A DNA stretch of 64,000 nucleotides. It comes from a virus. Taxonomy: Duplodnaviria; Caudoviricetes. The DNA is taken from IMG/VR virus record IMGVR_UViG_3300031813_000003, positions 96,001-160,000 of that record; one strand, given 5' to 3'. How positions within the stretch are numbered: position 1 is the stretch's first letter; each line of letters starts with the position of its first letter. Below, piece by piece: positions 1 through 64,000 of this stretch. Below the pieces are notes generated by a model. It was given only the letters and a program-made list of their open reading frames with translations, was not told where the DNA came from and made no database searches. The translations under genes and the position numbers were made by a program.

Positions 1-119
1 TATTGAATATCAAAAATGTGATATTCAATATTTCTCCGATGTTGATTATCACAATGAAACATATGATTACCCAGGAATAACTTGCCCTGGATGTAAAACT
101 AAAATAAGGATATAAAGAA

Positions 120-503
120 ATGAGAAATACACCAGAATTAATAGATCATATGAAACCAGATGAAGTTTTCGTATTCGGTTCTAACACCGCAGGGATTCAC
201 GGCGCAGGAGCAGCACTTCTAGCCAAACAAAGATTTGGGGCAATCAAGGGGCAAGGAATAGGCATACAAGGACGTTCTTACGCCATCCCTACCAAAGGTA
301 TGCAGCTAGAGGTTCTACCTCTTTCAACCATCCAGAATTATGTCAATGATTTTATCTCCTTCACTAGGAGAACCCCTGAACTGAAATTTTATGTGACTAA
401 AATCGGTTGTGGATTAGCAGGATATACAGTTGAAGACATTGCTCCTATGTTTAAACAACATAGTATTCCAGATAATGTCTGGTTGCCTGTTGAGTTTTGG
501 TAA
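120..503 (+). CDS. Macro-domain-like protein (ADP-ribose-related; common phage family)
   Basis: VFVFGSN..G.HG.GAA, SYAIPT and FYVTKIGCGLAG motifs. Confidence 0.65.
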   Translation: MRNTPELIDHMKPDEVFVFGSNTAGIHGAGAALLAKQRFGAIKGQGIGIQGRSYAIPTKGMQLEVLPLSTIQNYVNDFISFTRRTPELKFYVTKIGCGLAGYTVEDIAPMFKQHSIPDNVWLPVEFW

Positions 504-561
504 TAAAATATAATCATTATATTAGATAAACTAACAAAGAAATATAAATCCTAGGGTTATA

Positions 562-1527
562 ATGCAGAAATATAAAGAACTCCAATATATACACAGATTA
601 GGGTTACCAAAATTGAAACGTGTTCAGCCTGGGTATATGTGTAGTTGTATTAAATGTAGAGAAGGTAGTTCTCCTTGGAAAACTAGAATGTATTTTCTGA
701 CAGAGAATAAAGAGTATATCACGGTGTTTTGTCAGCATTGTGGATATAATACTAATCTCAGAATGTTTTTGAAAGAATTTTTCCCTTTTATATATGAAGA
801 GTATGTAAAAGAAGAATTGAATGATAAGATGGAAGGGCTTAAAAACGGAACTTTGATCATCAAAGAACCAAAAAAATCCAAAATAAATACTTGTGTAGAA
901 CTGAAATACAAATTCAACCTAAATCAAAAATATTTCAAACCAGCAAACAAATACAGAGCATCTGTAGATTTTTGCAAGAAAAGACATATTTCAGAACATA
1001 TTGATAAGTTCTATTATAATATTCATCCAACACATATAATGTCAGGAATGGTAGTTTTCCCATTTTTATTGGAAGATCAAGAAACACTTTATGGTCTTCA
1101 AGGAAGACATACTGAAAAGAAATTGTTTCATACAATATCTAAAAATGAAGCAATGAAAATTTATAATATATTTAATGTAAATTTTGATAAACCTGTATAT
1201 TGCTTTGAATCTATTATCGACTCTCTCATGGTAGAAAACGCAATTGCAATGTTAGGTACTACATTAAGCCCTGCTATATCAGATATGATTCAACATAAAG
1301 TAATGATAACCGATAACGATAGGGTAGGTAGGGAAAGAACGTTACGATATTTACAGGAAGGACATGAATGTTTCATATTCCCTAGTAATTTCAAGTATAA
1401 AGATTTCAATGAAGCAGTTTGTGATGGGTTTAAAAAATCTGATCTCCCTAAACTCATAGAAAATAACACTTTTATAAAAGAAGCTGGTATAGCAAGAATT
1501 AAATTTCAGTTAATGGGGAAAAAATAA
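562..1527 (+). CDS. 61: DNA primase, T4 gp61-like
   Basis: N-terminal Zn-binding CxxC...CxHC; TOPRIM motifs FESIIDS and DND..G; KDFNE. Confidence 0.85.
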   Translation: MQKYKELQYIHRLGLPKLKRVQPGYMCSCIKCREGSSPWKTRMYFLTENKEYITVFCQHCGYNTNLRMFLKEFFPFIYEEYVKEELNDKMEGLKNGTLIIKEPKKSKINTCVELKYKFNLNQKYFKPANKYRASVDFCKKRHISEHIDKFYYNIHPTHIMSGMVVFPFLLEDQETLYGLQGRHTEKKLFHTISKNEAMKIYNIFNVNFDKPVYCFESIIDSLMVENAIAMLGTTLSPAISDMIQHKVMITDNDRVGRERTLRYLQEGHECFIFPSNFKYKDFNEAVCDGFKKSDLPKLIENNTFIKEAGIARIKFQLMGKK

Positions 1528-1838
1528 TGCCTTTGTATGAATATGGATGTAGTAAATGTAATAAAACATGGGAATTAAAATTGACAATGCAAGAGCATGA
1601 TGATATAAAGGGACAACTCAAATGTGAGTGTGGTGAAGTGGCGCACCAAGTTGTTACACCATTGAATTTTAGACTAAAAGGAGAAGGATGGTTTGGTAGG
1701 GATGGAGGAAATAACGCCAGCGGGTTAGGATATGAAATGACACAGAACTCTATGGACAAATCGAAAGACGAAGTTGCCCGAATGGATGACTGTGTATCTG
1801 AAATGGCAGCTAAAGATGAAAATGTGAGGGAGATTTGA
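1527..1838 (+). CDS. FmdB-family zinc-ribbon protein
   Basis: MPLYEYGCSKC...CECG...FRLKGEGWF. Confidence 0.8.
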   Translation: MPLYEYGCSKCNKTWELKLTMQEHDDIKGQLKCECGEVAHQVVTPLNFRLKGEGWFGRDGGNNASGLGYEMTQNSMDKSKDEVARMDDCVSEMAAKDENVREI

Positions 1839-2485
1839 TGAATGCTATGAAACTTGGAGTGCGACCTATTAAATCATGTGACGAATGTGAAGATCAACAA
1901 GGAGAAGTTCTTGGACAAACATTCAAAGAAAGAATGTGGCTTGCCTTTCTGCCCGAAAAGAAAATTCTCCTTAACTGTGTAATAGATGAAGACCTTATTG
2001 AAAAAGCAGTTATGCAAATATTTGCTTTCAATGAATATGATGCCGCAATGAAAGCAGAAAATCCTTCTTATATTGCCGCTCCTATCAAAATCTATATCAA
2101 CTCTGCTGGTGGTATTCTTGATGAGTGTTTCAGTCTAGTTTCTACAATTGAAGCTTCTACTACTCCTGTATGGACAATTGCCCTAGGTAAAGCATATTCC
2201 GCAGGATTCCTGATTTTACTTGCTGGACATATGAGATTTGCTCAGAAAAGAGCTACCCTCATGTATCATCAAGGTGCAGCTGGAATCAACGGTGAATTCA
2301 GTAAGATCATCGAATATGCCCGACATTGGGAACAGTGCCAAGGTATTGTGGAAGACTACGTTATAGAAAAAACAAAGATTAAAAGAAAACAACTTGACTT
2401 GATTTTCAACCATAGAACTGACTCATATATGAACACCGAAACTGCGTTGAAACTTGGAGTTATTGACGCAATCTGGACTCACTAA
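1835..2485 (+). CDS. clpP: ClpP-like protease subunit
   Basis: IKIYINSAGG, GKAYSAG (catalytic Ser), MYHQ (His), ALKLGVID. Confidence 0.85.
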   Translation: MMNAMKLGVRPIKSCDECEDQQGEVLGQTFKERMWLAFLPEKKILLNCVIDEDLIEKAVMQIFAFNEYDAAMKAENPSYIAAPIKIYINSAGGILDECFSLVSTIEASTTPVWTIALGKAYSAGFLILLAGHMRFAQKRATLMYHQGAAGINGEFSKIIEYARHWEQCQGIVEDYVIEKTKIKRKQLDLIFNHRTDSYMNTETALKLGVIDAIWTH

Positions 2486-2503
2486 CTAATAATTAAATAT
2501 CAT

Positions 2504-2547
2504 AAAAGTTGCACCATAACACTAACTATGTTATGGTGCAACTTTTT
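2504..2547 (+). terminator. Intrinsic terminator hairpin overlapping a sigma70-like promoter (TTGCAC-17-TATGGT)
   Basis: 18-bp inverted repeat AAAAGTTGCACCATAACA/TGTTATGGTGCAACTTTT ending in a T-tract. Confidence 0.7.
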
Positions 2548-2569
2548 ATTTAACTTAAGGAAATAACTA

Positions 2570-3481
2570 ATGAAAGTTCTTTATGCAGGGAGTTTCAATC
2601 CTTTTCATTTAGCACATCAATATGTTTTTGATACAGCATGTAAATGTTTTAGCAAAAAAAATGTATGGATTGGTGTGGGCCAGAACAAAGATAAACCTAT
2701 CAAGAATTTAGACAAGATCAAATACTCTTTAGTACCAGTAACTCCAAATGTAATCACATACACAGGGCTAACCGCAAAAGTCATCAGGGAACTTGGATTT
2801 GATCTTTTAGTTCGTGGTATTCGTCCAGGGAAATCTATAGAACAAGAAGAGGATTTGCTATACTGGAACCGTAACCTCACAGGTATTGATACAATCCTTA
2901 TTCCTACACATTCAGACCTTTGTAGAATTTCTTCATCAGCTATCAGGGAACTTGCTGCTAATGGTGAGTATATATACGATTATGTCAACCCTGAAGTATA
3001 TGCGAGATTGACTAACCAACTGACAACTGTATATTTTGGGAAGTCATGTTCTGGTAAATCAACTTACCTTGATAGAAATACTATTGGTAGGGTGAATATG
3101 GATTACTACATTTGGGAATTGATAAATCTATCAAATAGTAGGAAGAATGTTCTCAAAGAACAACTAAGAGGTTGTATCAAAAATCCCGATCAAACTGGTA
3201 TATATAACAGTATAATCTATGAGATTGCAAGAAACATTGATTGGATGCAATTTGTTCAGTCTGGATGTAATATTGATGCAGCTGTTATTGGCGTGTACTG
3301 GTACTATATTCCTCCTGAGATTAGGGGATTGATGAAACTAATAAAGGTTGAAACATCAGAATCAAATAGAATGAAATTTGCCGAAATGAGGAATGTTTCC
3401 AAAGAGTTCTTGTATTTCTCAGATTGCTTTTATAAAGACCCTCCCTATTGGGACGAAACTATAACTATTGAGGATATATAA
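2570..3481 (+). CDS. Phosphopantetheine adenylyltransferase (CoaD)-like domain fused to a P-loop kinase (CoaE-like)
   Basis: YAGSFNPFHLAH, LVRGIR and ISSSAIRELA (CoaD signatures); C-terminal GKSCSGKST Walker A. Confidence 0.75.
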   Translation: MKVLYAGSFNPFHLAHQYVFDTACKCFSKKNVWIGVGQNKDKPIKNLDKIKYSLVPVTPNVITYTGLTAKVIRELGFDLLVRGIRPGKSIEQEEDLLYWNRNLTGIDTILIPTHSDLCRISSSAIRELAANGEYIYDYVNPEVYARLTNQLTTVYFGKSCSGKSTYLDRNTIGRVNMDYYIWELINLSNSRKNVLKEQLRGCIKNPDQTGIYNSIIYEIARNIDWMQFVQSGCNIDAAVIGVYWYYIPPEIRGLMKLIKVETSESNRMKFAEMRNVSKEFLYFSDCFYKDPPYWDETITIEDI

Positions 3482-3889
3482 ATGAATGAAAAATATTGTA
3501 AATTGAAACTAGGCAACGAAACTAATGGTATTGAGCTTTCATATCTAACCTACAAAGGTACATGGGATATAAATGTGGGGGTATACTCCAATAAGAAAGC
3601 GAGTGATTTTTGTTTAGACTACAAATATCCTGATGATATAGCTTTCTTAAACTCTCTTAAAAACTTTACTTTAGATAGCAATAAAATTATATGGAAATAT
3701 GAAGAAAGATATTTTAACTATATATACGATATTCATATCTACCCTAAAGCAGAGAAAATTTATATATCTACATATGAAAATGATGAAGATGATAATGAAA
3801 CCGTAGTTGAACTTGAATATAATCTAAATGAAAAAGAAATCAAGAAGTTCATGAAATTTGTGAAAGAACTAAATAAGGAACTAGTGTAA
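3482..3889 (+). CDS. Hypothetical protein
   Basis: ORF coupled to its neighbours. Confidence 0.6.
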   Translation: MNEKYCKLKLGNETNGIELSYLTYKGTWDINVGVYSNKKASDFCLDYKYPDDIAFLNSLKNFTLDSNKIIWKYEERYFNYIYDIHIYPKAEKIYISTYENDEDDNETVVELEYNLNEKEIKKFMKFVKELNKELV

Positions 3890-4089
3890 TGGATAACAAC
3901 GATAGTATCAAAAAGTTGATTACTTCACTTAACACAAAGAAAGCAGAACTATTAAACGAAAGTAACAAAGTTCAAGGTGCCATCAATGCACTTCAGAATA
4001 TTTGTGACCATGATTGGAACTGCGTAGGGCATGACTCCCATAAAGATCATTATACATGTACAATATGTGGAAAGACTGATTCTTACTAA
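3889..4089 (+). CDS. Small Cys/His-rich hypothetical protein
   Basis: CDHDW...CTICG; overlapping start/stop. Confidence 0.6.
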   Translation: MDNNDSIKKLITSLNTKKAELLNESNKVQGAINALQNICDHDWNCVGHDSHKDHYTCTICGKTDSY

Positions 4090-4099
4090 AGGAAAATGA

Positions 4100-5371
4100 A
4101 TGAATGAATATGATGTATTGGTAGATACCCTACCAAAAGATAGCGAAAGCGCAGGGTCAGTAAATCTTGGTCTAGAACTAGTTGCAAAGCAAACTGGAGC
4201 AAAGGTAGTTCAATGGCATGAAAAGCTAGATATAGTACCAAAGAATATCGGCATCAACATCATCTATCCTCCCCATATGCTAAACATAGTTCCATTCCTT
4301 CGAAGAAACGGCATAGAACCTCTCAAAGACAAACGTAATGGAGAACATATAATCACAGTTGGAGGCCCAGCAATCGGTAATGGCAAGGCTTTAACTGATA
4401 TTGTTGATCATGTTTACTTCGGGGAATTCGATCTTGATTTAAATTTGACTTCTATCGTTTCTGAGCCTATAATAAAAAATGGAAAAGCAGTTATCGAATT
4501 GACTAGGGGATGTAAATCAAAATGTAAATTTTGTGAATATACATTCAACGTCAAACAGTATAGAGAAAAAGATTTTGAACTAGTAAAAGCTCAACTTCAT
4601 CAACTAATGAAAGTTGGGATCAAACGTGTCAACTTCCTGTCAGCAAACTTCGCTGGATACTCCAAACTCCCTGAACTAATAGAATATTGCATCTTCCATC
4701 ACATCACAATCCTAAACTGTGATTCTTGTGTTAAAGATGCACATAGACTTTTACCATACACTAAATATCTCCAGAACAATATTAAACTAGGGATTGAATC
4801 CTTTGATGAAGCTACTAGAAAATCTATAGCTAAACCAATGGCTGAACAAAAACTAATTGATACAATCAGGACTCTTTCAAATCACATGACATACATTCAT
4901 ATGTATTTGATTTTTGGTTTGCCTGGGGATAACTATGATGAATGGGTTCGTTGGTTAAAGATTTTATCAGATATCAGGAAAGAATTCACTACAACATCTT
5001 ACAATCTTCTTGATGAAGAACTTGTCAGGAATACAAAGAACCTTAGATATGAATTCTCTATAACTAATTTTGAGCCTTGTTATAATACACCAATGGCTAA
5101 TACACCTACCGTGGATTTTAAAGCAAAAGACGAATTCTTGATCAAATGGGGGGAAGGGCTGAAACAATATGGATTCTTCAAAGGTGAAGAATATGGTTAC
5201 AAAAACGCAAAAGGAAGAATTGGTAGAAAAGAAGCATCATACGAAATGTTGATGCTGTTGAAAAAGGGTGATAACCTTACAGATAGATTTTTGAATCTAT
5301 TTCAAAAAGGAATCAGTAGAAGTATTGATCATGATCTAGCTGAAGAATTTATAAACTATAAAGGAAAATAA
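4100..5371 (+). CDS. Radical SAM protein (MiaB/B12-binding-like architecture)
   Basis: IELTRGCKSKCKFCEY (CxxxCxxC); N-terminal ITVGGP; LGIES; IFGLPG. Confidence 0.85.
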   Translation: MNEYDVLVDTLPKDSESAGSVNLGLELVAKQTGAKVVQWHEKLDIVPKNIGINIIYPPHMLNIVPFLRRNGIEPLKDKRNGEHIITVGGPAIGNGKALTDIVDHVYFGEFDLDLNLTSIVSEPIIKNGKAVIELTRGCKSKCKFCEYTFNVKQYREKDFELVKAQLHQLMKVGIKRVNFLSANFAGYSKLPELIEYCIFHHITILNCDSCVKDAHRLLPYTKYLQNNIKLGIESFDEATRKSIAKPMAEQKLIDTIRTLSNHMTYIHMYLIFGLPGDNYDEWVRWLKILSDIRKEFTTTSYNLLDEELVRNTKNLRYEFSITNFEPCYNTPMANTPTVDFKAKDEFLIKWGEGLKQYGFFKGEEYGYKNAKGRIGRKEASYEMLMLLKKGDNLTDRFLNLFQKGISRSIDHDLAEEFINYKGK

Positions 5372-5374
5372 TTA

Positions 5375-6052
5375 ATGAATGTTGAATTGAAACACTACAC
5401 ACCAATGCCAGTTCTGATAGAAGCTATTAGAACTTGTTATGACTCTATGGGAAGATCAGATAGTCAAACAATTGAAGGTGACTTCATCTTAGGAATAAAA
5501 GATAAAGAACTTATTATGAAAGTAGTTGAAGATGGTCATGGGTCAACTTTAGAGCATCTGACATACAGTTTTAAAATAAATGGTCTTCCAAGATTTATTC
5601 TCCAAGAACTTGTAAGACATAGGATAGCATCTTATTCAGTTAAGAGTACTAGGTTTACTTTATCTGAACTAAAATATGAAACACCATTTGTTATTAATGA
5701 ATGGGATGAAGATGATCCTAAATTTGATACTGTTTTTTATGACGTTGAAAGGGCTGCTAAATACCTTTACCTTTCAGGGAACACAAAACTAGATAATATA
5801 TCAATTCAATCCTTAGAATATCTTAGGCAAGAAATTGTAGATGGTACTGTCACCAAAGACGAAGTAAAACAAATAGTCCCTGAAAACTATCTATGTGATC
5901 TAATGATGACCCTAAATGCTAGATCACTATGTAATTTATTATATCTAAGAAGCGGCAAAAGAGCACATTTCCTCATTCAACAACTCGCAGCATATGTGTT
6001 TGGTAACATTCCAGCACAACACAAATTCATCTTCGAAAAGTCTATGCAGTAA
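5375..6052 (+). CDS. thyX: Flavin-dependent thymidylate synthase
   Basis: GHGSTLEH, ELVRHRIASYSVKSTRF, NARSL. Confidence 0.95.
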   Translation: MNVELKHYTPMPVLIEAIRTCYDSMGRSDSQTIEGDFILGIKDKELIMKVVEDGHGSTLEHLTYSFKINGLPRFILQELVRHRIASYSVKSTRFTLSELKYETPFVINEWDEDDPKFDTVFYDVERAAKYLYLSGNTKLDNISIQSLEYLRQEIVDGTVTKDEVKQIVPENYLCDLMMTLNARSLCNLLYLRSGKRAHFLIQQLAAYVFGNIPAQHKFIFEKSMQ

Positions 6053-6075
6053 GCAGAAAAGGATACACCACAATT

Positions 6076-8427
6076 ATGGATAAACAAATTTTAAAATTGT
6101 TGCAAGAGCGATACTTTTTACCAACAGAAACATCATGGGATGATATTGCAAAGAGAGTATCCGCTATCTACCCTCCAATATATGAAGATATCAAGAACAA
6201 ATCTTTCATTCCGTCTACACCAACTCTGATGAACGGAAATACCCAAGGGCAACGTCAAGGAACCTTATCATCTTGTTTCACAATGGATATCGAAGACTCT
6301 ATGGAAGGGATCATGGACTCCCTAAAAGAGGCAGCACTAGTAACAAAAGCTGCTGGTGGAGTTGGGTATGTCTTTTCCAAACTAAGGGCATCAAAAGAGA
6401 ATATCGCATCAATTAACAGAGAATCTAGTGGGCCTATCCCATTCATGAGAATGTTTAATGTTCTACTTGATGGAGTATCACAAGGAGGAGCTAGAAAGGG
6501 TGCAGGTATGGGTCAGTTTGATATTAATCATCCTGATATTCTTTCTGTTATTCGTCTTAAAAATACCAAAGGTGCAATGGAAAGACTCAACATTTCCATT
6601 CGTGTAACTGATGAATTCTATGATACTTTAAAAAATACTCCTGATGCTCCACATATTGTTTATGATATGAATGGTAAAGGATTTCCTCTTCAAGATAATG
6701 GTAAATCTATAACAGTCAAAAAACTTTGGGATGAAATTATTGAGTATGCTTGGTTATGTGCAGAACCTGGGATATTCAATGTTGATATAGCTACTAGACA
6801 ATGCACTGTCACAAATCTAAACAACTATGTTCTATCTAACCCTTGCGCTGAGTTTACTAATATTCCTTATGCATCATGTAACCTAGGTAGTGTGAACTTA
6901 ACCAAGTTTGTCAAAACCAGTAAGTATAATGGTAAAGTATATTTTGATTGGGATGAATATATCAAAGCAATAAAGAGGGCAACTAGATTCCTTAACAATG
7001 TAATTGACGTAAATGATTTCCCAATTAAAAAGATTAAAGATGTTACATTGAAAGTTCGCCCTATAGGACTAGGTGCAATGGGATATGCTCATATGCTTTA
7101 TCTTCTTGAGATTCCATATAACTCACCAAAAGCACTAAAGTTAAAAGCCAAACTATTTCATACTCTTACAATGCAAAGTATGAGAGAATCCGTGAATATC
7201 GCAGCTGAAAATCGCTCTAGATATCCTGCATTTAACTATGATCTATTCATGAAAGCAAATGAAAGATTTTTTACATATGATACTGATCTAACTGATCCTG
7301 ATTCTATTGAATATTGTGAATGGTTGAAGACCTTAGCAAGTGATATTAATAGTTATGGTGCTGCTAACTCATGTTACACTTCAATTGCACCCAATGGAAG
7401 TATTGCTTATATTGCTGATATGACTACAGGGGGGATTGAACCAGTTTATGCACTAACATACTCCCGTAGTATTGAAAAGATGGATAAACAATATGAAGTA
7501 GTATATATCACTGATCCAATTTTTGATAACTATTTGACTATGAATTATGATATTGAAACAAAAACAAATATTTTATCTCAAGTTGCAAATGATAAAGGTT
7601 CTTGTCAGAATGTACAAGAGATTCCTGAAGAAATGCGTAAAGTATTTGTTGTAGCTGGTGATCTAACTCCAATGGAACATCTTGATTCACTTGCAGTTGC
7701 TGCAGTTAATACAAGTCTTTCTGTTTCCAAGACAATCAATCTTCCTGCTGATGCAACTAGGGAAGAAATTTCTGAAGTGTATCTCAAAGCTCATGCCCTA
7801 GGAGTTATTGGTGTAACCGTTTACCGTGATGGTTGCCGTGATGGTATTCTTAACCATAGTGTTAAGGATGATAAGGAAATAATTGTCAAAACCAATGCGC
7901 CTAAACGTCCTAAGAGACTTCCAGCCCACGTTTACAGAGTTAGTATTCTCAATAGGGTGACTGATAAGCCAGAAAAATGGATCATCTTTGTTGGATTACT
8001 TGATGGTGATCCTTATGAGATTTTTGCTGGTAAGATTGATGGTAAGGATTTCTCAACTGATATCACAGAAGGGGAATTGGTTAAGACAAAGAAAGATGGA
8101 AAATCTGTTTACCAATTCCATAGTGAGGGAGAGGTTCTTGTAGAAAACATTCAGGAAGCTTATCTAAACGGTCTTCGTGAGTATATCACACGTATTATGT
8201 CCTGGGGATTAAGACATGGTGGTGGTATTGAATATCTTAAAGAAGTCCTTCAAAAATCAGATGGGACCATTGTAGACTTCAATAAGGCTATTATTCGTGC
8301 CATTGGAAAGTACTGTAAGAACGTAGCTTCCAAAGAGAAATGCCCTACTTGTAATGCTGATCTGAGATATGAAGGTGGGTGTGTTGTATGTTCAAATCCC
8401 GAATGCGCTTTTACTAAGTGTTCGTAA
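6076..8427 (+). CDS. nrdJ: Class II (adenosylcobalamin-dependent) ribonucleotide reductase
   Basis: LSSCF, NPCAE, CNLGS, SIAPNGS, SKTINLP, VTVYRDG; C-terminal KRP..L domain and Zn ribbon; no beta subunit nearby. Confidence 0.9.
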   Translation: MDKQILKLLQERYFLPTETSWDDIAKRVSAIYPPIYEDIKNKSFIPSTPTLMNGNTQGQRQGTLSSCFTMDIEDSMEGIMDSLKEAALVTKAAGGVGYVFSKLRASKENIASINRESSGPIPFMRMFNVLLDGVSQGGARKGAGMGQFDINHPDILSVIRLKNTKGAMERLNISIRVTDEFYDTLKNTPDAPHIVYDMNGKGFPLQDNGKSITVKKLWDEIIEYAWLCAEPGIFNVDIATRQCTVTNLNNYVLSNPCAEFTNIPYASCNLGSVNLTKFVKTSKYNGKVYFDWDEYIKAIKRATRFLNNVIDVNDFPIKKIKDVTLKVRPIGLGAMGYAHMLYLLEIPYNSPKALKLKAKLFHTLTMQSMRESVNIAAENRSRYPAFNYDLFMKANERFFTYDTDLTDPDSIEYCEWLKTLASDINSYGAANSCYTSIAPNGSIAYIADMTTGGIEPVYALTYSRSIEKMDKQYEVVYITDPIFDNYLTMNYDIETKTNILSQVANDKGSCQNVQEIPEEMRKVFVVAGDLTPMEHLDSLAVAAVNTSLSVSKTINLPADATREEISEVYLKAHALGVIGVTVYRDGCRDGILNHSVKDDKEIIVKTNAPKRPKRLPAHVYRVSILNRVTDKPEKWIIFVGLLDGDPYEIFAGKIDGKDFSTDITEGELVKTKKDGKSVYQFHSEGEVLVENIQEAYLNGLREYITRIMSWGLRHGGGIEYLKEVLQKSDGTIVDFNKAIIRAIGKYCKNVASKEKCPTCNADLRYEGGCVVCSNPECAFTKCS

Positions 8428-8447
8428 TTATTTGGTAATAAAATAAA

Positions 8448-8506
8448 TTGACAATTAAATCCTCCTTTGTTATAGTTGAATCTCCACTATGAGCAAAGGA
8501 GGATTT
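8448..8506 (+). promoter_or_regulatory. sigma70-type promoter with an anti-SD inverted repeat
   Basis: TTGACA-17-TATAGT; spacer AAATCCTCCTTTG is the reverse complement of the downstream CAAAGGAGGATTT. Confidence 0.75.
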
Positions 8507-8507
8507 T

Positions 8508-8663
8508 ATGGAAGTCAAACTGATTAAAAATAAGAAATGTAATTCTTGTGACAAACGTTATTATGATGAAGATGTAACTGAAATAAATCTGAATGGTATA
8601 CTCACCAGATTGTGTCATTTGTGTGTAGAAGAACTTATAGTAAAAATTAGGAGAGCAAGATGA
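8508..8663 (+). CDS. Small Zn-finger-like protein (not in ORF track)
   Basis: Strong SD; MEVKLIKNKKCNSC...LCHLC. Confidence 0.6.
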   Translation: MEVKLIKNKKCNSCDKRYYDEDVTEINLNGILTRLCHLCVEELIVKIRRAR

Positions 8664-9190
8664 AAATCATATTTCTACATGGGTTGGAATCTGCACCAGA
8701 AACGTCAAGCTCTGCTAAAGCAATCAGGGATTATTTCGTTAATCAGTATGATGTGATCATTCCTGATTACAAGCCCAAGGAGAGAACACATAGTCAGATA
8801 TGTGATTACTTTGAGGAATTCACTGCGAATCTCCCTGAAGGAGAAGAGTATGTGGCTATTGGGATTTCGTTGGGAGGGTATTGGGCTTTAAACCTGACGA
8901 ATATCACTGAAGGTCAGATGATCAACAAGGTGATCCTTCTGAATCCTTCATTGGACTACTACTCCAGAACAGGGGAAGTTCCTGAAATAAAGATTGACCC
9001 TTGTGTGCTTGGACAGGTTATTGTAAACATGGATGATGATGTTGTTGATAACAACAAAACTATCAAAAGATACATAAACCGGTTTCATTTTCTCACGTTC
9101 TCAAAAGGAGGGCATAGGATGAGTAATATGAAACATGTGCTGCCTTACATGGATAATACCCTGAACACTTACAGAGTGTGGACTCCTTAA
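8660..9190 (+). CDS. YqiA/YcfP-like alpha/beta hydrolase
   Basis: FLHGLES, GISLGGY nucleophile elbow, LLNPS, DDVV, GGH. Confidence 0.85.
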   Translation: MKIIFLHGLESAPETSSSAKAIRDYFVNQYDVIIPDYKPKERTHSQICDYFEEFTANLPEGEEYVAIGISLGGYWALNLTNITEGQMINKVILLNPSLDYYSRTGEVPEIKIDPCVLGQVIVNMDDDVVDNNKTIKRYINRFHFLTFSKGGHRMSNMKHVLPYMDNTLNTYRVWTP

Positions 9191-9741
9191 CGTGGAACAG
9201 TAATCTTCTTTGCGTTGGGATTCCCTACCATAACCTTTGTTACCATTTCCCCTCCAATGTCACGTTGGTAGAAATAGTCATCAATTGGAATTAGCTCATC
9301 ATCTGGAAGCTTTTGTTGAGCTATTTTCACAGGGATATCATATTTGTAGAAGTCATCACCAAGCTGTTTCTGAAGTGAGTTGAGTGCTTTACCTGATAGC
9401 TCTATAAATGCACGTTTAAGGTCTTCTTTTGTTATCTCTCTATATGCTTTCACAGAGTCTCTTGTTCCATCAGTACCAGCAGCTACACCTTTACGTCCTT
9501 CTTTGTCTTTATACATTCTACATGTGGTAACTTTACCATCTTTGGTTGTTAGCTTCCAGAATGGGATATTTTGTATCATATCCTCTTTTGATTTGAAACC
9601 AGAACCTTTGATTCCTCCAGCATATGCATATGTTGCCTGGAGCAAGTCCCAAACTTGATCAGCATAGGGTGCTTTCTCTTCAGGTGTGAACAGATTTAGG
9701 TAATGTTCATTTATAAATTGTTTGAAGTTTAGAATTTTCAT
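9187..9741 (-). CDS. Probable late-expressed internal head protein
   Basis: N-terminus MKILNFKQFINE resembles the T4 capsid-targeting sequence; late-promoter-like CATAAATA 5 nt upstream (9747-9754). Confidence 0.55.
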   Translation of the reverse strand: MKILNFKQFINEHYLNLFTPEEKAPYADQVWDLLQATYAYAGGIKGSGFKSKEDMIQNIPFWKLTTKDGKVTTCRMYKDKEGRKGVAAGTDGTRDSVKAYREITKEDLKRAFIELSGKALNSLQKQLGDDFYKYDIPVKIAQQKLPDDELIPIDDYFYQRDIGGEMVTKVMVGNPNAKKITVPR

Positions 9742-9765
9742 ATCTCTATTTATGTGATTTTTATA

Positions 9766-9800
9766 TTGACAGTAAAATATTCTTGGGTTAAGATGAATCA
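9766..9800 (+). promoter_or_regulatory. sigma70-type early promoter
   Basis: TTGACA-17-TAAGAT followed by GAATCAT; near-copy at 10731. Confidence 0.8.
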
Positions 9801-9824
9801 TAATCAAATGACAAAGGAGATCAT

Positions 9825-10729
9825 ATGACTCGTTTAGAGAAAGCACAGAATATCTTCAACGCAGGTTTCAGCACCAAAGCTGACCAGAAATACTGCCTTG
9901 ATATGATCAACCGCTCCTATGATGATCTCCGCAAAAACATCACTACCACCATCCTTGATTTGAGGAACGAAGGTAAAATGAAAGAAGATGTTGCCAATGA
10001 ACTGTACTACTCTGTGCCTTACGGTCTTCATCAGTTTCGCACCAAACATGCCGATTCTCTCAAAGTTCTATTCTCTGCGGAAGTGGCTGAAATCAACGAA
10101 CTGATTGCTTTCAGGAACAAAGCAAAAGAAGCTACCATCACTCCTAAAATCTCCAAGACCGCAGTAGCCAAAGCAGCAGTAGCCGAAATCTCCAAATCCT
10201 CCAATAACAAAATCGAATTAGCAGTAATGCCCTTGAAAGAAGCAGCAATCGAAAGAGCAGAACAAGAAGCTATTAATATGGTTAACATCATGACTACCAA
10301 GCTTACAGCTGCAAATTTTGATCTTGGTGTAGTTGCCCCTGCCCCTAAAGCAACATTAGTGTTAACGAATACCATATCGCAATAGGCAAGCGCAGAATGT
10401 ACCTTCAAATCGTGAAACATGTTTCCGGTTGCCGTAGAAATAATGATCCTGAAATTATTAGAATTTCTGATGACTTAGTTGCAAGGTTTATCAAAATCGC
10501 CAAAGAAGACGCAGCAATCCAGTATGATGAATTCGTTGCAAAACTAGTTATCAAGATTGGTAAGGTAACTGACGCAACTCTGTTTGGGAATCATGTGTGG
10601 AGTTTTTCGATTCTCACCGTGACCAAAGAAGACGGTTCCATAGAGAAGTGGAAAACTCAGATGATCGTGAACATTTCCAAACTTGGGAAACTCTTCAACC
10701 AATGGCCCACGAGGAAGATGAAAAAATAA
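9825..10729 (+). CDS. Hypothetical protein, apparently one gene broken by a frameshift near 10347
   Basis: The -1 frame opens at 10349 and runs (SNISVNEYHIAIGKRR) into ORF 10397-10729; one extra A in CCTAAAG would join them. Confidence 0.55.
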
Positions 10730-10730
10730 A

Positions 10731-10766
10731 TTGACAGTTAAATGGTCTTAGGTTAAGATGAATCAT
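10731..10766 (+). promoter_or_regulatory. sigma70-type early promoter
   Basis: TTGACA-17-TAAGAT-GAATCAT, then an ACAAAGGAG SD. Confidence 0.8.
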
Positions 10767-10793
10767 AAATCAAACCACAAAGGAGATTGAACC

Positions 10794-11228
10794 ATGAAAG
10801 CTGAAGAATTCGTCCTCACTGACAACATCGAACTGGTAGTTGCCAAGATCACGAAACTGAACAAGAAAGCAGACAAACTCCTTTGCCCTCGCATCACGGT
10901 CACCGTGACTGATGAAACCAAGATCGAAGTTTTAAAGAAAAATGCTGAAGCAGGGCGGCTCCAAGACGAAACCTACCACTACACCAAGATCATCATCGAA
11001 GGTGAGACTCCTAAACTGAACGGTTGGAGTTTGGTAGCAGTCAAACATCACGATCCCGATATGGGCTTGATGATCGATACCGTACCTGAGAAGGAAATGC
11101 CCAAAGAATTCAGGGAAACTGGTGATGCATGTGACCATTGCGGTCACAATCGCCGCAGGAACGAAACCTTCATTCTGGAGAAGGAACTGAAAGAACTCTC
11201 CGAAGACGAAAAACTGAGGTATCTCTAA
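10794..11228 (+). CDS. N-terminal half of a conserved phage Zn-binding/OB-fold-like protein
   Basis: KLNKKA, GETPKLNGW, CDHCGHNRRRNETFIL. Confidence 0.6.
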   Translation: MKAEEFVLTDNIELVVAKITKLNKKADKLLCPRITVTVTDETKIEVLKKNAEAGRLQDETYHYTKIIIEGETPKLNGWSLVAVKHHDPDMGLMIDTVPEKEMPKEFRETGDACDHCGHNRRRNETFILEKELKELSEDEKLRYL

Positions 11229-11513
11229 ATGGACAAGCGTATAATTTCTTGGAAACTGAATGATCACGAGGATCATAATAGTTTCTCTAGAGCTTTCATA
11301 TTTGGAGGATACGGGGAAACATTTTCCAATTACTCTGAACTTGTTGCCGAAGCTAAGAGAGATTACCCTACTTTAAAAGATCAGGATATCATCATAAGCA
11401 AAGTTCATACATCAAGTTATATGAAAGGATATTCAGTAATTTCATTCCTTGTCCCTGTTGATTCTGTAAAAAAGGGATATAAAAATTGGGATCAATTCGA
11501 CTTTAATTACTAA
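11229..11513 (+). CDS. Hypothetical protein
   Basis: ORF abutting the upstream stop. Confidence 0.55.
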   Translation: MDKRIISWKLNDHEDHNSFSRAFIFGGYGETFSNYSELVAEAKRDYPTLKDQDIIISKVHTSSYMKGYSVISFLVPVDSVKKGYKNWDQFDFNY

Positions 11514-11523
11514 GGAGAAATTA

Positions 11524-11691
11524 ATGGAAGTAAAAATACTTCAAAATAGCATGGCAGCTAAACTTGCTGATGAAATCAACGCAACTTTAAATGAAGGAGA
11601 AGGATGGGAAATGTTAAACTCTCTCATTGTAGTTGCAACCCCGCAAGATCAATTTATTTGTAAATATGTCCAGATGATGAAAAGAGGGTAA
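11524..11691 (+). CDS. Small hypothetical protein (not in ORF track)
   Basis: AAGGAG SD; MEVKILQNS...EGWE...YVQMMKRG. Confidence 0.55.
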   Translation: MEVKILQNSMAAKLADEINATLNEGEGWEMLNSLIVVATPQDQFICKYVQMMKRG

Positions 11692-11708
11692 ATAAATTCA
11701 TTTTTAAA

Positions 11709-11737
11709 TTGACTAGAAATACATCCTTTGTTATAGT
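11709..11737 (+). promoter_or_regulatory. sigma70-type promoter
   Basis: TTGACT-17-TATAGT; spacer TCCTTTGT is complementary to the downstream ACAAAGGA. Confidence 0.65.
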
Positions 11738-11779
11738 TGTTTTACGAGTTGAGCAAATTAAAACACAAAGGAGTTTATC

Positions 11780-12595
11780 ATGCCAGTTGCCAAGAATGAA
11801 ACCCTGTTCGTAGAAGTTGGGCGCAGCTGCCTCAAAGATTTCCTTTGCACCGAAAAGATTGAATCTATCCTCTGGTCTGCTACATTCACTCAGACGATTA
11901 GTGATATCCTTTCTGAAGGTAGGGAAACTGGTGGGCGTGTTAACCCTGTCTATGCACTGGAACTGGTGCTTGGTTGTGCCATTCACTCTGTCAACGAAAT
12001 CGGTTACATCACCAAGAAAAGGGCAATGGAAGATGAAGTCTGCTCGACTGCTGGTGAGGCAATGTACCTCCTGAACGGTGATCGTTATAACAACGTTGCT
12101 CCCTATGAACCCACTGAAGCAGAACTTGACGAAGCTAGGAAGATCATTGCTTTCGTCAAAGAAGCTAACACCAACAACGACTACATGTTCAATCTGGTGA
12201 AAATTGCCCAAGCTGAGTACACCACTGGTTTGTTTGTTGGTTACGCAGTTTCCATGATCCCCTACTACAGAAGGGAGAGGGCTACTATCCTCGCACAGCA
12301 GAAAAAAGCGCAGACTCCTTCTGAGTTCATTGGTGAAGTTGGCAAGCGTTGCACCTTCGATCTGACCTTCGTGAATTTTTTCACCTTCGAAGGTTTCTAC
12401 GGAGTCACCTACATCTACAAATTCACTGATGTAACTGGCAACGTAGTGATCTGGAAAACCACTTCTGCTGAAGAGTTTGTCCAAGGGGAAGAAGTGAAAA
12501 TGGTTGCAATGGTCAAAGCCCATGAAGTCTACAAAGATCACAAAGGTGGAACTACCAATCAGACCATCGTTAACCGTCCGAAGTTTACCAAATGA
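11780..12595 (+). CDS. C-terminal half of a conserved phage Zn-binding/OB-fold-like protein
   Basis: VEVGRSCLKDFL near the N-terminus; C-terminal SEFIGEVGKR...GNVVIWKT...VKAH..Y...QT..NRP (OB-fold-like). Confidence 0.65.
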   Translation: MPVAKNETLFVEVGRSCLKDFLCTEKIESILWSATFTQTISDILSEGRETGGRVNPVYALELVLGCAIHSVNEIGYITKKRAMEDEVCSTAGEAMYLLNGDRYNNVAPYEPTEAELDEARKIIAFVKEANTNNDYMFNLVKIAQAEYTTGLFVGYAVSMIPYYRRERATILAQQKKAQTPSEFIGEVGKRCTFDLTFVNFFTFEGFYGVTYIYKFTDVTGNVVIWKTTSAEEFVQGEEVKMVAMVKAHEVYKDHKGGTTNQTIVNRPKFTK

Positions 12596-13053
12596 GATAT
12601 ATATTTTTTATATTGGTAATGCTTCTTGCTCCTATCACAGCCAGGGGGCAAGAAGCAAAAACAGAATGGAACACAACTGATACTATCCTTCAGATAATAA
12701 CTACAGGGGCATTAGCTATTGATAGAAGTCAAACTTTATGGATTGCAAATCAAAAATGTATTGATTTTTCTCATATAGTAACTGATTCTAAAGGTGAAAG
12801 ATCATTTGTAGGCAACCCATTTACTACAAATGAAATAAATCCTATAATAGGTAAAAATGCATCAAGAGGACGTATAAATACATACTTTGGTACTGTTGCT
12901 ATTACCCACACATTAATAAGTTATGGATTACGCAAAAGTGGATTAAGTTTTATAGGAATTCCATTAGTTAATATATGGCAAGCAAGTGTAATAACTATTG
13001 AATCTGCGCAAATAGGTAAAAATATAAGTCTAAATATTGGAATGAAATACTAA
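12592..13053 (+). CDS. Hypothetical exported/membrane protein
   Basis: Signal-peptide-like N-terminus; NEINPIIG motif. Confidence 0.55.
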   Translation: MRYIFFILVMLLAPITARGQEAKTEWNTTDTILQIITTGALAIDRSQTLWIANQKCIDFSHIVTDSKGERSFVGNPFTTNEINPIIGKNASRGRINTYFGTVAITHTLISYGLRKSGLSFIGIPLVNIWQASVITIESAQIGKNISLNIGMKY

Positions 13054-13454
13054 CAAAGGAGTTTTATATGAATGTGAATATCTTAATCGAAGATTGTGAA
13101 TCTTGTGGTGGAACTCATTATATTGAACCTTCTGAATTGTATGCACTCAGAATTGATTATGAAAAATGTATTGATGAAATTAAAATCTGTTGCCCTACTA
13201 CTGGTAAATCAATGGTTTTACATACCGACAAATAAAAGGAATTTTAGATATGAAAATGCCAGTGAAAGACTTCAAAATAGTGCCATTACTTTGCCCTGCG
13301 AACTATACCTTTGGTTGTGGAGCATGTAGATACGGCTCACAACTAAATGTAATGAATCCATCAACATCATCTAAAGATAAATTCTTTGGTGATGTTGAGT
13401 GTAATTACATCGATTCATTCAACAACGAATTCACAGTATTAAAACGAGGGAATA

Positions 13455-14261
13455 ATGGCTAAAAAAGTAAAAGAACCAAAAATCCTAACTGATGAAGAAC
13501 TGATTCTTGAAAAGGAGAATACTGCAAAGAAACTCCTTCTTGAGAATTTTATTCCTTCTCCTCCTGCTTCTAGGACTTTCAAAGTAGGGGATATAATCAC
13601 ATATGGCACACATCCAAATGCTGTTATTGTTGGTGTATATGAACAGGGTAGGATTTATGAAATCAAACTTTGGGGAGAGTACTTCTCATATGGCAAATCC
13701 ATAGGGCAACAAGAATCATTCCAGTTTGTTGATTGGACTTCGGTTCTTCCATTAGAATCAAGACATATGAAGTCTGACCTATCAAAAAATCAGGATATCA
13801 GACTCAATTATTCCCAAATGTCTCTAGACTCCATGCTAGGGTGTTACTACAGCTTTGGTATCGATATGAACCCCTCCTATCAACGAGACTTCGTTTGGAC
13901 TCTAGAGGACAATGTTGCCCTCATAGACTCCATTTTCAATAACAGGTCTATCGGTACTTACATCCTCTGTCACAATGGGTATGGAATGGGATATGGTGTT
14001 CCAGGATATGAAGTTCTGGATGGTAAACAGAGGATTAAGGCAATAACTGACTTTTTTGAGGATAAGTTCAAATATGAAGGATTTCTATATACTGAACTAT
14101 CTCCGAAAGATAGGAATTTATTTGAAAATGTTGTCTTTCCTAGGGCTGAAATCAAAAATGCTACATTAGAACAGAAGATTAAAATTTTCATACATGTTAA
14201 TACAACTGGAAACCATATGTCTCCAGAACACCTTGAAAGGGTAAAAGGAATGCTTAAATAA
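13455..14261 (+). CDS. DUF262 (ParB/GmrS-like) domain protein
   Basis: PSYQRDFVW, LIDSI, VLDGKQR, F..VNT.G. Confidence 0.85.
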   Translation: MAKKVKEPKILTDEELILEKENTAKKLLLENFIPSPPASRTFKVGDIITYGTHPNAVIVGVYEQGRIYEIKLWGEYFSYGKSIGQQESFQFVDWTSVLPLESRHMKSDLSKNQDIRLNYSQMSLDSMLGCYYSFGIDMNPSYQRDFVWTLEDNVALIDSIFNNRSIGTYILCHNGYGMGYGVPGYEVLDGKQRIKAITDFFEDKFKYEGFLYTELSPKDRNLFENVVFPRAEIKNATLEQKIKIFIHVNTTGNHMSPEHLERVKGMLK

Positions 14262-14551
14262 TGTATTTTAATAACCAAGTGTTGGAAGCTGTAAACTGTG
14301 TAACAAAATTGAATGATATATATTTTGATTGTACTAATGATGAAGAAAATTTACCATTTACGGTTATCATTGCAGAACCTTATATCAGGGTTGAATTTCT
14401 AAATATTCTGATGTGGGACAATCAAGATTATGATGGTGATTATACTAAAGATGAAGAAGGTGACCTTACAGAAGACAGAGAACCTATATACACTACTGTC
14501 ATTAGAAGAACCAAAGAGTTTATGAAAACTCTGAAGAAGTTAAAATTATGA
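14261..14551 (+). CDS. Hypothetical protein
   Basis: Coupled ORF. Confidence 0.55.
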   Translation: MYFNNQVLEAVNCVTKLNDIYFDCTNDEENLPFTVIIAEPYIRVEFLNILMWDNQDYDGDYTKDEEGDLTEDREPIYTTVIRRTKEFMKTLKKLKL

Positions 14552-14769
14552 AAAATAAACTGATAAACGATATTGCTACTCTTATCATGAAATATGAAGA
14601 TGAAACAAGTGAAATAGTTGGATTTGGTATTTCATTTCCAGATCAACAGTTTGAATACAACGGTGAGAAGTGCAAGAATATAACTGTACAAGGGTATAAA
14701 TGGGCTAAAGTAAATATTGATAAAAAATAATCTTATCGAAGTTACACAAATTAAAAGGAAAATTTAAAA

Positions 14770-15936
14770 TTGGCACTAGATAAAATGAATGTACCCAAGA
14801 CTATCACGGTTGGGTTCAATGAAAGAAGTGATACCTACACAAAGAAACTTGCTTATATCATCTACACAGACGCAAAAGGTGTTCTCAGAAAAGAGAAATC
14901 TTGGGAAGGGTGGAGGGACAAAAAGATCAATCCTGAAACCTATGATAATGAAGCAATGTCAGGGTTTGTCCTCAACAAGAAAGTTGGCGGAAATAACTAC
15001 AGCTGGAACCCAAGAAATACCTATGTAAGGGTGTTCGATCCAAGGGGATTTGAATTTGAAATCTCTGTCCCTAATCTTCTATTTATCCTTCAGGAAACCT
15101 CTTCGATAAAAGGTAAAGGTCTAGAAGGTGAGTTTGTGTATGCTTGGGATGGTGCTGAACTTGTTCTTCTGCCTACTACATGCCAAGAGTATAAAGACTC
15201 AGCAGCTTTCACCACTCTTCAAACCAAGAAGATCACCAAGAATGACATAAAAGAAGGTATGATCTATCTCAACAAAGATAATGATCGTGTTATGTATCTT
15301 GGTAGACATGATTGGACAACTTATAATAGTTCATATGAATACAGTGATATCTATGGGAATTGGCAACCAAGATATAGTGGTAACTACTATGGCTATGGTC
15401 ATGACACATCTACTAGGAAAACCAAAATTAATTACTTCTTGATCACCAAAAAGAAACATGTATTCGTATACATCGACAAAGATGAATACTGGATTCAGGA
15501 TGGATTCACTAAAATTGGTAGAATAGAATCCCCTGATGTTAGCCCATTGTATGCAGAAAAGTATGATACATTCAAAACTAAATGCCCAAATGTTGGTAAT
15601 GAGTTTGAAGTTGTAAAAGAAACTTTCAATGTGAAAGAAAGTCTTGATTTAAACCATACTAGACAATTCAATAGATCATTTCGACTTGGTAATGATAGAT
15701 TCAATGTTAGTTTCAATTCATATATGAAAGCCCCTACCATTATCCTTGAACATAACAAGGATCATTATATCTATACTATTGACTGTGATAAGTTATCCTA
15801 TATCACACCTTCATATACAACAGATGGGGTAAAAACTGTTATATCAGAAGAACAACTAGCTTCACTAATCGGTGATAAATATACATTCAAGAACAAAAAT
15901 AACGATACTACTCTATACATAATGTCAACATATTAA
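14770..15936 (+). CDS. Conserved phage hypothetical protein
   Basis: Long ORF with SD; KLAY..Y.D.KG..RKE.SW, RV.DPRGFEFEI. Confidence 0.7.
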   Translation: MALDKMNVPKTITVGFNERSDTYTKKLAYIIYTDAKGVLRKEKSWEGWRDKKINPETYDNEAMSGFVLNKKVGGNNYSWNPRNTYVRVFDPRGFEFEISVPNLLFILQETSSIKGKGLEGEFVYAWDGAELVLLPTTCQEYKDSAAFTTLQTKKITKNDIKEGMIYLNKDNDRVMYLGRHDWTTYNSSYEYSDIYGNWQPRYSGNYYGYGHDTSTRKTKINYFLITKKKHVFVYIDKDEYWIQDGFTKIGRIESPDVSPLYAEKYDTFKTKCPNVGNEFEVVKETFNVKESLDLNHTRQFNRSFRLGNDRFNVSFNSYMKAPTIILEHNKDHYIYTIDCDKLSYITPSYTTDGVKTVISEEQLASLIGDKYTFKNKNNDTTLYIMSTY

Positions 15937-15950
15937 GGAGAAATAAACAA

Positions 15951-16379
15951 ATGTCTAAACATGATGAAAAAGTAAAAGCAATGTTGGAAGTACTAGAAAC
16001 AAAGAGAAAGGAACTAGGAACAAAACCATCTGGTAGTCTAGTAACCAATGGTCTTCTGAAGTTCAATGATAGAGATCACATCAACATTCAGACTATCAAT
16101 GATATCAAGGTTGCTGTTAACTCCCTTGCATTAGTACTTGGCAACAAACTTGTGTATGAGAATGCCTGTAAACTGCTTGATGTGGAATCTGAATACAACT
16201 ACGGTGGATATGCAATTGAAGATTGGATTGCAGACCTGAAGCATCGTGTTGATATTATCAAATGGAACACAAAACAAGCTGAGTTTAATGCTATCTCCAA
16301 AAAACTTGATGGATTAATCTCTGAAGACCTTAGAACTGAGAAAGAACTTGGTGATATCGAGGCACTTTTAGGGAAATGA
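15951..16379 (+). CDS. Hypothetical protein
   Basis: AAGGAG SD; GY..EDWI.D motif. Confidence 0.65.
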   Translation: MSKHDEKVKAMLEVLETKRKELGTKPSGSLVTNGLLKFNDRDHINIQTINDIKVAVNSLALVLGNKLVYENACKLLDVESEYNYGGYAIEDWIADLKHRVDIIKWNTKQAEFNAISKKLDGLISEDLRTEKELGDIEALLGK

Positions 16380-16633
16380 CCAGATATGATATCATCAATC
16401 TAGGTAAAGAATTTGCAGATGAAAATGATGCTGCATTTGATTTATGGACTTGGTTGCCCTCACATGAAGTGACTAAAAAACATCATAATGATTATGCTGA
16501 TGAATTTAGACCATCAATCAAAGATATTATGTATGAGGCATCTATGTACATGTCTTCCATCAAATATGGCAAAAATGAAATTCATGATGATTGGTTTAAT
16601 AGATGTTGTTGTGGGGAATCCCATGAAGAATAG
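16376..16633 (+). CDS. Hypothetical protein
   Basis: ATGA overlap; ends CCCGESH. Confidence 0.55.
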   Translation: MTRYDIINLGKEFADENDAAFDLWTWLPSHEVTKKHHNDYADEFRPSIKDIMYEASMYMSSIKYGKNEIHDDWFNRCCCGESHEE

Positions 16634-17333
16634 AATCATAGTAGCATATGCAACCAATAGGGACGTTGGATTCCAAAAGTTTTTTAAAAAAGAAGTGAAA
16701 AAGAGTATAGGATGTGACTTTGAAATATGTCCTATCCCTAATAATGGATCAGTGTCCCTTACTAAGACATACAATAAATTTTGGGAAGGATACCCATTTG
16801 ATGAACATGATATATTTCTGTTCATTCACCATGATATCCATTTCAAAAATGTAGGTTGGGGAAAGAATTTACTTAACCTGTTTAATGAATCTGATGCCAA
16901 TATCATTGGTGTGGCAGGGACTGATCATCTTTATAATCATGGCGTTTGGTGGCTTGATCAATCAGGGCAATTTAACCAGAAAGATTTATGGGGAAAGGTT
17001 TGGCACACTGATGGTAAGAAAAACTGGAAGTCTGATTTTACCACTCCAATAAAGAAATGTGAACGTCTTCAGTCTGTAGCGGCAATCGATGGAGTGTTCA
17101 TTGCGTTTGACCCTGATGAATGTGAACAGTTTGACGAGGATTTCGAAAGCTTCCATTTCTACGATCTATCATTTTGCCTTCGAAATTTGGCTTCTGGACG
17201 GTCTATCTATGTAACTGAGACTATCCCTATCATCCATGAGTCCGAGGGCCCTGTGAATGAAATATGGGACCAGAATAGACAACAACTAATTCTTAAATAC
17301 CCAGGAGATCATACTCCAAATATTATACCGTGA
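16623..17333 (+). CDS. Glycosyltransferase family 2-like protein
   Basis: FLFIHHDI, IIGVAG, AIDGVF, FDEDF..FHFYD..FC, IIHES. Confidence 0.8.
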   Translation: MKNRIIVAYATNRDVGFQKFFKKEVKKSIGCDFEICPIPNNGSVSLTKTYNKFWEGYPFDEHDIFLFIHHDIHFKNVGWGKNLLNLFNESDANIIGVAGTDHLYNHGVWWLDQSGQFNQKDLWGKVWHTDGKKNWKSDFTTPIKKCERLQSVAAIDGVFIAFDPDECEQFDEDFESFHFYDLSFCLRNLASGRSIYVTETIPIIHESEGPVNEIWDQNRQQLILKYPGDHTPNIIP

Positions 17334-17807
17334 TTTTTCATAACATCTATAACATCATCAATAAAAGTTACATTTATTTTTGGTTTTATTAATTCTGGTT
17401 TTGTTTGTACATCAGTAATTAAGTATACCCCATGAGAGTTCATAACATCAATCACATCAGCTTTGAATAGCGATATTGTTTCTGGTGTGTTATATTTACT
17501 TTTATTTACTAATTCCTTTATCCAAGCATATTTTTTGCTATTATACTCTCTAACAGAGTATCTTTTCATATTAGCCATCATATTCACTGTTTTAAGCAAA
17601 CCATATTGTTTAGGGTATCTTTTACATAGCAACACATGAGCAAAGAAATGCTCTCTAGCTGTTAACAATACCATATTATCAGATAAATCATTCCCACCCA
17701 TACATCGTGGAATAATATGATGATTTTCAGTACATACTTTCTTTGATCTTATTAAAATTTGGTTGTTACGTTTTTCGATAAGCGCATTATACTCTTTCAT
17801 AATTCAT
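17309..17807 (-). mobile_element. MobE-like HNH homing endonuclease (likely true start MNYERV at 17807, with a 2-nt indel)
   Basis: ENHHIIPRCMGG...NMVLLTAREHFFAH; opposite strand to its neighbours; late promoter in a hairpin upstream. Confidence 0.8.
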
Positions 17808-17848
17808 ATATGACTCCTATATTTTAAACTATTTATAGGAGTCGTATA
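17807..17848 (-). promoter_or_regulatory. T4-type late promoter TATAAATA inside an SD-sequestering hairpin
   Basis: Minus strand reads GACTCCTATAAATA...TATAGGAGTC, then ATG. Confidence 0.75.
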
Positions 17849-17933
17849 ACTCATATAGAGTTATGATAATGCTTTATATAAAGCAAACTTGTATATTTTA
17901 TATATAAACTAATATGAAATCAACCACTTGCAG

Positions 17934-17950
17934 TTGGCACAGATACTGCT
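17934..17950 (+). promoter_or_regulatory. Putative sigma54 (RpoN) promoter
   Basis: TTGGCACAGATACTGCT = GG-N10-GC with TGGCAC; AT-rich upstream region; SD about 22 nt downstream. Confidence 0.55.
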
Positions 17951-17988
17951 TTATCAATAGAAACAAACTAAAAAGGAGTATCACCCAA

Positions 17989-18204
17989 ATGAAACTATCA
18001 GCAATCGTACTAATCGTATCATCACTTTTCGCAACCTCTGCATTCGCTAAAGCAACTTCAACTACAACCCTTGCAACTGCAACACCAAAGGTTGCCCAGG
18101 CTCAAATGTCTTCAGCTAAGAAAGTGAAAGCAAAAGCAGTGAAGAAAGCTAAGAAAGCAGCAAAGGCAAAGAAAGTTGTTGCTCCAGTAGCAGTAACCAA
18201 GTAA
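17989..18204 (+). CDS. Secreted Lys/Ala-rich small protein (Asr-like)
   Basis: Signal peptide ending SAFA; Thr-rich linker; KKAKKAAKAKK; AAGGAG SD. Confidence 0.7.
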   Translation: MKLSAIVLIVSSLFATSAFAKATSTTTLATATPKVAQAQMSSAKKVKAKAVKKAKKAAKAKKVVAPVAVTK

Positions 18205-18222
18205 TTCAGTATTGAACTGTAT

Positions 18223-18259
18223 AAAAGGATAGGTGAGATACAATTCGCCTATCCTTTTT
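18223..18259 (+). terminator. Intrinsic (possibly bidirectional) terminator
   Basis: AAAAGGATAGGTGA...TCGCCTATCCTTTTT. Confidence 0.8.
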
Positions 18260-18295
18260 CATAAATAAAGATAAACTCACAAAGGATATACTTTT

Positions 18296-18517
18296 ATGGA
18301 CTTCAATAAAGCTTTACAAAAACTCCAAGAAGATACAGTTCAAGATCAACAATTAGCAGTAAAGAAAGCCGCTGCCCTAGCTAAATTTCAAGCAGCTAAA
18401 CAACTTCAGCCAGGAGACGATATAATTCCTGATCCATCTGATCCTACTGGCAATAAATGGAAAATTCTTCCAGCTGCGGTGAAGCAACAAGCTAATAACG
18501 CAACTCTATCACGTTAA
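18296..18517 (+). CDS. Hypothetical late protein, possibly an internal head protein
   Basis: CATAAATA at 18260; N-terminus MDFNKALQKLQE (L-x-E). Confidence 0.5.
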   Translation: MDFNKALQKLQEDTVQDQQLAVKKAAALAKFQAAKQLQPGDDIIPDPSDPTGNKWKILPAAVKQQANNATLSR

Positions 18518-18529
18518 AGGTTAGAAATA

Positions 18530-18718
18530 ATGAATGAAAAATTACAAAGTATTTCCATTAAACTTATTCTAACAATCCCTGCACTTGTTGTAGGGATTGT
18601 TACCGCTTTACTTTTCATCCTGAAACCAGTTATAGAACTATGGACTGAGAAGAAATTCAATCAAAAACCAATTCCTCTTGAAGTATCCAAACCAGAACCA
18701 AATCACACCTTTATGTAA
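18530..18718 (+). CDS. Small membrane protein
   Basis: Single hydrophobic helix. Confidence 0.55.
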   Translation: MNEKLQSISIKLILTIPALVVGIVTALLFILKPVIELWTEKKFNQKPIPLEVSKPEPNHTFM

Positions 18719-18724
18719 TTACAT

Positions 18725-18758
18725 TTGACAAAAGACCTTGCTATATGGTAAGGTCTTT
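18725..18758 (+). promoter_or_regulatory. sigma70-type promoter overlapping a hairpin, upstream of DNA polymerase
   Basis: TTGACA-18-TAAGGT; AAAGACCTT/AAGGTCTTT inverted repeat. Confidence 0.6.
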
Positions 18759-18834
18759 ATATCCCCTATTTTAAAAATTTAAAAGTCTATCTAGTTTACT
18801 AGGGTAAGAATGATGTTAGACCCAAGGAGTACGA

Positions 18835-21336
18835 ATGCCCAAAATGCTGATAAATGCTTATCTAAGTAGCCCAAACACAATAACCCATATATATAGTCAG
18901 TGTGGTATTGTTAAGAAAGAAAAAGTAAACTTCAAACCGTTCCTAGGGTATCATGTAGGAGAAAATGATGTTACTACTTGGACTGATATGCATGGGAAGA
19001 AAGTAAAAGTAAAAATCTTTGATTCAATTATGGAAATGCGTAAATGGAAAAAAGAAAACAAAGGAATGGAAATATTTGGTGATATTGACGTAGTTGATAT
19101 GTTTGTAGCAACCAAATATAGGGGAGATATACATCTAGATAGAGCAGGAATGAAAATATTCAACATAGATATAGAAGTTTTTGTTTCTGAAGGTGCTGGT
19201 TTCCCTAAAGCAACTGAAGCAAAACATCCTATCAATGCAATTACCATAAACGAGATTTGTACTGGAACATTCACAACGTTTGCTTATATAGATTATGTTC
19301 CTCAAAATAGCAAAGAAAACTTCATAGTATGTACGAACGAAAAAGACTTACTATACAAGTTTCTTGATTTTTGGAACAAAGAAGACCCACAGATTATCAC
19401 AGGGTGGAACATCAATGGTTTCGATATTCCGTACCTAGTAAATCGTCTTCAAAATCTCTTTGGTTCTGAAGAAGTAAAACGTCTTTCAATAGATAAAGTC
19501 ATTACACCTATTAAAGAAATTGATAAGTACGGCAACGAACAGATACATTATGCTCTCCAAGGGCATATCATTTGGGATTATATTGAACTGTATAAGAAAT
19601 ATACCCAAGAAACAAGAGAAGAATACTCTCTATCCAACATCGCAATGGTTGAACTTGGGGATGACAAAATTGATTATCATGAAGAATATGATAACCTGAA
19701 CGATCTCTATCTGAAGAACCCACAATTATTCATTCAATACAACATCAAAGATACTGGACTAGTAGCAGACCTTGATTACAAACTAGATTATATCAATGTA
19801 GCAATGTCTATCATGCATAAAGCAAAGTGCAGACCTGATAAAATATTTGGTACTCTAGCTCCTTGGGACTGTCTCATCTATAACAATCTCTTATCAAGGA
19901 AAATGCTTTGCCCTCCAAATACAAATCATAGTAAACAAGACTTTGTTGGTGGATTTGTTGGTATACCAAAAGTAGGGTTACATTACTGGCTTGAAGTCAT
20001 CGATATTGTGAGTTCATACCCTAATCAGATCAGGTCTTATAATCTATCTCCTGAAACAGCAATTCCACAAGATACTCTTCCCCAAGAATTGTTAGACATA
20101 CAACATAAGTACACAGGAATTGATATTTGCGCTGATCTGGAAAAGACAAAAGATATAGGAGCAATCCTAAGAAAGCATAAAGTATCCTTCACATCAAATG
20201 GTCATTTCTTTGACATTTCTAAAGAAGGTATTATTCCTGCGATATTCACAGAACTGTTCCAGCTGCGTAAATCATATAAGAGAGAGAAAAAAGAACATGA
20301 TAAAGCAGGGCGTGTTCGTGAATCTAAAATTGCTGACTTGTACCAGTATACAATCAAGATTCTTCTTAACTCTGGATATGGTGCATTAGCTAACAATTAT
20401 AGTAGATATTTTGATATTAGGATTGGTGAAGCAATCACATCAAACGGTCAAGTAGCTTGTAAAGGAATGATCAATACTATAGAACACAAGTTGGGTATCC
20501 CTGTAGTCTATGCCGATACAGACTCCAACTTCATTTCTCTAGAATCAGTCATTGATAAATGTTTCAAAGGTAAAGAAGTAGACACAAAACGTAAACTTGA
20601 CTTTATTCTTCAGTATCATGAAAAGTGCATTCAGCCAGCAATCGATGAATTCTTCCAAGGGTTGAAAGTAAACATGAATATGAGAGAACTGACCATTGGA
20701 GTTGAAGCAGAATGTATTGCTGATGTTACTATATTTACTGCCAAGAAACGGTATATCATGAACAAGGTATGGGATGAAGGAACTTTCTTACTGGATCATC
20801 CTAAGAGGAAGATTAGGGGAATTGAAATAGTTCGTTCTTCTACTCCAAAGTTAATACGTGAAAAATTAAGGGAAGCAGTTGATATCATATTCACCACAAA
20901 ATCAAATGATAATCTAATTGACTTTGTTGATGACTTTAGGAATGAATTCAAAACTCTTCCAATAGAAAGAATTTCATCCCCTGTGTCGGTTACTTTTAGT
21001 GATTATACTATTGACTCAAAGGGGTTGCCTATTGGTGTTCGTGCAGCATTCTCATTTAATGCATACCTCAGAAGAATGAAGTTGAACAACAAATATGTAC
21101 CAATTGTTGATGGTGATAAAATAAGACATTGTTATATTAAGCAACCTAATCACGTAAGATCACATGTTATCGGATTCATAGGTAAACTCCCAAATGAAAT
21201 GTTAGATACATTTCAGATTGATTATAACCTACAATTTCAAAAGACCTTCGTTGCGCCATTAGAAAAAATTCTAAATGCAATCAACTGGAATATTGAAAGA
21301 ATTCAAACACTTGAAGATTTGTTTTCATATGATTAA
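18835..21336 (+). CDS. 43: Family B DNA polymerase, T4 gp43-like
   Basis: DIEV (ExoI), TGWN..GFDIPY, YNIKD, DIVSSYP, KILLNSGYG, YADTDS, KKRY. Confidence 0.97.
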   Translation: MPKMLINAYLSSPNTITHIYSQCGIVKKEKVNFKPFLGYHVGENDVTTWTDMHGKKVKVKIFDSIMEMRKWKKENKGMEIFGDIDVVDMFVATKYRGDIHLDRAGMKIFNIDIEVFVSEGAGFPKATEAKHPINAITINEICTGTFTTFAYIDYVPQNSKENFIVCTNEKDLLYKFLDFWNKEDPQIITGWNINGFDIPYLVNRLQNLFGSEEVKRLSIDKVITPIKEIDKYGNEQIHYALQGHIIWDYIELYKKYTQETREEYSLSNIAMVELGDDKIDYHEEYDNLNDLYLKNPQLFIQYNIKDTGLVADLDYKLDYINVAMSIMHKAKCRPDKIFGTLAPWDCLIYNNLLSRKMLCPPNTNHSKQDFVGGFVGIPKVGLHYWLEVIDIVSSYPNQIRSYNLSPETAIPQDTLPQELLDIQHKYTGIDICADLEKTKDIGAILRKHKVSFTSNGHFFDISKEGIIPAIFTELFQLRKSYKREKKEHDKAGRVRESKIADLYQYTIKILLNSGYGALANNYSRYFDIRIGEAITSNGQVACKGMINTIEHKLGIPVVYADTDSNFISLESVIDKCFKGKEVDTKRKLDFILQYHEKCIQPAIDEFFQGLKVNMNMRELTIGVEAECIADVTIFTAKKRYIMNKVWDEGTFLLDHPKRKIRGIEIVRSSTPKLIREKLREAVDIIFTTKSNDNLIDFVDDFRNEFKTLPIERISSPVSVTFSDYTIDSKGLPIGVRAAFSFNAYLRRMKLNNKYVPIVDGDKIRHCYIKQPNHVRSHVIGFIGKLPNEMLDTFQIDYNLQFQKTFVAPLEKILNAINWNIERIQTLEDLFSYD

Positions 21337-21339
21337 AAG

Positions 21340-21392
21340 TTGACATAACCCTCCTTTCGATGGTATAATTCATTATCTACTATCGAAAGGAG
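21340..21392 (+). promoter_or_regulatory. sigma70-type promoter with an anti-SD inverted repeat
   Basis: TTGACA-18-TATAAT with extended TG; CTCCTTTCGAT/ATCGAAAGGAG. Confidence 0.8.
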
Positions 21393-21398
21393 AATGTC

Positions 21399-21611
21399 AT
21401 GACAACTTCAGAACAACTTATAGAATTCTTAAAGCAATACCCAGGAGCAGAAATAGAAGTTCTGGTAAACAGAGTAAGAGGATATGAAGTATATGCTGAA
21501 TGGGAAACTCTTGATCTAGAATATCATACTAATATTATTGATGTGAGAAAAAAGAGTTTTACTGATCCTCCATTTCAAGGTAAAGTTTATATTAGATTAG
21601 GAGAAAGATGA
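21399..21611 (+). CDS. Hypothetical protein
   Basis: Promoter and SD upstream. Confidence 0.6.
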   Translation: MTTSEQLIEFLKQYPGAEIEVLVNRVRGYEVYAEWETLDLEYHTNIIDVRKKSFTDPPFQGKVYIRLGER

Positions 21612-22075
21612 AAACACCAAGGGAAGTAATAGATCAGATTCTAGAAAACAAGGTAAGACTAGCAACAGTTGATGTTCAAAAAGAGTTCATCCATCTTGAT
21701 AAAAACAATAAAGGTGAATGGACTCTTGTTATAACAAAATCACTTTTGGAGAAATCAGAATGAAACTTATATATAGACAACTTTTATTGGTATTGTTCAC
21801 TTCACTGTTTTTATATGGTTGGACTGAGCCTGTTGGAAGTATACTAAAAACAAGCACACCACTTACTTTTTTATTGAGTGCTGTGTGTTGGATGAATTTA
21901 CTTCCACAAAAATTTTTAGATAAATTATTAAACAGGTGATTACATATGACTCAACAAGAAAAAGATATCATTTTTGATATATATAAAAATATAGTAAAAT
22001 TTGCATACTCAAGTCATATTACAAGTGAAATTTATAAAAAGTATCCTGAAGCATTCTTCAGATCTAGGGAGTAGA

Positions 22076-23164
22076 ATGGCAGACATTACATTAACACCAG
22101 AACAACATCATGCTGTAAATCTCATTAAAAAATGGTTTACAAGTTCACATAAAAAAACACCTTTCATATTAGCAGGGCTTGCTGGAACAGGCAAAACCAC
22201 TATCATAAAACATATCACAAATGATCTAGAAATAAAAGATTATCAAATCAGATATTGTGCTTTTACAGGCAAAGCAGCACTTGTAATGAAATCAAAGGGA
22301 ATGTTAGCAACAACGATACATTCTCTAATTTATGAGCCTAGAACAGATGAAATGAAAAAGGTAAAATTTGTAAGGAAATCAAATTTAGGGGCTGATGTAA
22401 GACTGATCATATGTGATGAATCATCTATGATTGGGAAGGTAATTCAAGGTGATTTAGAATCTTATAGTATCCCCATTCTTTATGTTGGGGATCATGGGCA
22501 ACTTCCTCCAGTTGGAGATGATGTTACAAATTTAATGTTTAACCCAAATTTTAGATTGGAAACTATTCACCGCCAAGCCTTAGATAATCCAATAATTTGG
22601 ATAGCAAATCAAGCTAGAAAAGGAAAGTTTATCGAATATGGTAAATATGGATCAACTGTATTCAAAACTACAGCATCTAAGATAGGGATTGATGCTCTAA
22701 AAATTGCAGATCAGATCATATGTGGTAAAAATATTTCCAGAAAAAATATAAACAAACAAATGAGGGACTATTATGGATTTATTTCAGAATATCCTCAAGT
22801 AAATGATAAATTGATTTGTTTAAAAAACAATAGTCAGAATGGCTTAGTCAATGGAATGACTGGAACTTGTATGTCATTTGATGAATCAAAATTCAGAATG
22901 GATTTTATGTCAGATGAAGGTGATAACTATGATGACTTGATAGTTGATTATAATATCTTCAAAGGAACAAAATCTGACAAATACAACAAGATGATAGATC
23001 AATTTGATTTTGGTTATTGCATCACTTGTCACAAGTCCCAAGGATCGCAGTATAACAACGTGATTGTGTATGAAGAAAGACTAGGATTTGATAAAGAAAT
23101 GCATAACCGATGGTTGTATACGTCAATTACTAGAGCAGCAGAAAAATTGATCATTATATCATAA
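22076..23164 (+). CDS. Dda/RecD-like SF1B helicase
   Basis: GLAGTGKTT, AFTGKAA, DESSM, GDHGQLPPV, TCHKSQGS, LYTSITRA. Confidence 0.9.
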   Translation: MADITLTPEQHHAVNLIKKWFTSSHKKTPFILAGLAGTGKTTIIKHITNDLEIKDYQIRYCAFTGKAALVMKSKGMLATTIHSLIYEPRTDEMKKVKFVRKSNLGADVRLIICDESSMIGKVIQGDLESYSIPILYVGDHGQLPPVGDDVTNLMFNPNFRLETIHRQALDNPIIWIANQARKGKFIEYGKYGSTVFKTTASKIGIDALKIADQIICGKNISRKNINKQMRDYYGFISEYPQVNDKLICLKNNSQNGLVNGMTGTCMSFDESKFRMDFMSDEGDNYDDLIVDYNIFKGTKSDKYNKMIDQFDFGYCITCHKSQGSQYNNVIVYEERLGFDKEMHNRWLYTSITRAAEKLIIIS

Positions 23165-23172
23165 GGAAAATA

Positions 23173-24141
23173 ATGAAAAATAAATTATCACCATTAAAAC
23201 ACTTAGTAATCACTCATATGGATTATGATGGCATTGCATCATTGGTGAATATCTACAATATAGTAGAAGACAAAGAAAATAAATTTCAATACTATGCAGT
23301 AGGGTATCATAGTATTGATAAAACTTTACTAAAGATAAAACGAGATACCTTCGATGTGTTATGGATTCTTGACCTTAATCTTACCAAAGAACAGATTAAT
23401 ATTATAAAAACATATACAAATTACAATGCAATTATCTGGATTGATCATCACAGTTACGAATTCGATGTAAAAGCATATATCAAGGAAACCCCAGGATTCA
23501 GATGTTTCTTTATCCATGATGAAACCAAGTCAGCATGTTTAGCAACTAACGAGTATATTGGAAAGCGTTGGACTGAAGCGCAAGAGAATTGCCGTGAGTT
23601 TTGTTACCTTGGTGATCTCTATGATATGTGGAGGACTGACAACCCACGGTTTAACGAAGCATATGCCATAAATGACCTGTTTTGGGAATATCGCTATGAG
23701 AAGTTCTTCAATACCTTTAAGAACGGTTATAAGCTATCTAACGAGGACAGAAACACTATTCTTGCAATCCATAAGGAACGTAAAGAGTATGAAGCAGATA
23801 CAATGGCAAATTATGCCCAAGAGAATGAAGAATACAAAATTTTATATGTATTGAATCCTAAATGTAAACACATCAATCATATCACGTTGGCAGTGCCAGG
23901 AAAGAACTTTTATGTGATTATGAAAGAATTGTCTACTGAAAATATTGGGTATTCTATCAGGATTTACGATTCTGAATTTAATTTGACTTTACAAGAAGTT
24001 TTTGCTATAATGAAAAAAGTAGGAATTACAATAAACACAGCGGGTGGACATGAAAGAGTTGGCGGAATACAAATTCCAATAGAAGAAAATGAAAAGTTTT
24101 TAGAAACAATAAATGGGATATTTGAAAGGAAGATTAGATGA
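23173..24141 (+). CDS. DHH-family phosphoesterase
   Basis: THMDYDG, WIDHH, AGGH. Confidence 0.85.
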   Translation: MKNKLSPLKHLVITHMDYDGIASLVNIYNIVEDKENKFQYYAVGYHSIDKTLLKIKRDTFDVLWILDLNLTKEQINIIKTYTNYNAIIWIDHHSYEFDVKAYIKETPGFRCFFIHDETKSACLATNEYIGKRWTEAQENCREFCYLGDLYDMWRTDNPRFNEAYAINDLFWEYRYEKFFNTFKNGYKLSNEDRNTILAIHKERKEYEADTMANYAQENEEYKILYVLNPKCKHINHITLAVPGKNFYVIMKELSTENIGYSIRIYDSEFNLTLQEVFAIMKKVGITINTAGGHERVGGIQIPIEENEKFLETINGIFERKIR

Positions 24142-24310
24142 GTACTGAATTGAATGGTCTTTTGGCTAATATGCCAGAAGCAGATGTAAAGGTAGTAAAT
24201 GGAATTAAGAAGTCTATTATAACAGCAGTAAATCTTGATCCTGAATTAGGATTCTTAGCCCTAGCATTAGCAACTGATGAACTAAGAAGTATTGCGTTGC
24301 AACAAGAACC

Positions 24311-24541
24311 ATGATAGATAACGCATCACTTCAGATTGAAGAATTAAAAGTTTTAAGAGGATCATACATAGACGCAATACTTGAGTTTCAGCAAAAGCAT
24401 GAAATCCCCGATATTGAAGACCTCCTAGACATTATCAATCCTATCCTTTATGCAAAAATTGCTCAAGAATTTAAGGACAAAAAGCATTTTGCAAAAGATT
24501 CACCACACTATAAACAAAATAATCTAGAAGACTTATTTTAA
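24311..24541 (+). CDS. 33: Late transcription coactivator, gp33-like
   Basis: SYIDAILEF...I.P.L.AKI..E pattern; immediately upstream of gene 32. Confidence 0.65.
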   Translation: MIDNASLQIEELKVLRGSYIDAILEFQQKHEIPDIEDLLDIINPILYAKIAQEFKDKKHFAKDSPHYKQNNLEDLF

Positions 24542-24650
24542 GAATACTAGTATTTTTCTAGATAAATACTAGTGTAGAACAAATCAACCCTCCCAAAAGG
24601 AGCGGTATATAAAACACCTAAACGGTGTAATTAAAAGGAGAAGTACTATT

Positions 24651-25586
24651 ATGGCAGGTAAATTTCAATTCAGCTGGGACAAAGTAAAAGAAGATATCAA
24701 AACCGCAGACGCAAAAAAGGGTTACCAGAAAGACGAAAGACTCTGGAAACCAACTGTAGATGACAAAGGCAATGCAACCGCAGTAATCCGTTTCCTACCT
24801 GATCCTTCAGGAACTCCATTTGCAAAATACTATACTCATAACTTCGACTATATGGTTAATGGTGTTAAGAAGTACTGGATTAACAACTGTCTAAATACAT
24901 TCGGTTATGACAAAGAATGTCCAATCTGTAAAAAGAATCAAGAGTATTGGAATTCCGCTTTTGACTCTGACAAAGCAATCGCAAGCAAGCGTAAACGCAA
25001 GCTAGTTTTCAAATCTAACATCCTTGTAATCAAGAATCCTGCTAAACCAGAAGATGAAGGTAAAGTATTCCTTTATGAGTACGGGCAGAAGATTTATGAT
25101 AAGATCAAGGACAAAATGTTCCCATCTGACGAAATCAAAGCACTTGGGGAATATGATGAATATGTTCCTTGTGACCTTTATGAAGGTGCAAACTTCACCT
25201 TAATCCAAGTTAAACAAGGTGATTACCCAAACTATGATAAATCATCTTTTGGAAAACAAGGCCCTGTGGGTAAAGAAGCTTTAATTGAAGCGATCATGGG
25301 AAAAGTTTATGATCTTTCTGAATTTATGGCAGAAGATAAATTCCCAAAAAATGAAGAAGTAGTAACTAAACTTGGTGTTCTGCTCGGATTAACTGCAGCC
25401 ACTAAACCAGTTGAGGAAGAACATCGCAATACTCTAGTAGATGATGAACCACTAGATGATATCTCAACAAATATGTTACCAGTAGAAGATGATATTCCAT
25501 TTGATTTTGGTAGCTCTAATTCATCTAAAAGTGCTGAACCTTCTACCACATCAGAAGAAGTAGATTTCTTCAAAAATCTAGTATAA
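24651..25586 (+). CDS. 32: Single-stranded DNA-binding protein gp32
   Basis: DERLWKP...AVIRFLP, CPIC, NILVIKNP..PEDEGKVFLY.YG.KI, NYDKS; acidic tail ending DFFKNLV. Confidence 0.95.
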   Translation: MAGKFQFSWDKVKEDIKTADAKKGYQKDERLWKPTVDDKGNATAVIRFLPDPSGTPFAKYYTHNFDYMVNGVKKYWINNCLNTFGYDKECPICKKNQEYWNSAFDSDKAIASKRKRKLVFKSNILVIKNPAKPEDEGKVFLYEYGQKIYDKIKDKMFPSDEIKALGEYDEYVPCDLYEGANFTLIQVKQGDYPNYDKSSFGKQGPVGKEALIEAIMGKVYDLSEFMAEDKFPKNEEVVTKLGVLLGLTAATKPVEEEHRNTLVDDEPLDDISTNMLPVEDDIPFDFGSSNSSKSAEPSTTSEEVDFFKNLV

Positions 25587-25611
25587 CAAACTAATTCACT
25601 GAAGTAACTTG

Positions 25612-25644
25612 ACGGATATGGTCTTATGATCATATCCGTTTTTT
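25612..25644 (+). terminator. Intrinsic terminator after gene 32
   Basis: ACGGATATG...CATATCCGT followed by a T-tract. Confidence 0.8.
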
Positions 25645-25660
25645 ATGTTATTTTTAATAC

Positions 25661-25668
25661 TATAAATA
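25661..25668 (+). promoter_or_regulatory. T4-type late promoter of the baseplate operon
   Basis: TATAAATA 30 nt upstream of gp25. Confidence 0.75.
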
Positions 25669-25697
25669 ATATAAAATATCATAAGAGGATATAGTGA

Positions 25698-26096
25698 ATG
25701 GCAATAACATCACCAATTATATATTATAACGACATATCCAAGATAGGCAAAGACTTTGTTGGTAAACGAGATATATCTCAATTACTTAATGAACAAGCCG
25801 TTCTTGAAGCTGTTAAAAATATCATAATGACTGAACCAGGGGAAAGAGTGATGTTCCCTACGTTTGGATGTAGATTATCAGAGTTTTGTTTTTCACTTCT
25901 TGATCCTGTTTCAATTGTTTCTATTACAACAGAAATTACAAATTCAATTAGAAAATTTGAAGATAGAGTAGATAAGTTGAATATAAATATATCTGAATCT
26001 CCCGACTCAGAATCTATTCAGCTTATATTAGTTTTCAATATGAAAACTTCTAACAATCCACAGACCCTAGTTTTGGATTTAAACAAATTAAGATAA
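25698..26096 (+). CDS. 25: Baseplate wedge subunit gp25-like
   Basis: AV..AVKNII.T.PGERV..PTFGC; FEDRV. Confidence 0.9.
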   Translation: MAITSPIIYYNDISKIGKDFVGKRDISQLLNEQAVLEAVKNIIMTEPGERVMFPTFGCRLSEFCFSLLDPVSIVSITTEITNSIRKFEDRVDKLNINISESPDSESIQLILVFNMKTSNNPQTLVLDLNKLR

Positions 26097-26107
26097 GGAA
26101 CAACAAT

Positions 26108-29100
26108 ATGAATTTCGCATTAAATCCAGTAAAATTTGAAGATGTTAGAGGGCAAATTGTTAAATATTTACAAACTAATTCAAATTTCTCAGGACAGTTT
26201 GACTTTACTGCATCTAACATTGGATTAATTATTGATACAATGGCATATGTGACAATGTTAATGGCGTATCAAGTATCAAACACTACAAACAATTTGTTCC
26301 TAGATACAACTACAATAAGAGAAAATGCATTATCAATCACCAAAACAATGGGTTATAGACCACAACGATCTATAGCATCTAAAATTACAGGAACTATTGT
26401 ATATACAGATGCTACAAATGATCTAACAAATCATACAATAAAAATACCAGCATATACAACTTTCATTTCTGATACTGGATATTCATATGTAAATTATAAT
26501 GATATTATTCTTCAATCAATAGATTCACATAATTTATCATCAACTATAGTCCTTTATGAAGGAGTTCTAAAGACTTATACTTATCTAGGGAATGGAAATA
26601 TTTTTCAATCATTCACAATTCCTTCCAGTAAGATCGAAGAAAATCATTTTCAACTTTCAGTAAGAAAGAATAATGAAACTGATGGTACTTCCTGGGATGA
26701 AGTAAAAGCATCATTCAATATGCTAAATATGAATTCTTATTTTGTTGAAGAAGATATTTATAATATTGGATATGTTAAAGTTGTATTCGGTGATGGAACA
26801 ATCACTAATATCCCAGGCAATGATGAAATTGTAGATGTTCAATACTTAGAAACAAATGCTGATATTGCAAATGGTTCAAAATTAGTATCTGCCATTTATA
26901 ATAATCTTCAATTTTCAATTGGATTCCCATCTTATAATGTGAGTAATTTCGCTACATTGTCAAATAATGTAAGTGTGTCTTATGGTGGAACTCCAATAGA
27001 AACTATTGATATTATTAAAGAACGTGCCCCTAAAACATTTGCAACAGTTGGAAGGGCAGTAACCCAAAATGACTTTAATACAATTTTATCATCATACCCG
27101 TATGTACTAAAAGCAAATTCAATTGGTGGAGATAAACTTTACCCTAATGATAAAACAAAACTAGGAAATATTTTCCTAACAGCAATACCAATTCTACAAA
27201 ATATGAATGCGGATTTCTTTAACTCCAATTCTATATACATCAATACAACAGATGAGATTGATATTTTAAACACTCTCAATAGATATAGAATTCTATCTAC
27301 ATATTTAAGTTTCATCAAACCTTCTTACATTTATATTGAAATCTCACCAACTATTGAGATAAAATCAAATGCAAGCCAGATAGAACTTCAAACAATAAAA
27401 TCAAATGTTGATATTGCATTAACAGCATACGCAAGTTCAATGATAGATTTTGCTCCTACTTTCAGAGAAGCAAAAATAAACAGCATAATGTCAGGAATAT
27501 CTGGAATTCTATCTTCTAACTATACATCCCAATATGCATTTGCAATATCAAAAGATAGTATATATTACCCTGATACTAACAATAACTTTATATTGTTACC
27601 AGTAATAATCAAAACAAAAGATGCTTATGGAGATGTTACTGAATATACTAACTTTGTTAAAACCAATATAGAACAAGCTTCAATATTAGACATTGTTGCT
27701 CCTAATGTATTACCAATTCCTAGTAGAACAATATATGGTCAACTATCATCAGGTAACAACATAAAATATATCTATAATGAAGATGTTGTTGTTAATGGTA
27801 AAACAGAAACTTGTGATATAAAAATTGATGGTACTAACTATTTCTTTGATCTTTATAGGTTTGAAACTGATTTGACTAAAAATATCATCACTAATAATAA
27901 ATCATTTATTTTTAATGGTACAACATACCAATTGGTAGTAACACCAACATACTCTGTATCAGGAGCATATTCATATGATTCTTATACTCTATCAGTAAAT
28001 GATGGTACTAGTGTTAAAGTTTTCGGGCAGATAAACAGAGCTTCAAATAGAGAAAATGGATATAAAGGATTAGTGGATAAAGAATCTATTATAACAAGCA
28101 CAAATACAGGAGATTTTTATAAAGCAATACTAAATTTTCCAATCACAGGGTCAGATAAAAATTTTAATTATCTATATGTAGATGATGTTATTATCTACAA
28201 TGGAGCAGCATCAGGATCACCTTGGATGAAAGCAAATCTCAAAGGAACTGTTTCTGCAGTAACCGATAATGATATTCTAAACAAAATAGCCCAAAATTCA
28301 ATTTATTTGATAGCTCCTGGGATGAGTGGAACATTCTATGATTCAATAAATTCTATTAATAGAACTCCATACGTATCAGGTGGGCAACAAATTATGTTTA
28401 ATACCAATCCAAATTCTGGTTATAATTGGACTGTACTATCACATAAATCAACTACTTTTGATGCATCAACTCCAATAGTTAACTCAGTTACACCTTATGA
28501 AATTAAAAAAGTTGTAAACTTAAATTATGGAGAAACTACTACATTTGGAGGTAGAACAAATTCATCAACAAATCTAATAGACGGTGATTTGATATGTTAT
28601 AACCCAATAACAAACCAATGGTTTCTTGTTGGAAATACTTCACCTTCAGGATCAATAAACACATTACCTACTATAAATGCAAATCCTTTGTCAGGGGGAT
28701 CACTTGAAAGCTTCAATTATAGTACTCTATCAATAGGAACCTCTTATCTAGTATATAATATAGGAAATTTTGGTTCTTCAACAAATAGAATAAATTGGCC
28801 CTCTATTGATGATGTTTCTTATGATGGAGATGTTCTAATATATGTAGGGAATGGGATGTGGAATATCTGGCAAGAAAGTCAACCTGATTATTTCAACATT
28901 GATGGAACTATGATTTCTGCATTACCAATCAATATTAATTTTGGTGATACTTTCACAATTTCAATTTCAGGAAATTTCAAATCATCAGATTCTAATGCAT
29001 TGGTGTATAACACAGGAACTCAAATTGTATATACCGGTTCAGGGTCAGGAAACGACTCATGGACTCCATATATCGTTTCTAGCCCTAGTTCAGGACTAAC

Positions 29101-29710
29101 CCCTACCAATGCATCATATTTACCAATTGAAGCGTCTATAGGGGATATGTATACCGTTACAGCCAATGGCTCATTTTCCAATAGCTATATGATTTCACCA
29201 AGGAACGATTCATTCTCCCAAGGGGATGTTATCATATATAATGGAACTCACTATACCAAAGTAAATGAATATTCTTTTCAATATATCAATATTGACAATG
29301 ACATAACTGGTATGGATTTCATCAATAACACATTGAATTTAAATTCTGTATTTCACTATGAATATGATTACAGTACTAGATATTACAGGATGTATTTTAA
29401 TGATATATTTCATGGGGTTACCATTGGATCATTTAGATATACAGGAACTCCTAATACAGAAGTAAGTCTATATGATGTTGGAAAATTGACATTTGAAAGT
29501 AACTTAATTGGATCATATGACTATAATAACATATCTACAACCAAAACAATAAAAGATATTTTTGACGATAATGTAATTAGTAAAATTACATTCTTACCAA
29601 AAAATAAGTTAGACCCATTAGGTAACATCACAAATGAACCTGAAACAAATTTTGAAACTAACTTCAACACATTTATAATTTTGAACCCTAATGCATCACA
29701 GGTACAATAA
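26108..29710 (+). CDS. 6: Baseplate wedge subunit gp6-like with a large C-terminal expansion
   Basis: FDF..SN...IID.MAY, FLDT...RE, GYRP, FGDG, GG...ETI..IK.RAP, RAVT..DF. Confidence 0.9.
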   Translation: MNFALNPVKFEDVRGQIVKYLQTNSNFSGQFDFTASNIGLIIDTMAYVTMLMAYQVSNTTNNLFLDTTTIRENALSITKTMGYRPQRSIASKITGTIVYTDATNDLTNHTIKIPAYTTFISDTGYSYVNYNDIILQSIDSHNLSSTIVLYEGVLKTYTYLGNGNIFQSFTIPSSKIEENHFQLSVRKNNETDGTSWDEVKASFNMLNMNSYFVEEDIYNIGYVKVVFGDGTITNIPGNDEIVDVQYLETNADIANGSKLVSAIYNNLQFSIGFPSYNVSNFATLSNNVSVSYGGTPIETIDIIKERAPKTFATVGRAVTQNDFNTILSSYPYVLKANSIGGDKLYPNDKTKLGNIFLTAIPILQNMNADFFNSNSIYINTTDEIDILNTLNRYRILSTYLSFIKPSYIYIEISPTIEIKSNASQIELQTIKSNVDIALTAYASSMIDFAPTFREAKINSIMSGISGILSSNYTSQYAFAISKDSIYYPDTNNNFILLPVIIKTKDAYGDVTEYTNFVKTNIEQASILDIVAPNVLPIPSRTIYGQLSSGNNIKYIYNEDVVVNGKTETCDIKIDGTNYFFDLYRFETDLTKNIITNNKSFIFNGTTYQLVVTPTYSVSGAYSYDSYTLSVNDGTSVKVFGQINRASNRENGYKGLVDKESIITSTNTGDFYKAILNFPITGSDKNFNYLYVDDVIIYNGAASGSPWMKANLKGTVSAVTDNDILNKIAQNSIYLIAPGMSGTFYDSINSINRTPYVSGGQQIMFNTNPNSGYNWTVLSHKSTTFDASTPIVNSVTPYEIKKVVNLNYGETTTFGGRTNSSTNLIDGDLICYNPITNQWFLVGNTSPSGSINTLPTINANPLSGGSLESFNYSTLSIGTSYLVYNIGNFGSSTNRINWPSIDDVSYDGDVLIYVGNGMWNIWQESQPDYFNIDGTMISALPININFGDTFTISISGNFKSSDSNALVYNTGTQIVYTGSGSGNDSWTPYIVSSPSSGLTPTNASYLPIEASIGDMYTVTANGSFSNSYMISPRNDSFSQGDVIIYNGTHYTKVNEYSFQYINIDNDITGMDFINNTLNLNSVFHYEYDYSTRYYRMYFNDIFHGVTIGSFRYTGTPNTEVSLYDVGKLTFESNLIGSYDYNNISTTKTIKDIFDDNVISKITFLPKNKLDPLGNITNEPETNFETNFNTFIILNPNASQVQ

Positions 29711-29712
29711 TA

Positions 29713-30465
29713 ATGATAATAGATTTTATAACATCTTGTGCATCTATCATAAAAGTAAGTGATTATACTAATGCAAGCAATAATATGCTTTCAAATAATT
29801 ACTCTATAAAAACTACTGAAGATATTCAAGCATTTAACTTATTTGATAGTCCTGTGTCTGCATTGACCTTTACGTTTATATCATCAGAAGTTAAAAATTT
29901 AAAAGAGATTGATCTTGATTTTACAGGGGAAGTAACTGATGTTAAAATAGAAATATCAATAGATTATATAAATTGGTATGAACTTGATTATAAAAATGAT
30001 GATAAATATCTATATAAAAAGATAGGTGATCAATATATAAATCTATCTACATTTGAACCTATGGTTGGTGTTGTACCATATACATTCACTCAATTAAACA
30101 CATTTAGTAATACAGTATCATATATTTACAATCTACTTGAATGGAAGATTTTACGAATAACATTCAATGGAATATCTAACACAGCATATAACCCATTGAC
30201 TATATCAACTTTACAAATTTTAATAGATGATAATATCAGTACTGAAATAGATAGTTTATTGGAAGTTAAATCACCAATGTTTACCAAATCAAAAATTTTT
30301 GAAGAGGATGAAAACTATACATTCATACCCGATATGTTCACAAACTATCTAAAAATGTTAGAGGATAACAACACAGAACCAGATACTATAAACTATGTAA
30401 ATGTAAACTTAAATTTATCTCCAAGTGTATCAGCTAACTCTGATCTTAATACGGTGGTACAATGA
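29713..30465 (+). CDS. Probable baseplate/structural protein
   Basis: Within the late operon; Asn/Ile/Ser-rich. Confidence 0.55.
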   Translation: MIIDFITSCASIIKVSDYTNASNNMLSNNYSIKTTEDIQAFNLFDSPVSALTFTFISSEVKNLKEIDLDFTGEVTDVKIEISIDYINWYELDYKNDDKYLYKKIGDQYINLSTFEPMVGVVPYTFTQLNTFSNTVSYIYNLLEWKILRITFNGISNTAYNPLTISTLQILIDDNISTEIDSLLEVKSPMFTKSKIFEEDENYTFIPDMFTNYLKMLEDNNTEPDTINYVNVNLNLSPSVSANSDLNTVVQ

Positions 30466-32375
30466 TTCTATCAATAAATGAAATTATATCAACATCAAGT
30501 GGTATCATTATAACATCCGATGTTCCGGTAAATTCATACATATCACAAAATAATTTTGATTTGGTAATGTACTCAAACCAAAATTATATAAACATTCCTA
30601 TAAATCCATCAGATGTTGTTGTAGATGGTAATACTATAACTATATCAACACCTAGGATAGAAAATACTTTATACTTTTTAAACGCATTTTCAATATCAGG
30701 GGCAGATACATCTAATATAGTCAATAAACAAATTTTCAAATTTTTATCTGGTGATACAGAATCTATAGAAGGTAGTGCATCTGTTAATAATGTATACACA
30801 CAATTAAAGAATATAGGAAATACATTATCAACAGAATACCTACTTAATAATCAAGAAGATTATGTAGTAAAATTCAACCCTACAATATATGATTTTAACC
30901 AACAAAAATATATAGAACAATCAGAAAAAGTTGTTATATACAATAATGAGATAATTTTGAACTCACTAGTAGATCAATATTTCTCAGAGTATAAAACTTT
31001 TTATGAAATAATAAATTCTAATGTGAATATGTATGATCCTGATTACGTTGATAAAATTCATTTAGTTTTTATGAATAACATAGTCAAATGGAGTGCATTG
31101 AAGGGTAATCTTTCATACATTGAAATAATGTTAGGACTATATGCAAAATATACAGGGCAAAACATAATTAGTATAGTTGAAGACCCTGTTGATAACTTCA
31201 TCTATAGAGTTTCCTCATCCGTACCAAAAACTGTTTGGGATTCTCAAATCAAACCCTTTGTACATCCTTTATCATGGAATGTTATATACAATGAAATAAC
31301 ATCAAACACTAGTCCTGTTTACTATCAATTAATAGACTTAAAAAGACAAATAAGAGAAAACTGGAATCTAGCAAATATATCATATCTTGATGCACAAAAA
31401 TATTCAGATACTCCATTACAACACTATAGAAAGTTAAAATCTATATATCATAGTTCTGGAAACATAGAACCCTATAATGTATCAACTTATGAAAATATTT
31501 CAGATAGAAGTACAACATTACAAAATACTAGAGACGAATCAACATTCAACCAAAATTTCGGTGGTTTTATTGCAGGGCAATCATATGTAAATCAACATGT
31601 AGTACTAGGGATGTATAAAGAGTTAAAAGATAAAACAAAGATAAAATTCACATTTGATAGGCTAAATGGAAATGTTACTCTAGATTTTGGGTTAACAGGA
31701 GTTGCTGATAAGTATATTTACGAATTTTACAATGATAATACTTTGTATAAAGTTGTTCAATCAGCATTAAGCATACTAACAACTCCTATGAATTTTAATG
31801 ATGTTATTTTATTGAAATTAGTAAAAGATGATTGGGAACAGTATGTTTGTAAAATAGATCAATCTGCATTTATAAGGTATAAAGGTGCTATATTATCAGG
31901 AATTTCTAATATAAGTGGAAATAAATATATAAACATCACAAGTGGTACTAATAAGAAAGATTATCAACATTATGTATATAATGGCATGTCAGTTGTAAAT
32001 TTTACATACGAATCAACTAACACAAGTTCAGCTTCAGTGACTGATTTTGATTATACCTTTACTACTTCAGGATCATCAGCTGCATTTATTTCAGAATTTG
32101 ACACAACTGCAAATTTTATACTTTCATCAATTCCAATAACAGCATCAAATGGAAATTTTAATAACACAACTGTAACTTTTACTAAGCCTGGAGTAGTTAC
32201 AAAATATGTATGGTCATTATATATAAGTGGAAATCTAGTCGAAACTTTGACTACATATCTTAATAATGTATCATTTTCAATACCATCTGGTGATTATTCT
32301 AATGGAACCATAGGATTAACTATATTTTATAAAAATGGCTCATACACTTTAAATAGTAGGGCAATTTGTGTGTGA
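30462..32375 (+). CDS. Probable baseplate wedge protein (gp7-like position)
   Basis: LKG...IE and IKPFVHP.SW motifs; synteny. Confidence 0.55.
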   Translation: MILSINEIISTSSGIIITSDVPVNSYISQNNFDLVMYSNQNYINIPINPSDVVVDGNTITISTPRIENTLYFLNAFSISGADTSNIVNKQIFKFLSGDTESIEGSASVNNVYTQLKNIGNTLSTEYLLNNQEDYVVKFNPTIYDFNQQKYIEQSEKVVIYNNEIILNSLVDQYFSEYKTFYEIINSNVNMYDPDYVDKIHLVFMNNIVKWSALKGNLSYIEIMLGLYAKYTGQNIISIVEDPVDNFIYRVSSSVPKTVWDSQIKPFVHPLSWNVIYNEITSNTSPVYYQLIDLKRQIRENWNLANISYLDAQKYSDTPLQHYRKLKSIYHSSGNIEPYNVSTYENISDRSTTLQNTRDESTFNQNFGGFIAGQSYVNQHVVLGMYKELKDKTKIKFTFDRLNGNVTLDFGLTGVADKYIYEFYNDNTLYKVVQSALSILTTPMNFNDVILLKLVKDDWEQYVCKIDQSAFIRYKGAILSGISNISGNKYINITSGTNKKDYQHYVYNGMSVVNFTYESTNTSSASVTDFDYTFTTSGSSAAFISEFDTTANFILSSIPITASNGNFNNTTVTFTKPGVVTKYVWSLYISGNLVETLTTYLNNVSFSIPSGDYSNGTIGLTIFYKNGSYTLNSRAICV

Positions 32376-32405
32376 TAAATAAAAATAAAAACAAAAGGTA
32401 TATAC

Positions 32406-34178
32406 ATGTCAAATTTTAATTTTCTTAGTGGGTCATCAATAGATACATATCCAAATATGTTATTCACTATGTTGGAAAGAGCCGAATGTTACCTAGGGTT
32501 CTCTAAAGGTAGTCCAAAAAATCAATGGGGAATTAGTTCTCTAATACAGATACAACATACAAATTCAAATTACTTGAATGTAATTGCAACATCAGGGGCA
32601 GGTACGACAGCAAGCAAATTCTATGATAACAATTCAGTTATATTAAATAGTGCGGGTGTTGATAAGCAATCTGTATATATTGTCAGATATAATGTATCTG
32701 ATACTGGATTTACAACTCCTACTGCTATTACAAATATAGGAACTTTAACTTTATCATATATAAACAAGACTTGGGCTGTAATACAAGGATTAGTCAATAA
32801 CTATTATAGTCTTATGCCTATAAGTACTTCATACAACTATTATATACAAAACTGGAATAGTACTGTAAGAGTAATGATAAATTCAAAATCATTATCTAAT
32901 GTTCCATTTTATTCAGAAAATTGTAGTCTATATTATGCCCCTGTATCAGGTGGAAGTTACACACTTTTGGCACAAAATCTTCAAAAAACTACAAATATGT
33001 TAGGTGAATCATTTGTAACTGGACTTAGAAATCCTTCTACAATTATTGATACTGATATTGATGGATTACTTAATATGAATGACCCATCTTCTATTAAGAA
33101 AAATACACTTTTAAATTCTACTTTTAGATTAGTATCAACTTTATCATCTGGAAGTATACTAATTGATGATATGCGTTTTACTGATCCAACAATAGGAACA
33201 AATGAGTTATATACTGAAGTTTCTTCATATGAAGGATCACAATCATATTTAACCTTAAATTTTCCATTTATTGATAAACAACAGTATCTTAAATTTGTTA
33301 TAGGTAGTAATCAGATAAATTCATTAGCTATATGGCAAGAAGCTTTACCATATACTTCTGTAATTCCTGTTGCGGATAGTAATCCTCCAGGAATAGATAT
33401 TTCATATGTTAAAAATCCTTGTGTTCATTCTTCATTGTTTGATGTGAATGGTCTTTCACAAATTCAAACATCTGAAGTGACATATGTAAAAGAATTAAAT
33501 AATTCTACAGAAGTTAGTGCGGCAATAGCAAATGGGTTTACTATTGTTCCATTACAACTTGTTGGTGAAAATATTTCTCATAGCGGTATTATAAGACAAA
33601 CTATATCAGCAAGTGGATCATTAACTAATACAATACTTATGGAAGATTTTCATACATTTGTAGTAGGAGATCAGATTTTTATTCCATTTGAACCACAAAG
33701 TACTACGTTCCCTGGAACTACATATTTTGTTCAGTCTGTTGACTACACACCATCAGCATCATTTATAACTTTAACAACTAATATTGTTATTGATGAAGAT
33801 TTATTATTGTATACTACTCTTAATTCAGAACCATCAAATGTAAATGCAAGTATCACATTAGCATCAACTACTGACAAAGAGACTGCATTAATGAATGGAT
33901 TTACTAATGTTCTAATTACAAAGACTGTTCCTAGGATAGGTGGGTCTAGTCCAACTCAGAATGTATATAGACAGTTATTCATATCATGGCAACCAAAGGA
34001 TTCTACAGGAGCTATTTGTAGTAGTCCTATATACTCTGGAGACTCCAATTTATATGGTGCAAATTTTAATATAAATAATTGGAAATACGACAATGGTTTA
34101 ATTCTTTACTTGTCCAATAAACTTCCAATATATCGTAAGTGGGCTAGTGTAGATGAACAATTCCAGATTATTCTTTAA
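32406..34178 (+). CDS. Probable baseplate wedge protein (gp8-like position)
   Basis: C-terminal YRQL...G.ILY.SN..PI.R....EQFQIIL pattern. Confidence 0.55.
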   Translation: MSNFNFLSGSSIDTYPNMLFTMLERAECYLGFSKGSPKNQWGISSLIQIQHTNSNYLNVIATSGAGTTASKFYDNNSVILNSAGVDKQSVYIVRYNVSDTGFTTPTAITNIGTLTLSYINKTWAVIQGLVNNYYSLMPISTSYNYYIQNWNSTVRVMINSKSLSNVPFYSENCSLYYAPVSGGSYTLLAQNLQKTTNMLGESFVTGLRNPSTIIDTDIDGLLNMNDPSSIKKNTLLNSTFRLVSTLSSGSILIDDMRFTDPTIGTNELYTEVSSYEGSQSYLTLNFPFIDKQQYLKFVIGSNQINSLAIWQEALPYTSVIPVADSNPPGIDISYVKNPCVHSSLFDVNGLSQIQTSEVTYVKELNNSTEVSAAIANGFTIVPLQLVGENISHSGIIRQTISASGSLTNTILMEDFHTFVVGDQIFIPFEPQSTTFPGTTYFVQSVDYTPSASFITLTTNIVIDEDLLLYTTLNSEPSNVNASITLASTTDKETALMNGFTNVLITKTVPRIGGSSPTQNVYRQLFISWQPKDSTGAICSSPIYSGDSNLYGANFNINNWKYDNGLILYLSNKLPIYRKWASVDEQFQIIL

Positions 34179-34190
34179 TAGGATCAAATA

Positions 34191-36512
34191 ATGACTGCAC
34201 CTAACCAAAACAATAGATATCAGAATGCAGATTCTTCTTCAATCTATAATATCAAAACAAATCTTAACTCATTTCTATCAGACTTTGCAAGCCTTGATTT
34301 TACAAATGTAGTTCAAAATAATTTGTTTAATAACATAGATGGTAATGGGAATCTCCTTCATTGGAATACATATCAGGTTCTTAGTCTTACAGGGAAATAT
34401 AATTCAACAAATAAATATATCCCAATAACTTTTGCTCCTAGTGGTAGTATATCTCAAAATATATCTACCAATCTTAAGAGTAATTTAAGTTATAGTCTTA
34501 TACTTTATGGATCATCTTCTGTTTCAGGGGCATTGAAAGTTAGTGTATCTTCTTTAAGTAACTATCAGATTTATAATCTATCTGTTACAACTGAACTAAA
34601 CTCTGCATCAACAATGATAAACAGTTCAGTATCTGGTATTGTTCAAAAACATATCATTACATTTAAAACTACAGCAACATCTGCTGTATCAAGTGATATC
34701 ACAGTAACAATACAGAATCTAACATCAAATACTGTATCTGGAACATTTCAAAATATTTTGGTGTATGACAGTCTTATAGAACTAGGAAGTCTACCAGATT
34801 CAAAAGAATTGGCAATTCAAACAGGTATTATTCCTGGGGCATTATATATAAATCCAATTTTTGATGCAACAGGTGTTGCTGTATCTGGTGTTCCTTTAAT
34901 AAATACTGGATATTTAAAGGATATCTATACCAATAGAAAGTATAGCTTTAATGCGTTAAACAATAACTTTTTTTTACAAGAGTTAGACTATACAACTACC
35001 CAAGAACCAGCAGACCCATTAGGGATAAAAATACAGAATGATAGCGGTTCTGCTACTTATTATGTAAGAGTAGTTGGAGGGAATCTTCAATTAGAAGAAA
35101 TACAAAATATATCAGTAGTAAGCCCAATCATTCAAGATTTTGAAAATGGGTGTATTTACTCTATGCATGTATCAGGCTCAACACCTACTTTATACATGAG
35201 GCAAGATTCATTTGTACCAGTTGATACAGTTTTTAGTGAAGTTACTAGTGCTGGTATTCCTACAGGTAATAAATTTATTATGATAGTCAATAATGGATCA
35301 TTGACTATAGAGCAAACAGACTCAAGTTGTTTAGAAAATCCTTCTACATCTGCTACTTATAAACAAATGAAAGATTTATCCAATGGTCTTTGTTATAAAT
35401 TGTCTATTGTTAGTGGTGCTTTAAACATAACACAAATTGTATATAATGGTTATGATAAAGCTTCTTATTCTGTTAGAGATTATGACAATAACATAAATTA
35501 TAATCTTATAATAGAAAATGGTGTTATAAGTATTGTACAAGCTTATAGTGTTTCAGTAGATGATATTTTTGCTCAAGGTAATATAAACACAGCTGCAATT
35601 TCAGCATTGAGTAATAAAATTGATAGTGATAATGCACTATTATCTCAATCAATTTCAGCATTAAATAATACATTTGTGATTGAAAGTAATGCATTATCAG
35701 CATCAATTACAAATTTACAATCAAACATATCTTCAGTTAATTCAACTTTACTTTTAGATAATACAAATTTATCAAATGCAATTACTACGTTGAATTTGAA
35801 TACTAACACATTATCTGCATCTGTATCTGCTTTAACTACAGACATATACAATATTGTAAGTTCATTTTCAACTACTGCGTTACCTAATACAATACCTCTT
35901 AGAGATGGTTATGGTAAACTTTTAGTATCTTCAGGGCCTAGTGGTGGTATATCATTCCCAAATAATGCATTTGGAGAACCAATAGATTACGCAACAATAC
36001 AATTACTCAATCCAGGTGGTATAACAGGAAGATCAGAATTAACAATATCAGTAGGAAGTGATCCAAGTAGCTATTCTGATGCGGATACTATAAATTTTAA
36101 AACCACTGATTCAAATAATAGAGGTGGTGTGTATGTAAATGGTCACTCTATCTATCATAATGGTAATTGTGTTAATTCTGCGTATTATGGAGCATCTGGT
36201 GGACCTATTCCAGTTGGAGGTTATTATACATTCCCCAATGGATTAATATTACAATGGGGTAAAGTATATGTTTCAGATATTGTATCTTCCACTATAATAT
36301 CTGTTACTTTTCCAGTGTCTTTTCCATCAGCAGCAGTTCCTAGTGTATTTGTATCAGATGAATGTTATACTCAATTTCAATTATCAACATATGCAGTTCA
36401 AAGTATAACAACTTCTGGATTTAATATCATGGCTACTGAAAGTATATCAATAGTGTATCCACATACATATCATTGGTATGCTATTGGAACTACTGATATA
36501 TTATATTCATAA
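34191..36512 (+). CDS. Tail fibre protein
   Basis: Internal beta repeats; coiled-coil segment; C-terminal GYYTFPNGLILQWG...VTFPVSF...WYAIG; followed by a chaperone. Confidence 0.8.
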   Translation: MTAPNQNNRYQNADSSSIYNIKTNLNSFLSDFASLDFTNVVQNNLFNNIDGNGNLLHWNTYQVLSLTGKYNSTNKYIPITFAPSGSISQNISTNLKSNLSYSLILYGSSSVSGALKVSVSSLSNYQIYNLSVTTELNSASTMINSSVSGIVQKHIITFKTTATSAVSSDITVTIQNLTSNTVSGTFQNILVYDSLIELGSLPDSKELAIQTGIIPGALYINPIFDATGVAVSGVPLINTGYLKDIYTNRKYSFNALNNNFFLQELDYTTTQEPADPLGIKIQNDSGSATYYVRVVGGNLQLEEIQNISVVSPIIQDFENGCIYSMHVSGSTPTLYMRQDSFVPVDTVFSEVTSAGIPTGNKFIMIVNNGSLTIEQTDSSCLENPSTSATYKQMKDLSNGLCYKLSIVSGALNITQIVYNGYDKASYSVRDYDNNINYNLIIENGVISIVQAYSVSVDDIFAQGNINTAAISALSNKIDSDNALLSQSISALNNTFVIESNALSASITNLQSNISSVNSTLLLDNTNLSNAITTLNLNTNTLSASVSALTTDIYNIVSSFSTTALPNTIPLRDGYGKLLVSSGPSGGISFPNNAFGEPIDYATIQLLNPGGITGRSELTISVGSDPSSYSDADTINFKTTDSNNRGGVYVNGHSIYHNGNCVNSAYYGASGGPIPVGGYYTFPNGLILQWGKVYVSDIVSSTIISVTFPVSFPSAAVPSVFVSDECYTQFQLSTYAVQSITTSGFNIMATESISIVYPHTYHWYAIGTTDILYS

Positions 36513-36522
36513 GGAATTATAT

Positions 36523-36933
36523 ATGTATTATTATAGTGCTTCATTAAATGGATTTTATACAAGCAAAATTCATGGTAAAAATATACCATCAGATTCAATT
36601 GAAATAACTGATGAATTATATAAAAATTTAATAGACGGTCAATGTTATGGAAAAAGAATAATACCTGATATAGATGGTAATCCTATATTATCAGAGTATA
36701 TTCAACCAAGTATAGAAAAAAAATCTGAAAATACTAGGGTTATCAGAAATAATCTTTTAAGTTCATGTGATTGGACTATGTTATCTGATGTTGTATTATC
36801 AGATGATTTAAAAAATGCATGGAAATCATATAGACAATCACTTAGAGATATTACAACTCAGAAAACCTTTCCAGATGTTGTTTGGCCTAATATCCCAGGG
36901 ACTATAAATACTCCAGAGGTATCTGGAACATAA
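36523..36933 (+). CDS. Tail fibre assembly chaperone
   Basis: YYYSASLNGFY...IP.D..EI; RN.LL...DW; W..YRQ.LRDI..Q..FP...WP. Confidence 0.9.
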   Translation: MYYYSASLNGFYTSKIHGKNIPSDSIEITDELYKNLIDGQCYGKRIIPDIDGNPILSEYIQPSIEKKSENTRVIRNNLLSSCDWTMLSDVVLSDDLKNAWKSYRQSLRDITTQKTFPDVVWPNIPGTINTPEVSGT

Positions 36934-37198
36934 ATCTTACCCTGCTCCAGAGGGGCGTTTTCATTATACACCCACTTTTAGGATTTTGTCAAGTTTAATT
37001 CATAACATATTGAAATATAATAAATTATGAAATAAATTGGAAGATGAATAAAAGATATTGACATAAAATGATAGATGTTCTAGGATTGTTCTCAGTTGAA
37101 CCCAGTAAGGAAGTTAATTGCATTCAAGATATATCTTACCCTGCTCCAGAGGGGCGTTTTTCATTATACACCCACTTTTGGGGTTTTGTCAAGTTTAA
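36934..37198. repeat. Two copies of a 65-66 bp direct repeat (36934-36998, 37133-37198), each with a consensus minus-strand promoter
   Basis: ATCTTACCCTGCTCCAGAGGGGCGTTTT(T)CATTATACACCCACTTTT.GG.TTTTGTCAAGTTTAA; reverse complement has TTGACA-18-TATAAT; plus-strand TTGACA-17-TAGGAT between the copies (37058-37086). Confidence 0.9.
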
Positions 37199-37230
37199 AT
37201 CAAAATAAAATAAAAGGAGAATAATATCAA

Positions 37231-37692
37231 ATGAATACAAAATTCGTAGCAATTCTAGAAGAACTGGACAGAGATCAACTTGATGAGGGTAGAGGAAGAC
37301 CTAAGAAAGAAGTCGATCCAAATGCAGAAGTGAAATCAAAAGGTAAAAGAGGTCGCCCTGCTAAGAATTCAATTTCAGATGATGACGATTCAGGCAAAGA
37401 AGGTGTAAGAGATATCAAGCTTTACTCTTACATTACTGCAGGTAGGGGCAAGAATCGTCAGGAAGCAACTGAAACCAAAGAACTCAAAGGTGTGACCATC
37501 GATCAAATTAAAAAGATTGCGGCTGATAATGAGCACATGCTTTGTGTGAAATATTCTAAAAAATGGGATTTTGATCTTGATGAAATTAATGTACAAATCA
37601 AGGATTCCCTAGGATGGACAGGTGCAAGGGCTGAAGATCACACATCAAATGATGATTCATCAGATGATGACGATTACGTAGTAAATTCATAA
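37231..37692 (+). CDS. AT-hook DNA-binding protein with an acidic tail
   Basis: GRGRPKK and KRGRPAK; AAGGAG SD. Confidence 0.7.
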   Translation: MNTKFVAILEELDRDQLDEGRGRPKKEVDPNAEVKSKGKRGRPAKNSISDDDDSGKEGVRDIKLYSYITAGRGKNRQEATETKELKGVTIDQIKKIAADNEHMLCVKYSKKWDFDLDEINVQIKDSLGWTGARAEDHTSNDDSSDDDDYVVNS

Positions 37693-37716
37693 TCGTAAAT
37701 AAATTTCAAATTAAAA

Positions 37717-37758
37717 TTGACAAGAGACTCCATCTAATGTAAGGTTAGATGGAGTTTT
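37717..37758 (+). promoter_or_regulatory. Overlapping terminator and sigma70-type promoter
   Basis: TTGACA-17-TAAGGT; ACTCCATCTAA/TTAGATGGAGT followed by TTT. Confidence 0.65.
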
Positions 37759-38134
37759 CATTTAAAGGAGGAGAATTGATGCGAAATTTGAGTTTTATCC
37801 TGTGGATGCTGTTTTGGGGTCCATCTTGTACGTCAGAAAAATTTATTATGTCTAAAATATATCCCGCAGATTATATGATGTACACTGGTAGTAATGCAGT
37901 TTGTGATATCATAAATTTGATTATCTATGTATGGATAGCGTTGAAACTATACGAAAAAAGGTAAACCTGATATGAATTTATTTTGTGCCCTAGGGTTTCA
38001 CAATTATGGAAAATGGAAAGTATATACCTTTGATATTGTTTCAGGTCAACCTACTCAATATTATAGAACTTGTGATATATGCAAAAAGAGAAAGTTGGGT
38101 ATTTCTAAAATAAAAATTGTAAATCAGGATTGAT

Positions 38135-40018
38135 ATGACCCAAGAAACGATTGCTTTAAGAAAGAATGATATTAAATCTTTAACAGATGTCGAGCATGTT
38201 CTACTAAGACCTCAGATGTATGCAGGATCAAACAATGAAGAAGTTTATCCGACATACATATATGAAGCTGGTAAGATTGTTCTAAAAGATATTCCACAAA
38301 TTCCAGCACTACTTAAATTGTTTGATGAAATAATTTCTAATTCCCTGGATGAAGCTATCAGGACACAATTTAATTACAGCACCAAAATAAAAGTGAATTA
38401 TGATAAACTCTCAGGAGAATTAACCATAAGGGATACTGGTAGAGGATTACCAATTGAATTTGATAAAGCCTTAAAGAAGTGGACTCCTGAGATCATTTTC
38501 ACACACCTTCGTGCAGGGTCGAACTTTGATGACTCAAACAAGGAAATGTTAGTTGGTCAATTTGGGGTTGGTGGTAGTCTTGTGCCAATTTTCTCTAAGA
38601 AGTTTACAGTAGAAACTGCCAATGGTCAACAATTCTATAAGCAGACATATGAAAATCATTTGGCAATCAAGAGAAAACCAACTATTGAACCATCTAAGCT
38701 GAACTATACCGCTGTTCAGTATTTACCCAACTACGATTACTTCAAGGTAAGTGACCTTGTTAAAGAACATTTAGGAACTTTGTATGAGAAGCGTGTAAGG
38801 GATTTAGCATTTGCTTATCCTGAAGTGACTTTCTCATTCAACGGGGAGAAGATAGCTGTACCCAAGTTGAAGCAGTTTGTGGAGTCAATACATCCTATCT
38901 ATGAGTGTAATGAGGTAGAGAATGGTAGAGTAGCTATCTTCTATTCTGATACTGACTTTCAGCAGCTTTCCATTGTCAATGGTGCAAACACTATGAGGGG
39001 TGGTACTCATGTCGATTATGCTACCAACAAGATCATTGAACATGTAAGGGCATTTCTAAAAAAGAAACATAAACTAGAAGTTAAACCAATTGATATTAAA
39101 AGTAAAATTTTTCTACTTTTATCTATCAGGATGCAGAACCCTGCATTCGATTCACAAACCAAAGAAAGATTGATATCTGTTAACAACTTCAAGACATTGA
39201 TTGATGATCTTCTATCTGAAAAGTTCCTCAATACAATTCTAAAGAACGATGAAATCATACTCCCAATAGTTGAGTCATATAAACTAAAACTTCAGGTCAA
39301 AGAGAATGTAGAACTGAAGAAACTAGGGCAACAGAAAAAGAAGGTTCGTGTTGATAAGTATTATCCTGCAACCAGATATAGAAAATATCTAGTTCTGACT
39401 GAAGGTGATTCAGCCTGTAACGGATTAATGTCAGTCCTAGGAAGAGAAGAGTTCTCATATTTCCCACTGAAAGGTAAACCATTAAACGTTTTGGAAGCGA
39501 CAACAGAAAAAATCAAGTCAAATGATGAAATCAAGAATATTGTCACTATCTTAGGATTAAGACTTGACAAGGATATACAAAATGATCTATCATACGACTT
39601 TGTTTTGATTGCGTCTGACCAAGACCTTGATGGAATCGATATTCGTGGATTACTATTAGGATTCTTTCACAAGTTTGGAACTTCTTTACTCCAAGCTGGA
39701 AGAATCAAGTTTATCAGGACTCCGATTGTTGCAGGATTCGATAGAGCAGGAAAAATTAAGGATTTCTTCTTTACCCTTCCTGAGTATAACGAGAAAAAGA
39801 ATCCTAGCCTTAAGTACAATTACTATAAGGGGTTGGCTTCCTGGGAAGCTTCTGATCTTAATCAGCTTATTAAACTAAAAGGAATTGAACACTTTATTCA
39901 GACTTATGAATATGATGAACATACTGCTAAGATGATCACTAACTGGTTATCCAAAGCAACTGTTGATTATCGTAAAGAACAGCTGAGAGGGATAGAGTTC
40001 AATATAAACACTATATGA
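38135..40018 (+). CDS. 39: Type II DNA topoisomerase large subunit (gp39 and gp60 in one ORF)
   Basis: EHVLLRP.MY.GS, KLFDEI.SN, DTGRG, GSNFDD, GGTHV, TEGDSA, PLKGK, DQDLDG, YYKGL. Confidence 0.95.
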   Translation: MTQETIALRKNDIKSLTDVEHVLLRPQMYAGSNNEEVYPTYIYEAGKIVLKDIPQIPALLKLFDEIISNSLDEAIRTQFNYSTKIKVNYDKLSGELTIRDTGRGLPIEFDKALKKWTPEIIFTHLRAGSNFDDSNKEMLVGQFGVGGSLVPIFSKKFTVETANGQQFYKQTYENHLAIKRKPTIEPSKLNYTAVQYLPNYDYFKVSDLVKEHLGTLYEKRVRDLAFAYPEVTFSFNGEKIAVPKLKQFVESIHPIYECNEVENGRVAIFYSDTDFQQLSIVNGANTMRGGTHVDYATNKIIEHVRAFLKKKHKLEVKPIDIKSKIFLLLSIRMQNPAFDSQTKERLISVNNFKTLIDDLLSEKFLNTILKNDEIILPIVESYKLKLQVKENVELKKLGQQKKKVRVDKYYPATRYRKYLVLTEGDSACNGLMSVLGREEFSYFPLKGKPLNVLEATTEKIKSNDEIKNIVTILGLRLDKDIQNDLSYDFVLIASDQDLDGIDIRGLLLGFFHKFGTSLLQAGRIKFIRTPIVAGFDRAGKIKDFFFTLPEYNEKKNPSLKYNYYKGLASWEASDLNQLIKLKGIEHFIQTYEYDEHTAKMITNWLSKATVDYRKEQLRGIEFNINTI

Positions 40019-40218
40019 CATGTAAAAAATGTAAAGATACAGGTGAGTTTAATTATCAAATTACACTTGATCCTGAATCTACTGTTTTAATGCCTTGCCC
40101 TGAATGTACTATTCAGGGCATACATGAATTTCATTGTATCCATTGCGGTGATCCTAAATGTCAAGACTGTAGCTACAATGGTAAAATTGAAAAGATAAGG
40201 AGTAAGAGTGCAAATTAA
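40015..40218 (+). CDS. Small Cys-rich protein between the topoisomerase subunits
   Basis: Four CxxC motifs. Confidence 0.55.
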   Translation: MTCKKCKDTGEFNYQITLDPESTVLMPCPECTIQGIHEFHCIHCGDPKCQDCSYNGKIEKIRSKSAN

Positions 40219-41545
40219 AAAGTTTTTTGATGATGAATTTAGTAGTTTTGCATCTTACTCAGCATTCAGGGGAATAGGTAACTTCATAGATGGAGCAAAA
40301 CCTTCATCCAGAAAGGTTATACATGCGGTCAAAAACCTCAAGGAGAAGACCAAGGTTGCCTCTTTAGCGGCAAGGATCGTGGATACCCTAGAGTACCTTC
40401 ATGGTCAGGTTTCCCTTGAAGGTGTTATATCTGGTATGGCTCAGAATTACCCAGGATCAAACAACATTAACATCCTTGAACCTAAAGGTGACTTTGGTTC
40501 TGTCTGTATCCAGAAAGCTGGTGCTTCACGTTACATCTATATCAACAAGGAAAAGATATACGATACCATATTCCGTTCAGTAGATGAACATGTTCTGATA
40601 GAACAAGAATTTGAAGGAACAAAGATTGAACCTCAGTTCTATGTTCCTATCATCCCTATGCTGCTGGTCAATGGATCAGAGGGTATTGGTACTGGATTCG
40701 CACAGAAGATTCTTCCTAGGAACATTAATGAGATAACCGAATATATCAAGAATGTCATATCTGGTAAAAAGAACAAGAATGACATATTGCCATACTTCAA
40801 TGGATTTAAGGGTGAGATAAAGAAACTTGATGGATTCTCCTATGAGATTTATGGCAAGTTCGAAAGACAGAACACTTCTACTATCTTGGTTACTGAACTT
40901 CCTATAGGGTATGACATTGAAAAATACTGTGCTATCCTAGCTAAACTGGAAGACGATAAGATTATAACTGACTTCACCGACAAATCTGAACCAAAAGAAA
41001 ATAAATTTCTCTTTGAGATAAAAGCAAGTAGAGAGTTTGTCAAGAAAGATGATGAATTTATTATCAATACCCTGAAGCTGATAAAACGTGTTACAGAGAA
41101 CTTTACTTGTATCGGTGAGAACAATGAAATAGTTGAATTCAAGTCTGATACAGAAATTCTTGATGGTTATATCAAAGTTCGATTGACTTACTATGAGAAG
41201 AGGAAAGCTTATCTAATAAAGAAGATCAAAGAAGACTTGATGATTGCTGGAAGTAAATTTTTCTTTGTTAAACTTGTCCTAGAAGATAAAATCAAGGTAT
41301 ACAGGCAAACCAAACAGTTTATCCTTGATCAGATTTCAGCTAATAGCAGTTTCCCTTTCTTTAAGGTAGATGATTCATTCAATTATCTGGTAAATATGCC
41401 AATCCATAGCTTCTCAACGGACACTATTTCCACCTTGAAAGAAGATATAGAAAAAAAGAAATTGCAATTAAAAGAGATTACTGATATAACTATACAGGAT
41501 ATGTGGCTCAAGGAGTTAAAAGAACTCCAGAAGGAACTTAAATGA
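40208..41545 (+). CDS. 52: Type II DNA topoisomerase medium subunit gp52
   Basis: IDG.KP..RK, YLHG..SL, GASRY (catalytic Tyr), P.LLVNG.EGIGTG, VTELP. Confidence 0.95.
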   Translation: MQIKKFFDDEFSSFASYSAFRGIGNFIDGAKPSSRKVIHAVKNLKEKTKVASLAARIVDTLEYLHGQVSLEGVISGMAQNYPGSNNINILEPKGDFGSVCIQKAGASRYIYINKEKIYDTIFRSVDEHVLIEQEFEGTKIEPQFYVPIIPMLLVNGSEGIGTGFAQKILPRNINEITEYIKNVISGKKNKNDILPYFNGFKGEIKKLDGFSYEIYGKFERQNTSTILVTELPIGYDIEKYCAILAKLEDDKIITDFTDKSEPKENKFLFEIKASREFVKKDDEFIINTLKLIKRVTENFTCIGENNEIVEFKSDTEILDGYIKVRLTYYEKRKAYLIKKIKEDLMIAGSKFFFVKLVLEDKIKVYRQTKQFILDQISANSSFPFFKVDDSFNYLVNMPIHSFSTDTISTLKEDIEKKKLQLKEITDITIQDMWLKELKELQKELK

Positions 41546-41708
41546 AAGAACAAACCATTAAAGATTTACAAGAAATGAAACGTAAAGTTATAAGGGAAAT
41601 GCCGCATATAAACTGTTTCCCTAGACCTTGGCTTAAATGCTCATGCTATAAACATAAGCTGATTTATGAATTAGATATTGCTATATTAAAAGTATCCAGG
41701 GAGCCTTA

Positions 41709-42038
41709 ATGAAAACTGAACGTGATAAATTTTTAACTGAATTTATGGGCGAATGTTGGCATGACGCTCTAACTTCGGATCAAGTATCTTTTGGTGAAAT
41801 ATGTGGATGTAGTCAATTCAAAGACAAGCATATAAATTTCTCAACATGGGAAGGATTTGGTATCTTATGGGAATGGGTATATAAACAGGATTTCTATAGT
41901 CACTTCATATGGAAGAATGATCCATTCAAAACTACATTACCTAGAATTGGATATGGTCCTGCTCATTCATTTTATGAATTTGGTCCTGATAAACTAGCAG
42001 ATCAGCTTTATGCTTTTCTAAAAGAGGACAATAAATGA
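41709..42038 (+). CDS. Hypothetical protein
   Basis: SD and ORF. Confidence 0.55.
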   Translation: MKTERDKFLTEFMGECWHDALTSDQVSFGEICGCSQFKDKHINFSTWEGFGILWEWVYKQDFYSHFIWKNDPFKTTLPRIGYGPAHSFYEFGPDKLADQLYAFLKEDNK

Positions 42039-42192
42039 TTAGTAGAAAAAATAGAAGGTAAGGCTTTCCCGAAAGGAATTTGGTACTACCTAGGAAGAGG
42101 ATGTGGGGTTGGTTTTGGAATAAATTTTACTAAACCTATCGGGTTTAGGATAAACAGATTCTGGAAAATCATTACATATAATGGAGAACCAA

Positions 42193-43026
42193 ATGAAAAT
42201 TAGAATATGTTCAGACCTGCATACTGAATTCATCAAGTTCAACAAAATAGAGAAGACCTTGAATAGGATACTTCCAATCGATACTGAAGATAAGGATACC
42301 ATTCTGGTCTGTGCAGGGGATATCGGAACTTACAGATACTATACATCTACATACAAACCCTTCTTCAGAATCATGTCTGAGCGATTCAGGAAGGTCATTG
42401 TAGTGCCTGGAAACCACAGCTGGTACTCTAGCTCTGTTTGGGGCATAGAAGCGTCTATATGGGACGATAAGAAGGTTCCTGATAATGTTCATTATCTTGA
42501 TAACAAATCCCTCGTTGTTGATGATGTTCTCTTCATAGGATCGGCTTTGTGGACTGACTTCTTTAGACAAGACCCATTTGCTATGCAGTATGCATCTAGG
42601 AACATGTCAGACTTTGAACTCATTAAGAAATCAACCCCTGAAATTAGGGCTGATTACGGTCAGATCATTGCTACTAATAGGGTGCTGCCATTTGATACTG
42701 TGATTCGTCACAAGGAATCCGTAGCATTCATTAAAAGTGAATTGGAGAAACATAACGACATGAAAACCGTTATGGTTAGTCATCATGCCCCTACTGCTAT
42801 GAGTGTCCCTGAAAGATTCAAGGGTGCTTCTCTGAATGGTGCGTATTACAGCAATCTGGAAGATATCATGCTGGATAACAATCAGATTAAGTATTGGATT
42901 CACGGTCACATGCATGATAGCACGTCATATGAAGTTGGTAGTACTCAAGTTATATGCAATCCTTTCGGTTATTACTACAAGATGGAGAATATGAACTTCG
43001 TTGGAAATTTGGTTAAGGAGATTTGA
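42193..43026 (+). CDS. Calcineurin-like metallophosphoesterase
   Basis: SDLH, AGDI, PGNH, HHAP, WIHGHMH, CNP.GY. Confidence 0.9.
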   Translation: MKIRICSDLHTEFIKFNKIEKTLNRILPIDTEDKDTILVCAGDIGTYRYYTSTYKPFFRIMSERFRKVIVVPGNHSWYSSSVWGIEASIWDDKKVPDNVHYLDNKSLVVDDVLFIGSALWTDFFRQDPFAMQYASRNMSDFELIKKSTPEIRADYGQIIATNRVLPFDTVIRHKESVAFIKSELEKHNDMKTVMVSHHAPTAMSVPERFKGASLNGAYYSNLEDIMLDNNQIKYWIHGHMHDSTSYEVGSTQVICNPFGYYYKMENMNFVGNLVKEI

Positions 43027-43415
43027 TGTTCAATAAGACAACTGATAAGAAAGTTTTACATGCTGTATATTGTGAGGGTAGATTTCGTTTTTGGTTATAT
43101 CTAGGTTCTTCATATAATACATATCACGATATGATCACATGGTGTAAGGTGAAGTACTTTAAATTCACAAACAAGACACAGAAAGAAGCATTGAAGTATC
43201 TTGGGGAATATAATGAATACTATAATGGTAAGTCATATAGATGCCCTGAGTGCCAAGGACACTTCAAAGGATCAGTAAATTTTGAAGAACATATATCAAA
43301 GGTTCATGGGTATCCTAGGGATATGGATATCGAAGCTCTTTTAGCAAAAAACTATGTTCCTACAGATAGAGGATATGTTAAAAAGGCTGATTCGAATTAT
43401 TTGAAATACTTATAA
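43023..43415 (+). CDS. Hypothetical protein with a C2H2-like zinc finger
   Basis: YRCPECQGHF.....FEEHI..VH. Confidence 0.55.
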   Translation: MMFNKTTDKKVLHAVYCEGRFRFWLYLGSSYNTYHDMITWCKVKYFKFTNKTQKEALKYLGEYNEYYNGKSYRCPECQGHFKGSVNFEEHISKVHGYPRDMDIEALLAKNYVPTDRGYVKKADSNYLKYL

Positions 43416-43544
43416 TTTAATATTATCAACTACTTAGAAGGGGGTCTAATTTATTTTAGATTTCTTTCATTTTTAATTGACAAATAAATCCGAATATAAT
43501 ATGGTGATCTTCCAGTTTAAAAATAACTAATAGGAGATTAAGAC

Positions 43545-43856
43545 ATGGCGAATACAACTCCTGAAGAATTGGCAAAGGCACTTTCGGATTTCGTTAATGT
43601 CCTTGGTGGACATACTAAAGAAGAAGACGAATTCATTGGTTTGGTTTTGAGTGATCATAGAACCCTCCAACAGAATACCTTTCGGTTGATATACAAGCTG
43701 ATTAAAGCTTGGGCAATCGAAGGTGAACGAAGTAATTTTGATCTGCGCAACGAAGCAACATTAAAAGCGTGTATCAAGATAACTAAATGTTTGGAAGACG
43801 AGGGGGTATGGATTTTTCTTGCCGTATATTTAAAATTAACTAAAAATAATATTTGA
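43545..43856 (+). CDS. Conserved phage hypothetical protein (3' end probably frameshifted)
   Basis: HRTLQQ...DLRNEA; own promoter TTGACA-17-TATGGT at 43477. Confidence 0.6.
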   Translation: MANTTPEELAKALSDFVNVLGGHTKEEDEFIGLVLSDHRTLQQNTFRLIYKLIKAWAIEGERSNFDLRNEATLKACIKITKCLEDEGVWIFLAVYLKLTKNNI

Positions 43857-43958
43857 CAAAGAAAAAAATTTAAAGTATCATCTGATTATGTCGATCATGT
43901 TATTATCTTATGGAGATCGTGGAAGTTAACATCAACACTAACCAAAGGAGAATACATC

Positions 43959-44627
43959 ATGGGAAGCTTAGTCGAAATGTCTGCGAAAATCGTACTGGAA
44001 AGAGGTAAGAGTAATCTTTCATCAGAGGAACTCATTGGAGAAATTCAGAAAATCTACACCGCACTGAACGCAATCGAAGGAAATACTCCGATTGTTGCAC
44101 CTACCCAGGAGCAAGAAAAAGAACAGGAAATATCACATATCCATATTGCACCTTCGATGGTTGGTGTGAACCCTCTGGATACCATTGGTGACACCGAAGT
44201 TAAATGCCTGATATGTGGTCAAGGTGGAATGACCGTCCTCAAACAACACCTGACCAGAGAACACAAAATGACTCCTGTGGATTATAAATCCAAATTTGGG
44301 ATTCCTAGCAGGGTGTCCCTCGTCAGCAAGTCATATCACGATCAGCGCAGTCAGGTTGCAAGGGCAAGCGGGTTGGGCAAGAAGAAAGCAGTTGCTGCTC
44401 CTGCGAAGGTAGTGAAAGTTGCGAAGTCCCAGGGTGCAGTTACTCCTATCTCTGGTGCTGTCAATACAGGGTCTGCAAAAAAGCACAACGGCAGGCCGTT
44501 GACTTCTGCCAAGAATCATAATTCACAAGGGGATGGTCTGGTTGCTTCTGAAGCTCCCAAGTTGAATCGCTTCATGAACACTCCGCACATCATCAGGAGG
44601 AAATCGTCTATCCCTCATAATAATTAA
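43959..44627 (+). CDS. Ros/MucR-family transcriptional regulator with a long basic disordered tail
   Basis: LVE...IV...EL..EI..IY.AL; CLICG...LKQHL...H.MTP..Y..KFG.P...LV..SY...RS..A...GLG; promoter TTGACA-17-TATCAT at 43853. Confidence 0.85.
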   Translation: MGSLVEMSAKIVLERGKSNLSSEELIGEIQKIYTALNAIEGNTPIVAPTQEQEKEQEISHIHIAPSMVGVNPLDTIGDTEVKCLICGQGGMTVLKQHLTREHKMTPVDYKSKFGIPSRVSLVSKSYHDQRSQVARASGLGKKKAVAAPAKVVKVAKSQGAVTPISGAVNTGSAKKHNGRPLTSAKNHNSQGDGLVASEAPKLNRFMNTPHIIRRKSSIPHNN

Positions 44628-44650
44628 CAACAAGACCTTCACTAATTAAA

Positions 44651-44712
44651 TTGACAAGAAATCTCCTTTGTGTTAGATTGAATCATAATCTAAACACAAA
44701 GGAGATTTCTTT
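44651..44712 (+). promoter_or_regulatory. sigma70-type promoter in a long anti-SD hairpin
   Basis: TTGACA-17-TAGATT; AAGAAATCTCCTTTGTGTT/AACACAAAGGAGATTTCTT (19-bp inverted repeat). Confidence 0.8.
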
Positions 44713-45309
44713 ATGAAAAGCTATGTAAATGAACTTCGGGATGTTCCTTCCAGTATGAATGGTCACCGTGCGGGTCTTGATGAAAAGGAATTCGAAGTAT
44801 TCTTTACATCTTGCCCTAGTAGGGGTAAATATTTTGCAATGGGATTCATTGGCAAGGGCAAGAAACATAATTTTTATTATTCCTTCTCCAGTGAAGAAAA
44901 GATGTACAACTACATTGATAGTTTCTGTAACCAGTGTGCTGCTGATCTTGAATCAAAGAAAGCCAGAAAGGAAGCAGCTAAGAAGTTGAACACAGAAGTC
45001 ACTTGCGAGGTTGGACAGATTTTCAAATACTCTTGGGGATACGATCAAACCAACGTTGACTTCTATCAGGTCACTGAAGTCAGGGGTAAAAAAGTTACCC
45101 TCAGAGAGATCGGTTACAAAACCGTGAGAGGTAGTGAAGGGTTTATGTGTGATCATGTGACTCCTGTGAAAGATAATTTTATTACTACTCATACTATTAC
45201 CAAAATTCTTCATGCTGGTTACAAAGGTGTTCCCTCCTTCACTATGCCTTATGGTTCGTTGACGTTGACTTCTGAAAATGAAAAATCATACAGGTCATGG
45301 TATGCATAA
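44713..45309 (+). CDS. Conserved phage hypothetical protein
   Basis: SWGYDQTNVDFYQV motif. Confidence 0.7.
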   Translation: MKSYVNELRDVPSSMNGHRAGLDEKEFEVFFTSCPSRGKYFAMGFIGKGKKHNFYYSFSSEEKMYNYIDSFCNQCAADLESKKARKEAAKKLNTEVTCEVGQIFKYSWGYDQTNVDFYQVTEVRGKKVTLREIGYKTVRGSEGFMCDHVTPVKDNFITTHTITKILHAGYKGVPSFTMPYGSLTLTSENEKSYRSWYA

Positions 45310-45534
45310 TGAGAAATGAATTAACTGAACTTATCGATGATATGCTTGATCGTATGCCTCACCATCCATTGAATAAAATGACTTGGGTTGGTAGAGGTTA
45401 TAACAAACAACAGATGATTGACCAATTACTGGAACTTAAAACATTGGCAAGCAAATATGATCTCACTATACTTTGTGCTAAACAACATACTTCTGAGAAT
45501 GAAGCACATAATGAAATGATCAAAAAGGTGATGA

Positions 45535-46059
45535 ATGAAGAAGCTATCTAAAACCAATAAGGCAAGAGTTGATGATATTGATAAAAGGGATTGTCAAGCA
45601 GGACATTTCATCAAAAGAATGCGGCAGAGACTAGGCATTACCATAACTGAGGAACAGTTTGAACATCTGGTTTCTTGTATCAAAAACGAACGAGAATCCC
45701 CTTTATGCCAGATGAAGTATCTGCGCAATCAAACTATCAGGTTGATGGTTTGGGAGCTTAAATTCCCTAATTGTGACCCTGTGAACGTCATTTATGACTG
45801 CCATAGGAAAGCAATTGTCACTATCCTCTTTCAGAACGATGAAATTGAGGTAAGCCACTACTATGACATTTTCAATAACAAGGTGAACGTCAAGCATACC
45901 CTAGGCTATAACCGTATGTGGGCTATACGGGATGGAGTATTGGTAATCCCCAATGAAACCATAAAGTTCTGTAATGGAATTTGGGAAGTAATTTCTGACG
46001 GAATTTTGTTTGGGAAACAATTTAAACTTGACAACGATGACCTAATTGAGGTAATGTAA
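45535..46059 (+). CDS. Hypothetical protein
   Basis: Overlapping ORF; H...R..QR.G and VIYD....IVT. Confidence 0.55.
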   Translation: MKKLSKTNKARVDDIDKRDCQAGHFIKRMRQRLGITITEEQFEHLVSCIKNERESPLCQMKYLRNQTIRLMVWELKFPNCDPVNVIYDCHRKAIVTILFQNDEIEVSHYYDIFNNKVNVKHTLGYNRMWAIRDGVLVIPNETIKFCNGIWEVISDGILFGKQFKLDNDDLIEVM

Positions 46060-46834
46060 TGACAGTCGATCATGAAGCAGTGGCAAAATCAATTCTTGAA
46101 TTGATTCATAATGGAGCAAGCTACCAAATGATCGGTAACTATCTTTCACACGTTTATAAAGAAAAAGAAGTTAACCCTTCTTCATGGGCTAGAGCAGTTG
46201 ATAAACAATCTGGTGCTTTTACCCAAGATGAAATTGATGAGGCAACCAGATGGAAATAGTTGATGATTTGAAAGCACATATTATCGGTAATGTTTCTGAT
46301 GATGCTAAATGTCAGCATATGATGTATATGTTTGCTGGTTATAGAGCATACATAATAGGGGATTATACACATCCATATTCACCTAGATCAGCTAGACAAG
46401 ATTCATTTGAAATAGGTGTTAATATGGCAATGTGTGATAAATTAAAAGATAATACTTCTTTATAAGGTTTCTAAAATGAGTAACGGTAGATCAATCAGAG
46501 AAGAGGCGGAACTTACATTTGGGCAACATTGTGTTGAAGTACTTACACATTTGCTATTATTCAAAATGATTCATTTTAAGAGCTTGGGAAAAGCATTGAA
46601 GAAAATTGGTGGTGATTTTGTTTTGTTTTTACTTAACATCATTTTTATCAGCTTCTTTTTTATTATAATCCCTCTTGCTGCGTATCTTCGTGGGAAATAC
46701 GCAAAGAAAGTTCTTGCTGCTTACCCTACTCCTGAATATGGGTCTGAATGGAAAAAGAAATGGAAGACTGAATTGTAAGGAATACTACCCTGTGTATCTT
46801 ACAAAATCCTTTCACAAAACACTAAATAACATCA

Positions 46835-46853
46835 GCTAGAGATAGACTTTAGC
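46835..46853 (+). promoter_or_regulatory. G-AUAGA-C loop hairpin upstream of NMNAT-Nudix
   Basis: GCTAGAG-ATAGA-CTTTAGC; same loop upstream of NAMPT. Confidence 0.6.
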
Positions 46854-46879
46854 CATATCAAATAACATTAGGGGTTCTA

Positions 46880-47938
46880 ATGACACAGAAAAAAGAGTAC
46901 GACTATTCCGTAGTGATTTGCCGTTGCAATCCTCCACACCTTGGGCACAAAGACCTGATTGATTTCGCACTCTCACAAAGTGAGAAGGTTATCATCTTGC
47001 TAGGGTCTGCGCATCGCCCTAGAACAATCAAAAATCCATTCAAATGGCATGAACGTATGCTCATGATTGAATCCATGTATTCCGTATCTGTGGGTAAATT
47101 CATCTTTAAACCACTGAATGATTATATGTACAACAATCAAAAGTGGGCAATGGAAGTTCAAAACACAATTGATCTTGCAATTGAAGAAGACAATAGTGAT
47201 CCTGATACTGCTAAAGTTTGCCTTGTCGGAAATATAAAGGATGATAGTTCTTGGTATCTGTCTATCTTCCCGCAGTTTCCTTTGATTACTTCTGAATTCA
47301 AAAAGTTTGTGGGTAAAGAAATTCTATCTGCAACTCAGATTAGAAAGATCATGTTCGAATCTGATACAACTGAGACAATGAAAAAGCTTGAGCCTCATGT
47401 TCATAAAGGTGTTCGTCTTTATATTCAGGAATTTATGAAGACAAAAGAATTCGGAAAGCTTGCAATGGAACATGCATACATCAGGGACTATAAGAAATCT
47501 TGGGAAGCTGCACCGTATCCTCCAACTTTTGTAACAACTGATATTCTACTTATTCAATCTGGTCATGTACTTCTGATTGAACGTAGAGCAGAACCTGGGC
47601 GAGGTTTGTTTGCGATGCCTGGAGGATTTTTAAATCAAAATGAACTTATTGTAGATGGTGCAATTCGTGAACTACACGAAGAGACTAGGCTCAAAGTACC
47701 TATTCCTGTATTGAAAGGTAATATCAAAGAGGTAAAAGTCTTTGACAACATAAACCGTAGCTCAAGAGGAAGAACTATTACACATGTTGTTCATATAGAA
47801 CTTCCTGATGGCACACTACCAAGAGTAAAGGGGAATGATGATGCAAGTAGAGCATTCTGGTTACCATTGAAAGATATTAAAGCTGATACTTTTTTCGAAG
47901 ACCATATAGATATTATTCAGTCTGTTGTTGGTGTTTAG
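46880..47938 (+). CDS. Bifunctional NMN adenylyltransferase / ADP-ribose Nudix hydrolase (NadM-Nudix, NatV-like)
   Basis: R.NPPHLGH, LGSA..PR..KNPF, SATQIR, APYPPTFVT.D; Nudix box GG...E.......REL.EET; FFEDH. Confidence 0.95.
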   Translation: MTQKKEYDYSVVICRCNPPHLGHKDLIDFALSQSEKVIILLGSAHRPRTIKNPFKWHERMLMIESMYSVSVGKFIFKPLNDYMYNNQKWAMEVQNTIDLAIEEDNSDPDTAKVCLVGNIKDDSSWYLSIFPQFPLITSEFKKFVGKEILSATQIRKIMFESDTTETMKKLEPHVHKGVRLYIQEFMKTKEFGKLAMEHAYIRDYKKSWEAAPYPPTFVTTDILLIQSGHVLLIERRAEPGRGLFAMPGGFLNQNELIVDGAIRELHEETRLKVPIPVLKGNIKEVKVFDNINRSSRGRTITHVVHIELPDGTLPRVKGNDDASRAFWLPLKDIKADTFFEDHIDIIQSVVGV

Positions 47939-47944
47939 TGAGTA

Positions 47945-48000
47945 TTTATTCTCCCATATAAATAGTTATGTATCAATAAAAACTTATATGGGAGAATAAA
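47945..48000 (+). promoter_or_regulatory. Late promoter TATAAATA inside an SD-sequestering hairpin
   Basis: TTTATTCTCCCATATAA/TTATATGGGAGAATAAA; TATAAATA at 47957. Confidence 0.8.
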
Positions 48001-48601
48001 ATGTTAAAGAATGAAAGATTGGATATAACTGGTGAAGTATATAATAGATTGACTGCTATCAAGTTTGTTAAACAGCATCCAACTATGAGAAGAAGTATGT
48101 GGTTGTTTAAATGTGAATGTGGAAAAGAACTAGTATGTGATATGGTTACTGTTAGGAATGGGACTAGAACTAGTTGTGGTTGTTTACGATTAGAAAGAGT
48201 GAGTATATTTAATAAAAAAATCATAGAAAGACATATGGAGAATCTTGCAAAAAGTTGTATATAATAGTTATAAAAGTGGTGCTAAAACTAGAAATTTACC
48301 ATTTGATATAACTAGGGAGTTATTTAATGAATTAATAACTAAACCATGTTATTATTGCGGTGCAGAACCAAATAATAAAGCAACTGTAGCATGGAATGAT
48401 GATGTATATGTGTACCAAGGTATTGATAGAATAGATAACTTATTAGGATATACAAAGGAAAATTGTGTTCCTTGTTGTAAACAATGCAATTTAGGTAAAC
48501 GAGATTTATCTAGTAAAGATTTTTTAGAATGGATAACATCTGTACACCTTCACTCAATAAAGGGCAACTATGATAGAACTAATACAATCACCAGCTGTTA
48601 A
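48001..48601 (+). mobile_element. HNH homing endonuclease, split into two ORFs by indels
   Basis: DITG..YNRLT...W.FKCECG...SCGC, then C.YCG...GIDRIDN..GY...N.VPCC..CN..K. Confidence 0.8.
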
Positions 48602-49070
48602 AACATTCGAAGACTTTAACAAATTCTATTACGATACCAACAAATTGTTTCTAGGTGGTGGAATTAGTAATTGTCCTGATTGGCAACATTATATCAGTCT
48701 TAAATTTAAGCGGTATGATGGTGACTTGATGGTGTTCAATCCTAGGAGAGTTGGTGATCTAGCACCAGTTGGAAGTGAAGCTAGAACACAAATTCTTTGG
48801 GAACATCTTTACCTGATGCAGTCTTCCGCAATCCTTTTCTGGTTTCCTTGTGAAACAGTTTGTCCTATAACACTTTTCGAACTTGGGGTATGGGCAACCA
48901 GATACAAAGATACACCAGAGAATTTGATTATTGGCGCTCATCCTGATTACTCTAGGAAGTTTGATTTGGAAGTTCAACTTGAATTAATCAACCCTAGGAT
49001 CAAGATTCATTACAATTTAGACTCACTATTTCAAGGAGTTGTGAGTAGATTTGACTTAAAGGAGAAATAA
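48570..49070 (+). CDS. Nucleoside 2-deoxyribosyltransferase-like protein
   Basis: LFLGGGI...PDWQ, FNPRR, QI.WE, PITLFELG. Confidence 0.8.
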   Translation: MIELIQSPAVKTFEDFNKFYYDTNKLFLGGGISNCPDWQHYISLKFKRYDGDLMVFNPRRVGDLAPVGSEARTQILWEHLYLMQSSAILFWFPCETVCPITLFELGVWATRYKDTPENLIIGAHPDYSRKFDLEVQLELINPRIKIHYNLDSLFQGVVSRFDLKEK

Positions 49071-49071
49071 A

Positions 49072-49596
49072 TTGCGTTTGTATACTTTTATTAATATGTA
49101 TCTTTCCCCTATCCAAGCAGGGATTCAGTCTGCACATATCCTTGGGGAACTTCACAACAAAGCAGACTTCAATACAATTGTTACTAGAAGTGATGAATCT
49201 TATGGTAATGAATGTAATGTAGTTTACACCAAACGTAGTCTTATGACTAAAGATTACTCTCAGAATCATAAAACTATTGTTGTTTGTAGTGGTGGTAATG
49301 CTGCCAACATTCGTGAATACATCAAGTTCTTTGATTCTCCAGAGAATCTATATCCTTGGATACATTTTAACGAGGATCAAGACTCTCTGGATGGTGCCTT
49401 GACAGGGGTTGGTATTATTCTTCCAGAAGAAATTTACGAAGTCGAAGTTTCATTTGAAAATTACAAAACTTTTAGTGGTGACTTTGAAAAAATTAAGGTT
49501 TTTACTAATAAAATCACAGGTGTTAGATATGGTGATTCTACCAGTTATATTTACCAGTTGATAAACAAAATAAAATCTGCTCCCCTCTTTAAATAA
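49072..49596 (+). CDS. Peptidyl-tRNA hydrolase 2-like phage protein
   Basis: NMYLS.IQAGIQSAH, HKTIVV..GG, F.ED..SL.GALT.VG. Confidence 0.55.
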   Translation: MRLYTFINMYLSPIQAGIQSAHILGELHNKADFNTIVTRSDESYGNECNVVYTKRSLMTKDYSQNHKTIVVCSGGNAANIREYIKFFDSPENLYPWIHFNEDQDSLDGALTGVGIILPEEIYEVEVSFENYKTFSGDFEKIKVFTNKITGVRYGDSTSYIYQLINKIKSAPLFK

Positions 49597-49599
49597 TAA

Positions 49600-49658
49600 T
49601 TGACGTAAAATCAAATCTCCTGTAAGGTGTATCTATACTTACAAACAAAGGAGATTTC
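49600..49658 (+). promoter_or_regulatory. sigma70-type promoter with an anti-SD arm, heading the radical SAM cluster
   Basis: TTGACG-17-TAAGGT; AAATCTCCT/AGGAGATTT. Confidence 0.65.
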
Positions 49659-49974
49659 AATATGTCTGCCCTCAAGGTGATAAAATCAATTTCAACTAAA
49701 AATTTCATATTTGCATTGTTTAATCAATATATTGGATTCACCCATAACAACAAATTCACTCCTTGGAAATGGAGACAGGATTTGGGATATATCAAAGTGG
49801 TGAGGAAATGAAATTTCAAACATTGAAATGTTTCTTCGGATTTCACCAAATGATTGAAATCATCACAATAATTAGGGGTGATATATTTAACCTTAACTAC
49901 TTCCATTGTAAACATTGCGGATATGATGCATTACAACCTCGTCTTGATAGACTTTACGGTAAAGGAAATCAGAA

Positions 49975-50772
49975 ATGAAAGAGATTCGTAAAAGAGAATT
50001 TGCTAATGGATCGGTTCACTGTCTTCAACTGGAAGATGGTATGCTGATTGAAACCACTGACACATTTCTCCCCTACTACACCAAGAACTGCACAAATGGC
50101 AATAATTCGCTTCAGGATGCTAATCTAGGGGATAGAAGCGAAAGATGGATGGTTGGTGTGTCTACCATGTCGGGATGCCCTGTAGGGTGTAAATTCTGCG
50201 CCACAGGACAGATGAAAGGGTGGAGAAACCTTACAGCATCTGAAATTACAGAGCAAGTACTTTTTGTTATGGGAAAAAACAACAAAAGTATATATGAAAT
50301 TAAAAACCCTAAACATAGTAAGGAATTTAAAATCAACTATACTCGCATGGGAGAACCGTTTCTCAATATTGAAAATGTTAAACGTGCAATTGATAAGGTA
50401 AGTTATTTCATTCCAAACACACATCACTACGTTTCCACTGTAGGGATTAAAGGTTCTGACTTCAGTTGGATCAAGGGCAACATTACCCTCCAGATCAGTC
50501 TTCATAGTCTGGATGAAAATCGTAGACATGAACTGATTCCAATCAACAACCTCATGAGCATTGAAGAACTTGGGCAAATTAGAACCAATAGCAATCTGAA
50601 AACAACTGTCAATCTGACTTTGGTTGATGAAGCAGACTTCGATATTGAGAAGCTGAAGAAATATTTCGACCCTGAATTTTTCTTCATTAAACTTAGCCCT
50701 ATCAACAAGAATGTGATTTCTGAACAGAATCATCTTGGGGAAGGTATAATCAAAGTGAGGAACATTATTTAA
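49975..50772 (+). CDS. RlmN/Cfr-like class A radical SAM protein, C-terminally truncated, Cys118-equivalent is Gly
   Basis: IET, VGVSTMSGCPVGCKFCATG, RNLTASEI.EQV, MGEP..N, VSTVG, ISLH, R..LIPIN, IKLSPIN; no CGQL. Confidence 0.85.
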   Translation: MKEIRKREFANGSVHCLQLEDGMLIETTDTFLPYYTKNCTNGNNSLQDANLGDRSERWMVGVSTMSGCPVGCKFCATGQMKGWRNLTASEITEQVLFVMGKNNKSIYEIKNPKHSKEFKINYTRMGEPFLNIENVKRAIDKVSYFIPNTHHYVSTVGIKGSDFSWIKGNITLQISLHSLDENRRHELIPINNLMSIEELGQIRTNSNLKTTVNLTLVDEADFDIEKLKKYFDPEFFFIKLSPINKNVISEQNHLGEGIIKVRNII

Positions 50773-51032
50773 TGCCATACTATCTGTTAATGATCCTATT
50801 AGGATTTCTGTTAAGGTACTTCTTTCAAGCAACCGGTATAGCTGTACTAACATTTTTGTGTTTGTTCATTGGATTTATTTGGCTTTGGCGAGCGCAGGAG
50901 ATCGAACAAATATTACCAATGATATTCTTGGTTGTTACTGTTGTATCTAGCGCAAGTGCTTGGGCAACATGGTATTTTGTTAATGGTAAAACTTGTGTTG
51001 GAGATTTTCTAAAACATTATATATTGAGGTAA
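50772..51032 (+). CDS. Small membrane protein
   Basis: Two to three hydrophobic helices. Confidence 0.6.
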   Translation: MPYYLLMILLGFLLRYFFQATGIAVLTFLCLFIGFIWLWRAQEIEQILPMIFLVVTVVSSASAWATWYFVNGKTCVGDFLKHYILR

Positions 51033-51184
51033 AATGAAGACCTTTCGTGAAGGTGGGACGTTTCCATGTGATCCTAATATCGGAATGACTAGCAGATACG
51101 AAAATGATGAACTTGTGATCATTCCAGTTGACAATACAACAGATCAATTACTTTTCAGATTCTATATAGAGGATAAAGAACGTG

Positions 51185-51964
51185 ATGCGACATTTAAAAG
51201 GCTTAAGGACAATTACAAATCTTCACTGTAATAATCACTGTAAGTTTTGTTATCAGAAAGATAAATCAGCGAAGATTCTTGATCTGAATGAGTTTTTAGC
51301 TCAGGTCAAACCATACAACTATAAACATTTTGAGTATTGTACTATCATGGGTGGAGAATCTACACTACTTTCTAATCTCCCTGAGTATATCAAGATCGGA
51401 AGTCTGTATGCGAAAGAAACTAGATTGACAACCAATGGTGTGCTTCTGACTCCGAAGTTGTTCAATCATTATCTTAACGCAGGGCTAAATGGTATTAATA
51501 TTTCAATTGCTACAATTAAAAAATATGATACTGTTCATGGTATTCATCCAAATTTTGATATTGATAAACTTTTGGATATGATTGATTACATGCATGGGCA
51601 TTCGTTCAACCCTGCTAACAATTTCTCTGTAAGGGTGAACATTCCACTTTGCAAAGAGAACTGCGAAGGAAAGAATCCTGAAATTCTCTTTCTACTGGAC
51701 TATTTCACTAGGATGAATATCAACGTGACCATGTGCGAAGATATCAAAGGAAGTTATTCATTCTACAATGAATTTGACAAAATTTTATGTGATGTGAAGG
51801 AAGTAACAGATTACGGTTTGATCCTACTTGATTACAACGGTCATCAGATCGGTTATTACACTCACAGAAACAACAATTACAACGAGACTGATCTAGTTGT
51901 AAGTCCATTAGGGACTTGGATCAATTGGGATGGTTACTGTAAAGCAGTAGGGATGAATACATGA
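51185..51964 (+). CDS. Radical SAM protein
   Basis: CNNHCKFC, MGGES, LTTNG, GINISI. Confidence 0.85.
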   Translation: MRHLKGLRTITNLHCNNHCKFCYQKDKSAKILDLNEFLAQVKPYNYKHFEYCTIMGGESTLLSNLPEYIKIGSLYAKETRLTTNGVLLTPKLFNHYLNAGLNGINISIATIKKYDTVHGIHPNFDIDKLLDMIDYMHGHSFNPANNFSVRVNIPLCKENCEGKNPEILFLLDYFTRMNINVTMCEDIKGSYSFYNEFDKILCDVKEVTDYGLILLDYNGHQIGYYTHRNNNYNETDLVVSPLGTWINWDGYCKAVGMNT

Positions 51965-52499
51965 CATTAACAATATGTGACATTTGCCCTATGATTTGAA
52001 TCAAAAGATAAAGACTAGGTATGGTTACTTTTGTGAAAGTGCAGGGTGTGATCAAACAAGTATGGAAGGGTTCCCTACTATATTTGACGAATATTATGAA
52101 TATCTTTGGGCAAAGGAATGGTATGATGAAAACTATGATTACAGTATGGAAGATATATAACAAAGACAAAGATATTTATCAGCATAACCACGTTGAAGAT
52201 GGTCATTCTACTTCAGAGTATCCTCTTCCAAAGCAACTTTCATTTCAATCACAGAAGTCATGGAAAAGTATGAAGTGGCAACGTGAATTTGGATATTTAG
52301 ATAAAGGAATTATATGGAACGAAACCCTTTAATTTTACTATGTAATGGATTTAATTATTGTAATCATCCTAGCTGTGATCATAAATTACCACATAGACCA
52401 CATTCTCACCATGATCCTAGGCTCTTGCTTCTTTATGAATAAAGAGTATTGGTGTGTTCCGATTGAACATATGTATGATGAATTAAAGGTAGTAAAATA

Positions 52500-53070
52500 A
52501 TGCATGGTGATATGACCAAATATATGGGTCTAGAAAATGAAGATATGAACTACTATGAATCTTACGATTCAATGGACATTCCTTGGGAGTTATACTCAAA
52601 ATCTGAAAGTATGAGAAAACATTGTGAGACAATCTGTAGACTATATACTGAAACTGGACTTCGGATCAGGGCATAACCCAAGGAAAGGGTTTAAGACCTG
52701 TGATATCACCCAGGCTCCCTATCTTGATTACGCCTTTGACCCTGAGACTTACAAGGTGACTTGTGAAGATCATGTCTTTGATGAGATAATAATTCGAAAT
52801 GTTCTTCATCATATCAAGGACTTAGAAAGTCTTTTTAAAGAAATGAAAAGAATATTGACAAATAATGGAAAATTGATTATAGTAGAACCACGTAAAGAGT
52901 TTTATCAACAAAACCTTAATTTGGATATTTTGTGGTATCGCTACATAATCCCACGTTACGAAATTTGGTATTCCAGATTTTATAGAGACTGCATAGAGAT
53001 TGCGAAAACATTCTTCAAGGTGAAGAATGTTTTCTATAACAACGAAAAAGAAACTATTATTTTAGGATAA
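52500..53070 (+). CDS. Class I SAM-dependent methyltransferase (ORF 52624-53070; possibly starts at 52500 across a TA-run indel)
   Basis: LDFGSG motif I; FDEI..RNVLHHI.D; EMKRIL...G.LII.E. Confidence 0.7.
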
Positions 53071-53079
53071 GGAATTAAA

Positions 53080-53325
53080 ATGGCAATGCAACCATCAGCA
53101 CTGGAAACAGAAATAGGAAAGTTCATGAATGCTAAACAGAAAGCAGAAGATCAAGGGCTTTCTGCTAAAGAATTTGAGGAACGATTCAACATGATGTTCC
53201 TTGAGGGGCAAGTGTCAAAAGATGGATATAAGTTACTCCGTCAGATTTTCGGATATACCAAAGTGATTCAGGAAACTAAAACTGAAATCCAATATATTGA
53301 ACACAATAGCAATGGAAGATGCTAA
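53080..53325 (+). CDS. Small protein A of a paralogous pair, C-terminal Cys
   Basis: FEER.N..FLEGQ.....Y.LLRQIFGY; ends NSNGRC. Confidence 0.75.
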   Translation: MAMQPSALETEIGKFMNAKQKAEDQGLSAKEFEERFNMMFLEGQVSKDGYKLLRQIFGYTKVIQETKTEIQYIEHNSNGRC

Positions 53326-53326
53326 G

Positions 53327-53545
53327 ATGACAATGGAAGATGAAATCAAATTTTATATGGATGCAAAGGCCAAAGCAGTTGCCGCAGGAAAAGAAAAAGA
53401 TTTCGAACAACGAATGAATCTTCTTTTTCTGGAGGGGCAAATTACAGAGAACTCTTATTTGATCCTTCGTCAGATTTTCGGTTATACTACAATCGTGCGC
53501 CATACTCCTAAACTTGCTGTTAATTTCCGTTCTACTACCTGTTAA
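53327..53545 (+). CDS. Small protein B of a paralogous pair, C-terminal Cys
   Basis: FEQR.N..FLEGQ.....Y.ILRQIFGY; ends FRSTTC. Confidence 0.75.
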   Translation: MTMEDEIKFYMDAKAKAVAAGKEKDFEQRMNLLFLEGQITENSYLILRQIFGYTTIVRHTPKLAVNFRSTTC

Positions 53546-53694
53546 ATGGAAGATTTTACTGAAGCTGAACTTATGGAACTTCGTATGTACTTTCATGCAT
53601 GTTGGAGTAATGCAATATACTCTGAAGAATACAAAAAGCATGAATGGCAGCATTTGTGTAAACTACTATCCAAGAAAGGAATAAACGTACAGAT

Positions 53695-54594
53695 ATGAAA
53701 CTCAAACTGTTTGGTAAAGATTTCGAAGTCAAGGATCATCACTGTAACTTCAATGATCATGTAGGATCAAAGATCGATGAACCATATGTCAATCTTTATG
53801 TTCGTCTTACGGATATCTGCCAAGCAAAATGTAAGTTCTGTGAATTTCATAAAAGTAAATCACCAGAATTTGATGTATACAAGTTCCTATACACGTTAAC
53901 ACGTTTGTCTAAAGAAGTACGGATTAATAAAGTATCTTTTACCGGTGGGGAACCCACGCTTAATGTTGAGTTGCTGAACAGACTTCTCAAAGAAGTAAAA
54001 AGTATTGATCCAAGTATCTTCACTGTTGTGAATACCAACGGTTATAACTTTATGAACATTGATCCTGAGTATGTGAATAGTATTGCTCTTTCAAGGCATC
54101 ATACATCGAATGCCAAGAACAATGAAATTTTTGGGGTTGACCCATACGGTATTTGGATCACTAATTCTAATGAAATCAGAAAGTATCCGCATAAAGACAA
54201 ACTTCATCTTTCGTGTAACCTGATTAAAGGTTATATTGATTCAAATAAAATGTGTTTTGATTATATTCAGTATTTTGGTGAAATGGGTATAACTGATATC
54301 GGATTTGTTACTTTTATGAGTGTGAATGAATATGCTCATACTCACCAAGTCGATTTCTCTGATATCAATTTGGATGAAATGCCTGCTACAATCAAGTCCC
54401 AAAATTGGCGCAAAGTAGAAGAAGGTGAGATTAAATGTAAATGCTGTAACTATCTCACTTCTACTGGAAGTGGTAATATTGTGAAGTCTTACGCTAGGTA
54501 TTACTCCGATAGAACTGAATGTAAAGGAATTCTGGTATATGAACCGAATGGTAAACTAACCAATGGATTTGGTGGAGAGGTTATAAATGGTTAA
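53695..54594 (+). CDS. Radical SAM protein
   Basis: CQAKCKFC, SFTGGEP, VNTNG, ALSRHH; C-terminal CKC...C. Confidence 0.9.
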   Translation: MKLKLFGKDFEVKDHHCNFNDHVGSKIDEPYVNLYVRLTDICQAKCKFCEFHKSKSPEFDVYKFLYTLTRLSKEVRINKVSFTGGEPTLNVELLNRLLKEVKSIDPSIFTVVNTNGYNFMNIDPEYVNSIALSRHHTSNAKNNEIFGVDPYGIWITNSNEIRKYPHKDKLHLSCNLIKGYIDSNKMCFDYIQYFGEMGITDIGFVTFMSVNEYAHTHQVDFSDINLDEMPATIKSQNWRKVEEGEIKCKCCNYLTSTGSGNIVKSYARYYSDRTECKGILVYEPNGKLTNGFGGEVING

Positions 54595-54740
54595 ACATAG
54601 AAGAGGATTACCTCGTAAACCTCAAAATACTGGATTTATTGATGGGTTAGGTATATGAGTGAGCATACTGCACTGAATATAGCATTGTTCATCTGTTGTG
54701 TTGTTGTATATGGATACTGTAAATTCAAAGGAATAATATA

Positions 54741-55325
54741 ATGATGCGAGATAAGGTAGCACTCTTCGATATGGATGGAACACTGGCTGATTATGATGGT
54801 CAGCTACTAAAGGATTTAGAGAAGATTCGTTCCAAATATGAACCAAAGATATTTGATGTTCATTGTGATATTGATTATGTGGAAGCACGTAGGCATATGA
54901 TCACAAGTCAAGCAGGGTGGTGGTTGAGACTCCCTAAATTCCAGTTAGGATGGGAAGTATATGCTCAATGCCAGTATATAGGATACAAGATTGCTATCTT
55001 GACCAAAGGCCCTGCTTCCAAATATAATGCATGGTCTGAGAAGCTTCAGTGGTGCCATGCTCACCTAGGCAAAGATAACATCAGTGGAGTGACCATTACC
55101 CATGATAAAGGGCTGGTATATGGGAATGTTCTGGTGGATGATTTCCCTGATTACATCGAAGCTTGGTTGAAATTTCGCCCTAGGGGTCTGGTTATCATGC
55201 CAGCGCATGAATTCAATAAAAAATTTAAACATCCTAATGTTGTTCGTTATGATGGAACCAATATGAACGAAGTTGTTTTAAGACTGTTAGAGCAATATAA
55301 TAGAAAACAAATAGACAAAGAATAA
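54741..55325 (+). CDS. HAD-family 5'(3')-nucleotidase-like protein
   Basis: LFDMDGTLAD, ILT, EKLQW, LVDD. Confidence 0.85.
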   Translation: MMRDKVALFDMDGTLADYDGQLLKDLEKIRSKYEPKIFDVHCDIDYVEARRHMITSQAGWWLRLPKFQLGWEVYAQCQYIGYKIAILTKGPASKYNAWSEKLQWCHAHLGKDNISGVTITHDKGLVYGNVLVDDFPDYIEAWLKFRPRGLVIMPAHEFNKKFKHPNVVRYDGTNMNEVVLRLLEQYNRKQIDKE

Positions 55326-55335
55326 ATCTTTTGTT

Positions 55336-55899
55336 ATGATAGGTACAAATGAATTTAAGGAAAGAGAAATGGATGTAATAAGTTGTAGTAAATTTTTGAG
55401 TTTTGTATTGAGGCATAAACCTCAAGAAATCGGGATCACTCTTGATGAAGCAGGGTGGGTTGGTATTTACGAATTACTACACAAAGCTAAATCGAAGGGT
55501 ATTGTAATTAGCATTGAACTTTTGAAAAAAGTAGTAGCAGAGAACAACAAGAAGAGATTTGAGTTTTCTACTGATCAAACAAAGATCAGGGCAAGCCAAG
55601 GTCATTCGGTAAAAGTTGAACTCGGATATGAACACACAGTCCCTCCTAAATTCTTATATCATGGAACCTGTGAAAGATTTGTAGATTCAATCTTGCAGGA
55701 AGGAATTCAGAAAATGAGTAGGCATCATGTTCATCTTTCTGATAACATCAATACTGCAAAACAAGTGGGTTCCAGACATGGTGATGTGTTTGTGTTTGTT
55801 GTGAAAGCTGCTGAAATGCATAAACATGGATTCGCATTCTTCAAATCAACAAATGGGGTGTGGTTAGTCGATCATGTCCCTAGTGAGTATATCGTATGA
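55336..55899 (+). CDS. kptA: NAD-dependent RNA 2'-phosphotransferase (Tpt1/KptA)
   Basis: SKFLS.VLRH, KKRF, IRASQGHS, LYHGT, RHHVHLS, NGVWL. Confidence 0.95.
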   Translation: MIGTNEFKEREMDVISCSKFLSFVLRHKPQEIGITLDEAGWVGIYELLHKAKSKGIVISIELLKKVVAENNKKRFEFSTDQTKIRASQGHSVKVELGYEHTVPPKFLYHGTCERFVDSILQEGIQKMSRHHVHLSDNINTAKQVGSRHGDVFVFVVKAAEMHKHGFAFFKSTNGVWLVDHVPSEYIV

Positions 55900-56047
55900 A
55901 AGGTATGTTTGAAAAGTGTGATGGAGAACATAACTGGTTAAAAGTAAAAGTGCATAGAGGTACTTATCCAAGAACCAGATTTTGTTGTTGCGAATGTTGT
56001 AATGCCCGACAAGTAAAACAATCAAATGATTCAGAATGGGATAATAT

Positions 56048-56383
56048 ATGAAGCGAATCTTTATCAGCATTCCATATACTCATCCTGATCCAGCAGTTGT
56101 TGAAGAAAGGGTGAAAGCAGCTGAATCTTACTTTATGGAACTTCTTCATAGAGGCGATTGCCCTGTAAGCCCTGTTGTAGTCGGCCATAACTTCGTGACT
56201 AAATATGGAGCAAACTGCTCTTTTGAATTTTGGGACAAGTTCTGTATGGAGCAACTCGCTACTTGTAGTGAATTACACATACTGACCCTTGATGGATGGG
56301 ATACATCAACCGGTGTTGCAAAAGAAAATGACATGGCACAATATTTTTTTGGTATACCAGTAAGAATGATAGAACCTAAATAA
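56048..56383 (+). CDS. DUF1937-like (deoxyribosyltransferase-fold) protein
   Basis: IFIS.PYTH, SPVV.GH, FW...C, L.LDGW..S.GV..E. Confidence 0.75.
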   Translation: MKRIFISIPYTHPDPAVVEERVKAAESYFMELLHRGDCPVSPVVVGHNFVTKYGANCSFEFWDKFCMEQLATCSELHILTLDGWDTSTGVAKENDMAQYFFGIPVRMIEPK

Positions 56384-56407
56384 AACTAAAAAGGACGGTG
56401 ATTCAAA

Positions 56408-56527
56408 ATGGAAACTATTCAGGAACAGCTTAAAGAAGCAGGGTTTGATTTTGCAGTAGCTATCGCAACTGAAGCAGAGATTACTGCTGGTGCTGCGTGT
56501 GGGCAACTTAGTCTAATCGTAGAGTAA
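56408..56527 (+). CDS. 39-aa peptide matching the RlmN/Cfr C-terminal catalytic segment (not in ORF track)
   Basis: Hand translation METIQEQLKEAGFDFAVAIATEAEITAGAACGQLSLIVE*; AAGGA upstream; next ATG abuts the stop. Confidence 0.85.
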   Translation: METIQEQLKEAGFDFAVAIATEAEITAGAACGQLSLIVE

Positions 56528-56681
56528 ATGAATACTGTGTATGAAATTCGGGTCTGGTTGCCTAAACAAGGCAATAAGATTGCATTAGTTAATGCGTCAA
56601 ATCCAGAAGAAGCATATCAACTTATTGAAGATTTTGTAATACAACAATTTCAAAATGACAGAATAACATTAGTAGATTTAA

Positions 56682-56705
56682 AGGATGAACGATAGACGTT
56701 CACCT
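56682..56705 (+). promoter_or_regulatory. G-AUAGA-C loop hairpin upstream of NAMPT
   Basis: AGG(A)TGAACG-ATAGA-CGTTCACCT. Confidence 0.6.
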
Positions 56706-56732
56706 ATTTCAACAGTAAGGGAGTCTTACGTT

Positions 56733-58271
56733 ATGAATGTAGTATTTAATGCAGTAGGCAAAGATATTGTAAAAGCGTTTCCAGCTGGGTTTACTTATAA
56801 AACAGAAGATGGTTCTGTTTTATTCAGTCCTTGGGTATCCTACCCTAATCAACGAATTTGGAATGAGAATAACCTGTTACTCAAAGTAGATTCTTATAAG
56901 CCAAGTCATGCACCCTGTTATCCTCCTGATGCAGATGCAATGGAATCTTACATCGAAGCAAGAGCAGGAGATCACCTTCTGTTTTTCGGTCTTCAGATGT
57001 ACATCCAGAAGTATCTGATGACTCCTATCTCCCAAGCAGATATCGATGAAGCTGTAGATTTCTTTGCACTTCATGGTGAGCCTTTCGATAAAGAAATGTG
57101 GCAACACATTTTTGACACTTACAACGGGTTTATTCCTGTTGTGATTTCTGCAATCCCTGAAGGAACTGTAGTCCCTAACCGAAATATCATTGCAAAGATT
57201 TCTTGCACTGATAAGAAATGCTTCAGTGTAGCTTCTTATCTTGAAACTTCGTTCCTCAGAGGGGTATGGTATCCATCGTCTACAGGAACTATTAGTTATG
57301 ACTGCCGTGTAGAAATCAAAAAATACATGGAACTGACTGCTGACTCTCTTGAAGGACTTAACTTCAAACTACACAGCTTTGCTGGTAGGGGTGTTAGTTC
57401 CAGTGAATCTGCAGCACTTGGTGATGCTGGTCATATGGCAACTGGTGCAATGGGGTCTGACACTGTAGAAGGGGTCATACGGGCAAATAATGCCTATGGG
57501 TGTACCGGTGGTATGTCTGCATTCTCTATCCCTGCTACAGAGCATTCTACGATTACCAGTTGGGGGAAAGAAAACGAGGCAGCTGCATATAAAAACTTCC
57601 TCGACAAATATCTTCTGCCTGGAAAAATCTGTGCATGTGTCTCTGACTCCTATGACATCATGGAAGCATGTGACATTTGGGGAACAATTCATAAAGATCA
57701 GATTGTGAATTCTGGTGGAACATTAGTTGTTCGTCCTGATTCTGGTGAACCAGCACCTACGGTTCTTGCTGTAGTTGAACGTCTGGAAAAGTATTTTGGA
57801 ACTACTGTAAACTCCAAAGGTTATAAAGTTCTCCCTGATTGTATCAGGGTTATCCAAGGTGATGGAATTAACAGGAATGCTATTGTGGAAATCCTCCAGC
57901 TGCTTATGTGGAAAGGATATTCTGCTGACAACGTTGCCTTTGGTATGGGTGGAGCATTACTTCAACATGTAAACCGTGATACCTTTGGTTTCGTTATGAA
58001 GTGTTGCGCAATCAGGATTGGTGGAGTTTGGGTTGATGTGTTCAAGGAAGCTCCAGGCAAGAACAGTAAGAAAGGTAGACTTGAACTGATTCAGTACCCT
58101 GATAGAACCTATGAAACTATCAGGGTTGAAGATATCCGTTGGGTTGATAACAAGATGGAAGGTAAGAAAGTACTTGAAATCGCTTACCAATTGGTAAAAC
58201 AGGGAAACTTCTATTACCCTGTTTACCGTCACCAAGATTTGGATGATGTTCGTGAACGTGCAAATCGTTAA
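56733..58271 (+). CDS. nadV: Nicotinamide phosphoribosyltransferase
   Basis: DSYK.SH, FFGLQ, PEGT, LET, LH.F..RG, SIPATEHS, VSDSYD, VVRPDSG, VIQGDG, FGMGG.LL; start chosen from the AAGGGAG SD. Confidence 0.93.
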   Translation: MNVVFNAVGKDIVKAFPAGFTYKTEDGSVLFSPWVSYPNQRIWNENNLLLKVDSYKPSHAPCYPPDADAMESYIEARAGDHLLFFGLQMYIQKYLMTPISQADIDEAVDFFALHGEPFDKEMWQHIFDTYNGFIPVVISAIPEGTVVPNRNIIAKISCTDKKCFSVASYLETSFLRGVWYPSSTGTISYDCRVEIKKYMELTADSLEGLNFKLHSFAGRGVSSSESAALGDAGHMATGAMGSDTVEGVIRANNAYGCTGGMSAFSIPATEHSTITSWGKENEAAAYKNFLDKYLLPGKICACVSDSYDIMEACDIWGTIHKDQIVNSGGTLVVRPDSGEPAPTVLAVVERLEKYFGTTVNSKGYKVLPDCIRVIQGDGINRNAIVEILQLLMWKGYSADNVAFGMGGALLQHVNRDTFGFVMKCCAIRIGGVWVDVFKEAPGKNSKKGRLELIQYPDRTYETIRVEDIRWVDNKMEGKKVLEIAYQLVKQGNFYYPVYRHQDLDDVRERANR

Positions 58272-58287
58272 GAAGTGAAAGTTTAAA

Positions 58288-58346
58288 TTGACAAATAAAT
58301 CTCCTTTGTGTTAAGATGTTTATACATTCAATCACAAAGGAGATTT
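58288..58346 (+). promoter_or_regulatory. sigma70-type promoter with an anti-SD inverted repeat
   Basis: TTGACA-18-TAAGAT; AAATCTCCTTTGTG/CACAAAGGAGATTT. Confidence 0.75.
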
Positions 58347-58349
58347 TTC

Positions 58350-58625
58350 ATGTCTATTTCAACTGTTGTCGATCTTAAAGATTGCCCTTTCTGCGGTCGT
58401 AGAGAAAAATCCTTTTATTTTGGACCTACTTCAGCAATGACATAGGGGATTGAATGCCCCTGTGGATGTAAGATGGAAGAAAAGATGTTTAACTCTTATT
58501 CAAAAAAAGATAAAGAAATAATGAAACAGATAGAAGATAAAAATTGTAATGACATGGGTTGCGTGTTAGCTTTAGATGTTTTTCATATGTTGAACGTAGC
58601 AGCAAAATGGAATACTAGAAAATGA
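58350..58625 (+). pseudogene. Lar (restriction alleviation)-like Zn-ribbon gene with an in-frame TAG at 58443
   Basis: LKDCPFCG...T*GIECPCGC...AAKWNTR in one frame. Confidence 0.55.
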
Positions 58626-58638
58626 CAGAGGAGACAAA

Positions 58639-58866
58639 ATGAAACTTAAATACGTGATAGTCAATTGTATGCCAATCATCTTTCCGTTAGGATTTCAGCA
58701 TAACGTGTTTGAACAAATTGGTGAGATTGAAGGTGCTGGTTTCGTTAATATTGTGAATGATCATGGAGAACTGAAAGGGAAAGTTCATGGTAAATCAACA
58801 TCAACGGGATTTGACGCTTGTCAAGACGATGAAATAATGATAAATATCATGTTGAAAGACCGTTAG
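58639..58866 (+). CDS. Conserved small phage protein
   Basis: KY.I....PIIFP...QH...GAGF...G.STS. Confidence 0.6.
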   Translation: MKLKYVIVNCMPIIFPLGFQHNVFEQIGEIEGAGFVNIVNDHGELKGKVHGKSTSTGFDACQDDEIMINIMLKDR

Positions 58867-59196
58867 GGAGGAGATTTATAAATGCAAGGAATTTTGTTTT
58901 ATATTATTGTGATGTAACCAACAAAGGAATAATAATGAAAATACATGTTGTTGAATTTAATGATGGAACATACGGTGTAAGAAAGATTATTGGTTGGTGG
59001 ATTTTCAAATCTGAACCGGTGTATCTAGATTTAAAAAGTAATTCGGTATATTTTTGGGGTAAACTATCAGATTATTTTGATCACTGTAAAACACCAAATA
59101 AGGAATTAGCAATATCAATGTATCAAAGATATATTGAAGATGAAAAAATAATTTATCCGTAAAGGTTAATATCAAAGGAGTCGATAAGATTAAAGA

Positions 59197-60282
59197 ATGA
59201 ATGTAAATGTAAACGAAGTAGAAGCAAATGAAGTGACTGATAGAGATTTACTAGCTGTAGTCTATAAAGTAGAAAGGCTAGAAGCAATCCCTAACAAAGA
59301 TCGGATCGAACTTGTTCACCTGAAGGACTGTGGATATACTTGTATCTGTGAAAAAGGTCACACCGTAGGAGATTTGGTTGTATTCATCAAGTATGATACA
59401 ATTCTCCCTAAAATCGAAATGTTTAACTGGATGGCAGAATCTAAATACCGTGTTAAACCAAAATCCTTTACAGAGAGGGATGAAGAAGATAACGTAGTAA
59501 AGAAGATTTACAGTCAAGGTATTGTTATCCCCTTTCGTGTAGTTTCTGAATATATTGAATGTGATGATATCAATATTCGTTTTGAAGGTGCTGACCTAAC
59601 TTCATATCTAGGAATCGTCAAATACATTGCGCCTGTATCAAATGGTGGAATGGGTAATATGCAGTCAAAGGGTGATTTCCCTACCCACAAAGTATCAAAG
59701 ACAGATGAAATGAATGTCTGCTCTAAGATGAAAGCATACGCTGAAATTCAAGGGCAAGAAGTTTACATCACTCAGAAGATCGAAGGTTCATCTGTTACTT
59801 TCTTCTGTGAAGATGATGAACTAGTTGTTTGTAGCAGAAACAACATCCTTATTGAAACTGAGGGTAACAAGTTTTGGCAAGGAGTTAAGAAGTACGATAC
59901 TAAAACTTTGTTCACTGATCTTCCTTGGTTGATTTGTCAGGCTGAACTTTATGGCCCAGGAATTCAGAAAAACAAACTAGGAACTGAATCTGTTGATATT
60001 ATGATCTTCAACATGATTGATGGAAGAACTAGGCAGAAGCTTGGTTACTACCGGATGATTGATATCGCAGTTAAATATAAGCTTCCTCTTGTTCCACTAA
60101 TTTGTTGTATCCAAAGTTTTGATTGGACTTTTGAACAACTTCAAGAATTTACTGATAAACAGAAGTACCCAAATGGTGAACTAGCTGAAGGTGTTGTTAT
60201 TCGTCCAGTAGAACCATTCATCAGTAAGGTTCTCCATGAAGAATGGTCCCTCAAATGTATTTCAAGAGAATACAAGCTTTGA
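59197..60282 (+). CDS. RNA ligase, Rnl2/DRB0094-like
   Basis: N-terminal IP..DRIE domain; KTDE; TQKIEGSS (motif I Lys); ELYGPGIQKN; EGVV; LKCIS..Y. Confidence 0.9.
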   Translation: MNVNVNEVEANEVTDRDLLAVVYKVERLEAIPNKDRIELVHLKDCGYTCICEKGHTVGDLVVFIKYDTILPKIEMFNWMAESKYRVKPKSFTERDEEDNVVKKIYSQGIVIPFRVVSEYIECDDINIRFEGADLTSYLGIVKYIAPVSNGGMGNMQSKGDFPTHKVSKTDEMNVCSKMKAYAEIQGQEVYITQKIEGSSVTFFCEDDELVVCSRNNILIETEGNKFWQGVKKYDTKTLFTDLPWLICQAELYGPGIQKNKLGTESVDIMIFNMIDGRTRQKLGYYRMIDIAVKYKLPLVPLICCIQSFDWTFEQLQEFTDKQKYPNGELAEGVVIRPVEPFISKVLHEEWSLKCISREYKL

Positions 60283-61076
60283 TAGAATACACTAATGGAC
60301 AATTTGGCACTATTGCTCCTGTTAAAGATATCTTCGATTTCCTTTATGAAAAGAGTGACTTCGAAGGTATCAAGGCAGTGCATATAGGGGAAGTCGAAGA
60401 ACTACAACGAATCAGACAGAATAAAGTATCAACTGAAGCTTTATGTGATCGTCTTGATGAACTTGAAAGAGAATTAGCTACACTTAAACCCAAAGGGATA
60501 GTGAAGAGGAAAGAAGACGAAGAACCTATTGCCACTCGTAGGACATATCCTGTGAGTCCTGAACGTCCTTCTAGCCCTGTTAATACCACATCTGTATCAA
60601 TGGATCGTCCTAACTATCATCACACTCAGAATGGCACTCCTGTTCGTTCCTATGGTAATGCAACAGCACCAGCACCAGCACCTGTTCATAACACAACTAT
60701 CATCAACAACGGTGGAAACAGTGGAAACAACAATGGTGGAGATTTTGTAACTGGAATGATGGCAGGGGCATTGCTCGACAACGCACTTTCCAGTAACCAT
60801 CACCATGATCGTGAAGTTGTGGTTGAGCGTGAGTACGTACCTGTTCGTGAAGTAGAAGTGCGTGAAACTGAAACATCCAGATCGACTTGGGATACACCTA
60901 AAGAAGAATCCAAATCCAGTTCATGGGATGCACCTAAAGAATCATCACATTCCAGTTCATGGGATGATCATTCTAGTAGTAATAGCAGTTCATGGGATAA
61001 TAGTTCTTCATCAGATTCCAGTAGTTCTTGGGGTGATAGCTCATCTTCAGACTCTAGCGGCGGGGGTGACTGGTAA
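60279..61076 (+). CDS. Hypothetical protein with a low-complexity Ser/Trp/Asp repeat tail
   Basis: Probable TTG start; GMMAGALL segment; repeated SSSWD. Confidence 0.6.
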   Translation: MIEYTNGQFGTIAPVKDIFDFLYEKSDFEGIKAVHIGEVEELQRIRQNKVSTEALCDRLDELERELATLKPKGIVKRKEDEEPIATRRTYPVSPERPSSPVNTTSVSMDRPNYHHTQNGTPVRSYGNATAPAPAPVHNTTIINNGGNSGNNNGGDFVTGMMAGALLDNALSSNHHHDREVVVEREYVPVREVEVRETETSRSTWDTPKEESKSSSWDAPKESSHSSSWDDHSSSNSSSWDNSSSSDSSSSWGDSSSSDSSGGGDW

Positions 61077-61171
61077 TGACATTCACAGTACTTTATTTGA
61101 TAGGATCAGGAATTGTGATTGGGTTAATTATAGGGCATTGGTTGTGGAAACCTAAAAAGGAGACTAAATAA

Positions 61172-61513
61172 ATGAACGATGTAACTAAAGTAGTTGTATG
61201 TATTGTTGGGTTTGTTGTGTTCATCATCGGAATCAGTTGGATTTCAATGGGCAATGAATTCATGTTATACAAATATTTTGCGCCTAAGCAGGAAGCAGTA
61301 CGGACCAAGGTTTATCGTGAGTCCCAAGCTCAACAGGATGGTATGATAAACGAACTTCAGAAAATGCAGATTGAATATGCATCTGCTAGTCCTGAAGGTA
61401 AATTAATCATTGCAGATGCTGTAGTTTCACGGTCTGCTCAATTCACTGGACAACTTACTCCTAGTCTTGATGCTTTCGTTTCCAAATGTAAGGCGCAGAA
61501 AGGAATCAACTAA
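61172..61513 (+). CDS. Membrane-anchored hypothetical protein
   Basis: N-terminal TM helix; FAPK.E.VR..V..ESQ....G. Confidence 0.7.
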   Translation: MNDVTKVVVCIVGFVVFIIGISWISMGNEFMLYKYFAPKQEAVRTKVYRESQAQQDGMINELQKMQIEYASASPEGKLIIADAVVSRSAQFTGQLTPSLDAFVSKCKAQKGIN

Positions 61514-61514
61514 A

Positions 61515-61676
61515 GTGATCAACAAGAAAGGGTTTGCCCTAATAGAACTTATCATTGTGGTTGCTATCGTAGGAATTCTTATTGCCATTGCTGTACCACA
61601 ATACATAAATTACCATAATCATGGATATATTCAGAATGATATCAACACTCAAAGGAATCCTGATTACCGACCATAA
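61515..61676 (+). CDS. Mini type IVa pilin (6-aa leader, 47-aa mature), Geobacter PilA-N-like
   Basis: GTG start after AAGGA; MINKKG/FALIELIIVVAIVGILIAIAVPQY (class III signal, E5, G14, P22). Confidence 0.85.
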   Translation: MINKKGFALIELIIVVAIVGILIAIAVPQYINYHNHGYIQNDINTQRNPDYRP

Positions 61677-61869
61677 GGGATTTGGTGTAGTAGAACTTAT
61701 AATTGGGATTGTTATAGTAGGACTAATACTAGCTATTATTCCTGCTGTAACATACCTTCACATAGTGAATTATATCACACCTAAAGCTTTAGAATCAAAT
61801 CAACATCGTTATGGATATATTCATAGGGATTTTGACTCACATCGTAACCCTTACTATAAAGAATATTAA
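61621..61869 (+). CDS. Second pilin-like protein (62-aa mature; start uncertain)
   Basis: HKG/FGVVELIIGIVIVGLILAIIP; C-terminal motif shared with the upstream pilin. Confidence 0.7.
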   Translation: MDIFRMISTLKGILITDHKGFGVVELIIGIVIVGLILAIIPAVTYLHIVNYITPKALESNQHRYGYIHRDFDSHRNPYYKEY

Positions 61870-61882
61870 AGGAAATAAAAAA

Positions 61883-62419
61883 ATGAAAAATGTTGTTATG
61901 TTTATGTGTCTGCTTGTTAGTTGTTCACTGTTTGTAGGGTGTAAAGAAAAACCTATCCATCAAACTGCGGATCAGCAAATTAACCGTCAACAGGAAGGAA
62001 TGGCTCAACAGGCAAACAAAGAAGCTGGTATGCCTGGGATTTCTAACTTCACCGAAAAGAAAACCATGCGTAAAATCCTTGAAAAACGTGATTCTGCGAA
62101 CCTTGTAACTTATGGCTACATCTGGTCACCTATGCTTGCTAAATTTCGGTTTGTCGGTATTGGTTATGGGTATCCACTTCCTTATGCAACTCAGTACACC
62201 AATCCTACGAGGATTGCTAGGCATGACGAAGTTCCATATGTTGGTAATGTAACTCTTCCCCAAGCTGACCCTACAGGTCTTTGGAGCCCTGCATCAGCTG
62301 ATGCAACTTGGTGGTTGATGATGGATGAAGAAACCAAAAGTGTTGACGCTGAATATTTTGAAGAAAGAATCAATGTTGTTCTTCATAAACTCCCTAAGCG
62401 TATGGTTATCCAAGATTAA
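61883..62419 (+). CDS. Conserved phage lipoprotein
   Basis: Lipobox LFVGC; GMP.I.NF.EK, PYATQYTNP, PQADP.GL. Confidence 0.75.
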   Translation: MKNVVMFMCLLVSCSLFVGCKEKPIHQTADQQINRQQEGMAQQANKEAGMPGISNFTEKKTMRKILEKRDSANLVTYGYIWSPMLAKFRFVGIGYGYPLPYATQYTNPTRIARHDEVPYVGNVTLPQADPTGLWSPASADATWWLMMDEETKSVDAEYFEERINVVLHKLPKRMVIQD

Positions 62420-62428
62420 TACAAACTG

Positions 62429-62490
62429 AATCCTTTTTGGAGCAATAAATAAAGTTGAAGTTGACTAAAATTTATTGCTTCAAAAGGATT
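62429..62490 (+). promoter_or_regulatory. Late-promoter-like AATAAATA inside an SD-sequestering hairpin upstream of phoH
   Basis: AATCCTTTTTGGAGCAATAAAT/ATTTATTGCTTCAAAAGGATT. Confidence 0.6.
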
Positions 62491-62492
62491 TT

Positions 62493-63980
62493 ATGCCAAA
62501 GATTTATGTACTTGACACAAATGTTCTGCTCTTAGATGGAAACGCAATCAACAAATTCGAAGAAAACATCGTAGTTATCCCTCAACCTGTTCTAAATGAA
62601 ATTGACAAACACAAAAAAGACCCTGATGGTGAGATTAGATACAATTCTAGACAGTTCTCTAGGAACGTAGATGAATTAAGGAAACAAGGAAGTCTATCAA
62701 ATGGTGTTCAGCTAAATGATCAAGGTGGAATGCTGTATGTAACTCTATTTGATGATAATGTAGCTTCATTATTACCCTTCCAAGATATGTCCTATATGGA
62801 CAACCGTATCCTTGCTTGCGCTTTATATGTTCAAAAAAATAACTTTTGTGAATTAGGTGAAGAAGTATATGAGGTTGTCATTGTTTCTAATGATACCAAC
62901 ATGCGTATTCTTGCTGATATTTTTGGTCTTCAAGCTGAAGACTATAAAAATTCTAAAGTACAAAGTGATGAACTATACACAGGGATTCAACATATCTATG
63001 TTGACCAACAGTGTATTGACTTGATGTATACCCTAGGAAAATTCGATCTAGCTGATGCTCAACCATTCTTAGATGATTCACATTTGGGGGTTTCATTTAA
63101 TATTACTGATGAATATATATCATATGTACCTTCCCCAAATGAATGTTTTGTATTTCATTCTCTATCAAATACAAAACAAAGTGCGTTGACTAGGTACAAC
63201 TCTGTAATGAAAGAGTTTAGAGTACTTCCACAAGATATGAAAACTTGTGATGCTCTTCCACGTAGTGCTGAACAAGCATTCGCATTGGATATTCTTAAAG
63301 ACCCTGAAGTATGCTTAGTATCTCTTAACGCCAAGGCAGGGTGTGGTAAAACTTTCTTAGCCCTAGCTGCTGCAATACATGGTGTGATGGAAACCCATAC
63401 ATACAACAAAATCCTACTTTTAAAGCCTATTGTGCCAATGGATAATAGTCATGAGCTAGGATTCCTCCCAGGAGGTCTAGACGAGAAGCTTGGACCTTGG
63501 ATGGCATCTTATGCAGACAACATCGAACAGATAATGTCCAAGTATATCAAAGAAGATGGATATGACAAAGGGAAGAAACCAAAGAACAAGAAAGAAGAAA
63601 AGCAACAAGATGATTACTTTGAGAAACAACAAGGTAAAACTAGCCCTATTCAGGAAATGATTGCTTTAGGATTGCTTGAATTTGGATCACTAGAGCATGC
63701 TAGAGGGCGAAACTGGAGCAACACATACGTCATCATAGATGAAGGACAAAATACCAGTAAAAGCACAATGAAGACCATTCTGACACGTATTGGGGAAGGA
63801 TCAAAGATTGTAGTTATGGGTGACCCTAGCCAGATAGATTCTCCATACCTTGACAGTAAGAGTAATGGACTTGTGATAGTTCAAGACCTTTTTAGATCAT
63901 CTGACCTAGCAGGGCATATCACCCTAACAAAATCTGAAAGAAGTAAACTTGCAGAACTAGCAGCTGAACTACTAAACTAA
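62493..63980 (+). CDS. phoH: PIN-PhoH (PhoH2-type) protein
   Basis: YVLDTNVLL (PIN), DNRIL, AGCGKT, GFLPG...EK..PW, RGR, IDEGQN, TRIG, GDPSQID, ERS. Confidence 0.93.
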   Translation: MPKIYVLDTNVLLLDGNAINKFEENIVVIPQPVLNEIDKHKKDPDGEIRYNSRQFSRNVDELRKQGSLSNGVQLNDQGGMLYVTLFDDNVASLLPFQDMSYMDNRILACALYVQKNNFCELGEEVYEVVIVSNDTNMRILADIFGLQAEDYKNSKVQSDELYTGIQHIYVDQQCIDLMYTLGKFDLADAQPFLDDSHLGVSFNITDEYISYVPSPNECFVFHSLSNTKQSALTRYNSVMKEFRVLPQDMKTCDALPRSAEQAFALDILKDPEVCLVSLNAKAGCGKTFLALAAAIHGVMETHTYNKILLLKPIVPMDNSHELGFLPGGLDEKLGPWMASYADNIEQIMSKYIKEDGYDKGKKPKNKKEEKQQDDYFEKQQGKTSPIQEMIALGLLEFGSLEHARGRNWSNTYVIIDEGQNTSKSTMKTILTRIGEGSKIVVMGDPSQIDSPYLDSKSNGLVIVQDLFRSSDLAGHITLTKSERSKLAELAAELLN

Positions 63981-64000
63981 GGACTTTATGTTACCATCAA

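Follow-up and report, generated by a model that had tools for sequence, protein, structure and literature searches.

Methylation by way of a methyl-cysteine in the enzyme itself has its textbook cases in RlmN and Cfr, and Cfr also matters in the clinic as a resistance enzyme. The 216-kb genome of a T4-like lake phage encodes a radical SAM enzyme of this type in two pieces, with 5.6 kb between the gene for the catalytic core and the gene for the Cys loop, and with Gly at the position of a catalytic Cys. We therefore asked, within the 64-kb stretch of phage DNA analyzed here (the window), whether the two pieces belong together and what an enzyme built in this way could do. We consider it fairly probable that they are the two subunits of a real and widespread enzyme descended from class-A (RlmN/Cfr) radical SAM methylases, with a non-canonical release step or a persisting thioether, and a likely nucleotide-type substrate. 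Our literature search found no publication on a split RlmN-like two-gene system.

The core subunit ends before the Cys loop

The large (core) subunit is encoded on the plus strand at 49975–50772 (265 aa), and its motifs, profile match, and fold all identify an RlmN/Cfr-like radical SAM barrel. Specifically, it carries CPVGCKFC (C68/C72/C75), RMGEP, STVG, ISLHS, and LIPIN, and residues 54–199 align with positions 101–244 of the 355 in the TIGR00048 RlmN profile (E = 3.9e-23). The AF2 model (pLDDT 91.5) recovers RlmN or Cfr in all of its top 11 Foldseek matches (E from 4e-11 to 1e-6). The reading frame stops past the last core strand and before the Cys355 loop, exactly as described in a first-pass annotation that had noted an RlmN motif series ending without AACGQL. 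Scores are below the curated cutoffs for both TIGR00048 (82 vs 290 bits) and CfrAB (NF000424; 62 vs 530 bits). The N-terminal helical RNA-binding domain of RlmN is absent, as judged from the TIGR00048 profile and from HMM alignment to RlmN structures, and the ~55 residues ahead of the cluster motif are predicted to form three strands in the AF2 model. The charge of the core is near neutral.

In the core motif VGVSTMSGC, Gly61 lies seven residues ahead of the first cluster Cys (position -7). HMM alignment to RlmN structures places Gly61 in the Cys118 column, which holds Cys in 6fz6 and Ala in the C118A mutant 4pl1, and the Gly is invariant across 37 diverse core members, which bears out the earlier assignment of this site. 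The same annotation named two other Cys that might fill the resolving site, C16 (VHCL) and C39 (KNCT); neither is conserved among members, and apart from the three cluster ligands the core has no invariant Cys.

A separate 39-aa peptide carries the Cys loop

The small subunit is encoded at 56408–56527, also on the plus strand, and is a 39-aa acidic peptide composed of a helix, a strand, the AACGQL loop, and a hydrophobic tail, with the C-terminus ...AGAACGQLSLIVE. Its ORF has an ATG start, a TAA stop, and an AGGA Shine-Dalgarno-like site ~13 nt upstream. When its profile was compared with fused relatives, it aligned to their C-terminal Cys-loop segment (hhalign E = 5e-5; residues 283–316 of 340), and the earlier claim that this ORF encodes the missing segment with its own SD, start, and stop is thus upheld. 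Conservation spans the whole peptide and peaks at the Cys loop, with 10 invariant positions (G12, A18, A20, T21, E24, A29, A30, C31, G32, and Q33). The peptide core has a pS of 0.82 and a pN of 0.22, which indicates that the peptide is under purifying selection; its median net charge is -4 and its median pI 4.3. The view that the peptide is the missing helix–strand–AACGQL (Cys355) segment, supplied in trans, is supported, and by homology Cys31 is presumed to be the methyl-accepting Cys.

Structure prediction agrees with the proposal that the peptide docks into the core. The co-folded complex reaches an ipSAE of 0.70, compared with 0.01 for the best control. This mark is attained in 58 of 80 solved complexes and in 2 of 110 mismatched pairs; the result may partly reflect memory of, or likeness to, solved single-chain RlmN. 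Docking runs have at least 81% of contacts in common, with a partner pLDDT of at least 66. In the predicted complex, docking takes the form of strand complementation: peptide residues 13–16 pair with core residues 236–240, beside the last strand of the core (FFIKL). The predicted interface anchors the peptide both before and after the Cys loop, much as in an obligate subunit.

Core and peptide form a conserved two-gene system

A single peptide ORF is present within 6 kb in 134 of 136 Gly(-7) loci, and 32 of the 33 lineages obtained by dereplication at 70% identity have one nearby peptide gene. As such, the expectation that truncated, Cys118-less cores co-occur with a free AACGQL peptide is confirmed, and the two are a conserved two-gene system whose co-occurrence is far beyond chance. 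The place of the peptide gene varies by lineage, being downstream, upstream, or a few genes off. Because it can even lie upstream of the core (L012 and L131), a frameshift artefact is excluded, in line with the first reading.

Chimeric assembly was considered and rejected: four other lake/freshwater metagenome runs tile positions 49500–57000 with near-identical contigs (65 of 68 at least 99% alike, with 2 single-letter differences among those listed).

The core family comprises 2465 clusters at 90% identity (E < 1e-5), and the best 120 of these all have lengths of 257–283 aa. Forms of at least 465 aa are restricted to 21 that bear inteins and one of 554 aa with an extra Pfam domain. The split layout is common to thousands of phage sequences. 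Most of its occurrences are on contigs from phages or metagenomes, and its carriers include gut crAss-like, T4-like, and FelixO1-like phages, several of them in culture. Most phages have a single copy of the peptide gene, and Vibrio phage D479 carries a tandem two-unit peptide with both copies intact (75 of 96 nt identical).

Loss of Cys118 and a possible consumable peptide

In our trees (FastTree and quick LG+G4), the sequences without Cys at -7 fall in one clade that implies one change (SH-aLRT 98). This clade also contains fused single-chain GSNCGQ-type enzymes, and a polytomy inside it joins the split family, a fused TICTM clade, and a cellular tail-less group. On this phylogeny, Cys118 was lost once, before the split. 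It follows that Cys118-less chemistry would predate the split without needing it, and that the split is not needed to explain the missing Cys. The first-pass annotation had tied these two features causally; both are real, but the fused Cys118-less enzymes weaken the chain between them. Residues R124, K209, and K239 set the Cys118-less clade apart. Two fused members of the sister clade, the only representatives from which this arrangement is known, share a cellular operon with genes for a hydrolase of the isochorismatase family and for a flavoprotein that is TrxR-like but has no CxxC.

In RlmN, the currently favored role of C118 is that of a general base, and C118 mutants stay cross-linked (PMC9692996). 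This last result underlies a scenario in which the peptide is consumed: each turnover would leave it bound for good, by a Cys-S-CH2 link, to adenine in RNA, in DNA, or in a nucleotide; the split would let the core reload with fresh peptide, and the adduct would itself be the product, e.g. one that inactivates host RNA. The invariant Gly and the lack of a conserved substitute Cys fit this scenario, as does the finding that none of the 26 Gly(-7) forms has a tail Cys, and the tandem peptide of D479 would suit a reagent needed in quantity. However, fused Cys118-less sisters would then be suicide enzymes, so that this chemistry does not require the split, and the predicted interface clamps the peptide on either side of the Cys loop as it would a fixed subunit. 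The usual single copy of the peptide gene also speaks against consumption, an acidic peptide is an odd partner for nucleic acid, and the RNA-binding N-domain is missing. Overall, we regard a consumable peptide as unlikely.

Recurrent accessory genes lie in the 5.6-kb gap

Three genes between core and peptide recur with the system. The first, rSAM2 (51182–51964, plus strand, 260 aa), is an accessory radical SAM gene that is MoaA/viperin-like by profile and by AF2/Foldseek fold (pLDDT 82; nearest MoaA 1tv7, TMq 0.69, and viperins). MoaA and viperin are enzymes that act on NTPs. A split core is found within 6 kb in 61 of the 62 IMG/VR loci with an rSAM2 homologue, and rSAM2 has no match among GenBank phages. 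The second is a small class-I SAM methyltransferase gene (52624–53070, plus strand, 148 aa) that matches Methyltransf_11 and related families, as well as phrog_5399 (E = 8.6e-32); it is found together with rSAM2 in 10 of 33 lineages, among which the gene order varies. The third, rSAM3 (53695–54594, plus strand, 299 aa), is another accessory radical SAM gene whose best families are HxsC, MoaA, and activase-like, with YydG as a further peptide-maturase match. It is present in 7 of 33 lineages, and in 8 of 11 loci the peptide gene follows it at a distance of 42–414 nt. These three are recurrent accessory genes of the system. The earlier annotation had described the intervening genes as intact; these three are not bystanders. 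In about 60% of the 33 lineages, core and peptide stand alone, and the surrounding 6 kb encode no accessory enzyme.

Two overlapping, paralogous small ORFs (53080–53545, plus strand) encode proteins of 81 and 82 aa, each with a C-terminal Cys and neither with a family match. A homologue of the second lies between core and rSAM3 in one other locus (L017). They may be partners of rSAM3, and their membership in the system is uncertain.

A small peptide gene among three radical SAM genes and a methyltransferase gene within the window could also be read as a RiPP-like system, with the peptide as substrate and end product and its Cys modified by the methyltransferase and as many as three radical SAM enzymes. 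The maturases HxsC and YydG among the best rSAM3 matches and the two small Cys-ending proteins of the cluster lean in this direction. Yet the peptide is conserved throughout and matches the RlmN catalytic loop, rather than showing a leader plus a variable core, profile searches found no RRE or SPASM domains in core, rSAM2, or rSAM3, and the majority of lineages hold just core and peptide. It is thus very unlikely that the peptide is a RiPP-like product.

The same genes bear on the idea that the peptide is a new kind of small acidic carrier. Here, the core would tether a nucleotide-type, possibly NAD-related, substrate to Cys31 via a SAM-derived methylene bridge, and rSAM2, the methyltransferase, and rSAM3 would elaborate it before release, yielding a modified nucleotide against host defenses. 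The near-exclusive placement of rSAM2 and the methyltransferase beside split cores (61 of 62 loci), the usual position of rSAM3 just upstream of the peptide gene, and the low peptide pI are consistent with such a pathway, in which the absent release residue would hold the intermediate tethered. Against it, most lineages lack a nearby accessory enzyme, these enzymes might instead act on a released product, and we know of no precedent for such a carrier peptide. We consider a carrier role rather improbable.

Candidate substrate and proposed mechanism

A NMNAT-Nudix gene lies nearby in 11 of 33 lineages and a NAMPT gene in 5 of 33, and T4-like synteny may explain part of this adjacency. As the substrate, we favor a small molecule of nucleotide type, possibly related to NAD, over A2503 of 23S rRNA. 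This reading draws on the core without an N-terminal RNA-binding domain, the neutral core paired with an acidic peptide, and the clade-specific R124, K209, and K239. It further draws on the likeness of rSAM2 to MoaA and viperin, the NAD-gene neighbors, and the sister-clade operon.

A competing reading of the substrate is that of an ordinary RNA methylase in two pieces, which would act at C2 or C8 of adenine in the rRNA or tRNA of host or phage, with another residue or a solvent thiol replacing the Cys118 base. Cellular RlmN acts on tRNA too, and RlmN and Cfr are the closest relatives by sequence and fold. The Cys-loop spacing is, by eye, that of RlmN, the loop aligns with that of fused relatives, and conserved clade-specific Lys/Arg residues are present. 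The role of C118 as a base could in principle pass to another group (PMC9692996). On the other hand, the core scores far under the RlmN family cutoff and lacks the N-terminal domain for RNA binding. The charge of the holoenzyme lies between near neutral and acidic, in contrast to 3 of the 4 cellular RlmNs compared, which are basic, and the 64-kb window has no tRNA genes. An ordinary methylase also leaves the accessory NTP-type radical SAM gene and the NAD-gene context unexplained, and we think it unlikely.

For the favored two-subunit enzyme with a nucleotide-type substrate, the chemistry, substrate class, and release step that we infer are as follows. The 265-aa core would bind a [4Fe-4S] cluster and SAM, and the docked 39-aa peptide would put its AACGQL loop into the active site. 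By homology, Cys31 would first be S-methylated by SAM; a 5'-deoxyadenosyl radical would then turn this methyl into a thiomethylene radical that adds to an sp2 carbon of the substrate. With no general-base Cys to release the product, either release would be non-canonical or the Cys-CH2-substrate thioether would persist. Insertions, including those of the accessory genes of the system, have probably pushed the core and peptide genes of this phage 5.6 kb apart.

Comparison with known enzymes and implications

The split system shares with RlmN, the C2-methyltransferase of 23S rRNA A2503 and tRNA A37 (3RFA, 4PL1, 5HR7, and 6FZ6), and with Cfr (9P0P) the barrel with CxxxCxxC, MGEP, ST.G, and SLH, the best sequence and fold matches of its core, the AACGQL Cys loop at the same spacing to the preceding strand (by eye), and the predicted place of this segment against the last core strand. 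Unlike them, it has its Cys loop on a separate gene product, Gly in place of the Cys118/Cys105 general base, a core far below family cutoffs and without the N-terminal helical domain, and its own accessory radical SAM and methyltransferase genes; it is also mainly phage-borne or metagenomic and often beside NAD-salvage genes. Fused short phage RlmN-like proteins of ~310–320 aa (e.g. of Stenotrophomonas phage ANB28, Salmonella phage Arash, and Aeromonas phage Ahp1) belong to the same superfamily branch and likewise lack the N-terminal domain, but carry both Cys, the one at -7 and that of a GGGCGQLW tail, in a single polypeptide. The sister GSNCGQ clade (e.g. P0198 and P0240) also lacks the -7 Cys and has R124, K209, and K239; by contrast, its members are single chains that include the Cys loop in cis, and two of them belong to the cellular hydrolase–flavoprotein operon.

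In thousands of phage sequences, then, the methyl-cysteine seems to have been moved to a 39-residue peptide and the product-releasing Cys dropped. A separate peptide would let enzymologists load, swap, and analyze the reactive Cys by mass spectrometry, and the split system would test the end point of class A chemistry—i.e. a stable thioether adduct or another release route. The exclusive accessory enzymes and NAD-salvage neighbors suggest a nucleotide modification or counter-defense pathway.

The split enzyme in the window

The parent virus record (215,974 bp, with the window at 96001–160000) is T4-like and encodes a gp43-type polymerase, topoisomerase II subunits, a Dda helicase, and a baseplate wedge protein, and word matches put it in lake and freshwater metagenomes. 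On the plus strand at 49975–50772, the core ORF encodes a 265-aa RlmN/Cfr-like radical SAM protein with the motifs CPVGCKFC, RMGEP, STVG, ISLHS, and LIPIN. Its best family is RlmN (TIGR00048, E = 3.9e-23; residues 54–199 against model positions 101–244 of 355), matched with 82 bits, i.e. below the cutoff of 290. Among solved structures, a profile of 37 relatives matches only RlmN and Cfr, and in the profile alignment Gly61, hereafter Gly(−7), falls in the Cys118 column (Cys in 6fz6 and Ala in the C118A mutant 4pl1). RlmN and Cfr also make up the best 11 Foldseek matches of the AF2 model of the core (pLDDT 91.5). The peptide ORF (56408–56527, plus strand) has an AGGA site upstream and encodes 39 aa ending AGAACGQLSLIVE. 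The first-pass annotation, which had described both the core ORF and its distant peptide ORF, is borne out.

The same annotation had held that the resolving Cys is absent, and we find no conserved substitute for it in the large chain: the two candidates considered, C16 (in VHCL) and C39 (in KNCT), are both unconserved. It had also dismissed a frameshift. We considered frameshift, read-through, and assembly artefacts, and these are ruled out because the position and order of the peptide gene vary among loci and near-identical contigs from four other metagenome runs tile 49500–57000. No megablast match to the region was found in GenBank phages.

Spread and conservation of the split

The proposed co-occurrence of truncated Cys118-less cores with a free AACGQL peptide holds across the fetched loci. 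Specifically, 134 of 136 Gly(−7) loci from IMG/VR and GTDB contigs have one peptide ORF no more than 6 kb away, and after dereplication at 70% identity the peptide is present in 32 of 33 lineages, the lone exception having almost no flank. Peptide genes were found by motif scans of these loci in place of tblastn; with the 39-aa peptide, probably too short a query, tblastn returned the Moorella phage alone (E = 3). In the closest GenBank relatives, Kehishuvirus 'tikkala' (66% identity) and Moorella phage MTATph1 (42%), a 40–43-aa AACGQL ORF lies directly after the core gene, while FelixO1-like phages of Pectobacterium and Yersinia have one gene between the two. Carriers available in culture include 'tikkala', Pectobacterium phages Wc4 and Arno18, Yersinia phage P778, and Vibrio phage D479. 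Across the Gly(−7) loci, the peptide gene is adjacent, 1–3 kb downstream, or upstream (L012 and L131). A conserved upstream small ORF was considered as a third component and rejected, as none is common to the loci compared.

The core family comprises 2465 clusters at 90% identity (E < 1e-5), and every one of the best 120 is 257–283 aa long. Inteins account for 21 of the 22 forms of at least 465 aa, and the remaining form (P0008, 554 aa) has PF22945. Some large subunits (L130:143–1768; P0007, P0009–P0028) are interrupted by an intein that contains a LAGLIDADG homing endonuclease, and the L130 intein lies immediately ahead of the third cluster cysteine (CKF / intein ... HN / CATG). A catalytic motif is a typical site of intein insertion.

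Gly61 is invariant in the core, and among the cysteines the three cluster ligands alone are. The peptide has ten invariant positions, with synonymous sites saturated (pS 0.82) and non-synonymous sites constrained (pN 0.22). In fused relatives, i.e. those with the tail Cys loop in cis, the peptide profile matches the C-terminal segment that carries this loop (E = 5e-5 and 0.0056); it has no significant match among PDB sequences. A search for longer fused or tandem peptide forms, in which nothing passed, was a weak test with the 47-aa peptide of L007, the closest relative found, as query. In Vibrio phage D479, one 74-aa ORF (L004:3857–4081) consists of two tandem complete peptide units; both copies are intact and identical at 75 of 96 nt (78% at the DNA level), the differences being mostly synonymous.

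Predicted docking of the peptide

When the two chains are co-folded, as the annotation had proposed, the peptide docks on the core in the prediction, with an ipSAE of 0.70 compared with 0.01 for the best of three controls; the ipSAE mark is attained by 58 of 80 solved complexes vs 2 of 110 mismatched pairs. At least 81% of contacts are common to the runs, with a partner pLDDT of at least 66. Peptide residues 13–16 are predicted to pair with core residues 236–240, the peptide helix to lie against core residues 224–233, and the tail (33–37) against the N-terminal sheet. Resemblance to the solved structures of single-chain RlmN may lie behind this pass; the docking prediction supports core–peptide binding but is no demonstration of it.

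Loss of the Cys118 equivalent and the split

Searching 1.84 billion representatives yielded 8252 matches, and we tallied the −7 residue and the tail Cys in near-complete sequences among the best 150. None of the sequences with Gly at −7 has a tail Cys (26 without). A tail Cys is present in 28 and absent in 5 of those with Cys at −7, and present in 28 and absent in 10 of those with another residue. Rows without a −7 Cys form one clade, with 99% support in FastTree and again on a 52-row IQ-TREE LG+G4 tree (SH-aLRT 98, one change), both with a cellular RlmN root. Inside this clade, the fused GSNCGQ group (SH-aLRT 98) is sister to a second group, a polytomy of the split family, the fused TICTM clade (with its Cys at −5), and tail-less cellular proteins. 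Since the Cys118-less rows are a single clade that includes fused forms, the sequence trees place the loss of the Cys118 equivalent first and the split later, within the Cys118-less clade. R124, K209, and K239 are specific to this clade.

GSNCGQ enzymes resemble the split family in having no Cys118 equivalent, yet they are fused, and two representatives (L225:4510–6936 and L226:488–3010) lie in a conserved overlapping-gene operon. Alongside them, this operon encodes an isochorismatase-family cysteine hydrolase and a TrxR-like flavoprotein. The latter was rejected as a trans resolving dithiol because it has no CxxC; it looks FNR-type and is probably an electron donor.

Two other sets of relatives were observed. 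The cellular KIGVSL.SGC group (L160:2132–2971 and L161:798–1619; P0217 and P0188) also has Gly at −7 and a helix–strand segment in cis with no Cys loop at all; one example adjoins pyruvate kinase and greA. On the short contigs of this group, no peptide gene was seen. Bacteroides phage Versailles encodes a fused RlmN-like protein (L158:2321–3328) with Thr at −7 and the divergent tail Cys motif ITCGNA, i.e. a further single-chain form without a Cys118 equivalent.

Accessory enzymes and gene neighbourhood

The core of L007 is 76% identical to that of the window, and its gene order is core, rSAM3, peptide, NAMPT, with fewer genes between core and peptide than in the window. Three genes of the 5.6-kb gap recur with the split system: rSAM2, a small methyltransferase, and rSAM3. 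The rSAM2 gene (51182–51964), whose model is nearest MoaA and viperins, is accompanied by the small methyltransferase (52624–53070), and the two are found in 10/33 lineages in several gene orders. The substrates of MoaA and viperins are free NTPs. In the reverse search from rSAM2, a single-sequence scan gave two marginal matches, and its repeat with an alignment query placed a split core no more than 6 kb away in 61 of 62 IMG/VR loci; there was no rSAM2 match in 50,697 GenBank phage records. In gut-phage homologues of rSAM2 (e.g. L104:6786–7580 and L094:6786–7574), the cluster motif is stretched to C-x12-C-x2-C (CNMNESTGPNGNCYFC), unlike the usual CxxxCxxC of the copy in the window.

The third recurrent gene, rSAM3 (53695–54594), is present in 7/33 lineages; in 8 of 11 loci it precedes the peptide gene by 42–414 nt. 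Shortly upstream of it in the window are two overlapping paralogous small ORFs (53080–53545; 81 and 82 aa), each with a C-terminal Cys and no family match; the second has a homologue between core and rSAM3 in L017.

The split system is embedded in an island (46880–60282) of genes linked to NAD salvage, nucleotides, and RNA repair. The island includes NMNAT-Nudix (46880–47938; a neighbour in 11/33 lineages), two nucleoside deoxyribosyltransferase-like genes (48570–49070 and 56048–56383), NT5C (54741–55325), Tpt1/KptA (55336–55899), NAMPT (56685–58271; 5/33 lineages), and an RNA ligase (59197–60282). Among the 33 lineages compared, NT5C, Tpt1, and DUF1937 are found only in that of the window. 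No tRNA genes were found in the window.

Proposed mechanism and substrate

In RlmN, the methylene radical formed from methyl-Cys355 adds to C2 of adenine, and Cys118, currently viewed as a general base, is essential for resolving the cross-link (PMC9692996). By homology, peptide Cys31 would take the place of Cys355; without a counterpart of Cys118, either release would be triggered by another group or the thioether adduct would persist. Models in which the peptide is consumed or serves as a carrier stay viable in view of the tandem D479 peptide and the exclusive accessory enzymes. That the split evolved because the peptide is consumed is countered by the fused Cys118-less relatives, and also by the predicted anchoring of the peptide on two sides.

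Contextual pointers favour a nucleotide-type substrate rather than rRNA. These are the absence of the RNA-binding N-domain from the core, the near-neutral core and acidic peptide, the NTP-acting type of the accessory rSAM2, the NMNAT-Nudix and NAMPT neighbours, and the small-molecule-type operon of the GSNCGQ sister clade.

RlmN is a single chain with Cys118 and an N-terminal RNA-binding domain, whereas the split core has Gly61, no N-domain, and its Cys loop on a separate 39-aa peptide. NCBIfam and PHROG hold no model specific to this core/peptide family, and the split phage system is a variant of the RlmN/Cfr type for which we found no description in the literature searched. Large contigs of cultured Bacteroidales isolates also hold the split system (L101 from Bacteroides congonensis, a 1.85-Mb contig; L109; L112), which suggests integrated or carried phages. 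If so, these phages could serve as experimental systems.

Follow-up and report, generated by a model that had tools for sequence, protein, structure and literature searches.

Phages are already known to encode proteins that resemble type IV pilins. Truncated PilA-like proteins (P-PilA), which correspond to the N-terminal ~60 residues, occur in six virulent Pseudomonas phages, and entry into or blocking of the type IV pilus, with superinfection exclusion as the outcome, has been proposed for them as a hypothesis (PMC12952977). P-FimU, carried by a prophage of the Pseudomonas F10-like phages, is a full-length mimic which has been shown experimentally to replace FimU and to block the adsorption of pilus-dependent phages (PMC12952977). 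ORFs with an N_methyl domain were tabulated as early as 2006 in T4-like Aeromonas phages: 44RR2.8t ORF097c (NP_932452.1) and Aeh1 ORF040c (Nolan et al. 2006, PMC1524935). In the 44RR2.8t locus that we retrieved, ORF097c (9998-10216, - strand) is a 72-aa mini-prepilin annotated as "hypothetical protein". Headless phage pilins thus recur, in the hypothesis put forward in the literature, in the PHROG families described below and, since 2006, in T4-like Aeromonas phages, in what are still putative roles.

The two genes characterized here are carried by a phage whose record is 215,974 bp long and complete by CheckV. Bases 96001-160000 of this record, a stretch of 64,000 nucleotides, are referred to below as the window, and positions are those of the window. 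PHROG matches, which include a gp43-type DNA polymerase, both topoisomerase II subunits, a baseplate wedge protein and NrdA, place the phage among the T4-like myoviruses. The genome has a G+C content of ~34% and carries all its genes on the + strand. Its DNA polymerase shares at most ~35% identity with that of any cultured phage, the top matches being Methylophilales phage Melnitz and cyanomyoviruses; there is no psbA in the genome and the phage is therefore not evidently a cyanophage. The genes of interest form part of a tightly packed co-directional array (59197 to 63980) and genes for an RNA ligase, NAMPT and PIN-PhoH are found nearby. No T4 late-promoter motif is present past position 47964 of the window and no terminator is predicted within 58000-64000, from which we infer that the pair is probably expressed in the early or middle period of infection.

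The first gene, mini-prepilin 1 (pilin 1; 61515-61676, + strand), encodes 53 aa. It begins with a GTG at 61515, 2 nt past the stop of the upstream gene and with an AAAGGA 10 nt before it, and ends with a stop codon at 61674-61676. A basic leader of 6 residues is followed by the cleavage site, with Gly-1 at 61530-61532 and Phe+1 at 61533, and Glu+5 is present. The predicted mature part of 47 aa consists of a hydrophobic stretch of 21 residues leading to Pro22 and a further 25 residues. Pilin 1 exceeds the cut-offs of both Pfam PF07963 N_methyl (30.5 bits; cut-off 21.2) and TIGR02532 (31.8 bits; cut-off 16.3). It has no gene call in the public protein collection. An AF2 model shows one long helix and a tail of low confidence (pLDDT 54-62) which is uninformative.

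The second gene, mini-prepilin 2 (pilin 2), occupies the +1 frame relative to the first, and its longest ORF (61621-61869, + strand) encodes 82 aa. There are three candidate starts: an ATG at 61621 (82 aa), an ATG at 61636 (77 aa) and an ATT at 61663 (68 aa). Both ATG codons are without a Shine-Dalgarno sequence, and an AAAGGA lies 6 nt upstream of the ATT. The public gene calls P0001 (77 aa, start 61636) and P0151 (82 aa, start 61621) are the same protein, pilin 2. The cleavage region is Lys-Gly-Phe...Glu5 as in pilin 1, with Gly-1 at 61678-61680, Phe+1 at 61681 and Glu+5 present, and the ORF closes with a stop at 61867-61869; the predicted mature product, 62 aa from 61681, is identical for all three starts. 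Pilin 2 passes TIGR02532 (17.0-17.2 bits; cut-off 16.3) and is borderline for Pfam N_methyl, with 20.5 for the protein and 21.7 in a genome scan against a cut-off of 21.2.

Gly-1, Phe+1 and Glu+5 followed by a hydrophobic helix of ~20 residues are common to pilin 1, pilin 2 and an outside relative, P0002, described below. Neither mini-pilin has a globular head domain of the kind seen in full type IV pilins (PF00114): only 26-41 residues follow the helix. Their best matches are the N-termini of type IVa major pilins, and neither attains the equivalog-level scores of full pilins or pseudopilins: GspG (TIGR01710), 32 against 88.85; PilA_Myxo, 38.7 against 400; PpdD, 37.7 against 138. Six PHROG families match pilin 1 over residues 1-37 (phrog_27437, 11263, 3433 "pilin", 11596, 13280 and 10597). 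These are phage proteins with a prepilin N-terminus, and their matches to pilin 1 stop at the N-terminal helix without reaching the tail. As far as sequence can show, both ORFs are phage-encoded, headless prepilin-type proteins, which would need a host peptidase.

Pilin 1 and pilin 2 share ~45% identity overall and are diverged paralogues. Both end in a tail carrying the motif H-x2-GYI-x2-D-x4-RNP-x-Y, delimited by alignments and shuffle tests: the last 20 residues in pilin 1 (61614-61673, + strand) and the corresponding part of pilin 2 (61804-61866, + strand). The two tails align without gaps with 9/20 identities (shuffle p = 1.5e-4). Relative to pilin 1, pilin 2 is longer by an insertion of ~12 codons, located after the Pro and before the tail. 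At the DNA level, the tail-coding parts of both genes include an identical 13-nt run, ATGGATATATTCA, at 61621-61633 and 61811-61823. The runs are 190 nt apart, a distance not divisible by three and consistent with a tandem duplication in which the second copy came to lie in the +1 frame; the repeat may simply reflect shared Gly-Tyr-Ile codons or may mark a duplication junction. Neither the tail motif nor the prepilin motif was found elsewhere in the 216-kb genome in any gene-length ORF. These data bear out the initial annotation in its description of two tandem prepilin-like genes with G/F...E5 sites and without a head (ORFs, N_methyl and TIGR02532 scores), in the exact mature length of 47 aa that it gave for pilin 1, and in a tail motif shared by the two and visible in the DNA.

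We also observed that each copy of ATGGATATATTCA contains an ATG from which the following gene can be read in the +1 frame. In the first copy this ATG begins the long form of pilin 2, and in the second it would lengthen the lipoprotein frame downstream by 24 codons at the N-terminus.

The relatives of the pair are few. Among 1.84 billion representative proteins, a profile built from the two sequences found, apart from pilin 2 (149 bits), a single true relative, P0002 (75 bits); all others scored at most 55 bits and matched over the N-terminal helix only. P0002 is a protein of 66 aa in which an MKG leader and a canonical helix are followed by a longer linker and by the conserved tail motif; six Logan/ENA contigs of up to 147 kb are on record as carrying it. 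Its tail shares 11/20 identities with that of pilin 1, a value reached by 0/20,000 shuffles. A profile of the three sequences gave an unchanged picture in a collection of 5.8 billion proteins, at near and at longer lengths; the longer proteins were either ordinary pilins or, in high-GC sequences, read-through gene calls containing two pilin N-termini, with no tail-bearing fusion among them. In the representative genomes of GTDB no tail motif was found, and the matches, limited to the N-terminus, are scattered over many phyla and so provide no host signal. A word-indexed search with pilin 1 alone as query returned nothing, as did tblastn searches of 50,697 records of cultured phages with pilin 1 and with P0002, probably as a result of masking of the hydrophobic helix in the latter case. 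Pilin 2 as query found no match in viral contigs, scans of viral and metagenome contigs with the back-translated tail motif produced only chance matches in unrelated ORFs, and a search of the ESM Atlas returned only generic N_methyl clusters. The family is therefore very small, comprising so far this phage and the contigs bearing P0002, and its conserved parts are the class III signal and the tail. Retention of both in two diverged paralogues and in P0002 argues for selection.

The mini-pilins are inserted between two genes of a small cassette. Upstream lies the gene for a single-pass membrane protein of 113 aa (61172-61513, + strand) and downstream that for a lipoprotein of 178 aa (61883-62419, + strand), which matches phrog_24725. 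Using homology to the lipoprotein, we collected 80 related viral loci. In 73 of these a homologue of the 113-aa protein adjoins the lipoprotein gene, mostly directly upstream and often abutting it; in Synechococcus phage S-SRM01, too, the two genes are adjacent. The pilin pair occurs in none of the 80 loci, and of five large phage genomes related to this one, only one has an N_methyl ORF of any kind. The slot between the two cassette genes holds, in several relatives, a membrane peptide of 37 residues or other small ORFs, which identifies the mini-pilins as sporadic accessory genes that occupy a variable position within a cassette directed at the envelope. With the pair missing from the related loci and a single relative outside them, comparative support is thin. 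The lipoprotein family is often tandemly duplicated and is also represented in Clostridium phage phi3626 (Gp45), features that weaken an interpretation of the flanking cassette as a spanin pair. PADLOC produced no match for either pilin or for the lipoprotein, and only a weak one (12.7 bits) for the 113-aa protein.

Several other ORFs of these regions deserve mention. In the window, a protein of 277 aa (60243-61076) has a repetitive C-terminus rich in Ser, Asp and Trp and a weak DUF2076-like match; it is followed directly by a hydrophobic peptide of 31 aa (61076-61171) that abuts the cassette. In one related locus (L040) a homologue of the repetitive 277-aa protein sits in the cassette gap. 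A related phage contig of 116 kb (L020) carries, 2 kb upstream of its cassette, an unrelated pilin-like ORF of ~100 aa (about 956-1270; N_methyl 35.5 bits). Three further viral contigs of 152, 275 and 169 kb encode a bare prepilin helix of 44 aa (L004 and L005, 3980-4114) and a pilin-like ORF of 105 aa (L003, 4001-4318), which are additional sporadic phage mini-pilins.

The reading that accounts best for these observations, to which we assign a probability of roughly one half, is that the mini-pilins are headless prepilins acting on the type IV filament machinery of the host. During infection each would insert into the inner membrane of the cell, where a host prepilin peptidase of the PilD/GspO type would most likely cut after Gly-1 and methylate Phe+1. 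The products would be peptides of 47 and 62 residues, composed of a hydrophobic alpha1-N helix with Glu5 and a short His/Tyr-rich periplasmic tail ending in GYI-x2-D-x4-RNP-x-Y. Such peptides could enter the membrane subunit pool of type IV filament machines, whether type IV pili or the pseudopilus of type II secretion. Being without a head, they might stall or weaken the fibre after entry, or titrate the peptidase or the platform/minor-pilin complex, and the conserved tail would make a specific periplasmic contact. Host pili or secretion would be lost or altered during infection, for example with exclusion of pilus-dependent competitors as the outcome. The phage itself has no prepilin peptidase (peptidase A24) and no credible T2SSE/PilB ATPase in its entire 216-kb genome, the sole T2SSE match scoring 11.6 bits against a cut-off of 24.9. 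For the window, the initial annotation had noted that pilus assembly genes are missing. The idea of a pilin mimic that poisons the pilus or excludes superinfection, with which the locus was first annotated, holds as regards the headless prepilin type and fits the hypothesis in print (PMC12952977); the parts that tied it to Geobacter PilA-N and to electron export do not.

A different function could be built on the same proteins if the class III signal served only as an anchor or for export and the tail bound a target other than the pilus, for example an enzyme of the cell wall or envelope, or the products of the flanking cassette. Of all parts of the three family members, the tail motif shows the most specific conservation, and it has no counterpart in the cellular pilins searched, and the slot belongs to a conserved envelope cassette in which relatives carry other small membrane peptides. 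A tail conserved so strictly would be superfluous if simple poisoning were all that the proteins did, and may indicate a different target; its conservation keeps this alternative in contention. In pilins, Glu5 serves pilin-pilin contacts in the fibre. It would be superfluous for a plain anchor, and its retention together with Gly-1 and Phe+1 in three diverged copies favours a pilin-type role. Moreover, the cassette is without pilins in nearly all relatives. We consider an anchored peptide with a non-pilus target to be unlikely, although it is an alternative to be taken seriously.

It could also be argued that one or both ORFs, pilin 2 being the likelier, are decaying or non-functional leftovers of a pilin fragment that was captured and duplicated. 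Pilin 2 does not combine a canonical start with a Shine-Dalgarno sequence and has a borderline Pfam score, pilin 1 escaped gene calling in the public collection, and the pair is sporadic among relatives. However, both frames have stayed open and have kept the cleavage and tail motifs at an identity of only ~45%, the mature form of pilin 2 is the same from any start, and P0002, presumably from another phage lineage, has the same architecture. Decay is, for these reasons, rather improbable.

Small single-helix membrane proteins encoded between a bitopic membrane protein and a lipoprotein also recall lysis cassettes. The mini-pilins might accordingly be imagined as holin- or antiholin-like factors in lysis timing, as agents of membrane permeabilisation, or as minor virion or injection components, with no effect on pili. 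The occurrence of the lipoprotein family in a Clostridium phage and its tandem duplication nevertheless argue against an outer-membrane spanin, no late promoter motif is found nearby and there is no PHROG lysis or structural match, so that we give little credence to a role in lysis or in the virion.

A more elaborate scheme would make the tail a docking peptide through which the phage turns the type IV filament motor of the host to its own use. Polymerisation of the headless subunits would yield a thin phage-specified pseudopilus or plug, PilA-N-like by analogy and not by homology, that gates the secretin or displays the tail as a ligand. The mini-pilins would then do more than poison the pilus, but we regard this as a long shot.

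The annotation had placed pilin 1 in register with PilA-N of Geobacter sulfurreducens, from which it would follow that the protein is a PilA-N-like short pilin, forming or disturbing a conductive or cytochrome-secreting filament and altering extracellular electron transfer. Some of the positions named are real: P22, F24, Y27 and Y32 are seen in the alignment with 2m7g, and R41 in geopilin-like stand-ins, so that pilin 1 has P22, Y27, Y32 and R41 in common with such proteins; its tail is rich in Tyr and His, and geopilin chains (9egp, 7tgg and 2m7g) are on top in a PDB sequence search with pilin 1. This ranking is owed to leader residues, which match NKKGF in the two best entries only. With mature chains, the scores of geopilin and ordinary pilins are tied (2m7g, 31.8 bits; Acinetobacter 8tob, 31.7; 8tum, 31.4; PAK 1oqw, 31.1; 9laa, 30.6). 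All PDB alignments end at query residue 34-39, that is mature residue ~28-33, those with the geopilins at query residue 38-39 (HMMER). The PAK and Neisseria alignments likewise show P22, an aromatic residue at 24 and Y27, which are features of type IVa pilins in general. Past mature residue 28, pilin 1 shares 1-3/19 identities with four geopilin-like short pilins (p 0.03-0.7), which is at the level of chance. Finally, the mature position of the RNP element differs between the family members (pilin 1, 41; pilin 2, 55; P0002, 57). The register is thus not kept within the family, and the proposed agreement at R41/N42 is an accident of the short linker of pilin 1.

For the downstream lipoprotein, no PilA-C-like fold was detected. 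Foldseek and VIA searches of the PDB with its AF2 model (pLDDT 77) gave nothing significant; the VIA row for 7tgg covers only residues 1-57, the N-terminal helices, with a Z of 2.9, and a member of the PilA-C family might still be missing from such a list of folds. The lipoprotein is, in addition, present without pilins in 73 of the 80 relatives. Taken with a freshwater T4-like phage lineage that has no link to the Desulfuromonadales, these alignments lead us to consider the homology claim largely refuted and a Geobacter-type function as having almost no chance of being correct; the tempting link to Geobacter nanowire biology is removed as unfounded.

Comparison with the described systems places the mini-pilins more precisely. 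Geobacter sulfurreducens PilA-N (PDB 2M7G, 6VK9, 7TGG) is likewise naturally short, with 61 aa in its mature form, and has a canonical type IVa N-terminal helix; the similarity of the phage pilin stops at residue ~33, there is no amphipathic alpha1-C continuation and no PilA-C partner is detectable. P-FimU resembles them as a phage-encoded pilin mimic reliant on host pilus machinery, a dependence that is presumed for the mini-pilins, but it is a minor pilin with a head domain whereas the mini-pilins are headless and major-pilin-like. In 44RR2.8t ORF097c, the setting is again a T4-like myovirus, in this case a cultured one, with an early-gene region, a lipoprotein gene alongside and an MKG leader as in P0002. 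Its tail is, however, unrelated and includes two Cys, it is present in a single copy and its neighbour is an SPFH lipoprotein (ORF098c) rather than a member of phrog_24725. P-PilA proteins, encoded by virulent phages and reduced to the pilin N-terminal helix without a head, are similar by length and description to the proteins of 53 and 68-82 aa described here, which differ in their freshwater T4-like lineage, their tandem arrangement and their tail motif of 20 residues. The pair illustrates the sporadic gain of such genes in a variable slot of an envelope cassette, and the sharply conserved periplasmic tail provides a concrete handle for mutagenesis and for a partner search. Phage-encoded headless pilins are not new in themselves. 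What the locus adds to them is a small family distinguished by its tail, by its tandem duplication and by the defined slot into which it is inserted.
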